DNA of 63,977 nucleotides, the filler included, from Atractiella rhizophila (taxonomy: Eukaryota): the NCBI GenBank assembly GCA_021432655.1. It is 10 parts of 10 records of this genome, joined end to end, with 100 filler letters (N's around TTAATTAATTAA, not from the genome) between each part and the next. Parts side by side here need not be neighbours in the genome. Positions count along the whole stretch, not along the records: positions 8,108 to 16,110 come from MU272179.1; 9 more parts are not named here. One strand, given 5' to 3'. This document shows positions 1-63,977 of this stretch, piece after piece; position 1 is the stretch's first letter, and each line of letters starts with the position of its first letter. A model generated the notes under the pieces. It did no database searches, was not told the DNA's origin, and saw only the letters and a program-made list of their open reading frames with translations. The translations under genes were made by a program, and so were the position numbers.

Positions 1-1121
1 CAGCCAGGATCCTGTTCCTGACAGAGGCAGGGTTGTACCCTAGGTGCCCAGGAGGCAAGGATTCAGCCTGGATCTCATTCCTGAAACAGCCAGGGTTGAA
101 CCCTAAAGTACCCTTAGTAGCTGCGAAGTGCAAGATAACAATGAGTATATGTTGCATTTAGTATGTAAGGAAACTACATTACCTGCGAAGTGCGAGATAA
201 CAATGAGTATAAGTCTCGCACTTGCAGGTTTACAAGCTTTTATAACAGAGAGATCCCTGTGGCAAAAGATTGGCCACAGTTCCAGAAAGTGCTCGAAGGA
301 AACGAAACGCGCAAGTGCGCAAGTGGCGAAAGGAGGAGGTGCACAGTTCTGTCATTCTCATTATTCAGCACCTTTCTCTGATAAAAGTGAATTGCCCTGT
401 GAGTGTGAGACCACATTCTTATTGGTTTGGTCTTGCACCTCACAGCCTCGCATGTCGCCGCTCTCTTAAACTTATCACACCTTCATCCCTAACCCTGAAG
501 GAATAATAGCAATGTCTATCTACACATTAGACTCCCTCTTGAAACCGTGATCATCCTTGTTAGCTTCTTTTCCTTCGAGTATGACGGACAAGTGCATGGG
601 CCTCGATGACTTAGCTTTAGCGAAGCGAGGCAAATTAAAAATACCTCTTCTGGTTGGAAACCCGGAAAATCTAGCATATGAATCCAAGCTTAAACTTTTA
701 AAAAGCTTTAAAATACAGGCTTGCAGGTAAAGATATCACTAGGTCGGCGTCAAGCCAGCCATGCAAGGCTCCAGGGAATGAACACGAACACTGTACCTGG
801 ATGATTAAACTGGTAAATAACAAACAGACTGATCGTGAATATTCAATAATTTTTTTTTTTGGACATCTCGTAACACCACTGGACAAATTTGCACAGGTCT
901 GGATGACTGCCTAGCAGCGGGCATGACCCTCTACTATTGGTAAAATGATCCCTAGGTCAATGCGTAAAAAATGAATTTTGTGCAGCGTAGCAAATAAATG
1001 ATCACACTCACGCTATGGCTGCAGGACGTTTCCCCCGAAATTGGAAGCCGCGTCCGTGCGAGCAACCACCTTGACCAAGTGACATCGTTATTTGGCGAAC
1101 AAAGAGTTGAGGATGAAAAGC

Positions 1122-2330
1122 CTACCAACTGATTTGAACTGACCTCGTATAAAATCTATTGCATGGATCAGAAAAGAAACAGCCAGAGAGGGTGCTCTCA
1201 CTGTTACGGTCCGTTTGACTACTTGCTGATGGTAAGCACTCTTTTCCGTCGCAGCTGACCTCTACATAATCCGAACTAGTGTGCGGACCGATGGTGATGG
1301 GCCCATCAAGGCCTTCTGTCCCGCGGTGCCGCTCGAAGAGTTCTTGTTCCATCCAGATTTTTTTGGCTGCCTTGTCGAAATACAGAGTGTAGTCGTGTTT
1401 GAGCCGCTTAATTTCTAGCTGTTCCTCAGGCATGAGCTTCTTTCCTGCATTGTACTCATCACTGGGTAAGTTGGCGAATGTGAGCATCGAGTAACGCACT
1501 TTGGATAGTTGTTGTCACTCGACACTTTCTTTGCTTATGTGCTGGTCCCTCCACATAAGTCAATGCAAAACAGCTAAGAAAGAAACGTACCGTTTGTCAA
1601 AGCCATGTTGGCATTCGAACCTGTTGTCACACCGCTGAATTAGGCTGCTGTGCGACAGGATGGGGTAAGGCATACACGTGTTCCCGGATGGGGTGCCAGC
1701 AGGAGGGATGCCCACACCGCCGTCGTGATGCGGATAGGAATGGTCAACATGTTGACCAAGGCCATAAATGCCGCTCGGGGTCGGTTGTGGAAGGGGCCAA
1801 GAGGCTGAGTTATGTGAGGACAGGTCCGAGGTAGGAGGCAAATGGGGGGTGGAAAAAGTCTGATTGGTCGCCGCAACCGCACCAAGAGTAGATGGGACGT
1901 TCGACCCATCTGTGACAAGAATTAGGCTGCTGTGCGACAGGATGGGGTAAGGCATACACGTGTTCCCGGATGGGGGAGGGATGCCCACACCGCCGTCGTG
2001 ATAAGGATAGGAATGGTCAACATGTTGACCAAGGCCATAAATGCCGCTCGGGGTCGGTTGTGGAAGGGGCCAAGAGGCTGAGTTATGTGAGGACAGGTCC
2101 GAGGTAGGAGGCAAATGGGGGGTGGAAAAAGTCTGATTGGTCGCCGCAACCGCACCAAGAGTAGATGGGACGTTCGACCCATCTGTGACAAGAATTAGGC
2201 TGCTGTGCGACAGGATGGGGTAAGGCATACACGTGTTCCCAGATGGGATGCCAGCAGGAGGGATGCCCACACCGCCGTCGTGATGTGGATAGGAAGGGAG
2301 GACATAAATGCCCCAACGACTCTCTGCCAT
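1122..2330 (-). pseudogene. Hypothetical gene with internal 91-94 aa tandem repeats; in-frame TGA after a putative intron
   Basis: ORF 1560-2330 holds ~2.4 near-identical repeats. A putative 42-nt intron (GTACGT..TTGAC..GAG, ~1549-1590) joins it to DQHISKESVE*QQLSKV, which runs in frame into ORF 1122-1499. Confidence 0.4.
1637..2293. repeat. Tandem repeat with units of 282 and 273 bp plus a partial third copy
   Basis: GAATTAGGCTGCTGTGCGACAGGATGGGG recurs at 1637, 1919 and 2192; the units are almost identical apart from a 9-bp indel. Confidence 0.95.
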
Positions 2331-4518
2331 CTTCTCTCCCTGGGATTACTTCTCCAGGAAATTGGTTCGGGCAGGATTTGCCTTAAAAATGGCTCTTTGC
2401 ACTGGGTCGCCCAACAAATGCAACATTATAGTTGGAACATTTGCGGGTCCGGGTACGTTCAGTCTTCTTCGTCGAGCCTGTCCTTCTTCCTCCCGCCCTG
2501 CATAAACAACAGCCACATTCTAAGTGTTTGCAATGAAACTGTGCCTTTACCTGTTCCGTTCGGCAGACACCTATCTTCCATTTCGATGGCACGAAATCTG
2601 GTGCACGGCGCATCGCTAACGTACTGGACAGCGAGTAAGACCTCACATCTAGAACCTCTGCTTTGGTTCATGGGGCTGGTATATCGACTCCACCAAAACT
2701 GCAGTCTCAGTGCAAACAAGAAATCATCGGAAATCATTTGTGGAATAACCCACAACCGCAACACGGATCAAAGACTTGGTTGTCGATTTTAGCCTCTTTG
2801 TCCGAGGTGTATGTTGTCCTTTCGCACATCCGAGAATCAAAGACGAACGTGTCCATTCAAACTGAGTAGACTGGTCAAATGATACTAGGTATTGAATCAT
2901 AGTCCCAACAACGATCACAACATCGTAGCCGACTTGAGGAATACAGATACGGGAAGGTAACTCACCGTTTGTCGTCAAGATCTCTTCCGTGCTTGTATGT
3001 CAAGTCCCACTTCCCAAGTCTCAATTATGCCCCACTTCGACAATTTCATCCTCCCTTTCCTACCAACATTTCCACGGAGGGAGTGGTGTAGGGCGATAGA
3101 TAGGGATTAACATTTCTCAGTCTTACTGGACGAGTTGTACAAAGCACATCAAGGAGACCTAACACAAACCACAATCAATGAATTTGTCGAGACTTCATAT
3201 TCAACACAATTCCACCTACGCCTTCCACAACGAGTCCAAGAACAATTCCGCGACACTCAGATGAGTGTCGCAATTGTGATCATGCTAACGATGTTGTTCC
3301 TCGGATCACGGCGAGTTCCAACCAAGCTGGCTTCTCCTTCGCAGAACAGAGTCAGTTGCCTGATGATAGGTAGCATGGATGTACTGCTAGTGTGGAGAGA
3401 AAGGAGGCCGGCGGTTTCTCGCTGTGGTGCACTTCGTAATGAACAGCCTAAACCACATCCTTCTGACGACAAAGAGCATTATGCCGATCACTACGAATCC
3501 TTCACCAGTTTCACTTACTAGCGTTGCCGAGCGGAGCGCGGAGGTAAGAAACAGTAGCTCACAGGCAAAGGTTTAACAGATTACGTACCGTACCTCGAAA
3601 GCCAGAGAGAACTCCAACTAGACAACGATGGCCGAGCCTGGTCGAGAATATGGAACGGTGATAGGAAAAAATGATGGTAACAGAAAGGTGGTGCTCATCC
3701 GAGGCGTAGTGCTAACCTTGCGAGCGGGAGGGGAGGGCGGCTGGATTCTGAGTGATTTTCTAAAATCTGACAAGAGTAAGCCCACGAGTGAAGCGTTCTT
3801 CGATTTGTGTCGAATGAGGACTGGCAGGTGCCACACCAGACATGGTCCAGTCCATTCGAATGCCAGAGATAAACCATCGAGAAGTAGGACGTGTTAAGCC
3901 AGGAGCACGACCAAAACCAATAAGAAAATCACGTGGTTACCCAAACGTGTTCCAGCACATGTATTCCGGACAGCCCGGCACCAGTGTCCAATCTGCAGGG
4001 CCAACATGGGAAAAATAGTGAAAGAAAGTAATCAGGAGTTGTGAGTCGACCGACGTAGGCGAAATACAAGATAAGGATGGAGAGCTGGTACGACTGACAG
4101 CAGCCACTTGAAGTCACAAACTTATGTCACGTGAGCTGCAGAAATGTGAGAACGGATGGGGAGTGTAACCTGAGCGACCCATTTTTAAACCTTTTGGTTG
4201 CATTTAAACCGTTTGGTGACTGTCGGAAGAAATGATCGGAAAGATTCTAAGAATCAAGGTTATCGCTCAAAAGAGCTTTCTCCTCTTGAGCTAATCTAGA
4301 GATCCTCATTGAGCAGCTTGCTCCTGAACGAATCTCGGGATCCGTATTGAGTCTGCGCAGCGAACATCAATGAGCGATCCATCCATGTGGGTGCAAACAA
4401 CTTGCTCTTCCCGGACGTGTGGGTTTCATTTTGGCTCACAAGTTCTAGGCTTCTAGCTACAGTAACTGCTGCGGCAAACGATGATGAAATTGAGTGTACG
4501 ACGGTGCTCCGCTCCTCA

Positions 4519-4770
4519 TTAAATGTAACCTTCCAATTCAATGCAATGATTGGTGGGTCCTCCGAAACTATTCTGTTCGTTTGGTTTGTTGCACTGATTC
4601 CGACTTCGATTGATGCAAATGTGTTTGTTCTGGGCGTTTGGTTTGTTCTACTGTAATGGTCTCAGCCAGTTTGCGGACCATTTTAGCAGACCAGTCGCCC
4701 AAGGGGGTCGGCGATAAAACTGACTGCAGATTTTCTCGAGATTGAAGCGCAAAACCATTTTTCGCTTGCC
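4519..4770. repeat. Partial copy of the repeat at 5410-5796 (direct part plus inverted part)
   Basis: 4570-4668 resembles 5460-5570 in direct orientation; 4683-4770 resembles the reverse complement of 5676-5796. Confidence 0.75.
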
Positions 4771-4969
4771 AGCCTATGCAGGTCTCAGCGAAAGTCGTTC
4801 ACGGGTCATTGACTCTAATGTGAGTCACGGCTTTGCCTGGGCTTTGCGCTGGATTTTGAAAACATAGCACAGAATTTGAGAAAGGTACAGCAAAACATAT
4901 AGACCACACCCAGACTTCGCTGGACTGTTTCTGCATACAAATAACCTTTCTGACGAGTTCTCTTATTAA

Positions 4970-5320
4970 GGAGGAAACAGCGGGAACGGTGCAAGCGTGC
5001 AATTCAATAGCAATAACACTTACAGTGAGAACATGGACAGGGACAACAGCGCGACTTCCGGTTACTACGCTACGACCGACTACGACTCCTCCATCAACAG
5101 TAACCCTGACCCTAACCAAATGTACCCAAGGATCACACCTTGGCTCCAACAGTCAACCTAGAGTAACCCAAGCTCTCTTTTTCCATCCTCTGTCGCCGAG
5201 GCTTGGCGATGCTGAGAGCTGTCAAGCATCGGATCTGACGGCGTGCCCAAAGTTCAAAATGAGGTAAATGAGGTTTAAAAGCACCTTGCCATCCCCAAAC
5301 ACTCTGTAAGACCTGCTTCG
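4970..5320 (+). mobile_element. Dispersed repeat; fragment of the element whose other copy lies at 28590-28890
   Basis: Matches the reverse complement of 28590-28890, e.g. GTTTAAAAGCACCTTGCCATCCCCAAACACTCTGTAAGACCTG and GACAACAGCGCGACTTCCGG. Confidence 0.7.
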
Positions 5321-5570
5321 GCTTCATTTTGGTTACAATTCTACCCAACTGCTGCGGCAAATGACAATCTGTGGGCGAGGGACAATTGGACATACAGTTG
5401 GTTCAGTTCGTTAAATGTAATTTATCGAGCCAATACAGTGATTGGAAGGAAATGCGTTTGTTCTGTTCGTTTGGTTTGTTGGTTCTAATTCTGACTTTGG
5501 CACTGATTCCGATTGTCAAATGCAGCAAATGCGTTTGTTCTGTTCGTTTGGTTTGTTCTAATGGTCTCAG

Positions 5571-5796
5571 CAGCAGAAGGGTCGCCGCAGGGGTCGGCGA
5601 TGTCGGGGTTAAGAAGTGGTCCAAAACTGGGCAAACTGGTCGCCCCCAGGGGTTTGCGTAAGCGGCCGGAGGCGTGCAAGCGAAAAATGGTTTTGCGCTT
5701 CAATTTTGAGAAAATTTGCAGCCAAAAAGCAGGTCAAAACTGGTCGACCAGTTTTATCGCCGACCAACTCCGACCCCTTGGGCGACGGGTCTGCTA
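5571..5796. mobile_element. MITE-like element with imperfect ~27-bp terminal inverted repeats
   Basis: Left end CAGCAGAAGGGTCGCCGCAGGGGTCGG versus reverse complement of right end TAGCAGACCCGTCGCCCAAGGGGTCGG; no TSD seen. Confidence 0.5.
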
Positions 5797-5800
5797 GACA

Positions 5801-7168
5801 ATGCCTTTAGAGAATGCACGCTCCACCATATTTGATGAATATGCCAATTTAACGGAGCTAACATGTCGAGCTTTCACTACCTTTCATGACTCCAGAAAAA
5901 TAGACAGCCTGAAACTTATTTTGAAAGTTTCAATTTTTCTTGCGAACATTTATCCCTTATCAGAAGACTCTCTCCTTGCAGCAAGTTGTGCAAGTCAGCA
6001 ATTCCATCCAAAAATGACGATAATGTTTGATACCCTGCTTTCTTTGGCAAGGGACCACACTAGGAGGTTAGCAGAAGCGACTCGACAGGTCATGCTCAAC
6101 ATCCTCAAGACCCTAGAGGAATCAGATGAACCACGCACTGAGGCCAGATCCATCGTTGCGCTTGGAAAAGTCTACCTTCATCTAGGAGAGACTAGGAATG
6201 CGATGGAAGCTTTCAATGGCGCAAAAGTCATCTTCTCCAAACTGGGACAAAGAAGCGACGAGGCAAGGTGCATTCTGGAGCTTGGGTCAGTCAACCTGAG
6301 ACTTCACCAGACCGAGAAAGCAAGGGAAGCATTTGAAACAGCCAGGGCGATCTTCTCAGAACTCGGGGAGCAGGGTGACGAGGCCAGGTGTATAGTCGAA
6401 CTCGCGACGCTAGACGTTCAGGTTGGGCAGGTGGAGAAAGCGAGCGAAGCATTCAAGACGGCCCACTCGACTTTGTCAAGGCTGGGAGACGAAAAACTCA
6501 AGGCAAAGTGCATTTTCGCACTTGGTTTGATTGACTCCGAACATGGGCAGTACGAAAAAGGGATTGAAGCACTCATTGACGCCAGAGATGTCTTCGCAGC
6601 AGCGCAAGATCGACTCAGCGAGGCTGCGTGCGTTGTTGAGCTTGGAGAGAATTATCTTGCGCTCTCAGAGAACGAGAGAGCGAAGGGAGAGTTCATGAAG
6701 GCAAAAGACATGTTTTCACAGTTGGGAGAGCGACACGGGGAAGCAAAGTGTATCTACGGGCTAGGAAGGGTTGCCTTGAAGTCTGGACAGAACGAGGACG
6801 CAAGGAATGCGCTCAACACAGCCAGAACCATTTTCTCGGAACTGGGCGAACGAGCAGATGAAGCATGGTGCATCTGCGAGAGTGGATTTGTCGACCTGAA
6901 GCAGAATAACAATAAGGCGAGAGAAGCATTCGATACAGCCAAAGCCATGTTCTCAGAGCTGGGAAACCGACTTGGCGAGGCAAAGTGCCTTGCTGGACTG
7001 GGATGCTTTGACGCCTTCCTAGGGCTGCACGAATTAGCGACGGGAAGATTCAATGAGGCTGCAGAGATATACGCCGAGTTGGGGCATCAACGCAACGAAC
7101 ATCAAACCCGTGAGTTAGCCAACCTCTATCATGGAATGCTTTTTCCAAAGAAGAAATCTGTGACCTAA
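5801..7168 (+). CDS. TPR-repeat protein (8 repeats of ~40 aa, of the type found in fungal NLR C-termini); start uncertain
   Basis: Intronless 455-aa ORF with the repeated motif LG.r.dEArCi.eLG.v....g..ekAreAF..A..iFs. Confidence 0.85.
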   Translation: MPLENARSTIFDEYANLTELTCRAFTTFHDSRKIDSLKLILKVSIFLANIYPLSEDSLLAASCASQQFHPKMTIMFDTLLSLARDHTRRLAEATRQVMLNILKTLEESDEPRTEARSIVALGKVYLHLGETRNAMEAFNGAKVIFSKLGQRSDEARCILELGSVNLRLHQTEKAREAFETARAIFSELGEQGDEARCIVELATLDVQVGQVEKASEAFKTAHSTLSRLGDEKLKAKCIFALGLIDSEHGQYEKGIEALIDARDVFAAAQDRLSEAACVVELGENYLALSENERAKGEFMKAKDMFSQLGERHGEAKCIYGLGRVALKSGQNEDARNALNTARTIFSELGERADEAWCICESGFVDLKQNNNKAREAFDTAKAMFSELGNRLGEAKCLAGLGCFDAFLGLHELATGRFNEAAEIYAELGHQRNEHQTRELANLYHGMLFPKKKSVT

Positions 7169-7189
7169 AGCCATAAGTAACTGGATGGA

Positions 7190-7530
7190 TGTCGTTATAA
7201 ACTAGGATAAAGCAATACTTGACTGGAAAGATATGGAATTGAAATACAGAAAATATTCCCACACCATGGTGGAGAATACGGGAATTTAATCAGCATTTTC
7301 CTGGAATGAGGCAGAATAGGATTCTTCACCGTGGAATGCTTTTATCGGAAATATCTGCGATGCAAAGCAGTAAGAAACGGGTTAAATTGTCGTTATAAAC
7401 TGGTATAAAGCAGTAACGGACGGGTTAGCAACTGGATTGAAAAACAGGAAATCACGGTGTAACAGGGTAGACATTCCTGGAATTGAGTTTAAACATTTAA
7501 TCTCTCAGCATTTCACTGGAACGGGGCGGC
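7190..7530. repeat. Diverged ~200-bp tandem duplication
   Basis: GTCGTTATAAACT..ATAAAGCA occurs at ~7191 and ~7390, each followed by CAGCATTT..CTGGAA. Confidence 0.6.
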
Positions 7531-7691
7531 AGAAATATTGACACGGTTTGCTCTCCGGAACGTGCTACTAGTACATTGAATAATGGAAACCTATTATCGC
7601 TATACGAAACGAGATCCCTGAATGCCATTTGCGCCATTCTTCGTTCTTTTCAATTCTTCTCGATAGGTTTAACGTGTATCCAAAACCCGCC

Positions 7692-8007
7692 CTAACCCTT
7701 CATTGAGCCACTAATCTGCTTTTCGGGGCAACATACCTTCGCTCTCCATACACCGGAGATATTAGATTTCCAGCTATTCTCCCTCCCCGTCCATCTCACC
7801 GTTCCCCTCTCTCCCACATCATCCACCTCCAACCTCTGTCCCTCCATCTTCTGCCCTTCTTTCATCCTGATATCCAACCTCTCCACATCAAATTCGAAAT
7901 TGAGTAATATCATCGTTATCGTGCTCAAGACCGCCGCAATTGCGACATGTCTACCAGCGCAATGAGTAGCCCCAGCTCCAAAATAGTAGAGGTCCTTTAC
8001 TCTTTCC
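7692..8007 (-). CDS. Cytochrome P450, 3' fragment (truncated by contig end)
   Basis: Minus strand reads LYYFGAGATHCAGRHVAIAAVLSTITMILLNFEFD, containing the FxxGxxxCxG heme-binding motif. Confidence 0.85.
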
Positions 8008-8107
8008 NNNNNNNNNNNNNNNNNNNNNNNNNNNNNNNNNNNNNNNNNNNNTTAATTAATTAANNNNNNNNNNNNNNNNNNNNNNNNNNNNNNNNNNNNN
8101 NNNNNNN
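8008..8107. other. Artificial 100-nt contig linker N/TTAATTAATTAA/N; also at 16111-16210, 24206-24305, 32294-32393, 40370-40469, 48439-48538, 56502-56601, 60648-60747 and 62730-62829
   Basis: Identical spacer with stop codons in all six frames; genes are cut at the linkers. Confidence 0.98.
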
Positions 8108-8849
8108 CGCTCCAACACAATCCGCCAGCCTTCGATCTGTTCGTCCCCTAAGCCGGTGCGGAGTTTAAGGGCCGCACGCTCCTTGCTCCGCCGCGTTTGC
8201 GAGTCTCGATTGAAGAGGGAGGGGTTAGACAGGTACAGGCTTTCGAGGTGTTGGTCGACGTCGGGTACGAGGGAAGCGCTCGATGCCTCTCCATCTACTC
8301 TCCCTTTCCCTTTCCCTTTCCGATTTCCTCCTTCGCCAGATGCGGGGTCGTCGTCCTCTTCGTCTTCGGATGGGGAGGACGAAAGAGATTCGCCTGGGCC
8401 TTGGACGGAGAAAGTAGAAGGAAACTCCTCGTCGCTCCCGAGGTCGTCATCGTACACCTTCCTCCCTCTCCCTCTACGCTCCTCCTCCTCCTCTTCCTCA
8501 TCGTCGTCGGAGACGGCTTCGGCAGCGGCTATTATTGACGCTTTAAGAGCGGGATCGAGGAAGTGAGATGTAGCTTGTAAGAGGTCTTCTTTCGTTCTAT
8601 ATATCGTGCGACACATTAGACAATGCGCCACAGGGTTAAAGTGGTGAAATAAGAGTAATGTAAAATGTAAAATGACTGACCTTGCGCCCCCTTTCTTCCC
8701 TGGCACTCGTTGTCCAGCTCCAAACATCGAAAAATCGAAACGTCCTCCATTCTCCTCTCGCCCCTTCTTTTCCCTCTCCACCTTTTCATCTACTGCATCA
8801 CCTCTCATCTTTTCTTCCTCCAACATACCCATTACCTCCTCTTCCTCCA
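8108..8849 (-). CDS. CUE3: CUE3/ASCC2-like CUE-domain protein, 3' part (5' part hidden in the mirrored segment)
   Basis: Contains the C-terminal motif LESLYLSNPSLFNRDSQTRRSKERAALKLRTGLGDEQIEGWRIVLE typical of fungal Cue3/ASCC2; probable in-frame intron at 8597-8680. Confidence 0.75.
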
Positions 8850-10112
8850 TCTTCTTGCCACCACACCCCTTCGGACTTATAGCATAGGGTCACTCAAGAG
8901 ACGCGAATATACTCTACGAGAAAAAAACTGCTAACATACGTCCGAAATGAACAGCCATCGAAAAAGCACGCATGCAAGTAGTTAGATAAAGCGGAACAAT
9001 CTTCGACGATTAAGTTTGAGTCGGTAGCCTGAGAAAACCATGCCGACCAGTCGCCTACGGTTTTGCGTAACCTAAGATGGATAGTAGCCAAGTCCATTTT
9101 CTAGCACGGAAAGAAGTAGTTTGTCGTAGATTGACTAAACTAAAGCTTTCCATATAAACCAAAACCCTACTACTGTTGAAACAATCAAGAACGAAGTGCG
9201 AACAAAATAACGAGTGCAACCAACTTATCAGATGGATAGGTTGAAATGGAACAGCTGTGAAAGGCTAAACGACGGAGACGATGTCGTCGGCGAAGACAGT
9301 CGGAACGCAGAAGTGAGAAGCCCCTACTTTAACTAATCACCGATCGAAAAGGCAAGAGAAAAGCCCGAAGCGAAAAGGGTGACACCCCTCTGTTCGACAA
9401 AACTCCGCAATCCTAACCCCCCCACCCTTGAGAAACGAGCGACCACGCACACCTACCTTACTTGCCTGTCTTGATTAACGATCCGGTCCAGAACGATAAC
9501 ACGAGCCGTAAGGTAAAGGGGCAAACCGAGAAGATAATACCTCTCTCCACCTCTCGCTCTTTGGCTGTTCTAAACACTGCTGAGTCAGCGATATAGCTTC
9601 CATAAACACTTGTCACACACATGCCGTTCTTCATGAATTCCTGTTGTCTCGCGTCATGTATGGTATTACGGTATTACGTCTGTGGTCATGATAAATACTT
9701 AAGACGATTGCAAATGTTCTGACTACAACGACACGTACGACGTGGACCGATCGAATAGCTCTGCGTTATGACTACGGAGTAACACGTCGTACGCGCTCTC
9801 TACAAGGGGAACGCCTACTACCTTTAGTACCTAATTTTTGATAAGATAGGAACGTTAAACATTTACTATCGAAGGGGAAGAAGTTTCGAAGATTGTTCGG
9901 AGGTTCCTGGTGAGCTAGAAGCGGAACAAAAGAAGGTTGAGCGGTTCCTCCACTAGGATCGATGCAAAGCGGTTAGTTGCGTCTGATGAAGGTGCTTCGC
10001 AGGAGCTGCGGCTCATCCCCGCTGTTGAGAAGATTTTTACAACGTGGGACGAGCAACATATTTTAGGTATTTTAGGTAGGTCCACATGAAAAACGTGCAC
10101 TACACTAGAGGA

Positions 10113-10481
10113 ACACCTATGCTACTGAGGAGGCATCTCAGTACCAAGGGCAGATGACGAAGCTATGATGAAACCCCTTAAGGGACAGGAAGGTTGTGGA
10201 GAAGAGAGGGGTAGTAAGAAGGGGAGTAACGTTGTAAGTCCAGTACGTAATCCACTAGGACATTACTAACAATATAGAGAGGAATGAGGTGATTAAGTAG
10301 AGAATACTAACAATGAAATGAGAGAACGTAGAAGCTACAAACAAATACCATAGTAACCATAAAGTACAAATATATTCCGGATAGCATGTCGATACATTTA
10401 AGTCTGAACAAGGGTCAGAGTTGAGCGTAGGTCGTGAGGGCGTAAAGATTGGAATTGGAAAGGCATATGCGGCATAAGTGT
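10113..10481. mobile_element. Solo LTR (369 bp) within the mirrored segment
   Basis: Read backwards it has TGTGAATACG...CGTATCCACA termini and flanking AGGA duplications (10109-10112, 10482-10485). An empty site with a single AGGA is present at 12398-12401. Confidence 0.75.
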
Positions 10482-10570
10482 AGGAGGGCTTTAGCTCAGT
10501 TGAGCAGTCCGTTTTCACGTAATAATAATGACTCTCCTATAGCAGATTGCGTTCTTGAGTCATGTCAATT

Positions 10571-11648
10571 TACCGTCTATTTTATCTTTAGGGTGGGGAC
10601 GAGGGTAACGACAGGCGAAGGGGACGCAAGGAGGGAGTTGATGAGGGAGTCGACGAGGTAGACGAGCGGGAGAGAGGGTGTCGCAGCGGACGGGTGGAGG
10701 CGGACGAGGAGGGCGTGTATGCGGCAGAGGAGTGTAGGTGTGGTTGCAGTTGTAGTCGTAGTTTCAACGGCAGCCTACGACGGTGGCACCTACACGACTC
10801 ACACGACTAGCTGACACGCAAACATATATCGCTATCCCACCACGCACTTGACAAACTCAACCGCTTCCTCTTCCTGCAACCCAACCTTCCCTCCCACCTC
10901 CTGCTCAACCATCGTCTCGACCAACGCCGATAGCTCGTCGTGTAGAGACATAGGAGAAGGCGACCCTATGTGTCGCTCTTGCTGTTCAAGCTTCCTCTCT
11001 ATGTCTCGTAGGAGTTTGACGAGAGAGAGACGAGGTGTGGCTTTAGTAGTAGGCGAGAAGAAGAAGGGGAGAGAAGGGAGATGCGGTTAGAGAGGGAGAG
11101 GAGGGATCTTGAGAGGCGGAACTAGGTAGAGTTTGAGGCAGAGGATGTGGTGGAGGCGGAGGAGAAGGAGGCGTGGGGGTAGAGGCAGGAGGTTAGCTGG
11201 TAGGAGAGGTAGGAGAGGGAAGGGTGTCGGTTTAGGTCGCACGTCCCTTCCTATCGCGAGCACTTGCGACCCGGTGAACAGCTGGAGCGCATAATGATGC
11301 TCCTCCTCTATGAAAGGAAAAACCTCTCTCTTCTCCCTCTCCCACCCACCTACGTGCGATACAACGCGCTGGAAAACCTAGGACTAGGATATAGCTTGCC
11401 AGAGGAGGAAGAGGGAGGACGGTAGCCATACTCGCAACTTTTCTTCTCCTCTCGCCTATTTCCCTTTCCCTTTCGATCTCTACTTCTTTCGGACCTGAAC
11501 CTACCTTGTTCTCCTCTCCTCCCCTATCTTTTATCCTAGGCAAGACAAGATCGGCACGAGGGGGTAGAAAGAGGACGTGAGGAGGCGGCAGCTGAAGAGC
11601 TCCTTCTGCACGCTCCCTTTTCGCACCTTCTCTACCACAGTCAAAATG
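10571..11648. CDS. CUE3: 5' part of the CUE3-like gene, readable only as the complement left to right (MADKIEIPPLL...RIRSVLAVLPHLSPALLRRRLLEEDVRGKSVEEMVSVL)
   Basis: The complement gives ATG at 10571 and 359 open codons ending in a CUE-like domain. The final C joins TG at 8849-8848 (minus strand) to give in-frame ...VSVLLEEEE. Confidence 0.85.
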
Positions 11649-12930
11649 NNNNNNNNNNNNNNNNNNNNNNNNNCGCTATATACAAACGCACAGTCGATCA
11701 GCACACGCAGCACATTGGCCAAGAGGGAAGCATCAGACGGAAGAAGAAGATGCGGATGATGACGTCGGTGTGGAGCAGAGAGAGAGCAGCAGTATGTGCA
11801 GGAGGAGCAGTAGCGCACCTGCGAACGCGACGCTCTCGCACAGAGAGCCCAGCAGAGGGAGCAGCACAGAGAGTAGTTGAGGCACGAAAGCAGCGCAAGC
11901 GGACAGCAATGCGACCAGGACTGCGACCTCCACCCTACCTGCCAACCCAACTGTACTGACTCCTTGCGCCAGACGAAAACAGCTCACGCAACACACAATG
12001 CACTATATACAAACGCACGAGTCGACTCAGCACACTCAGCAGCCACGTGAATACAGCATACGACGGCAAGTTTAAGGTTGAGATGACGGCAGTGCTGGAT
12101 GCGAGTGAGACTGGGAACGTTGAATGTGCATAGTGACGACAGGCCGGATGTAAGCAGGAAAGACCAATGAGGAGATAGACAGGCGACGCAGATGGAAGAG
12201 AGGAGGGAGCAATGCATAAGGGAGGAAGTAGTAGAGGAAGGAGAGACAGAACAATCGGACAGCAGCACGGGATGCAGGACTTGGATTTCCATATGACCTG
12301 AACAATGATAACTGAGAGAAGAGGTCTTGCGAAAGACAGGGAATACCCCTCAGTAATAATAATGCACTTTTGACTGACGAGTTGACTCGATTTCGGGAGG
12401 AGATCACATCACGTGCAAAAAGTACACCTGGATGGATTTTATGGATTTTATACAACGAGCAGGGTGCAACATTTTTAGAAGAGTTGTCGCCCCTACTCGG
12501 CGTCGAGGACGCTTCGTGGAAGTAGTCTGCGTTGATTGGCGAAACGTAGCTAGGATCACCTCCTTGGCGAGTTGGAAGAAAACAAGGCGAAGATCGAGTG
12601 GTCCTTGGAGGCTTGTTAGAAGCTTTGAAGAAGGGGAAGCTATCATTTACAAATTGCAAGGATAGAATAGTTTTTAATCCATGATTTCCATCATCCGCAA
12701 GGGAACATCTCTCGCGCATGCTGCACAATGAGGCATCAGTATTGCGTCTCGATAAGCTAGCCAGGTGCAGCATGCACAGCAACATCAGTCTTGTAAACGT
12801 TAGCAGAATTCATAAATAGTACTGGTGTCTGCATTATGGCATTATGGTATGTACTGCGCTCTGTTGTCCTTAAGTACTTCTTGCCGTACACACACTGTTC
12901 ACAAATACCTTCGATATAGCGACTGAGTCG

Positions 12931-15488
12931 TCACAAATCTTGTCGGTTTCTCGCTCTCCACCTCTCTCCATAATAGAAGAGCCAAACGGGAAATGGAATA
13001 CCGAGCACAATAGCAAGACCTGTCCCCAGCAATGAGTTCTGTCCGTTCATTCCATCCACACGCACCGGCGAGCAAAGAGTTCCCACCCCCCAATCCTAAC
13101 GCCTCAAACAGCTTGTCTCCCCACAGTGGGAAAGCGAAGCCGAAAAGAGAACGAAAAAGCTAGCCACTAATCAATTTCATCCCCGAAGAGTGAAGACGCA
13201 AGGCTGACAGAAGCGGCTGCTGTAGCAGAGGCAGCAAATCGGAAAGTGTCGACAAGGTAAAGTTGGATAGGTAGACTATTCAACCAACGTGAGCAATAAA
13301 ACAAGCGTGAAGCAAGAACTAACAAAGTTGTCATCATCCCAAAACCAAATATACCTTTCGAAATCAAATCAGTTAGATGCTGTTTGATGAAGAAAGGCAC
13401 GATCTTTACCTGAACCGATGATAGGTAGAATCCAATGCGTTTTGGCATCCGCTGACCAGCCGTACCAAAAGAGTCCGATGGCTGAGTTTGAATTAGCAGC
13501 TTCTAGCAAGGCGAAATAGATTGATGAACGTACGCACGAAAAAGCTACCGACAAGTAAAGCCTGCATACAATCGTCAAGAAAAGAGCATCTCATCTCAGC
13601 GCAGAGAACTCACTGGGATACGATATTCAGGCTTCCCCACACCACCGTTCTTCTTGGATAACTGTTGAACCTCTTCAACTTGGCGTTGAGCATCTACCGG
13701 AAAGACTTACATGAGCGTATATTGCCGCCGCCGTCTTCGCTCCGAAAATGGCAGCAGAAAAGAATCCTATGCCTAGTCCGAGGTAGGTAAGCCCAGTAGA
13801 GCCTGCTTTGAAGCCATATGTCTCTCCAAAAAAGGATCCGAAGGTGGTGAACATCAAGTAAAAGATCCTGCGAATCGGAAAACACCAGATGAGAAAACGG
13901 AGCAGAACCATCGTTCAGTACTCAACACTCACCCGTACCTAAAAGCAACTTCAGACAGGCGGGTAAGAAGAACGTTTGGGACATACATAAATGCCATGTA
14001 TGTGCTCAGTAGGAAACACACAAAGTTTCCAAAGAGCAACACGACTGGCCGCGAGATATTGACCCAGAACAATCGCAACTATCAGCCTATATCAGCTCTG
14101 GAAACATTGGAAGCATTTGATGAGGCCAAGCGAATGGGGTCTCACTTTGTCCTCCTTGTCGATTGAGAATTCGGGATAGGCTTTTACAAACTGTTCCATC
14201 TTCCCTTCCCTCTTCGCGATCCTCATTCTGATTACTGGGGCATAAGTTTCCGAGAGGAAAATGACACCAATCACTGCCGCAATGGCCGAAGCACCTTTTT
14301 TCCTCCTTCAGTTCAGGATTCTGCAAGCGAAGATAAAGATAAGATAGAAGGTAGCTGACCGGAGACCACGACAAATGTCCATTTCACTCCCACCCCTTGA
14401 GTAATATATCCTTCAGGGCAGTCAGTACAAGCGACGACGACAAAGTGTGAGAGTAGAACCTCCTGCAATCGGTCCGATCACGCCTCCTAGCAGAGGACCC
14501 ATGGCGTAACTGCCATAAAATTTAGTTCGCCCCTAATGTCTGAGCAACAAGGAATTACACAGCCATTGCTCCAGCCCTCGACTTCTCGTCCCACAGATCG
14601 GAAATCGTGCCACCTCCGATACCTGCAGCCGCCGTCAGAACAGTCTTTCAGAATGGTGCGACGAACCAACTGGTGCAGAGCCAGCGAAGCCAGCTGGCGT
14701 ACAACATTTTCGTGAGCAAAATCAGTGGCAAAGAGAGAAGGGACAAACCGAGAAATCGCAGCCCAATTAGGCCACCCACAGAATCGGTGAAGCCGCAACC
14801 GACGTTGAAGCCACAAAAGGCAATATTCGCGATATGCAGAACCCAGGTACGACCGTAAATCTCTACAAAGACCTAATCAGCCTCTCTCTGCATTCATACG
14901 AAAGAGATATGTACCAGAGAGTGGACCGAAGATGAGTGGCTACAAGATTCGAGGTCAAGTTCACTTTAGTGACATAAATAAGCAGCAAACGAACCCCAAT
15001 AGCCAGTGCAAGGAGAAAAATGCATAAAGTGAGAGCAATAACTGTTTGATCTCTCAACTCGTATTTTACGGCAATTTCTGGTAATCCAGGAGCCATCATT
15101 GAACTTGCTATTTGCGTTGTGTCATTTCGGTTCTCTTGTGCGAAAATGGAGCCTGAAAGCTCACAGATGGGACCAATGAAGGTGTACATGGATACCTATA
15201 CTCCGAAATTTATGTCAACTCTGCAAAATTATAGGGATAAGAACAAGAGCATACGACAGCAGCTGCCGTCCACTTCCTGGCATTGGCCCAATTACGTGCA
15301 TTCTTCGGATTATTCTCCCAATCATCATCTAGGATATTCTGCTTCTCGCCGTCAGATGGTACCGCTGTTTTCGTCCCTTCCTCCGCATCACGAAGTGTCT
15401 CCCTGTCGTCCTTCAAGTCCTGCTCTTGCGTCTGAGGAGATTTCTCATCACGTGAACTAGCCTTCTCCAAGCTTGACCTTACGTCCAT
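12931..15488 (-). CDS. MFS multidrug transporter, DHA1 family, multi-exon
   Basis: Exon peptides WENNPKNARNWANARKW, ASSMMAPGLPEIA, LSETYAPVI, GKPEYRIP, GLFWYGWSADAKTHWI, QLYLVDTFRFAASATAA, GGGNSLLA; stop after GERWRARNRQDL. Confidence 0.9.
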
Positions 15489-15819
15489 CTTGATCGTGTA
15501 AACTCATGCAATGGATCGTAGAAGGACAGAGAGAGGAGCAGCTTGTACATATAACCTCGGATGGGGCACCCAGATCCGTCACGATGAGCAGTAGTTGCTT
15601 GGTCAAAGCAGCAGTAAGATGCCGACGGAGAAAAGTCATTCCGGTGGATGGTCAAATTTTGGGAATATGTGATGCATGAAAGCGTGGAGGACACGAGAAC
15701 TCCTTCTTCATGAATGTTTATGGTGAAACAAGCGTACAGGATATTCTATTCCACTATACTTTCAGACAATATCTTGAGAATTGATACACAATTCTTCACT
15801 TCATCGTTAAAGCAACACT

Positions 15820-16110
15820 TCATCTCGATTGTCCGTGGTACCCATATCCCTGCTGCTGTGGTGGTTGGCCGTATGGCGAGTACGGTTGCTGTTGAGGGGG
15901 AGGATATGAGCCTTGTTGTGGAGGGGGAGGTTGGTGCATCGGGTATTGATACTGGGGGTATCCTTGTGGCGGAGGAGGGGATGTGTATTGCGACGGCTGT
16001 GGTGGGTGTGGTGTCGAATATGACGTTTGGTATGACACCGGTGTGGATGGCGGAGGCAATGAGGTTTGCTGCACCGGCGGGGGAGGAGGCGGGAGGCCAT
16101 AGGATCTCTG
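15820..16110 (-). CDS. 3' end of a Pro/Gln/Tyr-rich protein (truncated by contig end)
   Basis: Open frame to the contig edge encoding PPPPQGYPQYQY...GYGYHGQSR*. Confidence 0.6.
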   Translation of the reverse strand, partial: QRSYGLPPPPPPVQQTSLPPPSTPVSYQTSYSTPHPPQPSQYTSPPPPQGYPQYQYPMHQPPPPQQGSYPPPQQQPYSPYGQPPQQQGYGYHGQSR

Positions 16111-16782
16111 NNNNNNNNNNNNNNNNNNNNNNNNNNNNNNNNNNNNNNNNNNNNTTAATTAATTAANNNNNNNNNNNNNNNNNNNNNNNNNNNNNNNNNN
16201 NNNNNNNNNNTGCCACATCTTAGGCATGTATGTATTTCCGACTTCTAATTTCTCTGCTAACAAAAGATATATATTGTGGCAAGAGAAATGAAATGGATGT
16301 TCAATGTCTTTGAGTGCGATTCCACATATCCGCAAGTTCTCTACCAAATTCACAGAGCTTGACCGTGAGCGAATCTCCCTATTGTCACGAAGGTACCAGC
16401 TGTAATGGCTCCTTTCTAGATGCCTTGGAGCGTTCCTAAATGAATAGCCTAGCAGTTCGTGCCTTACCTCTTATCTTTCACATTATAATCCAACGTCCTC
16501 ACTGGGGATTTCTTCTTAATTATATCGAAGAACTGTATCCTGTATCATTTCTTCAGCGGTTCGAGTTCTTTCTACAATATCAGGTCATCAGTGTAGGCAC
16601 TTATGTTGGTTCACGTTGGTTGCAGAATTCGTTCCTGTCAATAGTTCTCCAATAATCTCTTTGTATGACCAAAAGGATCTTGCTCACTCGAGTTATCTAG
16701 TATAGCTTCACAGAACGACTGTTGCTACTTGCCTCGTCAGTCTCATTTACAACCTTTCAGGCTGAGCTGAATTTGACTAGGA

Positions 16783-17800
16783 CTTCGGAGACGAAGCTTA
16801 CGATTTCATGTGTAAGTAACATCTTTGTTGGTTTCACATAGTTCTAGTAACGCCTCCTCGTAGAAATGGATCATGTTCCACACCGTTAATATGGAACGTG
16901 AGCCTCCCGGTCCACTCGTCAGCCTTTTTAACCAAAGGCATTAGGCGTGTCATCGTAATGGGATAGGTCAGAGCCATGAGATGAGAGGACATGTTGAAGG
17001 AATGGGGAAGGCAAGTGGGTCTGAAAATGTTGGGCTTCGACGAAGTGTGTTGTGCTCCGTTTTTTCTTCTGAGGTGAAAATCTGACTCGAAGGTGTCACC
17101 AGTCGAAGCTTTAGGCGCCGCCAATCCCTTTCCTCACATCCCTCCGAAGCCAGAAGATATGGTCTCCATCTGCTACACATCCGGAACGACCGGTACCCCA
17201 AAAGGCGCAATCCTCACGCATGCCAGCATCACCTCTGTGGTTCTTGGAAACCTGCAGTTCGTCGTGCTTTTGTACTAGATGGATCATGACTTCACAATCG
17301 TGTTCGTTACAGCGGCGGCATAATCACTGCTGAGGACGTTGCGCTCAGTTTCCTCCCTCTCTCCCGCATCTATGAACAGTTCATCGAGGAGTTCACAATG
17401 TGTGAGTCCCTCATCTTTCATCCCTGCCCTGAATCTTCAGCTGAGGCGACACGCAGGTATTGGGCAAAGCCATTGCTTTTGTTTCCTGCCCAATCCTCCC
17501 TAGATGTCCGCTCGTACACTCCGGCTCGTCAAGGACATGCAGATCCTGGGTCCTACCGTTTTGGTCGGCATGCCTCGTATCTTGAACCAGTTGTATCAGG
17601 CTGTCAAGGTACGTCGCCTTCCATCAGAGGTTGGTTGCAGTTGCTGATTTGGACACAGTTTCAAACCCTGGAAGCACCAGGCGTCAAAGGTAAGCATCCC
17701 AAAATAGAGATATCATGAATCTAAAGAACGTACCAGGCAAACTCCTGAACCACATTATCGATAAGAAAATTCACAATCTCCTCCGCTCGGCTCCTGACAT
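16783..17800 (+). pseudogene. Long-chain acyl-CoA synthetase, internal fragment
   Basis: AMP-binding motif ICYTSGTTGTPKGAILTH, then SFLPLSRIYEQ and PTVLVGMPRILNQLYQAV with short introns; no N- or C-terminal exons are evident. Confidence 0.75.
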
Positions 17801-19417
17801 CTCCATGACAGTTGGTAACAATGGGACGTTGTGCGGAGCACTGGAGGCTGGAGGAAATTAGCGGATGGGAAATCGCGAAGGGGATGCGAAGGGAGGCAGA
17901 AGGGGGATGCCGAGAAACAGGAGGAGCGACAGGGAGAGAAACAGGCTGTAGTAAAGGTGGTATACGAAAATTCAAGTGATTTGAACCAAATCTCAATGTG
18001 CTGGTGCCATCTGGGAGTTGAATATTTAAGAAATTGTCAGACCTTGAAAATTATTATTGTAGATTTCATGCTGTCGCTTCACCGTTTTTATACACTCTTT
18101 CAACTGTTGTCAAGTAGGAACAATCTTTGTTCAAGCATTGTCGAGCCATAAAAGCATTGCCAAGACGTGCTTACTTGGCCATCACTGGCTGATGATTAAT
18201 GCATTATCTCCCGAGGATGGTTGAACTATGGTTTGTTCATTGCCCAAATATTGTCAATCCCGGACAATGGTGCTTGGTCGACGTCGATGATTTTCACGGT
18301 TGGCAGTGGTTAGACAAGGATCTCAAAAAGAGCCCTGTTCCGGCTCCCATCCATGTCGCGATTCATCGTTGTTTTGGAGGATCGAAGTCAGAACATCCCA
18401 GGACAACGCTGAAGTAGACATATCAGTCAGGTCAAATCTTGAGAAAGTAACAATTCCGATGGAGTGCGACGGCGACAGTAGAATAAATCAAGTACACTTG
18501 AGATTGCAGCTTTATTTCTTATGTAGACATGACATAAAGTACTGGCATGATGTTTAATTAGGAAACCTATGATCGACAAGACAAGACAAAGAAATCTTCA
18601 ACCGGAGACCAACGCAATGCAGTTGACGATACCGTAGTGTAACGTGTGAGTGGTCATAAGTACTTTACTTCTACTGTCATGGTGACGGACTATTATATAG
18701 AAGGAAGGATATCAGTGAAAAAAACAAAACCGAAACCGAAAATCATTCATCAGGCTTACTCGTCGCTCGATTGATTCGATGGTTTGAATGAGAGAAAACA
18801 GGAAAGAATGGAAATATGCTTGAATCCAGTTCAAGCATTGAGACAGAGATATCGCTTCGACAGTGACACGATACTGACTATCGTCGAAACTGGTTACCTG
18901 CGGGTGACTGAAAAACACGGATGAAACGCTGAAATTTGATGTTGAAGTTTGACGCTCACGCTATATTCATGATCCTTCAACGCGTGATCCAGGTCGGCCA
19001 TCTAGACTGTACAGGTCCTCGTCCTTTCTCTCATCCTAGGAAACGGACTGGCGTCGATGATGGGTGAATGGCTCGTCCAAGTTTTTCGCCTGTGCATTTC
19101 TTGCGCCAGAGATGCCTTGAAGGCAGGTGTGGAACTTCGTTGGTAATCATGGTTTGGGATGGAGATAGGGTCCTTAAAAGGAGGCAGGAGAGGGGATCGG
19201 CGGCGTTGGTGGGGGTGGCTGTGTTGATGGACAGAGTGATTAGTGATATTGATCAAAGGATGATCCGACCTCGCAGCCTCTCGATATCTCGATTGAAACC
19301 TCGACTGAACGGGGGAGGATGGGGGAGGGGGCGAAGACGTTGGAGTGGAATAAAATACGACTTTCTCTCCTCTCCGTCCATACGACTTCTTCCTCTCCCT
19401 TCCCTTCCCCTTCACTT

Positions 19418-21117
19418 TCATTTTGCGGGAGAAGTGGGTCCAGTGAGGGATCTTTCCATCGTTGGGGACGCATTGGGCTTTACGATTCCTGATGGACGTC
19501 TGCAAGTAAATGACGGTGAGAAAGCTCGATCTGGGGAGGATTGTGAACGTTCCATGTCAGTTGAGACGAGGGATCCATATCCTGCGACAAGTGGGCTCTG
19601 AACATAATTCGTACCGACCTTTGAGGACAGTTTCTGCAAAATACCCGAATCGGTAAGCTTAGAACCCCAAACTGACCCGCGAGAAGAGTGAAGGCATGGA
19701 GGAACTCACGGATCCGCTAAAGCCCATCGCACCATTCCCGCCTTCGATGCCAACAGAGCCGACTCCGATCCCCAAGCCCAGTCCAAGTCCCAACCCAAAC
19801 CCCAATCCGACGAGTCCACATGAATCCGCTTCTCTCCTCTCGTCATCAAGTAGTTTCTGCACCATCCGCCCCTCTCCCTCCTCTTTCACCACTGCCAGGT
19901 CCTTCAATGGATCCTCTTCCTTCAAGCCGTATCCTGGGGTCGATATCGCTGAACGCAGAGCCGGAGAGGAGTGACAAGCGGTTGGGGTGGGAGGAGACGG
20001 TGTGGGTAAGCTAGATCTCGATGCCGGAGATGGAGTGAAGATGGTTGACGTTTCCGTCTTCGTTGTACTCGGGGAGGGGCAGGGATCATCCTCATCATCA
20101 AGAGGCGAACCATCCTCCTTCAACTGAAGTCCCAGACCTAAGCCGGAGCCGGAGCCCAAGACCACGCCCAAGCCCGCGTCAGAACGGGATGTTTGCTCCT
20201 CCTCCCAACAATCCTCTCCCTCTCCTTCTCCCACGATCTCCCCATCAAAAACGGTATGAATGACCTCCAACCCGAGCGAGCTCCTCCCCACTGGTCTCCT
20301 CTTCTCCTTCGGCATCCTTCCCACCAGGACCCTCTTCTCGAAATCGGGCGTGGGGAACTGTCCAAGCTGCATGGCTCTACGGGTGAACCATTCGTGGTTG
20401 TGGAGGCTGTAGCGTATGGACTTGGACTTGTTCCTTTGGATCACTGGGGGGCTCGGAGACGGCGGAGAGGACGGGGAGGAGGGAGTGGGGGAAGGGATGT
20501 GGAAGATTGGATTCGTCAGTGGGATGGGGAGTGGGGAGAGGTGGGCGGCGTAGTCGGCATAGATTGGGTGAAAGGTGGGCGAGAGGAGGAGGCGCATCTG
20601 AATCCATCATTCCACAGTAATAGTTAGCAGCTGTGTTGATGAATGGAAAATACGGTACCTTGATTGCGCTCCAACTGCCAACACACGCATGCCACACATA
20701 CATCGACACCCTCCACCCGCCATTCTCCATCTTCCACACTTCACACGGAAACAGTGGCGGAGGCGCGTCCTCTTCTCCCTCATACGCATATCCTATCACC
20801 CTAAAGCTCCCGATATGTCCACCCTTCAAGTTGCCGTCGTGAGGCGACAGAATGAATGTGACGTTAGGCGGCCAGATAGCCAGCAGGCGGGGTGCAACGG
20901 CGTGGATGGGTACGGGCGAGGGGTGGGTGGAGAGAGCGTGGAAGGTGGGGGAGGATGAGGCGATGTAGCATTGGCGGGAAGAAACGAGGCAGTCGTACCA
21001 CGGCGCGTCTGGGCGGGGGGAGGACGGAGGAGAGGGCGTGGAGGGAGAGTGGGTGGGGGAGGGAGTGGAGGAAGTGGAGGAGGAAGGAGGGAAGATGAGG
21101 AGGGAGCAGAAAAGCAT
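19418..21117 (-). CDS. Hypothetical Ser/Pro-rich protein, 3 exons
   Basis: ORFs starting at 21117, 20597 and 19639 join in frame through introns 20598-20658 (GTACCG..GCTAAC..CAG) and ~19634-19676 (GTCAGT..CAG). Confidence 0.6.
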
Positions 21118-22233
21118 CTATGTCGATGTTGATGATGTATGGTGTTATTGATGTATTAGGACGGAAGTAATGATTAGTCGATGTAAGGCGAATAGTTAAG
21201 TGTATAACGTAGAAATTACAGGATGAATATGTACCCTGAAGCGATAAGAAGATATAAACTGCGAAAGAGACAATAAACAAAACTCAGTCGGCTCAGAATT
21301 CAGCTCAGTCGTCGTTGTAATGTGAAACCCACTACATACAAACCTTAATTTATGACTGGTTTTCCAATATCGGGACCGAGTTGTTCAAATGGAAAAATGA
21401 CAAAGAGCATATGAGTGTCGACGACGAGGAGGAAGCAAATGGGGTGACTATGAATGGGTGAGCACTCTTTGGATTAAAGCGGCACTGCACTACGAGGTGA
21501 GCTACATTTCTAGGTCTTGTTATTCGTCTCAGTTATTTCTGTGTGGCCCAAACGGCATTTTAGTTCTCAAGACTCGATTTTCAAGGTCTTGGCGGTTAAA
21601 CTGGCTGCTGTAGAAGGCAGCGCGTGAACATTAGCCTTGACGTAGGAAAGTGGAAAGATTCCTAGATTGTTTTTCAATCGAAGAATGAACATCCAAACAT
21701 CGAATGCAGTTTATCCCACGCTCTGCTGAGCATGAAAAACCAGGAACACAGGATAGCAGTACACCTTCCACGTAACGGTTGTGTGGTTGGGAACGTCACT
21801 TACAGTCAAATAATGAATCAACCCAGCAATCACAGGAGTTCATTGTGAACTGCTCCTTTGAGCAATATGGCACAAGCCGATTTCTAGCTGTTTACTAGAT
21901 CTTCATATCTTCCTTTTACAGCGACGTTCGAGTTGGAATGTATACCATCATTTGTGGAAATGAACTGGTTTCGTTTTGGTGCATGTCCGTTATACAATAT
22001 TCTCTTCTCTGCTGATCCGAAATATCCATATTGGTGGTATGCGTGAAGGTAAATCCATCTCCTTCGCTCTCTCAGAGTCCATCAGCACTAGCCAGGACTC
22101 AGCCCATTGTAGTTCGTGGCTTCAAGTTCTAGTTGCCTCTTGGCGCTGAAATGAGGTTGAGTTCCTGATTCTCAGTTTTCACTTCACAGCTCTATCAAAT
22201 CAGATACAAGAATAACTACACTGCATCTACACG

Positions 22234-22873
22234 TCATCTCGCCACCAACTTTGATGCATTTTCGAGTCCATTCATAATGTTGACGGCCGCTAGGACCTGC
22301 ATATAAGCACCCGCGTGATCGTAGTATTCTCGAGGCATTTCATTCAATAATCCAAAGATGATGCCGCCAGCCCACCATGGAGACAGACATAAATGGTCAA
22401 CTGAACGAGAACCTGCCCATCTAAGTTCTTCAAATTGGCCCGCTCGAAATCGCCACATCAGGCGATTTCGATCTGGCACGGCGTTCTGATCCCCAAAAAA
22501 GTGAGATTTCGCTGTGCGTTCTTCGTCCAACAGACTGTGTAAGGTGTCTACCTCTTCTACAGTGAAAAATTCGGGAAACACGGCCGCCAGAAGAATCTGG
22601 CGCACTCTACGAGACCCTAGAATGGGGACACCGTCGCGTCGTTGCCAAGTAATGCCTGATAAGACTGTGAGCATCAGCTAAAGCTTCACAAGGCCTCACA
22701 CTTTTTTCTTGCTTCCTATCCGACGACAGCTTGCGCTTTTCACCTGATTTATTTACCCCCTGTCGAAGAATCAGTTCATGTTGATGTGATATTACGGACC
22801 ATACGTTTTGACTTGAAAACTGGTCCTTCATGCAACACGGCGAGCATTGAGTGAAGCTCTCGCATTTGGTCAT
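22234..22873 (-). CDS. Hypothetical protein, probably 2 exons
   Basis: Two adjacent ORFs (88 and 146 aa) with plausible splice signals between them; no motif recognised. Confidence 0.35.
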
Positions 22874-23905
22874 GGTTCATGATTTTCTATATTTCCCTTG
22901 ACATTTATATATACCAGTAAATTCAGTCGTCGTGGCTATTAGGGCACATTCAGAATGGAGCGATACTAGATCGGCTTGGCTGACTCTGTTGCATCGTGTC
23001 AAATGCGGTAGTGACTCACCTGTGAACATTTCTGCTGGTGTACCTTCAGCTCTCCAGAGCTTAGAATCCTTCTTTATGTGGAAATATATTGATGCTGACA
23101 GCTATAGCCGTTCCTGGCCGTTCTACGTAGTTCCCAACTGAATCGACAGGCACGTGACCAGAGTGCATTGTTTGTGGTTTGTGGTTTGTCGTCGAATAAT
23201 CAATCAAATCGAGTCAAATCGAGAATTTCGTTTTATACTAGGTCATCACGTAGCGTATCACATCATGCAGCAATAAGCAATATTCAAATGATTAGAAACA
23301 TAAATGCCATCTATCACTCAGCCCCATCTTCCCAACGACGGGAAGGCACGAATGTTTCGTTGAACTATGTGTCGTGCTGAACCGCCTTATCATTGAGCTC
23401 TGCCTAATCACATAAGGACGGCTTACGATGCAAATTACTTCGAGGCCTTTCTGGACCATAAATGGGTTCCACGCCTTCTCGAAAGCCATACTGGTTACCT
23501 TCAGCCGGATCTGCCCGGTATTGAGCAGTCCTCTTTTCTTGAACCCGTTCCCGCAGATCTCGATCGTAGCGGCTTCCCCTTGGCCTCGGAAATGTGGAAG
23601 AAGTCCAAGGATATAGAGGAGCATCATCTGCTTCATAGTGAGGATGCAAATTCGGGTCATGGAGACTGCCATTTTCCAAAGTGACCACCGCTTTAGGAGC
23701 CACCCTGCGAGACTAGTGTTGGTGAAGGATCTTCAAGTGCACGGCGAGAGAGACAAACGAACCATCTCTTAGATTTGCATTCCGACCACCATTCCAAAAT
23801 TCCGACCTTATAGTGAAAAATTCTCTCACCAAACAAAACATCCCTTCCTACAACCCAACCTCCTCCAAAATTCCACCCTCATCCTCCTCATACCAACTCT
23901 CCCAG

Positions 23906-24205
23906 ATGTCCCTCCCCCCAGGCTCTCAACTGGGGAGAGAGGACCCACCTGCATCTCCTTCCCCAGCTCCTGCTGCGAGGTTGGATGTTGATGTAGATTC
24001 CACATCAACATGGGCTGCAGCGATCCGCGACTACAATCACCCAGACTATGCAGACACCAACGCTCCTCTCACCCTCAAGACCCCGAAAGCCCAGAGATTC
24101 CTCGACAAACTCCTCCCCAACCCTCTCGATCACAAGGACCCCACCAAAGTAGTCCAACTGCTTAGGGACTTCTTAAACGACACTCGGAGACTCAAGAGAA
24201 ATGAG
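23906..24205 (+). CDS. 5' fragment of an ORF, possibly retroelement ORF1/gag
   Basis: Open from the ATG to the contig end, with a C/A-rich leader; no diagnostic motif. Confidence 0.3.
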
Positions 24206-24429
24206 NNNNNNNNNNNNNNNNNNNNNNNNNNNNNNNNNNNNNNNNNNNNTTAATTAATTAANNNNNNNNNNNNNNNNNNNNNNNNNNNNNNNNNNNNNNN
24301 NNNNNCTTCCCACCATCCTCCAAATGCCTCGTTGGAAGAAGAAAGGTCCGACAGAGGCTCAGGAGGTAGCTGCCCAGAAAGAAAAGGATTTTGTTGAGGC
24401 TGTAAATACTTATTGGGAAAGGAGAGAGG

Positions 24430-24970
24430 AGGCTAAGAGGACAAATAAAATAACCTGAAGGTGTCATCTCCTTCAGAGAGCTATCACACCAGTACTCCTA
24501 TCCAAATGGCAAGGGAGGGATTGTTTACATGAATTATGGGACACTGAAGCTGCGGTGTCAAGGAGGCTTAAGTCGCACCGAAAGTTATGAGCATCAGAGG
24601 CTGCTCAGTGCTGGAGAAGAAGATGTCCTTGTCAGCTGGCTTCGATGGGTTGGTGATTCCGGCCTACCTCTTCACCGGAGAGGCTTGAACTTAGTGGTCA
24701 AGAATATTATTGGAAGAGTACCAGGGAAGAAGTGGTATCCCAGTTTCAAATCCCTTTCATCCCAAACGTGCGACGGCATTTAATCGGACAAATCTGAATT
24801 CTTATTTTGATTTGATTGAGGAGACAATTCACAAGCATAAGACAAGATGGCGTGATGTTGCAAATATGGACAAGAGGGGATTGTAACTGGGAGGAGGTTG
24901 AAAGTTGGGGAAACAGCATGTTATTGGTGCTGCTGAGAGGAAATCGGCATATCGGGCAAAGGTGATTAAT
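24430..24970 (+). mobile_element. Degenerate pogo/Fot1-type transposase fragment
   Basis: CENP-B-like HTH (QRLLSAGEEDVLVSWLRWVGDSGLPL..PGKKWY) followed by YFDLIEETI..NMDKRGL*LGGG*K, with stops and frameshifts. Confidence 0.85.
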
Positions 24971-25789
24971 GGACTGAAGAGCAACTGACCTTCAACATTT
25001 ATGCAAGCTTTTCAACACTTCTGTCTGGAAACTTGTGGATTCACTCTTTCAGGACCTGTCAACTTGGTATATCTAACTTTTTCTTTGCTGGAGCTTTGGT
25101 GGTGGTGTTAAAGTAGAATATGGCTCCGGAGGTGAGTATTTTGATGATGTCAAGGGGGTTTGATGGGAGGTTTCGAGGCGGTCAAGTTGATCCCTCCCCA
25201 GCCCAGGTGCCTAGTGGGTCAGCGCTAGGGGAGGAAAGTAGCGATTTCAACTCAGCAGGTGTACGACTGGGGGTGGAGTGGAGGCTAGCCCAGCCCTCAA
25301 GAAAACCAACTCCCTTTCCTCCAGGGGTGGAAAGCATGAGTAGCCTTTCTCATAATCTTACACTGGAGGCTAATGCTCCAATATTTCCCCTCAGCAAGCA
25401 GAGAGACCAGTTTTCATCTAGCTTAATCACCTCCCATCATCCTTAGCGGCAATCCTCACTTCTTTGACTATACCTACTACTTCAGGTTTCCTGGTTGCTC
25501 GGCAGGGACTACTGGGGGATCGTTACTAGAACAGATGTCCAACCCGTTGTCTCTGTGGGAGAGGCTGGCAAGTCAGAGGACACAGCAGGGCAAATAACAG
25601 AAATATTTTCTGTTATTTGTGTGAAATTGTGTCTGTGCTCCTGCCTTGGTTCCAGATCCAGATTCAGCTGGAGTTCTCAGTCAAGGTGGAGGTCATCAAG
25701 CTGTCGATCTTTGAGTTTCAGGACTAGCATCAATACCCAATGTGTTTTCCTGTTAAGTCACTTGAACATAACGTATCATGTAATAAGGA

Positions 25790-26300
25790 CAAGTGAACAT
25801 TAAAAAGGGAAGCAAAAAAATACTCACCTTCATATAAGAAAATACAATACAATTTGCTATTACTTCACCATTATCCATCACATTTCAGGTGTGAGTAGGA
25901 TGAACACAAGACCTGAGAGCCGGCTACAATGACGTATAATTCATAATAAGAATGAGCGAATATTAAAAGCCGAGGAAAAAATACACACCTCATATATATC
26001 AAAAAAATACACTTCCCCAGTGTTTCGCCATTATCCATCGTGTTTTACATTTAAATAGCGCCAATGGGAGGCCAGAGATGCAGCTTCAACGACTTATAAT
26101 GTGTATTGAGACTGAGCGAATATTAAAAACGTGGATGACAAAATACCTCACATATCCATTGCTTTGCCATGATCCATCATATTTTAGACGTGAGTGTGGT
26201 AAGTGTGGGCCTGAGGGTTAGATATTACTACGTATAATGTGTAATAAGAGTGAGCAAATATCAGAAAAGTGAAGGAAAAAATACACACCGTATATATGTC
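25790..26300. repeat. Diverged AT-rich tandem repeat, ~140-160 bp, ~3.5 copies
   Basis: TGAGC(G/A)AATAT..AAAA..ATAC.CAC and CCAT(T/G)ATCCATC recur in units at ~25790, 25953, 26113 and 26251. Confidence 0.7.
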
Positions 26301-26303
26301 CAG

Positions 26304-28900
26304 TCATTTTGCTCCTATAACATTTCCAAGTCTTGCTGTCGTCCGTTGGCGCAAAGCATATGACGTCCCATTTGTAGAAGTGAATCGCTTCCATGTCTTC
26401 TTTCCATCCTTGCTGAGGAGTACATCAAACGCTCGCCCTGCGTCCAGGATCTCGAACTGGGTCTTGGCTAGTTGTGGGCCGTTGATGACTGCTGATTGAG
26501 TTGTTATCCTGCCGTTTGGTAAAGCTACTGATCCATTCCCAATTATCAGCTGTTTGACGGAAGGAGGGGGCAGGTTTCTTTGGTTCTTTAGATAACAGTC
26601 CTTGCTCATCAAATTTCCGGTCGCCCCCTCATCTATGATCGCCTGTGTTGATGCGAACCCTTCCTATGGCCCTATCTTAGCTGCTCCAACTTCGATAGTG
26701 ATACGAAACAACTTCCCTCTTGGCCACTTTGTTAGTGCTTCTGACTGTTCTTCCGTTGTCGCCTCTCAAGGAGCCTTTTGCAGCAGTTTGTATCCTTGTG
26801 CCAACGGTCTCTGTTCTTCGGTTTGGATTGGTATTCCTTCGTCCTCGTGCACTGCTCGGTTTGATGCTACCAATGTGCAAAGCGGTCGTGGTGGCAGCTG
26901 ACGGAGCCTCGCCTGTTGCCTCGTTCTGATTTTCAGTAGGCTTTCGTTTGATCCGTACTTGATTCTGAGTCGATTAATGCAGCTGGAGGGGTATGTGTGG
27001 CTGGTGCTGGAGGGGTATGTCAGAGTTTGGCACCGTTTTAAGCTGCATTCGTGCCACTGTCATTTGTGGCTCTAGTTTTCTTTCCCCTTTGCCGTTTCCC
27101 TCATTTTGCCAAGTTCCTTAAGGTATAAAAAGCCCATTATAACTTCATTGTAATTCATTCCTTTCGACCCTTGGAATCAACAGGGTATATGTGACTGGTG
27201 CCGTTTCCACATGCTCTGTTGCTGTACCTCTTCTGGATTTGCCCATGGTTGAACGTGCTTTGGTTGTTGCCACGCTATTGACTGTAACTATTGTCGGTGA
27301 GGAAGTTTGTTTTTGCCTTGATGGGAGTGTTTGCGTATTGGATGGGATAAGGTGGTGATATCTCTCAGTCTGATTCGTCGGTGTATTGTGTTTATCAGCA
27401 CGCTCTCCAGCCAGTACTGGTGATTCACTTACTCCCAAACCAGTGGTGGTATAGGAGGGCGTGCTCTTGCAAGGCTTAGGCAAGAGCCTGCACCCTCCCC
27501 CCAGTCGTTGCCCGCGGAATTACATTCGAAATGTCGACGGGACCTGTGCCGCTACAGGGGCCCGACGTTAGGACTTTTTCTATCCCTCTTTTCTCCAACC
27601 TCTCTACTAACTTCTTCGTCCAGTGCAGGAACAACCCATTTATTTGGATGAATGAGGAGATTGAATTCTTGATGGGAGTAACAACAGGCATTTCCCTTTT
27701 CTCTAGAATGTTTGACCATCCTGCCACCTCACCTATCCTTGCCTTAGATGCTGGATACGGAAGATGATGAGTGGACTGCATCAGTTTGCAGGACGTAGGT
27801 ACTCGCCTTTCTTCGTCGTGAACATGCACTTCCATCTTTCCGTCACTTCATCCTCTGCCTCCTTGTCCCTTCCCATTCCACCGACCTCTGCTCGCCATCT
27901 TGAATCAGGAAAAACTTCTGGCTCCTGCAGCTCCATCGAAATTGCTTTTCAATTTGGGGGACCGACGGCATGTTACTACGGTGGCTTCTACCTCCCCATT
28001 CCATACCGCAAATGTTGCAGTCGTTTGAGTTGGAAGGGTCCCCGGCGAGAGGGGAAACGAGGGAAACGGTTTATGGGAGATGCTGCTATGCCCCGTCAAC
28101 GAATCGTTTGAACATGGCATTGTATGCTGCTCGCTCATTTGAAAGGCAGTCTCTCCACGCTCCGTGTTCGATTCTGGTTGGAATTAGGGGTGAAGATAGT
28201 CGGGGTTCAATGATCGTTCGGTGTGTTGCGAGGGTAAGTTGTTGAAATGATGGGTTCGAACGGTTCTGCGTAAAGGGTTGCTAAGGCTTGAGTGATATCT
28301 TACTGCTTTTCCATATCGCGAACATCTCCTCCTTCTCCCTTGCTCTCTCCTCCTTCTCTTTCAATCACTCCTCTTTTTCCTTTCTGGCTTCTCTAAGGTC
28401 CGGCCCCAGCTTCACAACCGTATCCACTACTTCTCTAACCGTCATAAGGCCGATGAAGTGGGTTCGGATAGTTCGGCGGAATGAGAGTATGACTCACATT
28501 AACCGGTCCATTATACCCCTGGGGGCCATTTCTCATCAAAGTTCTGGGCTGTTCCGGCGCTCCATATTTTGTTTCTGCACCTTGCTGGATCCGACAGGTC
28601 TTACAGAGTGTTTGGGGATGGCAAGGTGCTTTTAAACCACATTTACCTCCTCACTTTTGAACTTCGGCCGCGTCGTGAGATCCGATTTTGACAGCTCTCA
28701 GCATCCGATGGACTCATCAAGTCTCGGCGAGGAAGAAGGAAAGAGAGCCAGGGTTACTCCGGGTTGACTGTTTGGGGTGTCGTAGCATGGTGTGACCGGA
28801 AGTCGCGCTGTTGTCCTTTCCCATGTTCTCCTTGTGAGTGTTGTTGCTATTGCATGGCACGCTGTCCGCGCCGTTTGCTCCTTCATTTTCCCTTGTCAGG
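26304..28900 (-). mobile_element. Degenerate Ty3/gypsy-like retrotransposon gag-protease region
   Basis: Retropepsin-like QAIIDEGATGNLMS...IIGNGS...FEILDAGRAFDVLLSK at ~26410-26645; upstream broken gag-like ORFs; the 5' part is repeated at 4970-5320. Confidence 0.65.
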
Positions 28901-29988
28901 CCAGCCTTCATGCGGAATCACATCCTTGCGCATGTACTAATAGAACGTGCCAGCCAAACCTGTCCCGAAACAGGACGTTTGCAGTTTAAGGAGCAGCGCT
29001 AACCCTCGCTGACAGCAGCGGGCTCCAGCGGGCTCCAGAGGGCCTTGCTTCACGGTCGTGGATTGACATTGCTGGAACTTTCGTGGACTGGTTCGTCGAC
29101 GGAGTTGCACCGCGTCAGCCCAACATGCGATCAGGAAGGCCACGCTCCACGCTCCCATTTCAATGCTCCTAAATTTCAGTCTGAGGTGCATGCAAGAAGC
29201 GAGCTCTCCCATTTAAATAGTACTTCAAAGAAAGGCCATCAACCTGCTCTGGCTTATATCCGTACACTGGGTCAAGTTTTAAAAAGAAGAGAAATCCTCA
29301 TAAACGTTATCTGTCCAACGGATTCTGGGTGTGTGGCCTATATTTTGCTGAACCCTTCTCAATTTCGATGCTATGTTTTCAAAATTCCAGGGAAACGCTC
29401 ATCGTGGGACTCATTTTAAGTCAAAACAGAACTAATTCAGAGACGCTTTGCGGTACGGTACTCTAATCTGCCGTGGGGTTGAGCAAACATTAAAGGGGGG
29501 GAGAGCCACCTTCAAAACTGCAAATCACGATTGCGCTCGGAATAGATCCTAATCCAACTGTGAACAGCGCCAATGAAAGCGCTAGCCACACATGTTTAGA
29601 AAGTACTCTCTATGGGAATTTTCGTTGCAAAGTAAAATAATCGAAGAATGAAAACCTCACCTCAAAATTTCAAACTACAGTTAATCACCACACTATCAAA
29701 TTTCGCTGTAGATAGTTCTGTACTGGAACAGGAATGCCTTTGAGTTGACGGAATAGGCGGGATAAATGAAGGGGAGCAAGAAAGCATATCACCGCCTTTC
29801 AGATTGTGTGAAATGAATGGATCAACAATGCAAATTTTAACTATAATTGAAGTCGTAGTAACGGATTCCTTAGGACAAAGTAAGTCAAGAGCCTCGCCGT
29901 CATCTGCAAAGTCAAAATTAGTGAGACACTCTCACATTTATCACCACTGCGACATTAAGACTAGAAATAAAGCCATACAAATTAGCGC

Positions 29989-31067
29989 TTATGTGTTAAG
30001 TCTAGCCAATACCCGTACCCCACACCCTCTCAAACACCTCGCCGTCACCCTGAACCACTCCCAGCCGTTAAACTGCCCCTCTTTTGATGTCTCTCCTCTC
30101 ACAGCCGTCATCCAGGTACAAGCTGTCCCGCAATCAATGCTGACCACGTAGCTGAGGTGGAAAGGGCCCGACTTGTGCAGTAACATATCAGTTAGTGAGA
30201 TCATGACAAGAAAAGATGAAAGCATACCTTTTATGCTGTTACTTACATCATCACGGCCATTGCGAGGGCATATTAAACCTAAAGAGAGTGTGAGAGGAGG
30301 GCAAACGGGCAGGAGAGAGCGACGAGACAATGAGACAGAGGGATTAGGGTTGTGCCCGTAGGAACCCTCGTTCGTTGACAAAGCAAGGGGTTTGAACGAC
30401 CCGCTTTCATGTTGGAGCAGAACGGGGTCCGGGTGGAGCGGGAACCGGTAATTCAGCTGTTGGACGTAGAGAGTTTGTGTCTGGGCACTCCGAACCGGGT
30501 CATACAGCGAGCGACTAACTCCCAGCGCTGCAGATGCAGATGGCAGCCAGCCGTTGCTTAAGGTGGTGTCGTGCTGTTGAGACCTAGCCTCTTCCTCTGT
30601 CCCACGCATTCCAGTTGGATGCAGTCTCTTCATGTGTCTTCTGAGATTACTACGGACATTGAACCGCCTCTTGCATTTAGGGCAGCTGTGAGGCTGTTCG
30701 CCGGAATGGGTAAATATGTGTGTCTGGAGGGCTGAGGGACGGGCAAATGATCGGGCACAGAGCGGACAGCCATCTACAAGGGGGCTCAGCTTCGCTTCTT
30801 GTGCGTAGTGTAGGTCTCACGACGCTTTGGTTCCTCTTTTTGTGTGCTCCCCCGGGCTGCTACACCAGTGGAGTGCCGACCAGGGCGATGTATTCCCACG
30901 GTTGGAGGAAGCAAAGCCTCTATCCCTTGACCGCAGTGCATTTGGAAATGTGAGCTATGGCGAGTGGCGTGTGCGTGTTCAGCCCCTTGAGGATTCAGCC
31001 ACGGAGCGTCAGTCGACAACGGGACACAAGTGGACGGTGCTGTCAGTCTTGATGGAGCCGAGGACAT
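29989..31067 (-). CDS. C2H2 zinc-finger transcription factor (two fingers); 3' end uncertain
   Basis: After intron 30774-30820 the frame reads KRHGCPLCARSFARPSALQTHIFTHSGEQPHSCPKCKRRFNVRSNLRRHMKRLH. Confidence 0.85.
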
Positions 31068-31772
31068 GGCCCATTGAAACTGTGATAGCGCACCTGTTCA
31101 TCATGTTTGGTTTCTTCTGCTTGGTAGGGGTCCATATTAGTTTGGGCGATGGATGGAGGGGTATCAAATGCGATGACCTCGATTCTAGCTATTTGTCATT
31201 CCAAGAGGCTGAGACTGCAGATCTGAAGGAACAAAGAGCAGGCCCAGAACAGGCATGCGACCACGAAGGTTTCCGTTAAAAAGAAGTGTCATAGCTTGCA
31301 TATTCAGAGCGAAGATAGCCTACCCATTACGTCACCTGATTTGTTAAGGCTCACGAAAATCATCTGTGCGAAGCTTTGTGCGTTTTTATTTAACCCTAAC
31401 TTTGCAACCTTGAAGGTAGTCTGTGCAGACTGCCGGTAGTATTCAGTTAAGCTCGACGTATCTCCACCGGTCAGGGATCGTCAGCCTTCTTTCTAGCGTC
31501 TGGGGCAATGCAAATCTCCCTTGCAGATTAGGCGCTTGGATTTTTGGCGGCAGTTCATCACAGATGGTTCACCAAAGTCTTGCAAAATGCCATTCCCGCA
31601 CCCACACGTTCAGACCAAGGAAACGTTTTGTTTTGAAATGATTTGTGCCAAAAATGTCACTTTTGGACCAGTTTTTAACGCTGATGGCGGCGACGAGGCA
31701 CAGACGAGGTCTTTTAGTATTACTGCATCTCTCCTCTGTGTTCCTCAAAGAAAATCATTCGCTTTAACCTTG

Positions 31773-31838
31773 ATCTGTAGATCTGTAGAAGATCATCTGT
31801 AGATCTGCAGAAGATCATCTGTAGATCTGTAGAAGATC
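31773..31838. repeat. 22-bp minisatellite, ~3 copies
   Basis: Repeated AGATCTG(T/C)AGAAGATCATCTGT. Confidence 0.85.
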
Positions 31839-32393
31839 AGTTCGTCCTCAATGCTTATGATCATCTCTCCTAGTTTGAGGAGTGGAAAGATTAGATTAAC
31901 AACCATGCCAAAACCAGGTACCAACTTACCAGGTCAGCGCTCGTCATGGTCCACCAAGATCAACACGCACTGTTTCAGTTCCATGAACAATACCCAAAGC
32001 TTGAACATGTCTTGCTGGCGAGGATCGTATGGCTGTCAAACAGGACCCCGGAATATCCGCTCAGAGCTCAGATCTGATTGTGTCCAATCTGAGTCAAAAT
32101 TCCTTGGAGGTCAGGTTGTTTTGAGTCCAAAATGGAGTTTTTGCATGTCGTATCTTCGACGAGAATGTGTCCAAAATGGCCTTCCAACTGAGGTAATGTC
32201 ATCAAGTTCCCACCACAGCATCATGCCTAAGTCGTACCAAGATCTTAATCTGTTTCTGGCCGCTGTTGGCGGCGAAGAAAATCGTTTAGCAAANNNNNNN
32301 NNNNNNNNNNNNNNNNNNNNNNNNNNNNNNNNNNNNNTTAATTAATTAANNNNNNNNNNNNNNNNNNNNNNNNNNNNNNNNNNNNNNNNNNNN

Positions 32394-32550
32394 GTTGTCA
32401 GTTGCACCATTTCCAACTGACAGCAACCAATTAGCAAAGTCAGAAGCGATAGCAAAGTCATCAGCTGCCATATCAGCCTGGTGACGGACACTGACACACT
32501 TGTTTTCTTTAAGTACGACCACCTCGACAACGACACTCCTTGTGCACATC
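32394..32550 (-). mobile_element. Helitron/PIF1-like helicase fragment
   Basis: VVVLKENK..V...ASDFANWLLSVGNG resembles the PIF1 'LxxNMR...FaxWLlxiGxG' motif. Confidence 0.65.
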
Positions 32551-32754
32551 CCTCAACTCAACAACAACCAGCGCCACCCACCTTCCTCTACGACTTCCTC
32601 CACCCATCCCTACATTGAGTATCATCCAACAGGCACACCTGTCTTTAGGTGGATGACAAGATGCGCACAGGACCTTGTGCGTTCAAGATCAAGTATGTTC
32701 CTCTCATTTTGTGGTTAAATGGTTTATATTTACATAGCTTCTGACTCAACCTGC

Positions 32755-33565
32755 GTACTGTCCCCTCCACTGTCCGCTCTGTGCCCTCCGCTCTCTGCGC
32801 TGCCATCTCACCGTGCGTTCTGTCCCTCTGCTGTCCGCTCTCCACCCTGACTCTCGCCCTCGGCTCTCACCGTCCGTCCAACCTCGCTCTCTCACCCTTT
32901 GCCCTCTGCCACTTTGCTCTCTGCCACCCTCCCCATCCTCTCAATCTAACTCTCCACCGTCCGCTCTCACCATACTCCACCGTCGTTCTGTGGGCCGCAC
33001 TCTCACCCTGCGCATTCCACCCTCGGTTCTCCTACTCGCTCTCCCACTCACTTACCTCCCTACACTCTTGCATGCCTTTTGCGATCTCACCCTTCGCCAT
33101 CTGCTCTCCACCCTCGTTCTCGCCCTCGCTCTCCAGGATCCACTCTCACCGTCCGCTCTCACTGCCCGCTCGCTCACCGCCTTCCGTTCTCGCTCTCTGC
33201 CCTGCACTGTGCGGTCGATTTTGATTGCCTGGATGTAGGTTAAATTAGCTGGTGGATGGGAGGTGCGAGAAGGACAGGGAAGGCAAGCGAGGGCGAACGA
33301 TGAGAACGAAGGCAGGAGAGCAGAAGCGAGGGGGAGAGTGGAAGGTGAGAACGACGGCGAGAGCGGAAGGCAAGAATGGAGGCGGAGAGCGACTGCAAGA
33401 GTGGACAGCAAGAACAGAGGGAGAGCAAAAGTGAGAGTGGACGGTGAGAACACAGTGGCAGAGCAAAAGCGAGGTGGAGAGCGGAAGGCGAGAACAGAGA
33501 GCAAGAGCAGGAGCAGGAGCGGAGAGCAGCAAGCGAGAGCACAAGCGGAGGGGGGGAGCGGTCCG
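32755..33565. repeat. Opposed pyrimidine-rich and purine-rich degenerate minisatellite arms
   Basis: CTCACCGTCCGCTCTC-type units at 32760-33210 face GAGAGTGGACGGTGAG-type units at 33255-33560. Confidence 0.6.
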
Positions 33566-34628
33566 TTCATGACGGAGGGGGTCAGGCACCACATGGATAG
33601 GATGTGGCGAGCACATTCCCATGTGACTCCCGTACAACTAAGTGTCCTCCTGTCCCTTCCGCTCCCACACTTTCCAATGTACACGTACTCACGTCATTCA
33701 CAGGTTTTACGGCTCCACACTTGTATATCCCCTCTGCTCCCCTTGCCTCGACCACCCCTCCAGTTTCATTTCAGGCTCTATCGCTGCATTCAACCTCGCC
33801 ACAACCATGGCCATCGGCAATTAATCGAGAATCATGGAGAGAGTGACAGGTGGTGAAGGAGTACAAAGCCAAGGACAAAAGGGGTGAGTGAGTATGATGA
33901 GCTCCCACTAGCATCACCGCTAGTTTAAACAGTATTGTAATTCAAGAGTATTGCAATTGATATCTGTTCACTTTACATCTACTATCTACTATGAGGCCTA
34001 TAAGGGATCCTTACATATCCTATGAAGCATATTGAGAAGGCATTATGAAAGGTAAGCTCCAATGAAGACCTCTCCAGTGGAGGTTCTCAAAGGTTAATTG
34101 GAAGTCCAATCCCAAAGGCGCCAAAGGTACCTATGAAGCCTATCATAGGCGGATACCTTCCCAGCAAAGGCAGACACCTTCCCAGGAGCCAATGGACCTA
34201 TCATACCTATTATAGGTCATCATTGGCTCAAAGGCATGGTGTCAGATTTTGCTGATGTTGGTCATGCTGTGGGCATTTGCACATGAGACTGGCGAAACGC
34301 GGAGGGAAAGAAGATGCAATGCGAGGGAGACTACGCTGCGCCCCTGAAAACTTAAGGTGCCGGAAGTAGCAAGCATCGGCAACGTACAACACCCCATACA
34401 ACACCGGTACCGAAGGTCACCTGACCTGTGTTTCAAGTTCTTGTGAGGACAAATTTTCTTCCGTTCTCCTTTAGCCATCGTAACGTCAGTCAATCCCTTC
34501 ATAGCAATTATGCTAGCGTTATCTCCCCCGCTTCGTTAGGGGAAGCGATGTTTACTTTTGGTAATGTAGTTTACATTGACTTCCCAGAGCTACGTTGACT
34601 ACAGTCTGACAGCTCTTTAATATGATTA

Positions 34629-34655
34629 CAACAACAACAACAACAACAACAACAA
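34629..34655. repeat. (CAA)n microsatellite
   Basis: About 9 CAA units. Confidence 0.9.
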
Positions 34656-35951
34656 AAATTAACTCCTCAGTGGGAAGGAGTGCTATCAAAAATCTGTTTT
34701 GTAGTTTTCATCTAAGGCCTTAATAAAGCATATTTACAAGAGGGATAGTCCATAGAGTCAATATTGTAGGTTGAGTTTGAGGTTCTGCCACTTAGGTTGG
34801 GACTAGGTGGTTCGCACCATAGCGGCTATCGTACCGGATCGTACTGAGAAGGAGAATATCCGGACAGTACGTGACCCCATCCCGGCCCGTATCGTACCGT
34901 ACTATGTTTTCAAACTTTGAGACGGACAATTTCCAGCAAAAAAGGCGGACTACGGCCATAGTGCAAAGTTGTGTAAAGCTAACTTTCTTCGCTGAAAATT
35001 TCTTCGCTGAAAATTACCCGCCAATAGCAGTGATATTGCTCTGATATTGCCGAATTGGCTTTTTTAACTTGTATGAAATATAAACTTGGTTGAAATTTAA
35101 TGCTTGGCGACGCGCAGTCACTACTATCCCTTACGGGGCCATGGGGTACCCTGACAAATGGGGTACCTCACTCAAATGACTATAACTCCCTCAGATCGTA
35201 TTTGCATGCTTTCCCCTTGCAGATGCAGCATATCATACTTGTAGTGAATGATTTTATGCATCAAAATAGCAAAGAAAAGGTACCAAAATTGAGAAATTCA
35301 TAAAAAAATGCGGGAGACAGCTGTTTTTATGCAATTACTCAACACTCCTGGGACTCTTTGGCTTGAAAATCGATACCCAAGTTCTATGACATTACAGTTA
35401 CTGATAGCACCACTTGAAATACAAACCCAACATTAGGTTACTGAGATATACAAATACCTCACGGTGAGGAGCGCAAAAATCACGTGAACTGAGCAAACTG
35501 TCTGCGCAGACCCAAAATGAAAGGGAAGACGACATGTGCGGCCCTGCACAAAGCGCCAAGTTTTACAACCAGTGTGGGTCACTGGTACCCCTTTGGTCAG
35601 TAAAAATGCCTCCCTTTTTGAAGGAGGATTACTCCTTCAGTACTCAACAGATTTGCACAAAAAGTGGATAGAAATCTGCAGAAGAAGCTGAACTTTCAGT
35701 CAATGTTTTCTTGGAACCTCCAAGTCCACTGTCCACTCATGATCGATAGGTTTACAAAAAAGTTGCCCTGCTAAATTAGGTGCCCCAAATGTCTGTAAGG
35801 CATAGATAGTACTGGTGATAAAGGGTAATCCACTTAATAGTTGAGGTAAGATCACATGATAAAGACAAAATTTTTACACTTTGCCTGAAATGGCTATTTG
35901 GAGCGGTTTTGAATTAGGAAACTTAAAGTTAAGATGTCAAGAAGGCTGCAT

Positions 35952-38900
35952 CAGGGCTCCCACCATTACATTATAATGTAATGTCATGTAATTTAAGCAA
36001 ACATAATGTGCTCCTTGAGGCCTATAATTTAATGAAGATTACTTTGCCCACCTTGCGCTTTGCTGTAATTGTAATTGCATTAGACTATAAGCATTATAAT
36101 GCTTAAATTACGCTACCTTCTATCATTCCTCTGGGATCGCAACTCCCTGGAGCACCGAAGCCTTGCTTGTAAGTGTCTCGGCCAGTGTGCACTCCTGTAT
36201 CACCATTCTTGTCTCTGAGTTAATGTGTCGTGCCCATGAAAAGAGCCGTTCGACACCTGCGGAGGTTGCAGGGATAGCGAGGACATTACGTGCGATCTTT
36301 GTGAGAGTTGGGAAGAGACGATGGTTTTCCTGTGACGGAACATGACATAGCATTCTCAATCCAGTCAGAAACATACCTTCCACCATTGAAGGGCAGATTG
36401 GTTGTTTCCTAGCTGGGCAGTTCTGTTGAACCGATCAATTTCATGCTCAAGGTCAGGTGCAATGGGTGCACTGGAGCTTGGGAGAGGCGCCAAGCCTCTT
36501 CTTGGCCGGAAGTCATCATCCTTGCCAGGAGTAAGAGCTGAAGAGGCGGAGGTGGGAGGGGGATTTGTGACACGCTGGAATTCGTTCCTTAAGATCCCCT
36601 CGGCGCGCTGAAAGGCTGATTCATCATAATTGTCTCGGAAGAAGTCAAGATGATGTCCAGGATGGCAGGCTGTGACATCATGAGCAAGGCTGCTTGCAGA
36701 GATCAAGAATGTGTCCAACCAGTAGAAAGAATGTAGTTCCTTCGCTTCCTCATTTCATCATAGTACTTGAGCAGCTTCTTTTGAGCTGCTTTGACACTTG
36801 GATGGAAGAATGTCATCGTCTCATCCTTCTAAAACCCTGAGAGGGTGATATTGAGGCGTAGAAAAGCTGGCAGGACGTCACCAAGGAAGACATTGTTGTC
36901 CTGAAGGTCATCTGTTACTGTCTGGAATGGCTGCCGGTTTGCCTGAAGAATGAGTGAGCGGACAATGTAATAGCAAGAAATGACGAACGGTGAGGCCCTC
37001 TGACATAGTCCTTGTTTCCTTCCATTCCTCTTCGGTAGGATAATACTTGTGGAATGCTTTCCAGTGAAGATCGCAAAAGTGGTGAATTGCCTAATGTGAG
37101 TATGGAATACGTTAACTGGGCTGTTCAACGCTCGAGCTCAATGTCATACCTTCCGCAATCTCAACACACGTTGAAGGGTTTTGTTCGTAGAGTTCCAGCG
37201 GGTTGTATTGTCCTTGAGTGGAAGAAGATTCTGATCCTTTGGCCTGGAGTGTTTCTGTGAAACCTTGAGGAATGCCTTCCATCATCCATGTGTCCGCCAA
37301 AAGGCCTTTGAGATTTTGACAATCTACATTGCCAGTTAATGAAGCTGCAACATGAAACAAACCAACATACCTTATCCAGTGCACTCCTTTTCGACCGTTT
37401 GATGGTGCCAGTTGCTTGCACAAGCAGAGTCTGAGGTTGTTCTACATCCCAATCACTTTCCTCATTTGCAGAGATATGACTTGCCTCAGACTCAGTTTCA
37501 GACCAGCCTTCCTCATTGCAAGCCACGGCCGTATCCTCTAAAAATTCCTTCTCAGGGTTACCCTTACCCTTCCCTTTCTCCTTATCCTTTGGCTTTTCCG
37601 TTGCTTCCTCACCATCTTCACTGAGAACCCCCAACTGCTTATCAAGCATATAGACATCAATCTTATCAGATGAAGGTCCAATTCCAGCGGCTGCGATTGC
37701 ATCTTGAGCTGCAAGGTTGACAACATGAGCCGCACACCAAGAGTGGTTGTCTTCTGGATCCCAAAGTGCCTTGTGCTGCACTTTTAATTGGGTGGCAAGG
37801 AAAGGAAGGGAGGCGAGATTGACAGAGCAGGAATCTTCGGTGATATTTCCTGTGCCTCCACCTGTCAGGACAGAGTGAAACAAGGGGACGAAAACAAACC
37901 AAACTTCTTTACAAGATTACGATTGGTAATAACTTTGCCAATTGCTTTGTCAACATCGGCGCATTATGTGACTCTTGAAGCACCGTCGCTCAAAGGACCC
38001 TTCGCTTTTGATTCCAGTCTCGATCGATGGAGTGTCCAATCATCCCCATAATTGCATGCATCTGTCCCAGGCTGGTCTAGATATCGGTCTCAAGGTGAAC
38101 TTTATCGTCCTTCTTCAATGTGAGTGAGCCAGTGAATAGCATTGTGAAAAAGAACATGCAGTCAATTCGTCCAACTCCTTCTGTACTCGCTCCTTCAATA
38201 CATCATACAACCTCCTAGCCCACTTTCTTGCCGTCATAGAACCATATAGCTTCATCAATGGATTCAGGAGCTTGATAGCTTGCTCAAGCTCATTTTCTTC
38301 AACAACGGTCCATGCGTGATCTCTCTGAACAATCCACTCGACAATTTTCCGGAAGAAGCGGTCAACTTCTTTCTTTGGAACTGGCCTGAAGGTTTCGAAG
38401 GTAGATGGATCTCCGGGCGCTGATTTTGGGACCTTCGAAGCGGGGAGGGGAGGTGGATCATGCCCAACAATTGAACCGCAAGGTGTCGGTTCCGGCACTC
38501 ATGCAGATGAATATTGCAGTTAGAGTACTTCTTCATGGACACGCTCCACTTCTTTCTACAGAGCATATTAGTTTCAAAAACTGAGAACCTCCAAGAGCGA
38601 CAGGTCCAACATATCCACGTAGCCTGCAGGTGAATTCAGCAGGTTGGTCTCCAATCTGCTCCCTCCAACCCACTAAACACACGGAACATCACTCAGTCAC
38701 TCCACCGCATGAAGCATGACAACCAACTCACCTTGTAGAAATCTAGTATCGGTGGTTGACCACTACCATAGCTCCTCTGGCTCCAAATCTTTTGTTTCTT
38801 TCGCTCCCGTTCCTCATCCTCAGAGTCATCTCAGGCAGCAATCTTGTTCAATCTTGTGTGCACTTCCATCCAACTCCGAACCTTCGGTGGCTTGACCATG

Positions 38901-40029
38901 GTCTGCTCCTCACAGTGATGTACATTAGTGTGATGTAGATTTGCTGAAAGAAGAAAGACATACAGTTTTCCTGCCTGCCACTAGTTCCTCGTCAGAGGCA
39001 TCCTCCTCCGTGTTATGCTGCCGTTGCTTTCTCTTCCCCTTCTTTGCTGCAGAGGTATCATTCTACACATCCATCAATCAGCTTGAACTCTGAGAAATCA
39101 ATAATAAAATCCTACTTTCTTCTTCGGGCATAATTGGGGCCTCTCTTTCCCAGCAGGAAGGGCAGAGCGCTTTGGAATCCGCAGTGACTGATTGAATAAT
39201 ACACTGAAAATCAGAGATGATGCAACAACGTACTGCTTCCTTAACTGGTATTTGTGCGGCGGAATGCTCTGAATCGCTTAGAATCAATGGTGACCCACTA
39301 TTTCCTTGGACATTCTACGTCCCCAATTCACCGACAAGCTCAAATTCAACAAGATTTGGGACTAACCTGAGAAGCAATCCATTGAGTTGCAGAGTATGTT
39401 GGGGTTGGAGAGGAGTCACAAGTAGGTCTTGAACGTGATAGAGAAACACGGTGAGGCAAAGGAGTAGAATCCTCAGTGTAAATCGAACGGTCTATGGGGC
39501 TGATCCCAAGATTGGACCTTGAGGAACGCCACACTGGGGTCGGTGTTGCCATAGCAGGTGAATGTATGATAGGCAAGGCAAATATCGATGAATGTTGATC
39601 ATGATGAGCGCCAATAAACATGCACGCTTTATACGAGTGATTGATCATTCTGATTCTGAAAGTCGGCCGATGATTGCTGTGCGCTGAGCATCGGGCGTTG
39701 GACGTTGGCAGGTCTAAGATTCTGAATTCGAAGGAAGCACTTGTGATTGTCAAACGTTGAGAAGTTGAGAACCCTGAATGTGGCCAGGCATGAACGCGAG
39801 GCGATAGAGCGGTTAGATCGGCCACTTGAAAAGGGTTGTAAGAAACCTTCAGTTGGACATTACATTACAAGATTATAATGATTATAATCTAAATTTCGAA
39901 CATCCCGTAATCATAATGTGCTTACAGGTTTAATGCATTACGACTTGTCAAAATTACATTAAAATTTAATGTAAATTGCATTACATTACATACATATAAT
40001 TTTTTTGTAATGTAATGGTGGGAGCGCTG
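35952..40029 (-). mobile_element. hAT DNA transposon with both TIRs; intron-containing, apparently frameshifted transposase
   Basis: 22-bp TIR CAG(G/C)GCTCCCACCATTACATTA at both ends and ATTAC/GTAAT-rich subtermini. hATC motif FPTLTKIARNVLAIPATSAGVERLFS, WCAAHVVNLAAQD, and a BED-like WICWTC..HLHEC. Confidence 0.9.
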
Positions 40030-40081
40030 GTCTGTTTGATTGAGGAAGAGGTGGGGGAAAGGATCAACATTCCTGAGGTAG

Positions 40082-40345
40082 TTAACCTCCGCGATTTGAG
40101 GCATAACTGAGGAGGTCATCGCCATTGACGTATTCCAGGACCAGACAAAGGTCATTGTCATCGTCAAACCATTCGATAAGCTGGACGACGTTTGAATGGT
40201 TAATCTTTTTGAGGATCGCCATCTCTTTCTCAAACATTCCTTTGGTCGTTTCAGCCTTCAGTCTCGACTTCTTAAAGTGCTTCACGGCTCGTACATTGCT
40301 CGTCCCACGCTCGATCACGCGACATACCTTCCCAAAAGAATCCCT
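40082..40345 (-). pseudogene. CAMK-group (Chk2/Rad53-like) protein kinase N-lobe fragment
   Basis: SFGKV..RAVKHF..EKEMAILKKINHSNVVQLIEWFDD..LVLEYVNGDDLL then stop; no HRD or DFG exons seen downstream. Confidence 0.7.
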
Positions 40346-40930
40346 GTCACAATGAAGTAAATATGAGATNNNNNNNNNNNNNNNNNNNNNNNNNNNNNNN
40401 NNNNNNNNNNNNNTTAATTAATTAANNNNNNNNNNNNNNNNNNNNNNNNNNNNNNNNNNNNNNNNNNNNGTCTGCAGGATCAATATTCGCAATTTCTCAC
40501 TGGAAGTGTAGCCTCTCATGGCTGTGGAAACGCAGGTGAAAGTGGTCGGTCGCAACCCGGCCCTTGTGTTGTGGAACAATTGTTCGGAACCTTAAGCTGC
40601 GTCCACATTGGTTCGACCATCCCATTCTGAGCGGCTCATCCTGGCGTCTCGAGGCTTCTGCAAGTAAATATTAGATCAGTTATACCGTGTTCATCTTCAG
40701 TTCAAGGGGGAGATAATCATCTCAACTTTCTAACCATTCAGGTGTGTGGTTCCCTCGAAAATTCCGATTCAAAAAGGGTCTCACTCCTTCCGCAACTCGC
40801 GCTTCTTTTCAACGTTTCCACCCCAAAAGGCACACACTCCTTCATCTTTCAGAATCTCTTAACCTGGTTTTTTTTTGGTGTTTCTGCTTCCTCAAATTTA
40901 TCAACTTCTTGAGCTGGGATATCCACCGTA

Positions 40931-42702
40931 ATGTCCGAACCAGCCGCTTCCACCTCCACTCCAGAAACAGACGGGGCCCCAAGCGCAGTATGTCCCTTCT
41001 CTCTCATACATGCACTCACACTGAGTCAATGGATAGGCCGCGGCGTCGATCATCACCCAGGTGTCCGCTCAAAATGCGTTTGCGCCTCGTCCAGTTCGCC
41101 CCACAAAACAACAAAGCAAGAAGAAAGTTCCCAAGAAGAAAGCCGCCGAGCCTGCTTCCCCAGCTTCTGCTCCTGCTGCCAGCGATGCCCCTGTCGTGGA
41201 CGAGAAACATCCTGTCGACGCTTCCGCTGCCACCGCCGTCGAAACCGGAGAAGAGACGACTACTAGGTCCTCTGAGACTAGAGTTGGGAAGGATGCAGCG
41301 CCGGTTTCAGAGAAGGAAAAACCTGAGGCAGAGAAAGAGAATAGGTTGAGGAAAGCTACCAAGCCTTCGAAGACGGCAACGCCAGCGAAGAAGAGGAAGG
41401 GAGGACTTGCAAAGTTCTTCGCTATCATTATCCCCTGCGTCGGTTCAACTGCGGCTCATGGACCCCCAGAGGAGTTTCTTGACATGTCGGACACTTCCTC
41501 TGATGCAGCTCGCCCATCTAGTACGGGAGAGAAGGTGGCCACAAAGGAAGCGGCTCCTCCAACTCCAGCGAAAGAACATAAGGAGGCGCCACCAGCTCCG
41601 CCATCCAAGGACGCATCGAGACGAAGCTCCGCTCCCAAAGAACCCATACAAGCCGATACCGAACACGCTGCCGAAGCACTGGCGGCTACGACCAGTGGAG
41701 GACAAGTCAGTCCTGGTGTGGTTCTCCCAAAGGATGAGACGGGAGGTGTCATGAGCTCAGATGTTGTGCCCATCGGGAAAGGAACAGTTGTAGCTGGAGG
41801 AGCCGCGACGGATGAGGAGAAAGATGAAAGCGAAGGAGACGATGGTGATATGGAAGAGGAGGAAGACGAAGAAGACGAGGAAGACCTCATCCTTAAGGGA
41901 GGCTTGGGAATACCGATTGGACCAGATGGACAGCCAAGACCTCTGCTGAAAGAGATAACGCCGAGCGATGCTGGACGGAAGTGCTTGGTTCTTGATCTAG
42001 ATGAAACTCTGGTGCACAGCAGCTTCAAGGTGCGTTCATTGTTCTAATTGTGGAACAGAAAAAGTTGACGAGAAATACAGATGATGCCCCGTGCTGATTT
42101 CGTCGTCCCTGTTGAGATCGAGAAACAAGTCCACAACGTCTATGTCGTCAAGCGGCCGGGAGTTGATCGTGCGCTTGCTCCGTTCCCAACATTTTTGTCT
42201 AATGATGGGCATTAGAGTTCCTGAAGGAGATGGGACAACTGTACGAGGTCGTCGTTTTCACCGCTTCCCTTTCGATGGTGTGTTCTTCAATTCTTTCACC
42301 ATATTTCGACGAGTCTAACCTTGGTCATGTTTAGTATGCGGATCCCGTTCTGGACATGCTCGACGTACATCGCGTAGTTAAATACCGCCTATTCCGCGAG
42401 TCTTGCTACAACCACCACGGCTCATACGTCAAAGATCTTTCACAATTGGGTCGACCCCTTGGAAGCAGCCTCATAATCGATAATAGTCCTGCCTGCTACA
42501 TGTTTCACCCTAATAACGCTGTGCCGGTCTCGAGTTGGTTCAACGACCCTCACGATACCGAACTGACAGATTTAACCGCTGTGCGTCATCCTCTCTTCGC
42601 CCTCAAAGATAGCGTGGACTAACGCGTTGTTGGGACTAGTTTTTGACTGATTTAACTATGGTTGATGATGTGAGGGCAGTGTTGGACGGCGGCCTGAATT
42701 AG
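40931..42702 (+). CDS. PSR1: NIF/FCP1-family (SCP/Psr1-like) HAD phosphatase, multi-exon
   Basis: [83 protein letters not shown]; six short introns give a continuous frame. Confidence 0.9.
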
Positions 42703-44719
42703 GCTGGGCAACTTCGATCCATGAAGTTTGACCTCAGCCAGCTGGCTGTAAATACCTTTCTCTTTGTCGGTACTCTTGAAATTAACTTATTTTCGCTGTC
42801 TGCAGATCCTTCCCTCCGTGCCCGTCCCACTGAGACATGCCGTGCGACACAGCGTGATTTGAACATAAAGGAAGAGATGAGGGATGAAAAGTGAAGATGA
42901 CCTTCTCCAGGTTTAATACCGAACAAAACAATAATTTTCATCGACTTTGATTCACAATTTTGAGGAATTTTTTCCAGTTTACTTCAGTCTCCTTCTTCAT
43001 TCCATCTCAACACAGTACAATCATTTACTTTCCTCCATCCCAAGAGTTCAAACGAGAGAGATATCGGGCATATTTTCGAGCTGAAATGGACTCCGTCCAC
43101 ATTGGTTTAGCGGTGATTCATCAGTACCTTATCGTTCTTTATTTGGCAACAGTTTCTCATTGGCTTCTCATATCTCTTTTCTTCTACTGGCTTCTTCTCT
43201 TCCTACGATGATACCCTGTGTCTGATTTCACGTCCCCATACCTATCTAAATACGAATCCTCGGTTCAAACCAACTCATCAGCATCGTTAAGCGACGACTA
43301 TTTCTGAGGATAAAACAGAACAAGCAGAAGCGAGATGTGATGCGCCGGGAAGTAATTTTGGAGCGGAAGCCAAACCTACGATGATATTGCGTTCTCATCA
43401 ACGAAACCAGCGGTTTGCTGCTGTGTCATCATTAAAACTGAACAACTTGAACATCACTGCAGACCTGCAGAGATGGTTTAGGATTGCCGAGTTGACTTCG
43501 AGCATTCTCCTTATTCGCAGCAGTAGGTGAAAGCTTGAACTTCAGATTCAGGTGAGCAACCCATTCAGGTTCGATATCCTCTCTTCAGCAATTTCAAACA
43601 TTAAAGATTTGTTGTCATCCGTGCCGAAAGCCAGCACGGTTGACAGAAGAAGGCTCCCCGAGCCTTAATACCTTTCGCACGTACTCCTTGGAATTGCCCT
43701 CCTGCTTCATTACGCATGAGTAGTTGAATGATCATGATCTAAGCGATGTAGTAGAAAAGCCCTGTGAGAGTACATCGGATCCACACTTGTTGCTTGTTAT
43801 CGTGGGGCATGTTTTTTGATGTGAACCAATCCCAGTCGTTGTCACACCTTCAGTTGAGAGGTTGAAACAACACTTCGCTTCGATTTCTCTCTGGAGTTAG
43901 CTTCGTACTCAAACAGCCGTCATTCTTGGTGTCGTGAAACTTGAAGCTTGAGTCTTGAGGGCTGACGGGGTTAAATGTCAGGATACCTTTGACTTTGATC
44001 AGCCTCCGATTGAAGATTCAGTAAAAAGAGGTGTTCAAGGTATCCTTCTGCTAGTTTTCTCCTGTTAACGTCATTTTGAACTTCCCTGAGAACGATCACG
44101 GCAACAAATCCGATCACTTTTCCTTTCTGATCTTGTTGGACTGATGCTGTGGCTCTATCCTCGTTTTTACCATAATAATCGTATGATACAGGGATGATGC
44201 ATTCGCGCTTGATGTAAAGGCGTATTGATGCCTTCAAGAACCTTCACACTTTCGAAAGCTATTTGTCGCTTTGCATGCCAAGCGTCGGCTACTCCTCTTT
44301 ATGGATTTCGCTCCACTTTAGAACTTGTTCTGCTATCGTCAGTGGTAAGCGTGAAGAGAACTCGATCAGGCTAGATACGTTTGTCCACGCATTTGCGAGG
44401 GTCTGCCGGCGGAGACTGCAGATTCTGGATTGGAACTTGGAGGCTCGAGATGATCTTGCCGGTTGATCGAAGAACGAACAATTGGAAAACTCTAGTCGTA
44501 GCGCGATGGAGAGCACGTATAACGAAAGTGGTTTGAGGATCAGGGGAAGGAGATGGGGTCAAATTTCAGGCTGCATATCAAGGGGAGCAAGTAGCAAGAC
44601 GGCTTGACATCCCTTTGCATCTTTTGGCTGTCTGATTCTTCTGTCTAGTAATGAGCCTCTCTGATCATCTTGCGCCCTCTTCAAGCGTTGGACCTACTCT
44701 GTCTAACCATTTCACACCC

Positions 44720-46100
44720 ATGAGTGAAGAGGATGAAACAGGCTTCCCTAACTTCCGTTTACCCCTACAAGCTGTAAGATCCCTTTCCTCAGCTTCAACA
44801 TGGTCTCAGAATGATTGAATAACAGACCAACCGTCTTCTAGCTTACCTGCTGGGTGGATTCACTTCTTGTATCCTATTCGGCGTCATCTTGGCACTCGCG
44901 AGTCGCTACTTAGGCTTAACCAAAGGCTTTTGCAAGATGAAGGCTTTGGTGCTTTTTGTCGTTACATGCGAGATCTTGCTGAACGTAACGAATATTGTTA
45001 GGGTAATGGTCCTTTGCTGCCTTTGAACGGAAGTTGACGTCCACATAGTTATGCCTCTTGCTCGCTGTCCATTGGGGCGATTTCCGCTACCTTTTAGATC
45101 CAAATGACCTGCATGCTATGAACACCATTACCGGTGTGATGGCTGTCTCGTTGCAAGTCCAATGTCACTTTTTTCTTTGGTATCGTTCGTGTTCTCGCTC
45201 CTGTTTAGTTGAAGTAATGCTGAAATGTAAACAGGTGCTTGGCAAATCAGCAAAGTTGTAAAATGGCGACAGACGTGGATAAATTTTGTTCTCTGGTTGA
45301 CGCTCTCTTGTGTCTTTATCAACATCTCGTTTGGCTTCGCCGAAGCTTTTTTAGCAATCACTACACTCGGGGCTTTTCACTCTTCAGAAAATTATCAACG
45401 CTGCCTGACGATTTGGATATCCCTATCTTTTATAATCGATTTCAGCTTGGCGGCCTTCCTCGTCGCCGAACTTCGACACACCAAAAAATATCTACTTTCC
45501 TCCTCCGTCGGCACTCGAAAGCTCATTAACAACATCATCCTGTTCACCGTCTGCAGCGGCACTCTAATTCTTACGACTCAGGCTGTGGTCGTAATTCTGG
45601 TCATCTGGGACGGATTTCGCGGATCCATCGATTCAACCTGGACGCTGTTCGCATTAACAATCCTTCCATCAGTCTACTGTTATTCGTTCCTCATAATCCT
45701 ACTCAGTTCGCAACAGGTTGAACAGGAGTCTGCCACCGCAGACATTTCCGCACGGCCCACAGGACGAGGTCCAACCCATGCGACTGATCGAGGAGAATCA
45801 AGCGTCGTAGGATCGGGGTCTGTGTCATGGCGGTCTCCCTGCGAAAGGTTACACATATCCGAATTTGAGCATGTTTCGCAAGGTCGAGAATCTCCTTCAT
45901 GCAACTTCGGGTTGGGGAAAGGAATCTCAAAGTATATTAAAACGGATAAAGGTTGGTTTCTCCCCATTTTCTTTGTCAATCCTCATTTCAGCACAGCTGG
46001 TGAAGCGTCCCGCTCGTCGCGGGAGAAGCGACATGAAGCAGCGTTGTCACTAGGTTCAATAGGACGAGACATTGGAGCATTGTCACCACATAACACTGTT
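44720..46100 (+). CDS. DUF6534-like multi-pass membrane protein; 3' end approximate
   Basis: Hydrophobic exons with WISLSFIIDFSLAAFLVAELRH..TRKLINNIILFTVCSGTL..ILPSVYCYSFLIIL. Confidence 0.65.
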
Positions 46101-46243
46101 GTCTCTGTAGAATTACACAGGAGTGTGGTACGTTTCCCTTGTCATCGCCTACATTCTTGTTCCCTTGACGTTGAACGTGGATACAGGAGAGTAACTCAAC
46201 GTTCAAAGGGGACAAAGATCCATTATAACAATGATGTGCATCC

Positions 46244-46309
46244 AAATTCGTATTCTGCCATCATCAGTATTATATTAAATTCGTATTCTGCCATCATCAG
46301 TATTATATT
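46244..46309. repeat. Exact 33-bp tandem duplication
   Basis: AAATTCGTATTCTGCCATCATCAGTATTATATT occurs twice. Confidence 0.9.
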
Positions 46310-48538
46310 AATGCAATGAGTGATGAACAATGAAACTAATTTATGCCTGTAAAATCCCCGCGTGCTCTTATCAAGTGAAATAAAATGAGGCCATGCAGCG
46401 TAGATAAAACATTGACTTGGATGACTAGGTACACTCAAGGAGGGATGTTCACAGTATGATTTAATTGTTACTAGCTACTGATGGGATTGTACCGGCTATC
46501 GGGTGCCGAAGCTTCACACCGGAACGATTTCAAGGTGACAGCCAATAACAATGCTTATTTCCCTACTAAAAATCTTATCAACTACATATCGTATCATAGT
46601 AGCTCCTCGAAGTTGTACTGGCTCAAAGCAGATGTACCCATCCTACTATCTACCAGCTCTCATCTCCCGTAGGATAAAGCGTGATAGCGAAAGAACGGAC
46701 AGTCGTTATCTAACGATCCATCTTCCGGCAAATATGAATACCGTTCTTCTGTCTTCTCTCTGGGAGCGAGGAAGAACGGGACGAGAGCCGGTGTCACCAA
46801 GTCTCAGAGTTCAGAAACATAAAAGGTTGGTCACAGAGCCCATTTGATCTGTATCATTAGGAGCGAAATCGAAGAAAGATGCCTGACATGAATAGAAGAA
46901 CAGAAAAACCGTTTAAGAAGGTTATTAGGGTTTGCTTCAGACATTTCACTTTGCAAAGGACTCGCTCCTGTTTTCGAAATTTTCATTAGAACCCCAGAAT
47001 CTTCTTATTAGATACTATAATTTAGAAATCACGAAAAAGGTAAGGATGTACCCGTCCTACTATCTACCAGCTCTCATTTCCTCAAGGATAAAGCGTGATA
47101 GCGAAAGGACGGTATCTCAAAATCTCTCTTCCGACCTGAATAATGACGCTTCCTCCTTTCTTCGTCCCTTTAAGGGTACGAGGGAGCGCGATAAATGTCG
47201 GTTTACAGAGTTTTTCCCGCCATTCCAAGAATATTGACGTGAAAGAAGAAGAAAGCGTACGAAGCTTGAACATGTTCCAATGGCACGAAGTTGATGCCTC
47301 TCCCTACCGTCCCATGCAGCCATGAATGGAACTTCATTTGTTGGCCTCACATCTGTCATTGCAATCCCGACCCATTGAAGTAACCTCGTCGATTTTTATC
47401 GATTTTTTACGTCCGAAAGCGGGGGTCGGCGACACTTGGCCCGAAATTGATCAACTGAGCCTCCTCTTGCTGACGGCGTTCTAACTCAGTTTGAGCTCAG
47501 CTTCTTGAGCTGGAAGAATTTTCTGACTGCGAGGAAGAGGACTTGCAAGAAAATAACGTCTCAAAAGACGCGAGGAAGTTGCTGCATTATCGACATTTGG
47601 TGAGTCTCTTGTGGAATGTGTAGCTGGGATTGGTTTATTTCACTGTGGATATTGCTTGTAACTCTGCAGTTGCTATATCCTTTACTGAAATATGCGCTCT
47701 TCGAATCAAGTGGAACCTTCAGCTCATGAAGACATTTCTTTCTTCTCAGTTTGAATCTCACAAGATATCCATCTTACTCTGTGTGTGATAGACACGATCT
47801 GCGTTCTACTTCGCGGTACCCAATTCCTGTAACGCCTCGCTGCGTCACTTGGAGCATCCAACCTGGCCTCCTCCAACCCTCCCCCTCCACCTCCCAACAA
47901 TCCTAATTCCAACGACTCTTCAGATTACGGCGGCTACGTTTTCGAAGTTCCATCTCCGTCTTCCTCTCCCAGGCTCAATCCCAGCCGGAATCCGAATCGA
48001 CGTACACGGTGGAACATCGTCGAAACCTTCGGAGCGGGTGTAAACAGACAGGACGTAGAGGGTGATAACGAACAGAGGAGAAGAAGAGAAGACCCGGAGG
48101 GAGAGGCGGAGATTGATCAGATCCTTGCTGGTGTCAACGTGCCGAACTTATCTTCCGGCGTCTTGAGGAATATCGCGAGACAGATCCGGGATTGGGACGT
48201 GACTGAGCCTCTCTCACTCGAATATCCACATCCACCACGAACAAGCCCACTGAGGCCACAACGACCTAGGAGACGGAACGAGTTGAGAGATTTAGGCCCG
48301 ACACTCGCTCCTGATCCATTTGCTGCCTCAACTGGGCCAGCACGAGCAGTACCTACTTCCAGGACACAAATACCCTTCCCATCCAACCGCTCCCTTCCTC
48401 CCGCCACATCCGCACCCGTCCCATCCTACCCCTCAGGCNNNNNNNNNNNNNNNNNNNNNNNNNNNNNNNNNNNNNNNNNNNNTTAATTAATTAANNNNNN
48501 NNNNNNNNNNNNNNNNNNNNNNNNNNNNNNNNNNNNNN

Positions 48539-50137
48539 GTGCTTCAAGGGGCGAGGAAATGGTCAAATTCGCCGCTGCATCCTATCGCCATGCCACAATT
48601 AGGACCACCAACCCTGCAAACGGAGTGAGAATGCGCACACGATTCAAAATGTATACAAGCTTGCTCTTTTCCACAGCTCCAATCATCACCGCTCGACCTT
48701 TTGGATCGACTGCTAGATACTGTCCTGGAACAATACGTCTGGATCCTGAGCGGCCATATGTTTCTTGCTGCAGTTTGACGAAAGAATTTTGAATCGGATC
48801 GTACTCGAGGACGACTATTCGCCCCGAATCCGACGAAACAATAATGCAATCTAGAGGTATCACAGTTAGAACAAGATCATAGTTGCCGAAATGAAGGAAT
48901 TTGGTTGGAACAGGAGCAGTGTACCAAGCGAAGGAACAACGTCGCTATCAAGCGTGAGCGATTTGTTTCCTGAAATGAAAATAATACCCCTTGTAGGTAG
49001 TTTTCCTCATAAGCTACTTCTATTTCACCTATTTCCTTCCGACGTGGGCTCAGCAAAGGCCAATAATCCGCGACAAGCAACGCAAAGATGAGCAGAAAAT
49101 GAATCGAAACAGATTAACATTTTGGCTCCAGCCGCAGTCTCCCATCAGTAATGACCTTGACTGCCTGTCTCCAAGAGTTGAAAAAGAGGTTAAATATGGA
49201 AGCATCGAAGCGTGTCAAGGTCGCATGTTGTGAGAAGAATACTAACATATATACTTGCCTCAGTTTGAGAGTTTGATGTGTGGTGGACCGATACCACCGG
49301 TCCAGACGCGCCGAAAACGAAAAGATTTTCAAAGGCCTGCTATATATTCATGGCTGAAGCGTGTATACTGAAGCCACTTATCTTGCAAGTCTGTTAGCCT
49401 TTGATCCAGGTCGGCCAACACAACTGGTCAAAGGTAAGATCATAACATAGTGCAGGCAACGTCTTCAACGCTGGTTCTACGCTGTCCAATAATAGGCGTA
49501 AATGTGAAATGTAGAGACTGCACACAGAGCGAAGATTGTGTGCAACGGTTGGAGCACGAGGTCAACACTCGACAATATGTGATTTCATGTTGCTTCAGCA
49601 TGACTGAAAATTGTCCAGAATCAAGAAAACGAATAGAAAGAAGACTTCGATACCTCCAAAGGTAGGAACGGAATCAGTAAACTGCACGACGTGCGGTTCA
49701 GCTTCAACCGCACGATTCCCTCGCACAAAAACAAACCGAGCAGTCAAATCAAAGCCAGCGGATCATTATCCATGCCTTACTACGACTGGGATCGACATCA
49801 CTCTGCCTCAAAACACCAAAACACGAAAAACAAACAAAACTGCAGCACGCTTCCCAAACATCCGAAGAGAACGAACGAGCGTACCTCTAGTCCCTCCCGT
49901 CAGCCTGAAGCTCTTCAATCCCCTCACGACGCCGTAAACGTCCCTAGAGCACGAGCACTCCATCTTCCCCGTATTCTTATCCACCCTCCACAACTCCAAC
50001 TTGTTCTGTCCTCGACATAACACCAGTTGCTGTTCCTTGGGCAAGTTTGAGTCGAATGAGCCCAATATGGAGAGGTAGCATGAGGACGGTGGAACAAGGG
50101 TCACAGAGAGAGCGGAAAGGGAGTTGGGCGTTGTCAT
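48539..50137 (-). CDS. RSE1: Pre-mRNA splicing factor Rse1/SF3B3 (U2 snRNP), 5' part; intron 1 = 48851-49884
   Basis: [81 protein letters not shown]. Confidence 0.95.
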
Positions 50138-50738
50138 ACTGGGTTGGTTATCTGGGCAGGAGGAAGAACAAAAGTCGCCACTGAGTTCACTAACCGAGCA
50201 GACTAGACATTGCTCGATACTAGAGCATGACTAAGGCAAGGAAAAGAAAAGGCTTCCATTCCAATCTCTCATGGCAGGTTCGTTCAGTTCGGAAGGTGCT
50301 GCTAGTAATATTGATAGAGCCAACAAATCCTTTTTGCGATTGCACTCCTCATGACAGTCATAACGAGAGAAACTGTACAGTAGACAAGACGAAGCAAGCC
50401 GAATGGGTGATCCTGCTCCTCAACAAAACGAGGAGCCAGAATGTCACAAGTGATCGAGAACAGACCAAGCAAGTATATGAGACGGTTTGTTGTAGTTGGA
50501 TTGGATGAGATGGGGAGGGGATGGCACGAAGGGGAAAGAGAACCCGACTTCGAACCGAAAGAAAGACATCGCTAGAAATACACATAGAGAAACACAGAGG
50601 CACTAACACCACTACTTTTCATCCACCACCAAAGCACACCCCTTCCACATTGGGAACTAAAATCAAAACGCAAAAGTGGAATGTGGACGAAACAAAACGG
50701 ACCAACACATGCCTTACCACACGTCCTCGCCTCCGCCT

Positions 50739-52242
50739 TCACTCCAGCATCCCAAAACTCCCAGCGAAGGTCCTCCTTAACCTCAACCCTTCCTCCGCCA
50801 CCCCCGCCCGAGCCTTCAACACCTCAATCTCCCCTCTCAGATCGGCGGCCATCTTCTCCAGCTCCTTGACATGCTCCTGCTTCTTAGCTCTCAGCTTCCG
50901 AGCGCTCACACAATTCGCCCGTCGCTTCTTCTCGATCGCCTCCTGAATCTCCTGTGGGACTTCCGTGATCGGGGAGTCGTGAGGAGACTGTCGATTCCTT
51001 CGCACGGTCTCAAGGGAGATGTTTGAACCGAGCCGTCCCATCTTCTTGTCCATGAACGCTGGGATGACCTTCCGAGACGTTGCCGACGGTGTTAGGTACG
51101 CCCTGACACATCAAACCATCAGTAGGTGCACAAATGATGAGGAATGCAACAACATACCGCGACTGAGTCGGCGCATCAATCGAGATCGGCGTCCTAACGT
51201 AGGGCGAGGCGCGCACAGGAGGAGACCTCAATGAAGGTGAACGCAGCGACCTCAAGGCAGGAGACATCATAGGCGCTGGGGAGAGCATAGGAACCACAGG
51301 CGAAGAGGTGGAGGCCTGGGGAAACACCGGCGGCGCAGACAGAGAGGTTGAAGCCTGTGGGAAGACCGGAGGAGCTGAGAGGGATGAACTGGTCCCCACA
51401 GGGCTGTACCTCTTCTTGTTGTTGAAGAGGGACGGAAACAGCGAAGCGTTCGGGAAATCCATCGAGATATCGTTCATCCCGATAATCGGGGAATTGATAT
51501 CGAACTGGGTAGCCGAACCCATCACAGAGCTCATGTCGAACTGAGCCATGGAATCCGCGTTGGAATTTTGACGGATTGCCGGCTGCCTTGCGTTCCCGTC
51601 CGTCAGCGGAGTAATGGGCAGAGGCTCATCGGCTGGAGTTGACAAGTTCGACCCTCCAAGCAGAGGATGAGGAGTGCCAAAGAGCGGGTCGTTGTCGAAC
51701 AGATTGGTGGGATGGGCATCGCTTTCCAAGTATGACGAGGTGGGCTCGGGAAGATAATCGAAAACGGAGGACGGAGGGTGATTGAACGGCGTGAACACTG
51801 CTGGGCTCATGTAAACAGACCAAGCAGCTGCTGATGAGGAGCCCAAGAAGGCCGCATCCTCTTCGTTCGTGTTCACGGGCACAGTGTTGAAATGCTTGCT
51901 GAAGTCCGTCTTCGAGAGATCAAGAGGACCAAAGTCAAAATCGGCACTATCTACTCCACCCCTGTCAGCCATAAGACCGGAAAACTTAGGAAAGAGCGTA
52001 CTGCTTCCCAGCATGGAGTCCATCACTCCTCCAGTCGAGGATTCCCAATCCATGCCCCCCACACCTCCGTCCAACCCATAAGTAGGAAAGTAGGACCCCT
52101 CACCGACCTTGGTTCCATTCCCACCCTCGCTCCCACCATTCTTCCCCAATAGATCGAGGTCTTCAAAATCGATGTCGAAGATGTTGTTATTGATTACTTC
52201 TCCCGAATCATTTCGGTCGAAGTCAGAGCTGTTGTAAGCCAT
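50739..52242 (-). CDS. GCN4: GCN4/CPC1-like bZIP transcription factor; intron 51103-51157
   Basis: Acidic/Phe-rich N-terminus, spliced DAPTQSR|AYLTPSATSRK motif as in basidiomycete Cpc1 homologues, C-terminal bZIP IEKKRRANCVSARKLRAKK, and upstream uORFs. Confidence 0.8.
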
Positions 52243-52442
52243 GGTTTTGAAGTTCTGCTGAAGTGATTGAGCGATCCCTAAGAAGATTGGCTAGCAGAAC
52301 GAGTTTCTCCTTTACTGAAGATAGATTTGAAGACCTTTTTGATGCGATATAAGATAGCTAACGATCCTAAACCTTCGAAAGGCCGGATAATGTGACTGTT
52401 ATTGGTATTCGATATTTAGCTTGCTGAGTGGTATTTGACTTG

Positions 52443-52538
52443 TCAGCGAGGACGTAGCAGTCGTCGGGCTTTCGCAGACTTTGGTAACTGGTTAACAAAG
52501 TCAAAAATCGGATGAAAAGCCGCAGGAGGTCTGCTCAT
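52443..52538 (-). promoter_or_regulatory. uORF2 of the GCN4/CPC1 leader (31 aa, MSRPPAAF...LLRPR*)
   Basis: ATG at 52538 and TGA at 52445-52443, ending 200 nt upstream of the main ATG. Confidence 0.7.
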
Positions 52539-52616
52539 GATCTGAGGATGATGGAAAGGGCTTGGAAAGCGTCGTGGTGGGCAATAAAATCGACTTTGTC
52601 ACGAATGAAGAAGATT

Positions 52617-52634
52617 TTAGACGCTATTGGGCAT
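52617..52634 (-). promoter_or_regulatory. uORF1 of the GCN4/CPC1 leader (MPNSV*)
   Basis: ataATG CCC AAT AGC GTC TAA with A at -3. Confidence 0.7.
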
Positions 52635-52708
52635 TATAAAGCCAGAGGATCCCTTGGAGGGCAGTTTATCGATTGGGATGAAAGAGGGGCATGACTTGGT
52701 CTCTGCCC

Positions 52709-52715
52709 TTTTATA
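52709..52715 (-). promoter_or_regulatory. Candidate TATA box (TATAAAA) of the GCN4-like gene
   Basis: GGTATAAAAGG lies ~75 nt upstream of uORF1. Confidence 0.5.
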
Positions 52716-52879
52716 CCACTCGGAGGAGTCCGCTAAGCCCGCGAATTACCGGACACACGAACTCCACGTCCACCGCGTTGGGCGTCAAAAACGAAAAAAA
52801 AGCTCACATATACACAGCTTTCCACCTTGCCAGTTCGCGTTCTCGATGGACTGGNNNNNNNNNNNNNNNNNNNNNNNNN

Positions 52880-54848
52880 CGGGCTTTGAAATAGTTAGGA
52901 AGCCCAGTGCACGGATAGTGAAACCTACAGACGCAAAACTTGCTGTAAAGTCCTTTTACCTGGTCATCCATACCGATACTCGAACAACGAACGTCCACTT
53001 CTGCACTTAATTACGCGCTCTGTGACATCACGGCGGACTTCCTAATTCAACAAGGAGTCGCTCGGGAAACGATTGATGAGTGAAGCACCACAGTTAAAAC
53101 TCAACAGACGTTCCCGATACTGAAGCGAGAAGAGTACGGGAGGTGAAATGTAGTAGACCATAGAAGGGTGCAGGTAGGTTCGGGTCCTTTTGCAACCTTC
53201 ACGGCTTCTTCGACCGAAAACGGACGGATAAGACCGGTCGATATTTTAGGGCATCAAAAAGGACGTTAGGCAGGTGTTAGTCTTTTAAAAGGTACGAACA
53301 TGTTTCTCCTCTTCTTGTGTGCCCTAGAGGTAAGTATAAACGTCCTAACCTCTCCTTCGCGAGCTTAGACTACCGCCTACTTTAGCTGTCGAAGAGCCGC
53401 GCAAACTTCTAAAGGATCTGGACGCTTGCCGATTCATGAGCATTTTCCGTGTCATCTCCGCTATCACCGCGTGAGGCGCATAGAGCTTAGCACAACGCTA
53501 TATCACTGGTCTTTACGTGGAAGTCCTGTTTGATTATGTACCCATGCCAGTTGTCTACCGTGAATCACCTCCCAAACTCCACCGCGTGTTTAAGATTACC
53601 TCCTGGACTGCCTTTTGCTGCTGATAGTAACGGAAAAACACACGGTATCTTCGCCGTCCTCCACTCTACATTACGACCACGTCGACCTCACTGCCGCTCC
53701 GCCGCTTTACGTCTTCAACCTGTCTGGCATTATTAACTAAAATCACTAAGTTTGAAGACGTACTCTCTTCGTTATTCGCTTCCTATACAGTTTCCCGTCC
53801 ATTGATATAGACAATACCACCTTACGTTGAGACTGTCTTCCCTGGCTTTAAACTCCTCGTGCACTCTAAAGAAACAAGATGAACCAGACAAGAGAGGAGA
53901 AACGCTTACCTGTTAAGCTTATCATCAGTGGTCAAGTGTCGCACGGTTTACTATACGGAACACTAGATTCACAGTTTGAAGTCATGTCAGGTTTCAAGTA
54001 AGGCAGTCAGTAAAATCTTCACCGGTCGGTTCCAGTCCTAACGTCCCTTGGGTCGGGGCAAAGGGACTTGGTGGAGGTCAGTCGGGGTCAGTCTGCTTCA
54101 ACTTTTCCTTCAAGTAACCTCATGTATAACTGCCTAAAGGTGATGTCTCTTCCCACGGCTTAAGAGCTGAGGAGTGTACGTTCGGAGTGCCGAAGAGACC
54201 TTTTGTGCTTTGCTAGACCAAGCGCTTACTGAAGATACTGGAGTTGCGGTCATGGACTGGTCGATCTAGTCGCCAAGAGCGGCGGACAGCGAAAAGACTC
54301 AATCAAAAATCCGTCGAGACAGGCGCTACCTCATCGCTTTCTCCCCGTTTATTTGTGCCGTGCAGTAGGAAGGTATATTTCTACTTTCTTCTGGAGAGGA
54401 AGGGACGCAAGTGCGCAAGTGCTCAAGCAAAGAGAGTAAGTGCAAGGTGAACAAAGGACAAAGGAACACTTTCTTAGACGTGAGGTCAAGGGGTGACTGA
54501 AGGTGCTGTCGTTCTCGGAGGCGTCGTTTGTGACCGCCCACGTAGTAGCCTAGGAAAAACTGTGTCGTGTCGTTTCGTTTCTGGTGTTTCTAAGGTAGCT
54601 TTCACCTAGAGACCTAGAAAGAGCTTCAAGAACGTGGGGAATAGATAGGGCCAACGGGTTTTCCATAGAGAAATCGAAATCGAGAAAAGAACCAGACGAC
54701 GTCGTTGGACTGAGAACGAACGTAAATCCCTCGCGTCGTAGTATTTTAGGATCGGACACAGGTTGTTTGCGCTTAGCAAGGGGTAGAGAGAGCAGTTACT
54801 CCGTTCAATCGACCTAAAACATTCCCACGGGTCAGGTAGCTCTTGCGC
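52880..54848. other. Second mirror-written segment (reversed, not complemented) following a 25-N gap
   Basis: 54830-54848 read backwards is CGCGTTCTCGATGGACTGG, identical to 52836-52854 immediately before the gap. Confidence 0.85.
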
Positions 54849-54926
54849 GTTTGGTTAACAGTTTTCAGCATCCCTATTTCCTCTTCATTACATTACTACG
54901 AATCAAGTGTAAAATCCTACCAAACA

Positions 54927-55621
54927 ATGGTTCGTTTCTCTCCTCACTATGTTCCTCTCCTAATGTGTTTCTGGTAGGATCCCGATGCTGGTTTTTCGTT
55001 CCCTGCCCTCTTCAGCTCATGTCTGATGTGTTGATGTTCGGCAGAGGCGAAAGAGGCGTTCGCGCTTTTCGACAAGAAAGGGAATGGGACTATAGCCCGC
55101 GAATCGCTTGGTGACCTTCTGAGAGCTCTGGGGCAGAATCCCACACAAGCTGAGGTTGCGGATTTGGCAAACACCGCTCCGAGAGACAGTATGTTGCTTC
55201 TTTCTCCCGGTTCGTGGAAAGGGGGGAGGTGATGAATTTACTGGCAGTTGATTTCTCAACTTTTCAGAAGATACTGAATCGTCCTAATGGCTTTAAACCG
55301 GCTGGAACTGCGGGTACGGTTGCTCCATTCTCACCGCGTCGTTTTGATGAGTGTCAATGGAAACAGATGAGTTCATCCGCGGCTTCCAAGTTTTTGATAA
55401 AGAACAGAATGGGTATATCGGAGCTGGAGAGCTTCGATATGTTCTCACGAGCTTAGGAGAGAAGCTGACGGATGAGGAGGTAGATGAGCTGCTCAAGGGA
55501 GTTCACGTTGGAAGGTTCGTCTTCCGTCCGGTTACGATTGCCATCTAACGTATGAATGTGCTCCGAAAGTGATGGGAATATCAATTACAAGCAATTCGTA
55601 AACCAGATTCTCAGTCAGTAA
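54927..55621 (+). CDS. MLC1: Myosin light chain (S. pombe Cdc4 / Mlc1-like EF-hand protein), 6 exons
   Basis: [37 protein letters not shown]..|[15 protein letters not shown]..|[60 protein letters not shown]. Confidence 0.9.
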
Positions 55622-56067
55622 AGCTGTGTCTACTCGAATTGATGTGTAGATTATGGGACAATTGGCTCTCCCACGGCTGTAATTCTTTATGATCCACCTC
55701 CTGCTTCCTATTTGCACAGTCCACGTTAGCTCCTGTCATAAGTCTGTGAAGTACAGGGTGCGCCAGGCTTAAATGTAAGAGTACCTAATACTTCAATGCG
55801 TCGCGTGACAGAGATTGCAACCGCAATCCCTTATCGCAGCAGGGTAAAACCACCAAGATTGCCTCTACGCTCAATCACCTCAAATTGTCAGCTCCCCTTT
55901 GAGGGTTGCGAAATTGAAGCCGAACAGCCACAGCCTGCACGATTGATTGCGTCTGGTCTGGCGCAGCCTGAAGATATCTATATCGTGACAAACTGACGAC
56001 TGAGAAGGGGAGCCATTATGATAGTTGTGACGGAACATTACTGACTAATAGAGTAGAAGCCTGAAAT

Positions 56068-56501
56068 ATGGCTCAACCCATTCCTGCCAGGACGAGAGAG
56101 AATGAAGGTCACGAATCTGGAGGGAGTTCCTCCATTCTTCAGTCCTCCCTTGACCTCGTCTTCTCCTACTCCCGTTCACAAACTTTCTATGCCTCGAATC
56201 TGGCAACACGAGATGCTCCTTCTTTCGCAGGGAGTTATCGAGGCGAGTATGATGACGATGACGAGCGGGAATCTTTCGCTGACAGTGGTCGATACGACGA
56301 GGATCGACGTGACGAAGATGGGATGGATTGGGACGAGACGAATGAAGATGACCCAACGACTCCTCATGTTCCAGTATCGAATGAGGAACATGAGTGGAAC
56401 GAACCTCTTCCTCAGAACGCGTCCTCGCTACACCGTAAACCGTCGAGAGAAGCGTCCGAGGTTGCGAACGAACGAACTCCCCTCATCACATCCAGAGGAA
56501 G
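56068..56501 (+). CDS. N-terminal fragment, possibly an AVT1-like vacuolar amino-acid transporter
   Basis: SSLDLVFSYSRSQTFY, an acidic stretch and a NERTPLI acidic-dileucine-like motif; truncated by the linker. Confidence 0.5.
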
Positions 56502-56601
56502 NNNNNNNNNNNNNNNNNNNNNNNNNNNNNNNNNNNNNNNNNNNNTTAATTAATTAANNNNNNNNNNNNNNNNNNNNNNNNNNNNNNNNNNNNNNNNNNN
56601 N

Positions 56602-58190
56602 GTGTACCAAGAGGGACATCAGGACGCCAACGGAGGGTCTCTGCCGCTGCGGCCTCGACATATGGCAAGCTCTTCTTGTGACTGAAGCTGGGAAGCTCGT
56701 CGCCACAGACCCGATCAACTTGCTCCCTCACCTTCTCAACTCCCTCGGGGAACATGATCCAAGCCAGCACGAAAGTAACCAATGACGTTCCCGTGGTCTC
56801 GGCTCCTATAACGTCCATTGACATCAGTTCCTCGTTGGTTGAGGGCAAAAAGCCTACCTGCAGCGGTGAGTTGATCTAGGTGGGGCGAAATTTAGCATTT
56901 AGGTTTTCTGCCTGTAAGAGCCGTGGTACTCACCCACAAGCTGCATAATACTGTCAGCGTTCTACGACTGAACGTGGAGGAAATGAACTCACTGCCTCAT
57001 CTTCGGGACGTTCGGAGAAGATCGTCTTCAGCCAAGTCGCAGCTCCAACATTCTTGCCTGCTTTCGCTTCACGGTGAACCTCATCGTAAAAGTCCTTGTC
57101 TTCTTTCAGCTTAGGAGCTGCAAGGGCTCGCCAAGGGTTGAGAGGGCCAGGGATGGCGTCCAGAATCGGTATGAAGTTGATTATGGAGAACCCGAGAATG
57201 CCGTTGAACGCTCGTTGATTCAGCTGCATGCACCCGTGAGACAAGGACTTTCGTGGGAAACAAGGGTAAAGGCGTACGCGGTTGAGGGTGACTAGCTTAG
57301 GGAAATCAATGGACGGGCACGAAAATCCTGCTGCCATTTAAGTACAGTGGGTAAAGCAAGGGAGAAACGAACCGTAGGCAAGTCCTGTCATGACTGATGC
57401 TCCAAATCTGTGACAGTGTCAGATCATAGGGGTTCCAAGCGGAGCGTACCTCATGATGTGATCCTTCCATCGCTCTTCGTCTTCGCATGTCAACAACTGA
57501 TAGATCGTTCGTCTAGACTCCATTTGCTGTACACCGTGCGCATCTCCTCGCTTCACAGATTCGATGGCAAGAGCGGTCAACTCCTTGCCTCTCTTCCACA
57601 TATCGTTCTCAATCTGCAGCAATCTCCGTCAATTCGCAGGCCTAGGCAGACACAACAATGTACGTGCCTCGAATCCCCAATACCGTCCCCAGGGATTAAT
57701 GTATCTAAGTCAGACTCAGTCTGAAGGCTGCCGAATAGTGACGATATGTGGATACCTCTTAAAGTAAGGGAGCTCCATCCTGGAAGAGTTGATCGCAGCT
57801 CGCTTCACTAAGAGTTCCCTAGCGAGGGGGTAAGAGGCAATATCGATCCAGGCCTTTGATCCCGCGTCAGTCAACGGAATCTGATGAGGGGAGAGGAGAC
57901 AGACCTGCCCGAATGCAGAAATTGACACCTGCACGCCACGGTAGTTCAAACTCTCAATCACACATCACGAGGTTCAAAGCGGGAAGGCTTACAACAGGGG
58001 AATCCAGTTTCTCGTGGAGGACCTTGAAGAAACGAGCATGATTTTCCTTAGGGAATTCGAGGAGGTTCCCGATAATGGGCATCGGCTTAGGTCCAGGGGG
58101 AGGGGGGTATGGCGACCTCTTGCTCCTCTGGTGAATCCACCAGGTGAGGGATGCAACGACAGCAATGATCAAGTACGGCGACACTTCCAT
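56602..58190 (-). CDS. Cytochrome P450, 5' part (multi-exon; heme motif lies beyond the contig end)
   Basis: N-terminal anchor, PPPPGPKPMPIIGNL, I-helix GAETT, and LPYVEAAAAETLRWRP (ExxR motif). Confidence 0.9.
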
Positions 58191-58803
58191 CCTACCTCTC
58201 AACAACGTTGTACAGCGACGGTAAAACTCTAGCTTGCAGGCTCAGCCGAAGAGGAGGACCTTCATTATAAGCTGATTTCTCCGGCCATAACTTTGAGCAC
58301 GGTGCATGTGCCTCGGGGGAGAGCGGTCCCCTATGATGTTTCACGCTTCGTCGAGCTCACCAGATAAATTTATGATAAAGTTCCGAAGCTGCAAGGGTTA
58401 AAGTAAGTGGAGTACTGAGTTGTACCAAGACACTTTCATTGCAGCCTCTGAGATCGCCGCACAAACGCTTGGGGCCACTTTACAACGATTCCCGCAATGG
58501 GACAGAAGAAACCGCGGGACCATTATTGCCTCACTACAGTAACGGAAAAGGTGTTCAAGATGTCGTACCTTCGAAAGGTTGTCATTAAGGCTTGAGCACT
58601 TTGACGCTAGAAGAGGTCCAGGCAAACTTTCAACCGAGGCAAGTGCAAGCTCGTGATAATCAACCGAGGAGCAAGGTGCGGAGTTGTAAATGAATAAATT
58701 GCTCAGCAACGTGCGGTGAAGGAATGACAACCCTCGTGTCCAAATTCGGACGGTTATCATCATGCATGTGGGATATCCTTCAGCGGACCAGCGAAGTCTA
58801 ACC

Positions 58804-60557
58804 ATGGTGCGAACCCCAGCACGATACCCAGCCCTGAGCATTTATAACCTTCAGGGCGGTCGATTGAAGAAGCTTTGTGCCCAAAAACAAAGGAAGTCTC
58901 CCCCAAAAACAACCCCTTCCTTAACCGTGCCAAAGCCCCAACCCCCAAAACCAAAAAACAAAAAGGCCAAAGCAAGAACAACCGGCAACTTCAATCCCCT
59001 CAACGCAAAACCCCAAAAAGAACGGGGCCCTCCAAACCGCAATGGGAAGCCCAAATTTTGTTCACGAAATGAAAGGTCTGACGAAGGAGGTAGGCTGCTC
59101 ATGTAACAAACATTCTCTACGGCATCAACATCGTTCAATTGTGTGTCTTCCTCTCTCCACCTCCCCATGAGCTCATGGTCCGCCAGTTACTACGTCGCAC
59201 GACTGTTGATCGCACGACGAGAGCCAAACCGATTCGTCTGGGCTGTTTGGACCATCCTTTTGGTCGCAGGATTGACAGACATGTATGTGCTAGTTTGCCT
59301 GCATAAATCAAACATTTAATCAGTCTGAAACACAGAATCGCAAAGGACCATTATGTCACGGTAGTCTCGAGGGAAGCAGCAACTGGTGGACTACTGGGAT
59401 TTGCTACATTTGTCCCGAAATCTGTAGGTCGCCTCTTGTTTCTGAAAGGGAATGAACTCAGGCATGACATCAAGGTACAAATTTTCCTCGCCACAGACCC
59501 AATCATTGTCATCTGCACACATGTGGTGTACATACGACGGTGGGCTCTCTTTCGAATTTCCCAGAATATTCCTAAAGGTTATCCATCGTGACAGAATCTA
59601 CAAAATGTCCAACACTATGGATGTCCTGGGCACCCGCAATAGGAGCCGGAAAATGGTGACTATGGTGTATGTCTTCTCTAGCTAGAGAGCGGCAGGAAAC
59701 TGACGCACCGAGTACAGAGCTCTCGCGGTCGCCGCTCTGCTCTCCATCGCCCAGATACCCTTCGATGCGCTTGTCATCCGCGTGACCACACAACCGCCAG
59801 ACACCTGGTTCCCAGGCGCAACTGTCGTGCTCGCAGGTTTCCTTGCGAGTGCAAGTGTGGCAGATATCATTCTCTGCGTAGTCTTCATCTGGAATCTTCG
59901 GGGCCACAGAACCGACTTCTCAAGGACAAACGACCTGGTCTCCAAGTCTGTCCCTCTCTCTTCTTCCCAGAGCTTTGGAATCTGAAGCCACTTCTTCAGG
60001 TGGATTCGCCTCTCTCTCGAGTGCATGATCCTGCCTACGGCTTTGCAGATCTCGCGATGGGTCCTCGTTCAGGTTTACCCAGTGCGTTGTAACCTTTCCA
60101 CCATGATGATACTGACCGATTGGTTAGGAGTATGTTGATTGCAAGTCTTTTGCTCTCAGATCCGCTGACGGTTGAGATCAGGAAAGCGTATCATTATACC
60201 ATCACATATCTCATCACCAAGCTCTACACCGCGGCAGTGCTCGTCCTTTACGCCACAGTCTTGAAACCGGATGGCGCTTCTGGACCAAGTACCAGTGCGG
60301 GAGGAGGAATCACGTCCAAGTCATTCGGGAACACCTATCCGCTCCGAGCGGCGGGAACAAAGGAACATGTACACGTGCGTTTTGCTCATCGCCCCTCCCA
60401 CGGAAGAATACTGAGAGTGAAATTATGACAGGTGACGACCACCGTGATCACTCAGGGAGATGATCAAATGCGCCCCATCCATCTTCACTCCATGTCTGGA
60501 GATGACTCCAGTGCAAAGGAGGGATATTGGAAGCACGACAGCCAACAATACGTCTAA
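58804..60557 (+). CDS. DUF6534-like multi-pass membrane protein; 5' end uncertain
   Basis: LASASVADIILCVVFIWNLRGHRTDFSRTNDLVSK|WIRLSLECMILPTALQI..LITKLYTAAVLVL with short introns. Confidence 0.6.
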
Positions 60558-60747
60558 TTCCCCTCCTTCCATCTCCACCTCAATATTATCCTCATCAAGA
60601 ACTTCAACGTCAGCGTGGAAGAGGAAAGGAAACAGGTAATTGTGTATNNNNNNNNNNNNNNNNNNNNNNNNNNNNNNNNNNNNNNNNNNNNTTAATTAAT
60701 TAANNNNNNNNNNNNNNNNNNNNNNNNNNNNNNNNNNNNNNNNNNNN

Positions 60748-61613
60748 TCCAGACACTCCTTCCCACCTCCCTCGTCCTCTCCTCCTTCCAATTCCCCGTC
60801 GTTAGCCCTTCCCTCTCCCCCCTCCCGTCGCACTTTCCATCCATCCTTCTCCTCCTGCCATCTCCTCCACAGTCCAATACGTCACAACTCCCACCAGAGA
60901 TCCTGGAGAAGGCGGATGTGTACACTTTGCCAATTGGTGTCCCAAAAAACCTAGTGCAGGAATACGAAACGACATCGGAGAGATTGAGGAATGAGGCGAA
61001 GGGTGTCCCACTCACAGGTTCACTCGAAAAGTTCCTCGCCATGTTGAAGCAGAAGAAAGGCGGGGAAGGCGAGGGACAGAGTTTGGAGTTGTCAAAGGAG
61101 CTGTTGGAGAAGGGAGAGGCGTTGCAGAACAGGTACGATGGGCCAGTGACAATGTTTAACCTCATGCGGTTCCAAGAGGGAGAATGGGCTCGGGAGAGCT
61201 ATCACAAATATGGCAAGGTGGTTCCCTCTCTCCTTCAGTTTCTCAAACGTTTTGAATGAGTTACTTGCGCACAGGAGTTCGCTATGGTTGGAGGGAAGAG
61301 GGGAGGGCAAGCGAAGATCTTAGGTAGTGTGCTTGGCAGGAAGGACGGATGGGATGAGGTCTCGATCGTGCATTATCCGAGCATTAATCATTTTATGGAC
61401 ATGCTTTGTGGAGAGGATTATCAGGAAATTAATAGGAAGCATCGTTTGGGTGTACGTCTCCCTTCTTTCCTCGTGCTTCTTCGTATTTCCTTGTTCGATT
61501 TTTCCGAAGAGATGAGCACGAAGACTGATGTGATTATGGGGCAGGCATTGGAGGATACTCTTCTGTATTGTAGCATCGAGGTTGACTTGTTGGAGAAGAA
61601 ACCGAAATTGTAA
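60748..61613 (+). CDS. Conserved fungal DUF1330-like (dimeric alpha-beta barrel) protein, 3' part
   Basis: GPVTMFNLMRF..SYHKYGK|EF..GGQAKILGSV..WDEVSIVHYPSINHFMDML..DYQEINRKHRLG|ALEDT. Confidence 0.75.
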
Positions 61614-63977
61614 CGGAACAGTCACATGCAAATTCCAAGCTACGGATGTTGTACCGTATCATTCAATCGAGCATCGCTAAGTTCGAAAGTCGACACTTAA
61701 GTCGTTCCACACAATGGGCCGTGCTATGTATGTCCACAATAATTTGACGAAATTTCATTGGTAGAACAAACATGTTGACTAACTTTTGAGCTCTTAGACA
61801 ACAGGGAAGGCCCGTAGAATCCACTCTGTCGAATCGAGGATCCTCCCGTGCCTCAGGCTCCTCTCCTCACATCATGAATCCAATAGGCTCCTTGCTATCG
61901 ACGTTGACGCACTGAGCAGCCTGTCCTTCCCAGCTGGTCGTGATCACGGTACACACACTCTTCCAAGGTTCATGGGACCTGTTCAACAGAACGTAATATC
62001 AATTATCAGTACATCAATGACCTTCTATTTATGCGTTCAATTTCAACAGGCGGTGCGACATGTCTCCTCCTTGACCTTTCCCCGCGAAGTTTTGTGGGAA
62101 TAAAGATACAATGTTCGGACATTCTCGTTCACCATCCGCGCGGCGAAAGGTGCTATCAATTCCATCCCAAGAGCGATTCGAGTGGTGATTTCCATCTCAC
62201 GCTCTCGACCTTTGTTTATCCTGAAACTTGTTGAGATGGTTCAAGCTTCCTTAAGTGACAATGTAACTCCAGCGATAGAGGCATGATCTGATCTCTGTCT
62301 TTAGCTGCGTTCTTTCTAACATAGGCTGCAGTCCAGTGTCTTTTCTCAGGTAGTGGTTGAGCAGCAACTATCTAAGGTGCGCTGAAGAAGTCTCAAGCTC
62401 AGTCAGATGCGGCTGCACTCGTCAATCTCATCACTCTGAACGAAAGTATCACTTCTTTCCATCTCAGCATTCTTACATCCTTCCTATCTTGCCTGCCTTC
62501 GTCAATTCACACACTCCAAATTACCTTTATCTTACGACTTCGAACAGATGATTTCATCCCTCCAAGAGTGTTCTCCAAATTGGCCTACTTCTATTTCTCA
62601 CTTGAGCACCCTGAAAATGCAGCCCAAGACGATGGTGTGGCGAATCTTTGCGTCACATCCGACTACATAGGCGTCACAGTAACATTTGGGGAGGTCGATC
62701 AGCGGGCATCTATTGATGCAGCTGTGGATNNNNNNNNNNNNNNNNNNNNNNNNNNNNNNNNNNNNNNNNNNNNTTAATTAATTAANNNNNNNNNNNNNNN
62801 NNNNNNNNNNNNNNNNNNNNNNNNNNNNNCAAGTCTTCCTCTTTCGCTTTCAAACAAGATTCTTCCTTCCTTGCAAACGTTTAAGACTAGCTCCATACAC
62901 GAGGAAAGGACCGTACCTCAAGTTCACGTATTGCAGCCTCTTCAGGCCGCTCTCCAGCCGACACCTTCCCACCAAAACCATTCCACTTTCCAGTCGCAAA
63001 ACCGCGTTTTTTTAGCCCCAGAAGAACCTGGGTATCCACTAGCTCAACCTCTCGCCGAATATATGATGAGAAGATGAACGGACGCGATTTTCAGCGCGAA
63101 GTATTGGGAACACAAGAGTGTATTCATTCGCTGTCTTTGTAGGGTACCACCCTTCCGAACTGTCAGACCGAAAGATCTGGACAGCTTCTGGTTCAAACTG
63201 AGGTGGAATATTGATGTTAGGTATCATGATATGTCATACGGGTGTGGTTTTCTGCTTAAGTATTATTGAAGAAGTTGCCGGATTCAAACGGCGATGGTCG
63301 AAGATATTATCGTGACTTTGCCTCAGACGCAGAAGGAGATCACTTTGGAATTCGTTGGCTTTGAATTTGATGACCACCAGCGATATTTGGGGACGAGAAA
63401 CGTCGCAGGGATATCCACGCTGGAGCAACAGATTAAATTGTGAATGAGGTGCGCCGTTGTTTGGAAAGTCAGGGGATGGAGCGACTCTCATTATTTGACT
63501 TCCCGGATACTTCGAAACCTCAGCTCGTTAAACTTGATGGGGGACCCCTCTCAGAATGAGGGAAGTGTGACCTGATTATCAGCTCACCTCACCTTAAGCG
63601 CTTCTCGGTCTCTCTAGAAATACAACTGAAACAGCAGAGGATACGACCTGTGCTCTAAAGTGTCGATAGATCTCGCCTAGACTGGTCCCCCAGAGTATTC
63701 CTCCCTTCCTCTCTCTGCGTCCAGTCTCGCATCATTTGCGTTGCCTGAATTGGAAATTCTCACCCTCTCAATCTTCTCAGTAGCCTATTTTTATGGCGCA
63801 GCTGTCCTCCCAGTATGGTTCCTATTTTCGACTTATGTATCCAGCTTTATTTAGTGAAGAATATCTGTCTCCGATTGGAGCATACGTCTAGGACCAGCTG
63901 CAACTGGCATGGTCTACATTGGAAAGCATTGTCAAGGAGTGTGACTACGATCACGTTAAAGCTTCAACCGAGCTGAG

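Follow-up and report, generated by a model that had tools for sequence, protein, structure and literature searches.

A 2.8-kb block written in reverse letter order beside a 25-N gap conceals part of a putative CUE-domain protein gene in an Atractiella rhizophila assembly

Can a kilobase-scale stretch of a fungal genome be the mirror image of its neighbourhood, that is, the same strand with its letters in reverse order and no complementing? The question is raised by positions 8850-11648 of the DNA analysed here (hereafter the window: 63,977 nt, linkers included, made of ten pieces of the Atractiella rhizophila assembly GCA_021432655.1), where a block of 2799 nt ends at a run of 25 N. We know of no polymerase or recombination reaction that yields reversed, uncomplemented copies. 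As described below, the block is real DNA written backwards and not a biological mirror repeat. It is almost certainly an assembly artefact, in which a gap-filling step would have added 2799 nt of probably long-read-derived sequence reversed and uncomplemented, leaving 25 N behind.

Layout of the locus and the mirror match

The pieces of the window stand in falling size order (8007, 8003, 7995 ... nt) and are separated by 100-nt linkers, each consisting of 44 N, TTAATTAATTAA and another 44 N. The block belongs to the piece 8108-16110 (from MU272179.1), within which an exact run of 25 N occupies positions 11649-11673; the sole other run of 25 N in the window is at 52855-52879. Mirror relations were searched for by BLASTN of the plain-reversed, uncomplemented window against the window itself. 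One long match was obtained, 8850-10832 against 13654-11674, with 88.96% identity over 2011 columns and E = 0. The remaining rows comprised its reciprocal, a second diagonal within this region (10482-11089 against 12401-11714, 73%) and three short low-complexity self-mirrors of 65, 27 and 26 nt, the latter two inside the (CAA)n run at 34628-34655. When the window was compared with itself by ordinary BLAST on both strands, none of the 16 rows fell in 8850-13654, which excludes a direct as well as an inverted repeat as the relation between the two stretches.

A preliminary description of this DNA had reported a mirror-image segment of 2.8 kb abutting a 25-N gap and had proposed that it be reversed without complementing and aligned to 11674-13654. 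The gap is present, and local alignment of the plain-reversed 8850-10832 with 11674-13654 gave 1790 identical columns out of 2012. The relation that it had called a letter-by-letter reversal, between 8850-~10108 and ~12402-13654, proved to be real, with limits at 8850-10112 and 12398-13654, but not letter-perfect: after plain reversal there are 18 differences in 1264 columns, eight of which are one-base indels (seven extra letters and one missing letter in the block copy). Positions ~10800-10832 had been quoted correctly as the reverse of the sequence starting at 11674; these first 33-42 letters are alike, whereas 10113-10832 and 11674-12397 are otherwise only ~71-75% alike. As to the 2.8-kb segment as a whole, all of it does read backwards, but it is not merely a copy, because the 816 nt beside the gap (10833-11648) are the otherwise missing gap sequence; BLASTN with the reversed window found no partner for them in the window. 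The features of the piece, with the strand where one is assigned, are as follows.

8108..8849, minus strand: native 3' part of the CUE-domain protein gene, coding for residues 361-606 once the frame is restored (homologues P0001-P0052)
8850..10112: mirror-written second copy of 12398-13654, containing the MFS 3' end (~8850-9575) and the DNA that flanks it on the 3' side
10113..10832: mirror-written 5' flank and first 88 codons of the CUE gene (start codon equivalent to 10571), hereafter R'
10833..11648: mirror-written true gap sequence, 816 nt (coding for residues 88-360 of the CUE protein, among them the predicted CUE-domain region)
11649..11673: 25-N gap in the record, with no real gap left after reversal of the block
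11674..12397, plus strand: edge of the right contig in native orientation, unlike the supported sequence (k-mer score weakly positive), hereafter R
12398..13654, plus strand: native counterpart of 8850-10112, with the same MFS 3' end and 3' flank
12934..15371, minus strand: MFS transporter gene interrupted by numerous short introns (homologues P0053-P0067 with PF07690/PF00083; joints with CT..AC ends in contigs of runs X7 and X8, see below)

Contigs of public runs read the block backwards

Public sequencing runs were located with 12402-16110, and Logan contigs of four runs (X1, X2, X7 and X8) were placed on 8108-16110. X1 and X2 represent one sample, probably DNA, with alleles that in several places are not those of the window. 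X7 is transcript-like, skipping many short stretches with CT..AC ends. The comparison is one with contigs only and not with raw reads. Contig depth was full over 8108-8849 (X1, X2 and X7) and over 12380-16110, and it fell to zero in all four runs across the eight bins of 8909-11044. X8 has next to no cover left of 12647 (0.31 in one bin) and is hence uninformative there. Scraps with a depth of 11-19 at 11045-11578 were considered as support for the block as written and rejected, being short pieces with long loose ends.

The loose ends of the contigs lead into the block in reverse. Behind 8849, X1 and X7 continue with 11648-11619 in plain reverse (30 of 30 letters); before 11752, the same two runs have a loose end that matches 11085-11056 in plain reverse, again in 30 of 30 letters. 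Behind 11715, X7 corresponds to 10790-10761 in plain reverse, and before 12398, X1 corresponds in this way to 10139-10113 (27 of 27). Since these four loose ends match the plain reverse, DNA and RNA of the fungus alike pass from 8849 straight into the block as read backwards, beginning at 11648. In addition, one contig bridges the whole interval. Record 9 of X2 (3719 letters) places its letters 1193-1928 on 8108-8849 and its letters 335-376 on 11674-11715, and the 816 letters that it holds between 8849 and 11674 equal exactly the length of 10833-11648. The true distance between 8849 and 11674 is, according to this contig, 816 nt.

Reversal restores a putative CUE-domain protein gene

When 8108-8849 and the reversed block are joined in a script, the minus strand shows a single open frame of 606 codons. 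Its initial Met is equivalent to position 10571, from where it crosses the join at residue 360 and runs to the edge of the piece; the calculated chance of 360 random codons staying open is ~3e-8. The longest ORF of the block measures 138 aa as written versus 359 aa reversed, and two native control stretches show the opposite. The gene also contains an 84-nt in-frame intron at 8597-8680, which is supported by a joint in X7 (8596->8681) and has CT..AC ends.

The product of 8108-8849 has 52 homologues of 640-850 aa in basidiomycetes, several of which are named CUE domain-containing and which place the fungus among the basidiomycetes, and among five homologues scanned with Pfam, the CUE domain (PF02845) was above the cut-off in two (P0034 and P0051). 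A profile of all 52 homologues matched the record as written at profile positions 502-619 (123.6 bits), whereas with the block reversed the match extended over positions 93-619 in one frame (141-147 bits). The mirror-encoded 360 N-terminal residues by themselves display weak pairwise similarity (best E = 0.002 against a database of eight proteins). A CUE-only mini-profile, for which only six of the 52 homologues contributed segments, produced no matches in either DNA version, and Pfam assigned no families to 10 intron-broken ORF pieces of the CUE and MFS genes. Family membership of both genes is accordingly taken from homologues and not from their own ORF pieces.

In tblastn searches with five MFS proteins, the block gave no matches as written versus 14 when reversed, covering residues 295-433 of P0053. 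This protein, assigned by NCBI to Atractiella rhizophila, is the closest named MFS protein, and its last residue (433 of 433) maps to 12934 by tblastn. Aragorn found no genes in the window and none in its plain reverse.

The consequence of the fault is visible in the public annotation, where a protein of 185 aa, P0068 (Atractiella rhizophila according to NCBI), stands in place of a gene with no fewer than 606 codons in the DNA. P0068 is the closest named protein, and no other close one is of similar length; it begins in the wrong frame at 8501, then enters the true frame, and at 8344 and 8416 it carries the alleles of X1/X2 and not those of the window. The homologue search found no close protein of at least 364 aa for the CUE gene.

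K-mer statistics and other backwards stretches

Native DNA is asymmetric under reversal, so that a k-mer score can mark backwards DNA independently of alignment. We used a strand-symmetric 4-mer score that compares each 500-nt window as written and reversed, trained on the rest of the sequence. The background had a mean of +44.5 (sd 19) over 211 windows, only three of which were negative. By contrast, all 15 windows lying wholly inside two blocks, the one at 8850-11648 and a second one described below, were negative (-25 to -54). Change points recovered the known edges of the former (8858-8864 and 11578-11695), and its partnerless 816 nt (10833-11648) score backwards like the remainder.

The second block adjoins the other run of 25 N directly on its right side:

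52855..52879: second 25-N gap
~52880..54863: block 2, which reads as backwards DNA (statistical assignment; right edge at the change point 54863-54864)

All six windows wholly inside block 2 were negative (-25 to -47), and the total length of its ORFs of at least 60 aa rises from 681 aa as written to 1361 aa when reversed. No long frame was found across any trial join, and the reversed ORFs gave no likeness to a nameable protein. K-mer statistics, ORF totals and the position at the gap together suggest, on statistical grounds, that block 2 is backwards as well. The region 34322-34984 is an isolated outlier (k-mer sum of -47 to -65) with no gap, partner or ORF gain, and we regard it as an unverified candidate for a backwards fill of a fully closed gap.

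These observations bear out the orientation fault suspected in the preliminary description, together with the checks proposed there. The comparison with reads, carried out here on contigs of public runs, favours the reversed reading and spans the block, and reversal restores the 606-codon frame along with protein homology. The ORFs inside the block as written had been considered spurious, in agreement with the restored frame and with the rise of MFS matches from 0 to 14. A search of the window for similar segments at 25-N gaps did turn up a second backwards-looking block, the one at ~52880.

The diverged edge of the right contig

The duplicated part of the block does not agree equally well with the right contig throughout. 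Over 11716-12397, R and the block version R' are identical in 504 of 711 columns (70.9%, i.e. ~29% different), and R' is the version backed by the runs, with X7 agreeing with it after 11715, X1 before 12398 and X2 record 9 at 11851-11919, where the latter has exactly 11 R' letters together with the R' spacer length of 125. Positions 11920-12348 of R have no cover in the four runs, and the contigs of X1 and X2 have 61 letters there instead. Both ends of R, on the other hand, agree with X2 record 9, which shows one mismatch over 11674-11715 and none over 12349-12427 and which, like R, joins 12349-12397 directly to 12398. We also considered R as a mosaic or as the reverse, complement or reverse complement of R' and rejected these possibilities: apart from the two exact ends, only the same orientation scores, with 55-85% per 40-mer.

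Two explanations of R appear about equally likely. According to one of them, 11716-12397 is a real, strongly diverged and degenerate second allele of the 5' region of the CUE gene; according to the other, it is a faulty end of a poor contig. The k-mer score of R in native orientation and the exact, real sequence at both of its ends speak for the allele, as does the coexistence of two forms in one sample, since the X1 loose end before 12398 has the block version and record 9 has the junction 12349-12397|12398. The same can be said of a repeat unit of ~373 nt that is present in one form and absent from the other. A faulty contig end would better account for the missing cover at 11920-12348, with the 61 letters in its place in X1 and X2, and for the pattern of changes between R and R', in which there are 52 transitions to 94 transversions and C-to-G changes outnumber all other types (33 of 145), unlike natural divergence. 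Moreover, R has a shifted CUE frame with no Met, and the transcript-like contig of X7 follows the block version. Either explanation of the divergence would account for a gap filler seeing no overlap at this place.

Origin of the fault

Taken together, the reading that we consider almost certain is that a gap-filling step produced the block. The left contig, ending at 8849, would have been extended by 2799 nt of long-read-derived sequence, which was presumably written in reverse letter order, uncomplemented, with a 25-N placeholder left behind it. Read backwards, such an extension would consist of the whole true gap of 816 nt (10833-11648 from right to left), followed by 1983 nt that duplicate 11674-13654. 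Its overlap with the right contig may have escaped recognition either because the first 680-720 nt of that contig are ~29% different, or because the string had already been reversed when the overlap was checked. With the overlap unrecognised, the gap would have been treated as extended or 'overfilled' and not as closed. The source of the insert is probably a long-read consensus, which fits the seven one-base insertions in 1264 columns, and the program may be PBJelly or one that is similarly built, as suggested by the 25-N run and the flank-extension and 'overfilled' behaviour. Our literature search returned no published report of a reverse-without-complement fault in PBJelly or any other assembler, including the accessible portions of PMC4195908 and PMC7642942.

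It is also conceivable, although rather unlikely, that the fault is real but arose at another step, such as scaffolding, editing by hand, format conversion or the merging of assemblies or haplotypes. The difference of ~29% over 11716-12397 looks as if two assemblies or haplotypes had been merged, and the X1/X2 alleles of P0068 at 8344 and 8416 imply that more than one assembly or haplotype is in circulation. Against this, the block follows the contig end directly, without any N, and its true proximal end (11648) faces the N run, an arrangement that fits flank extension and overfilling by PBJelly; so does the placing of 2799 nt where the true gap measures 816 nt. The seven one-base insertions in the duplicated part and the recurrence of the same pattern at the second 25-N gap likewise favour the gap-filling step. 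Finally, a record that is correct as written, holding a genuine kilobase-scale mirror repeat, is vanishingly improbable: its only support is the record itself, apart from the existence of short homopurine mirror repeats in genomes, whereas in three runs the contigs lead from 8849, 11715, 11752 and 12398 into the block as read in reverse, a single contig with 816 letters at this place spans it, and the block as written has backwards k-mer statistics, no MFS matches and broken frames.

Implications

The biological import of the block is nil, and its value lies in a warning about this assembly and perhaps the pipeline behind it. The record conceals a complete, putatively CUE-domain gene, repeats the MFS 3' end in a form that cannot be read, retains a gap that is in fact closed, and invites spurious ORFs and 'orphan' sequence. 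With at least two such stretches in the genome, gene catalogues and language-model training data derived from it carry backwards DNA. We tentatively suggest, as a possibility falling only a little short of its opposite in likelihood, that the fault is systematic, in which case flank extensions and gap fills derived from the opposite strand, gaps closed with no N left included, may be backwards in this assembly and possibly in others from the same pipeline. Public fungal gene sets would then silently lose or truncate genes. Since the k-mer score separates such stretches from native DNA, it could be used to find them across databases with no need of reads, and to clean assemblies.

Comparison with known systems

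Mirror repeats known from biology, which form H-DNA or triplexes, are homopurine-homopyrimidine tracts of tens of bases with a short spacer. The block shares with them the formal symmetry, namely, the same strand in reverse order. Unlike them, it has arms of ~2 kb that are a mixture of coding and non-coding DNA and lie 841 positions apart, and it uses all four bases (A207 C105 G219 T147 in one 678-nt part). In contrast to mirror repeats of genomes, its arm as written is absent from the contigs of the runs.

In inverted repeats, palindromes and foldback artefacts of long reads, the arms are reverse complements of each other. Foldback artefacts resemble the present case in having a duplicated arm beside a join. 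In the block, however, only the uncomplemented reverse matches, with 0 of 16 self-BLAST rows falling in 8850-13654, unlike in inverted repeats and foldbacks. Long reads with missed adapters, according to the available part of PMC3504050, yield two arms.

A further resemblance is to the gap filling performed by PBJelly. The accessible portions of its description (English et al. 2012, PMC3504050) define gaps as runs of at least 25 N, let extensions of the flanks be spliced in and call 'overfilled' those gaps in which the extensions have no identifiable overlap; the default minimum gap is given as 25 in the corresponding part of PMC6240028. These portions of PMC3504050 describe no reversal of the inserted string, in which respect the block differs. 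Both runs have exactly 25 N, a length that PBJelly may leave but that other tools could also write. As in PBJelly flank extension, the insert is spliced directly onto the contig end. As in an 'overfilled' gap, 2799 nt were placed where the true gap is 816 nt, with 1983 nt duplicating the right flank unrecognised. The inserted copy carries one-base insertions, as a long-read fill might.

Backwards-scoring DNA beside the second gap

Outside the first gap and its plain-reversed block, the window contains one further gap of the same size:

52855-52879, second 25-N gap of the window

Immediately to its right, ~2 kb of DNA looks backwards by the k-mer score (a strand-symmetric 4-mer score comparing the sequence as written with its reversal, negative values being backwards-like), with all six inner windows negative and the change point at 54863. 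Reversing this block doubles the ORF totals, and no mirror partner of 52880-54863 was found within the window. The score also dips to the left of the gap, over 150 nt (~52700-52854), a dip that is not resolvable.

An isolated stretch, 34322-34984, likewise scores as backwards-like (−47 to −65), with no N run adjoining it. It could represent a closed gap with a backwards fill; alternatively, it could be merely unusual non-coding DNA surrounding the (CAA)n run at 34628-34654.

Contig edge and closest gene model

The contig edge beside the first gap, 11674-12397, differs by ~29% from the version backed by the public runs, and its substitutions are unusual, C-to-G being the commonest and transitions to transversions standing at 52:94. 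Within this edge, the reading frame of the CUE-domain protein is shifted and has no start. Furthermore, a ~373-nt unit located here is present or absent among forms from one sample.

8108-8522, minus strand, region of P0068 (185 aa), the nearest publicly available gene model

The P0068 model starts at 8501 in the wrong frame and enters the true CUE frame at 8313. Because at 8344 and 8416 it carries the alleles of X1/X2 (public runs from one sample) and not those of the window, the record behind P0068 and the window are separate haplotypes or assemblies.

Window layout and other repeats

8008-8107, 16111-16210, 24206-24305 and so on, linkers

Each linker reads N44-TTAATTAATTAA-N44, the pieces are sorted by decreasing length, and reading features across the joins is invalid. 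A direct repeat with a period of ~280 nt spans 1637-2295 (1637-2013 versus 1919-2295, 94% identical). Finally, 4720-5725 and 28595-29390, located on two different pieces, share inverted matches of 50-180 nt (82-90% identity), such as a dispersed repeat or the remnant of a transposon would give.
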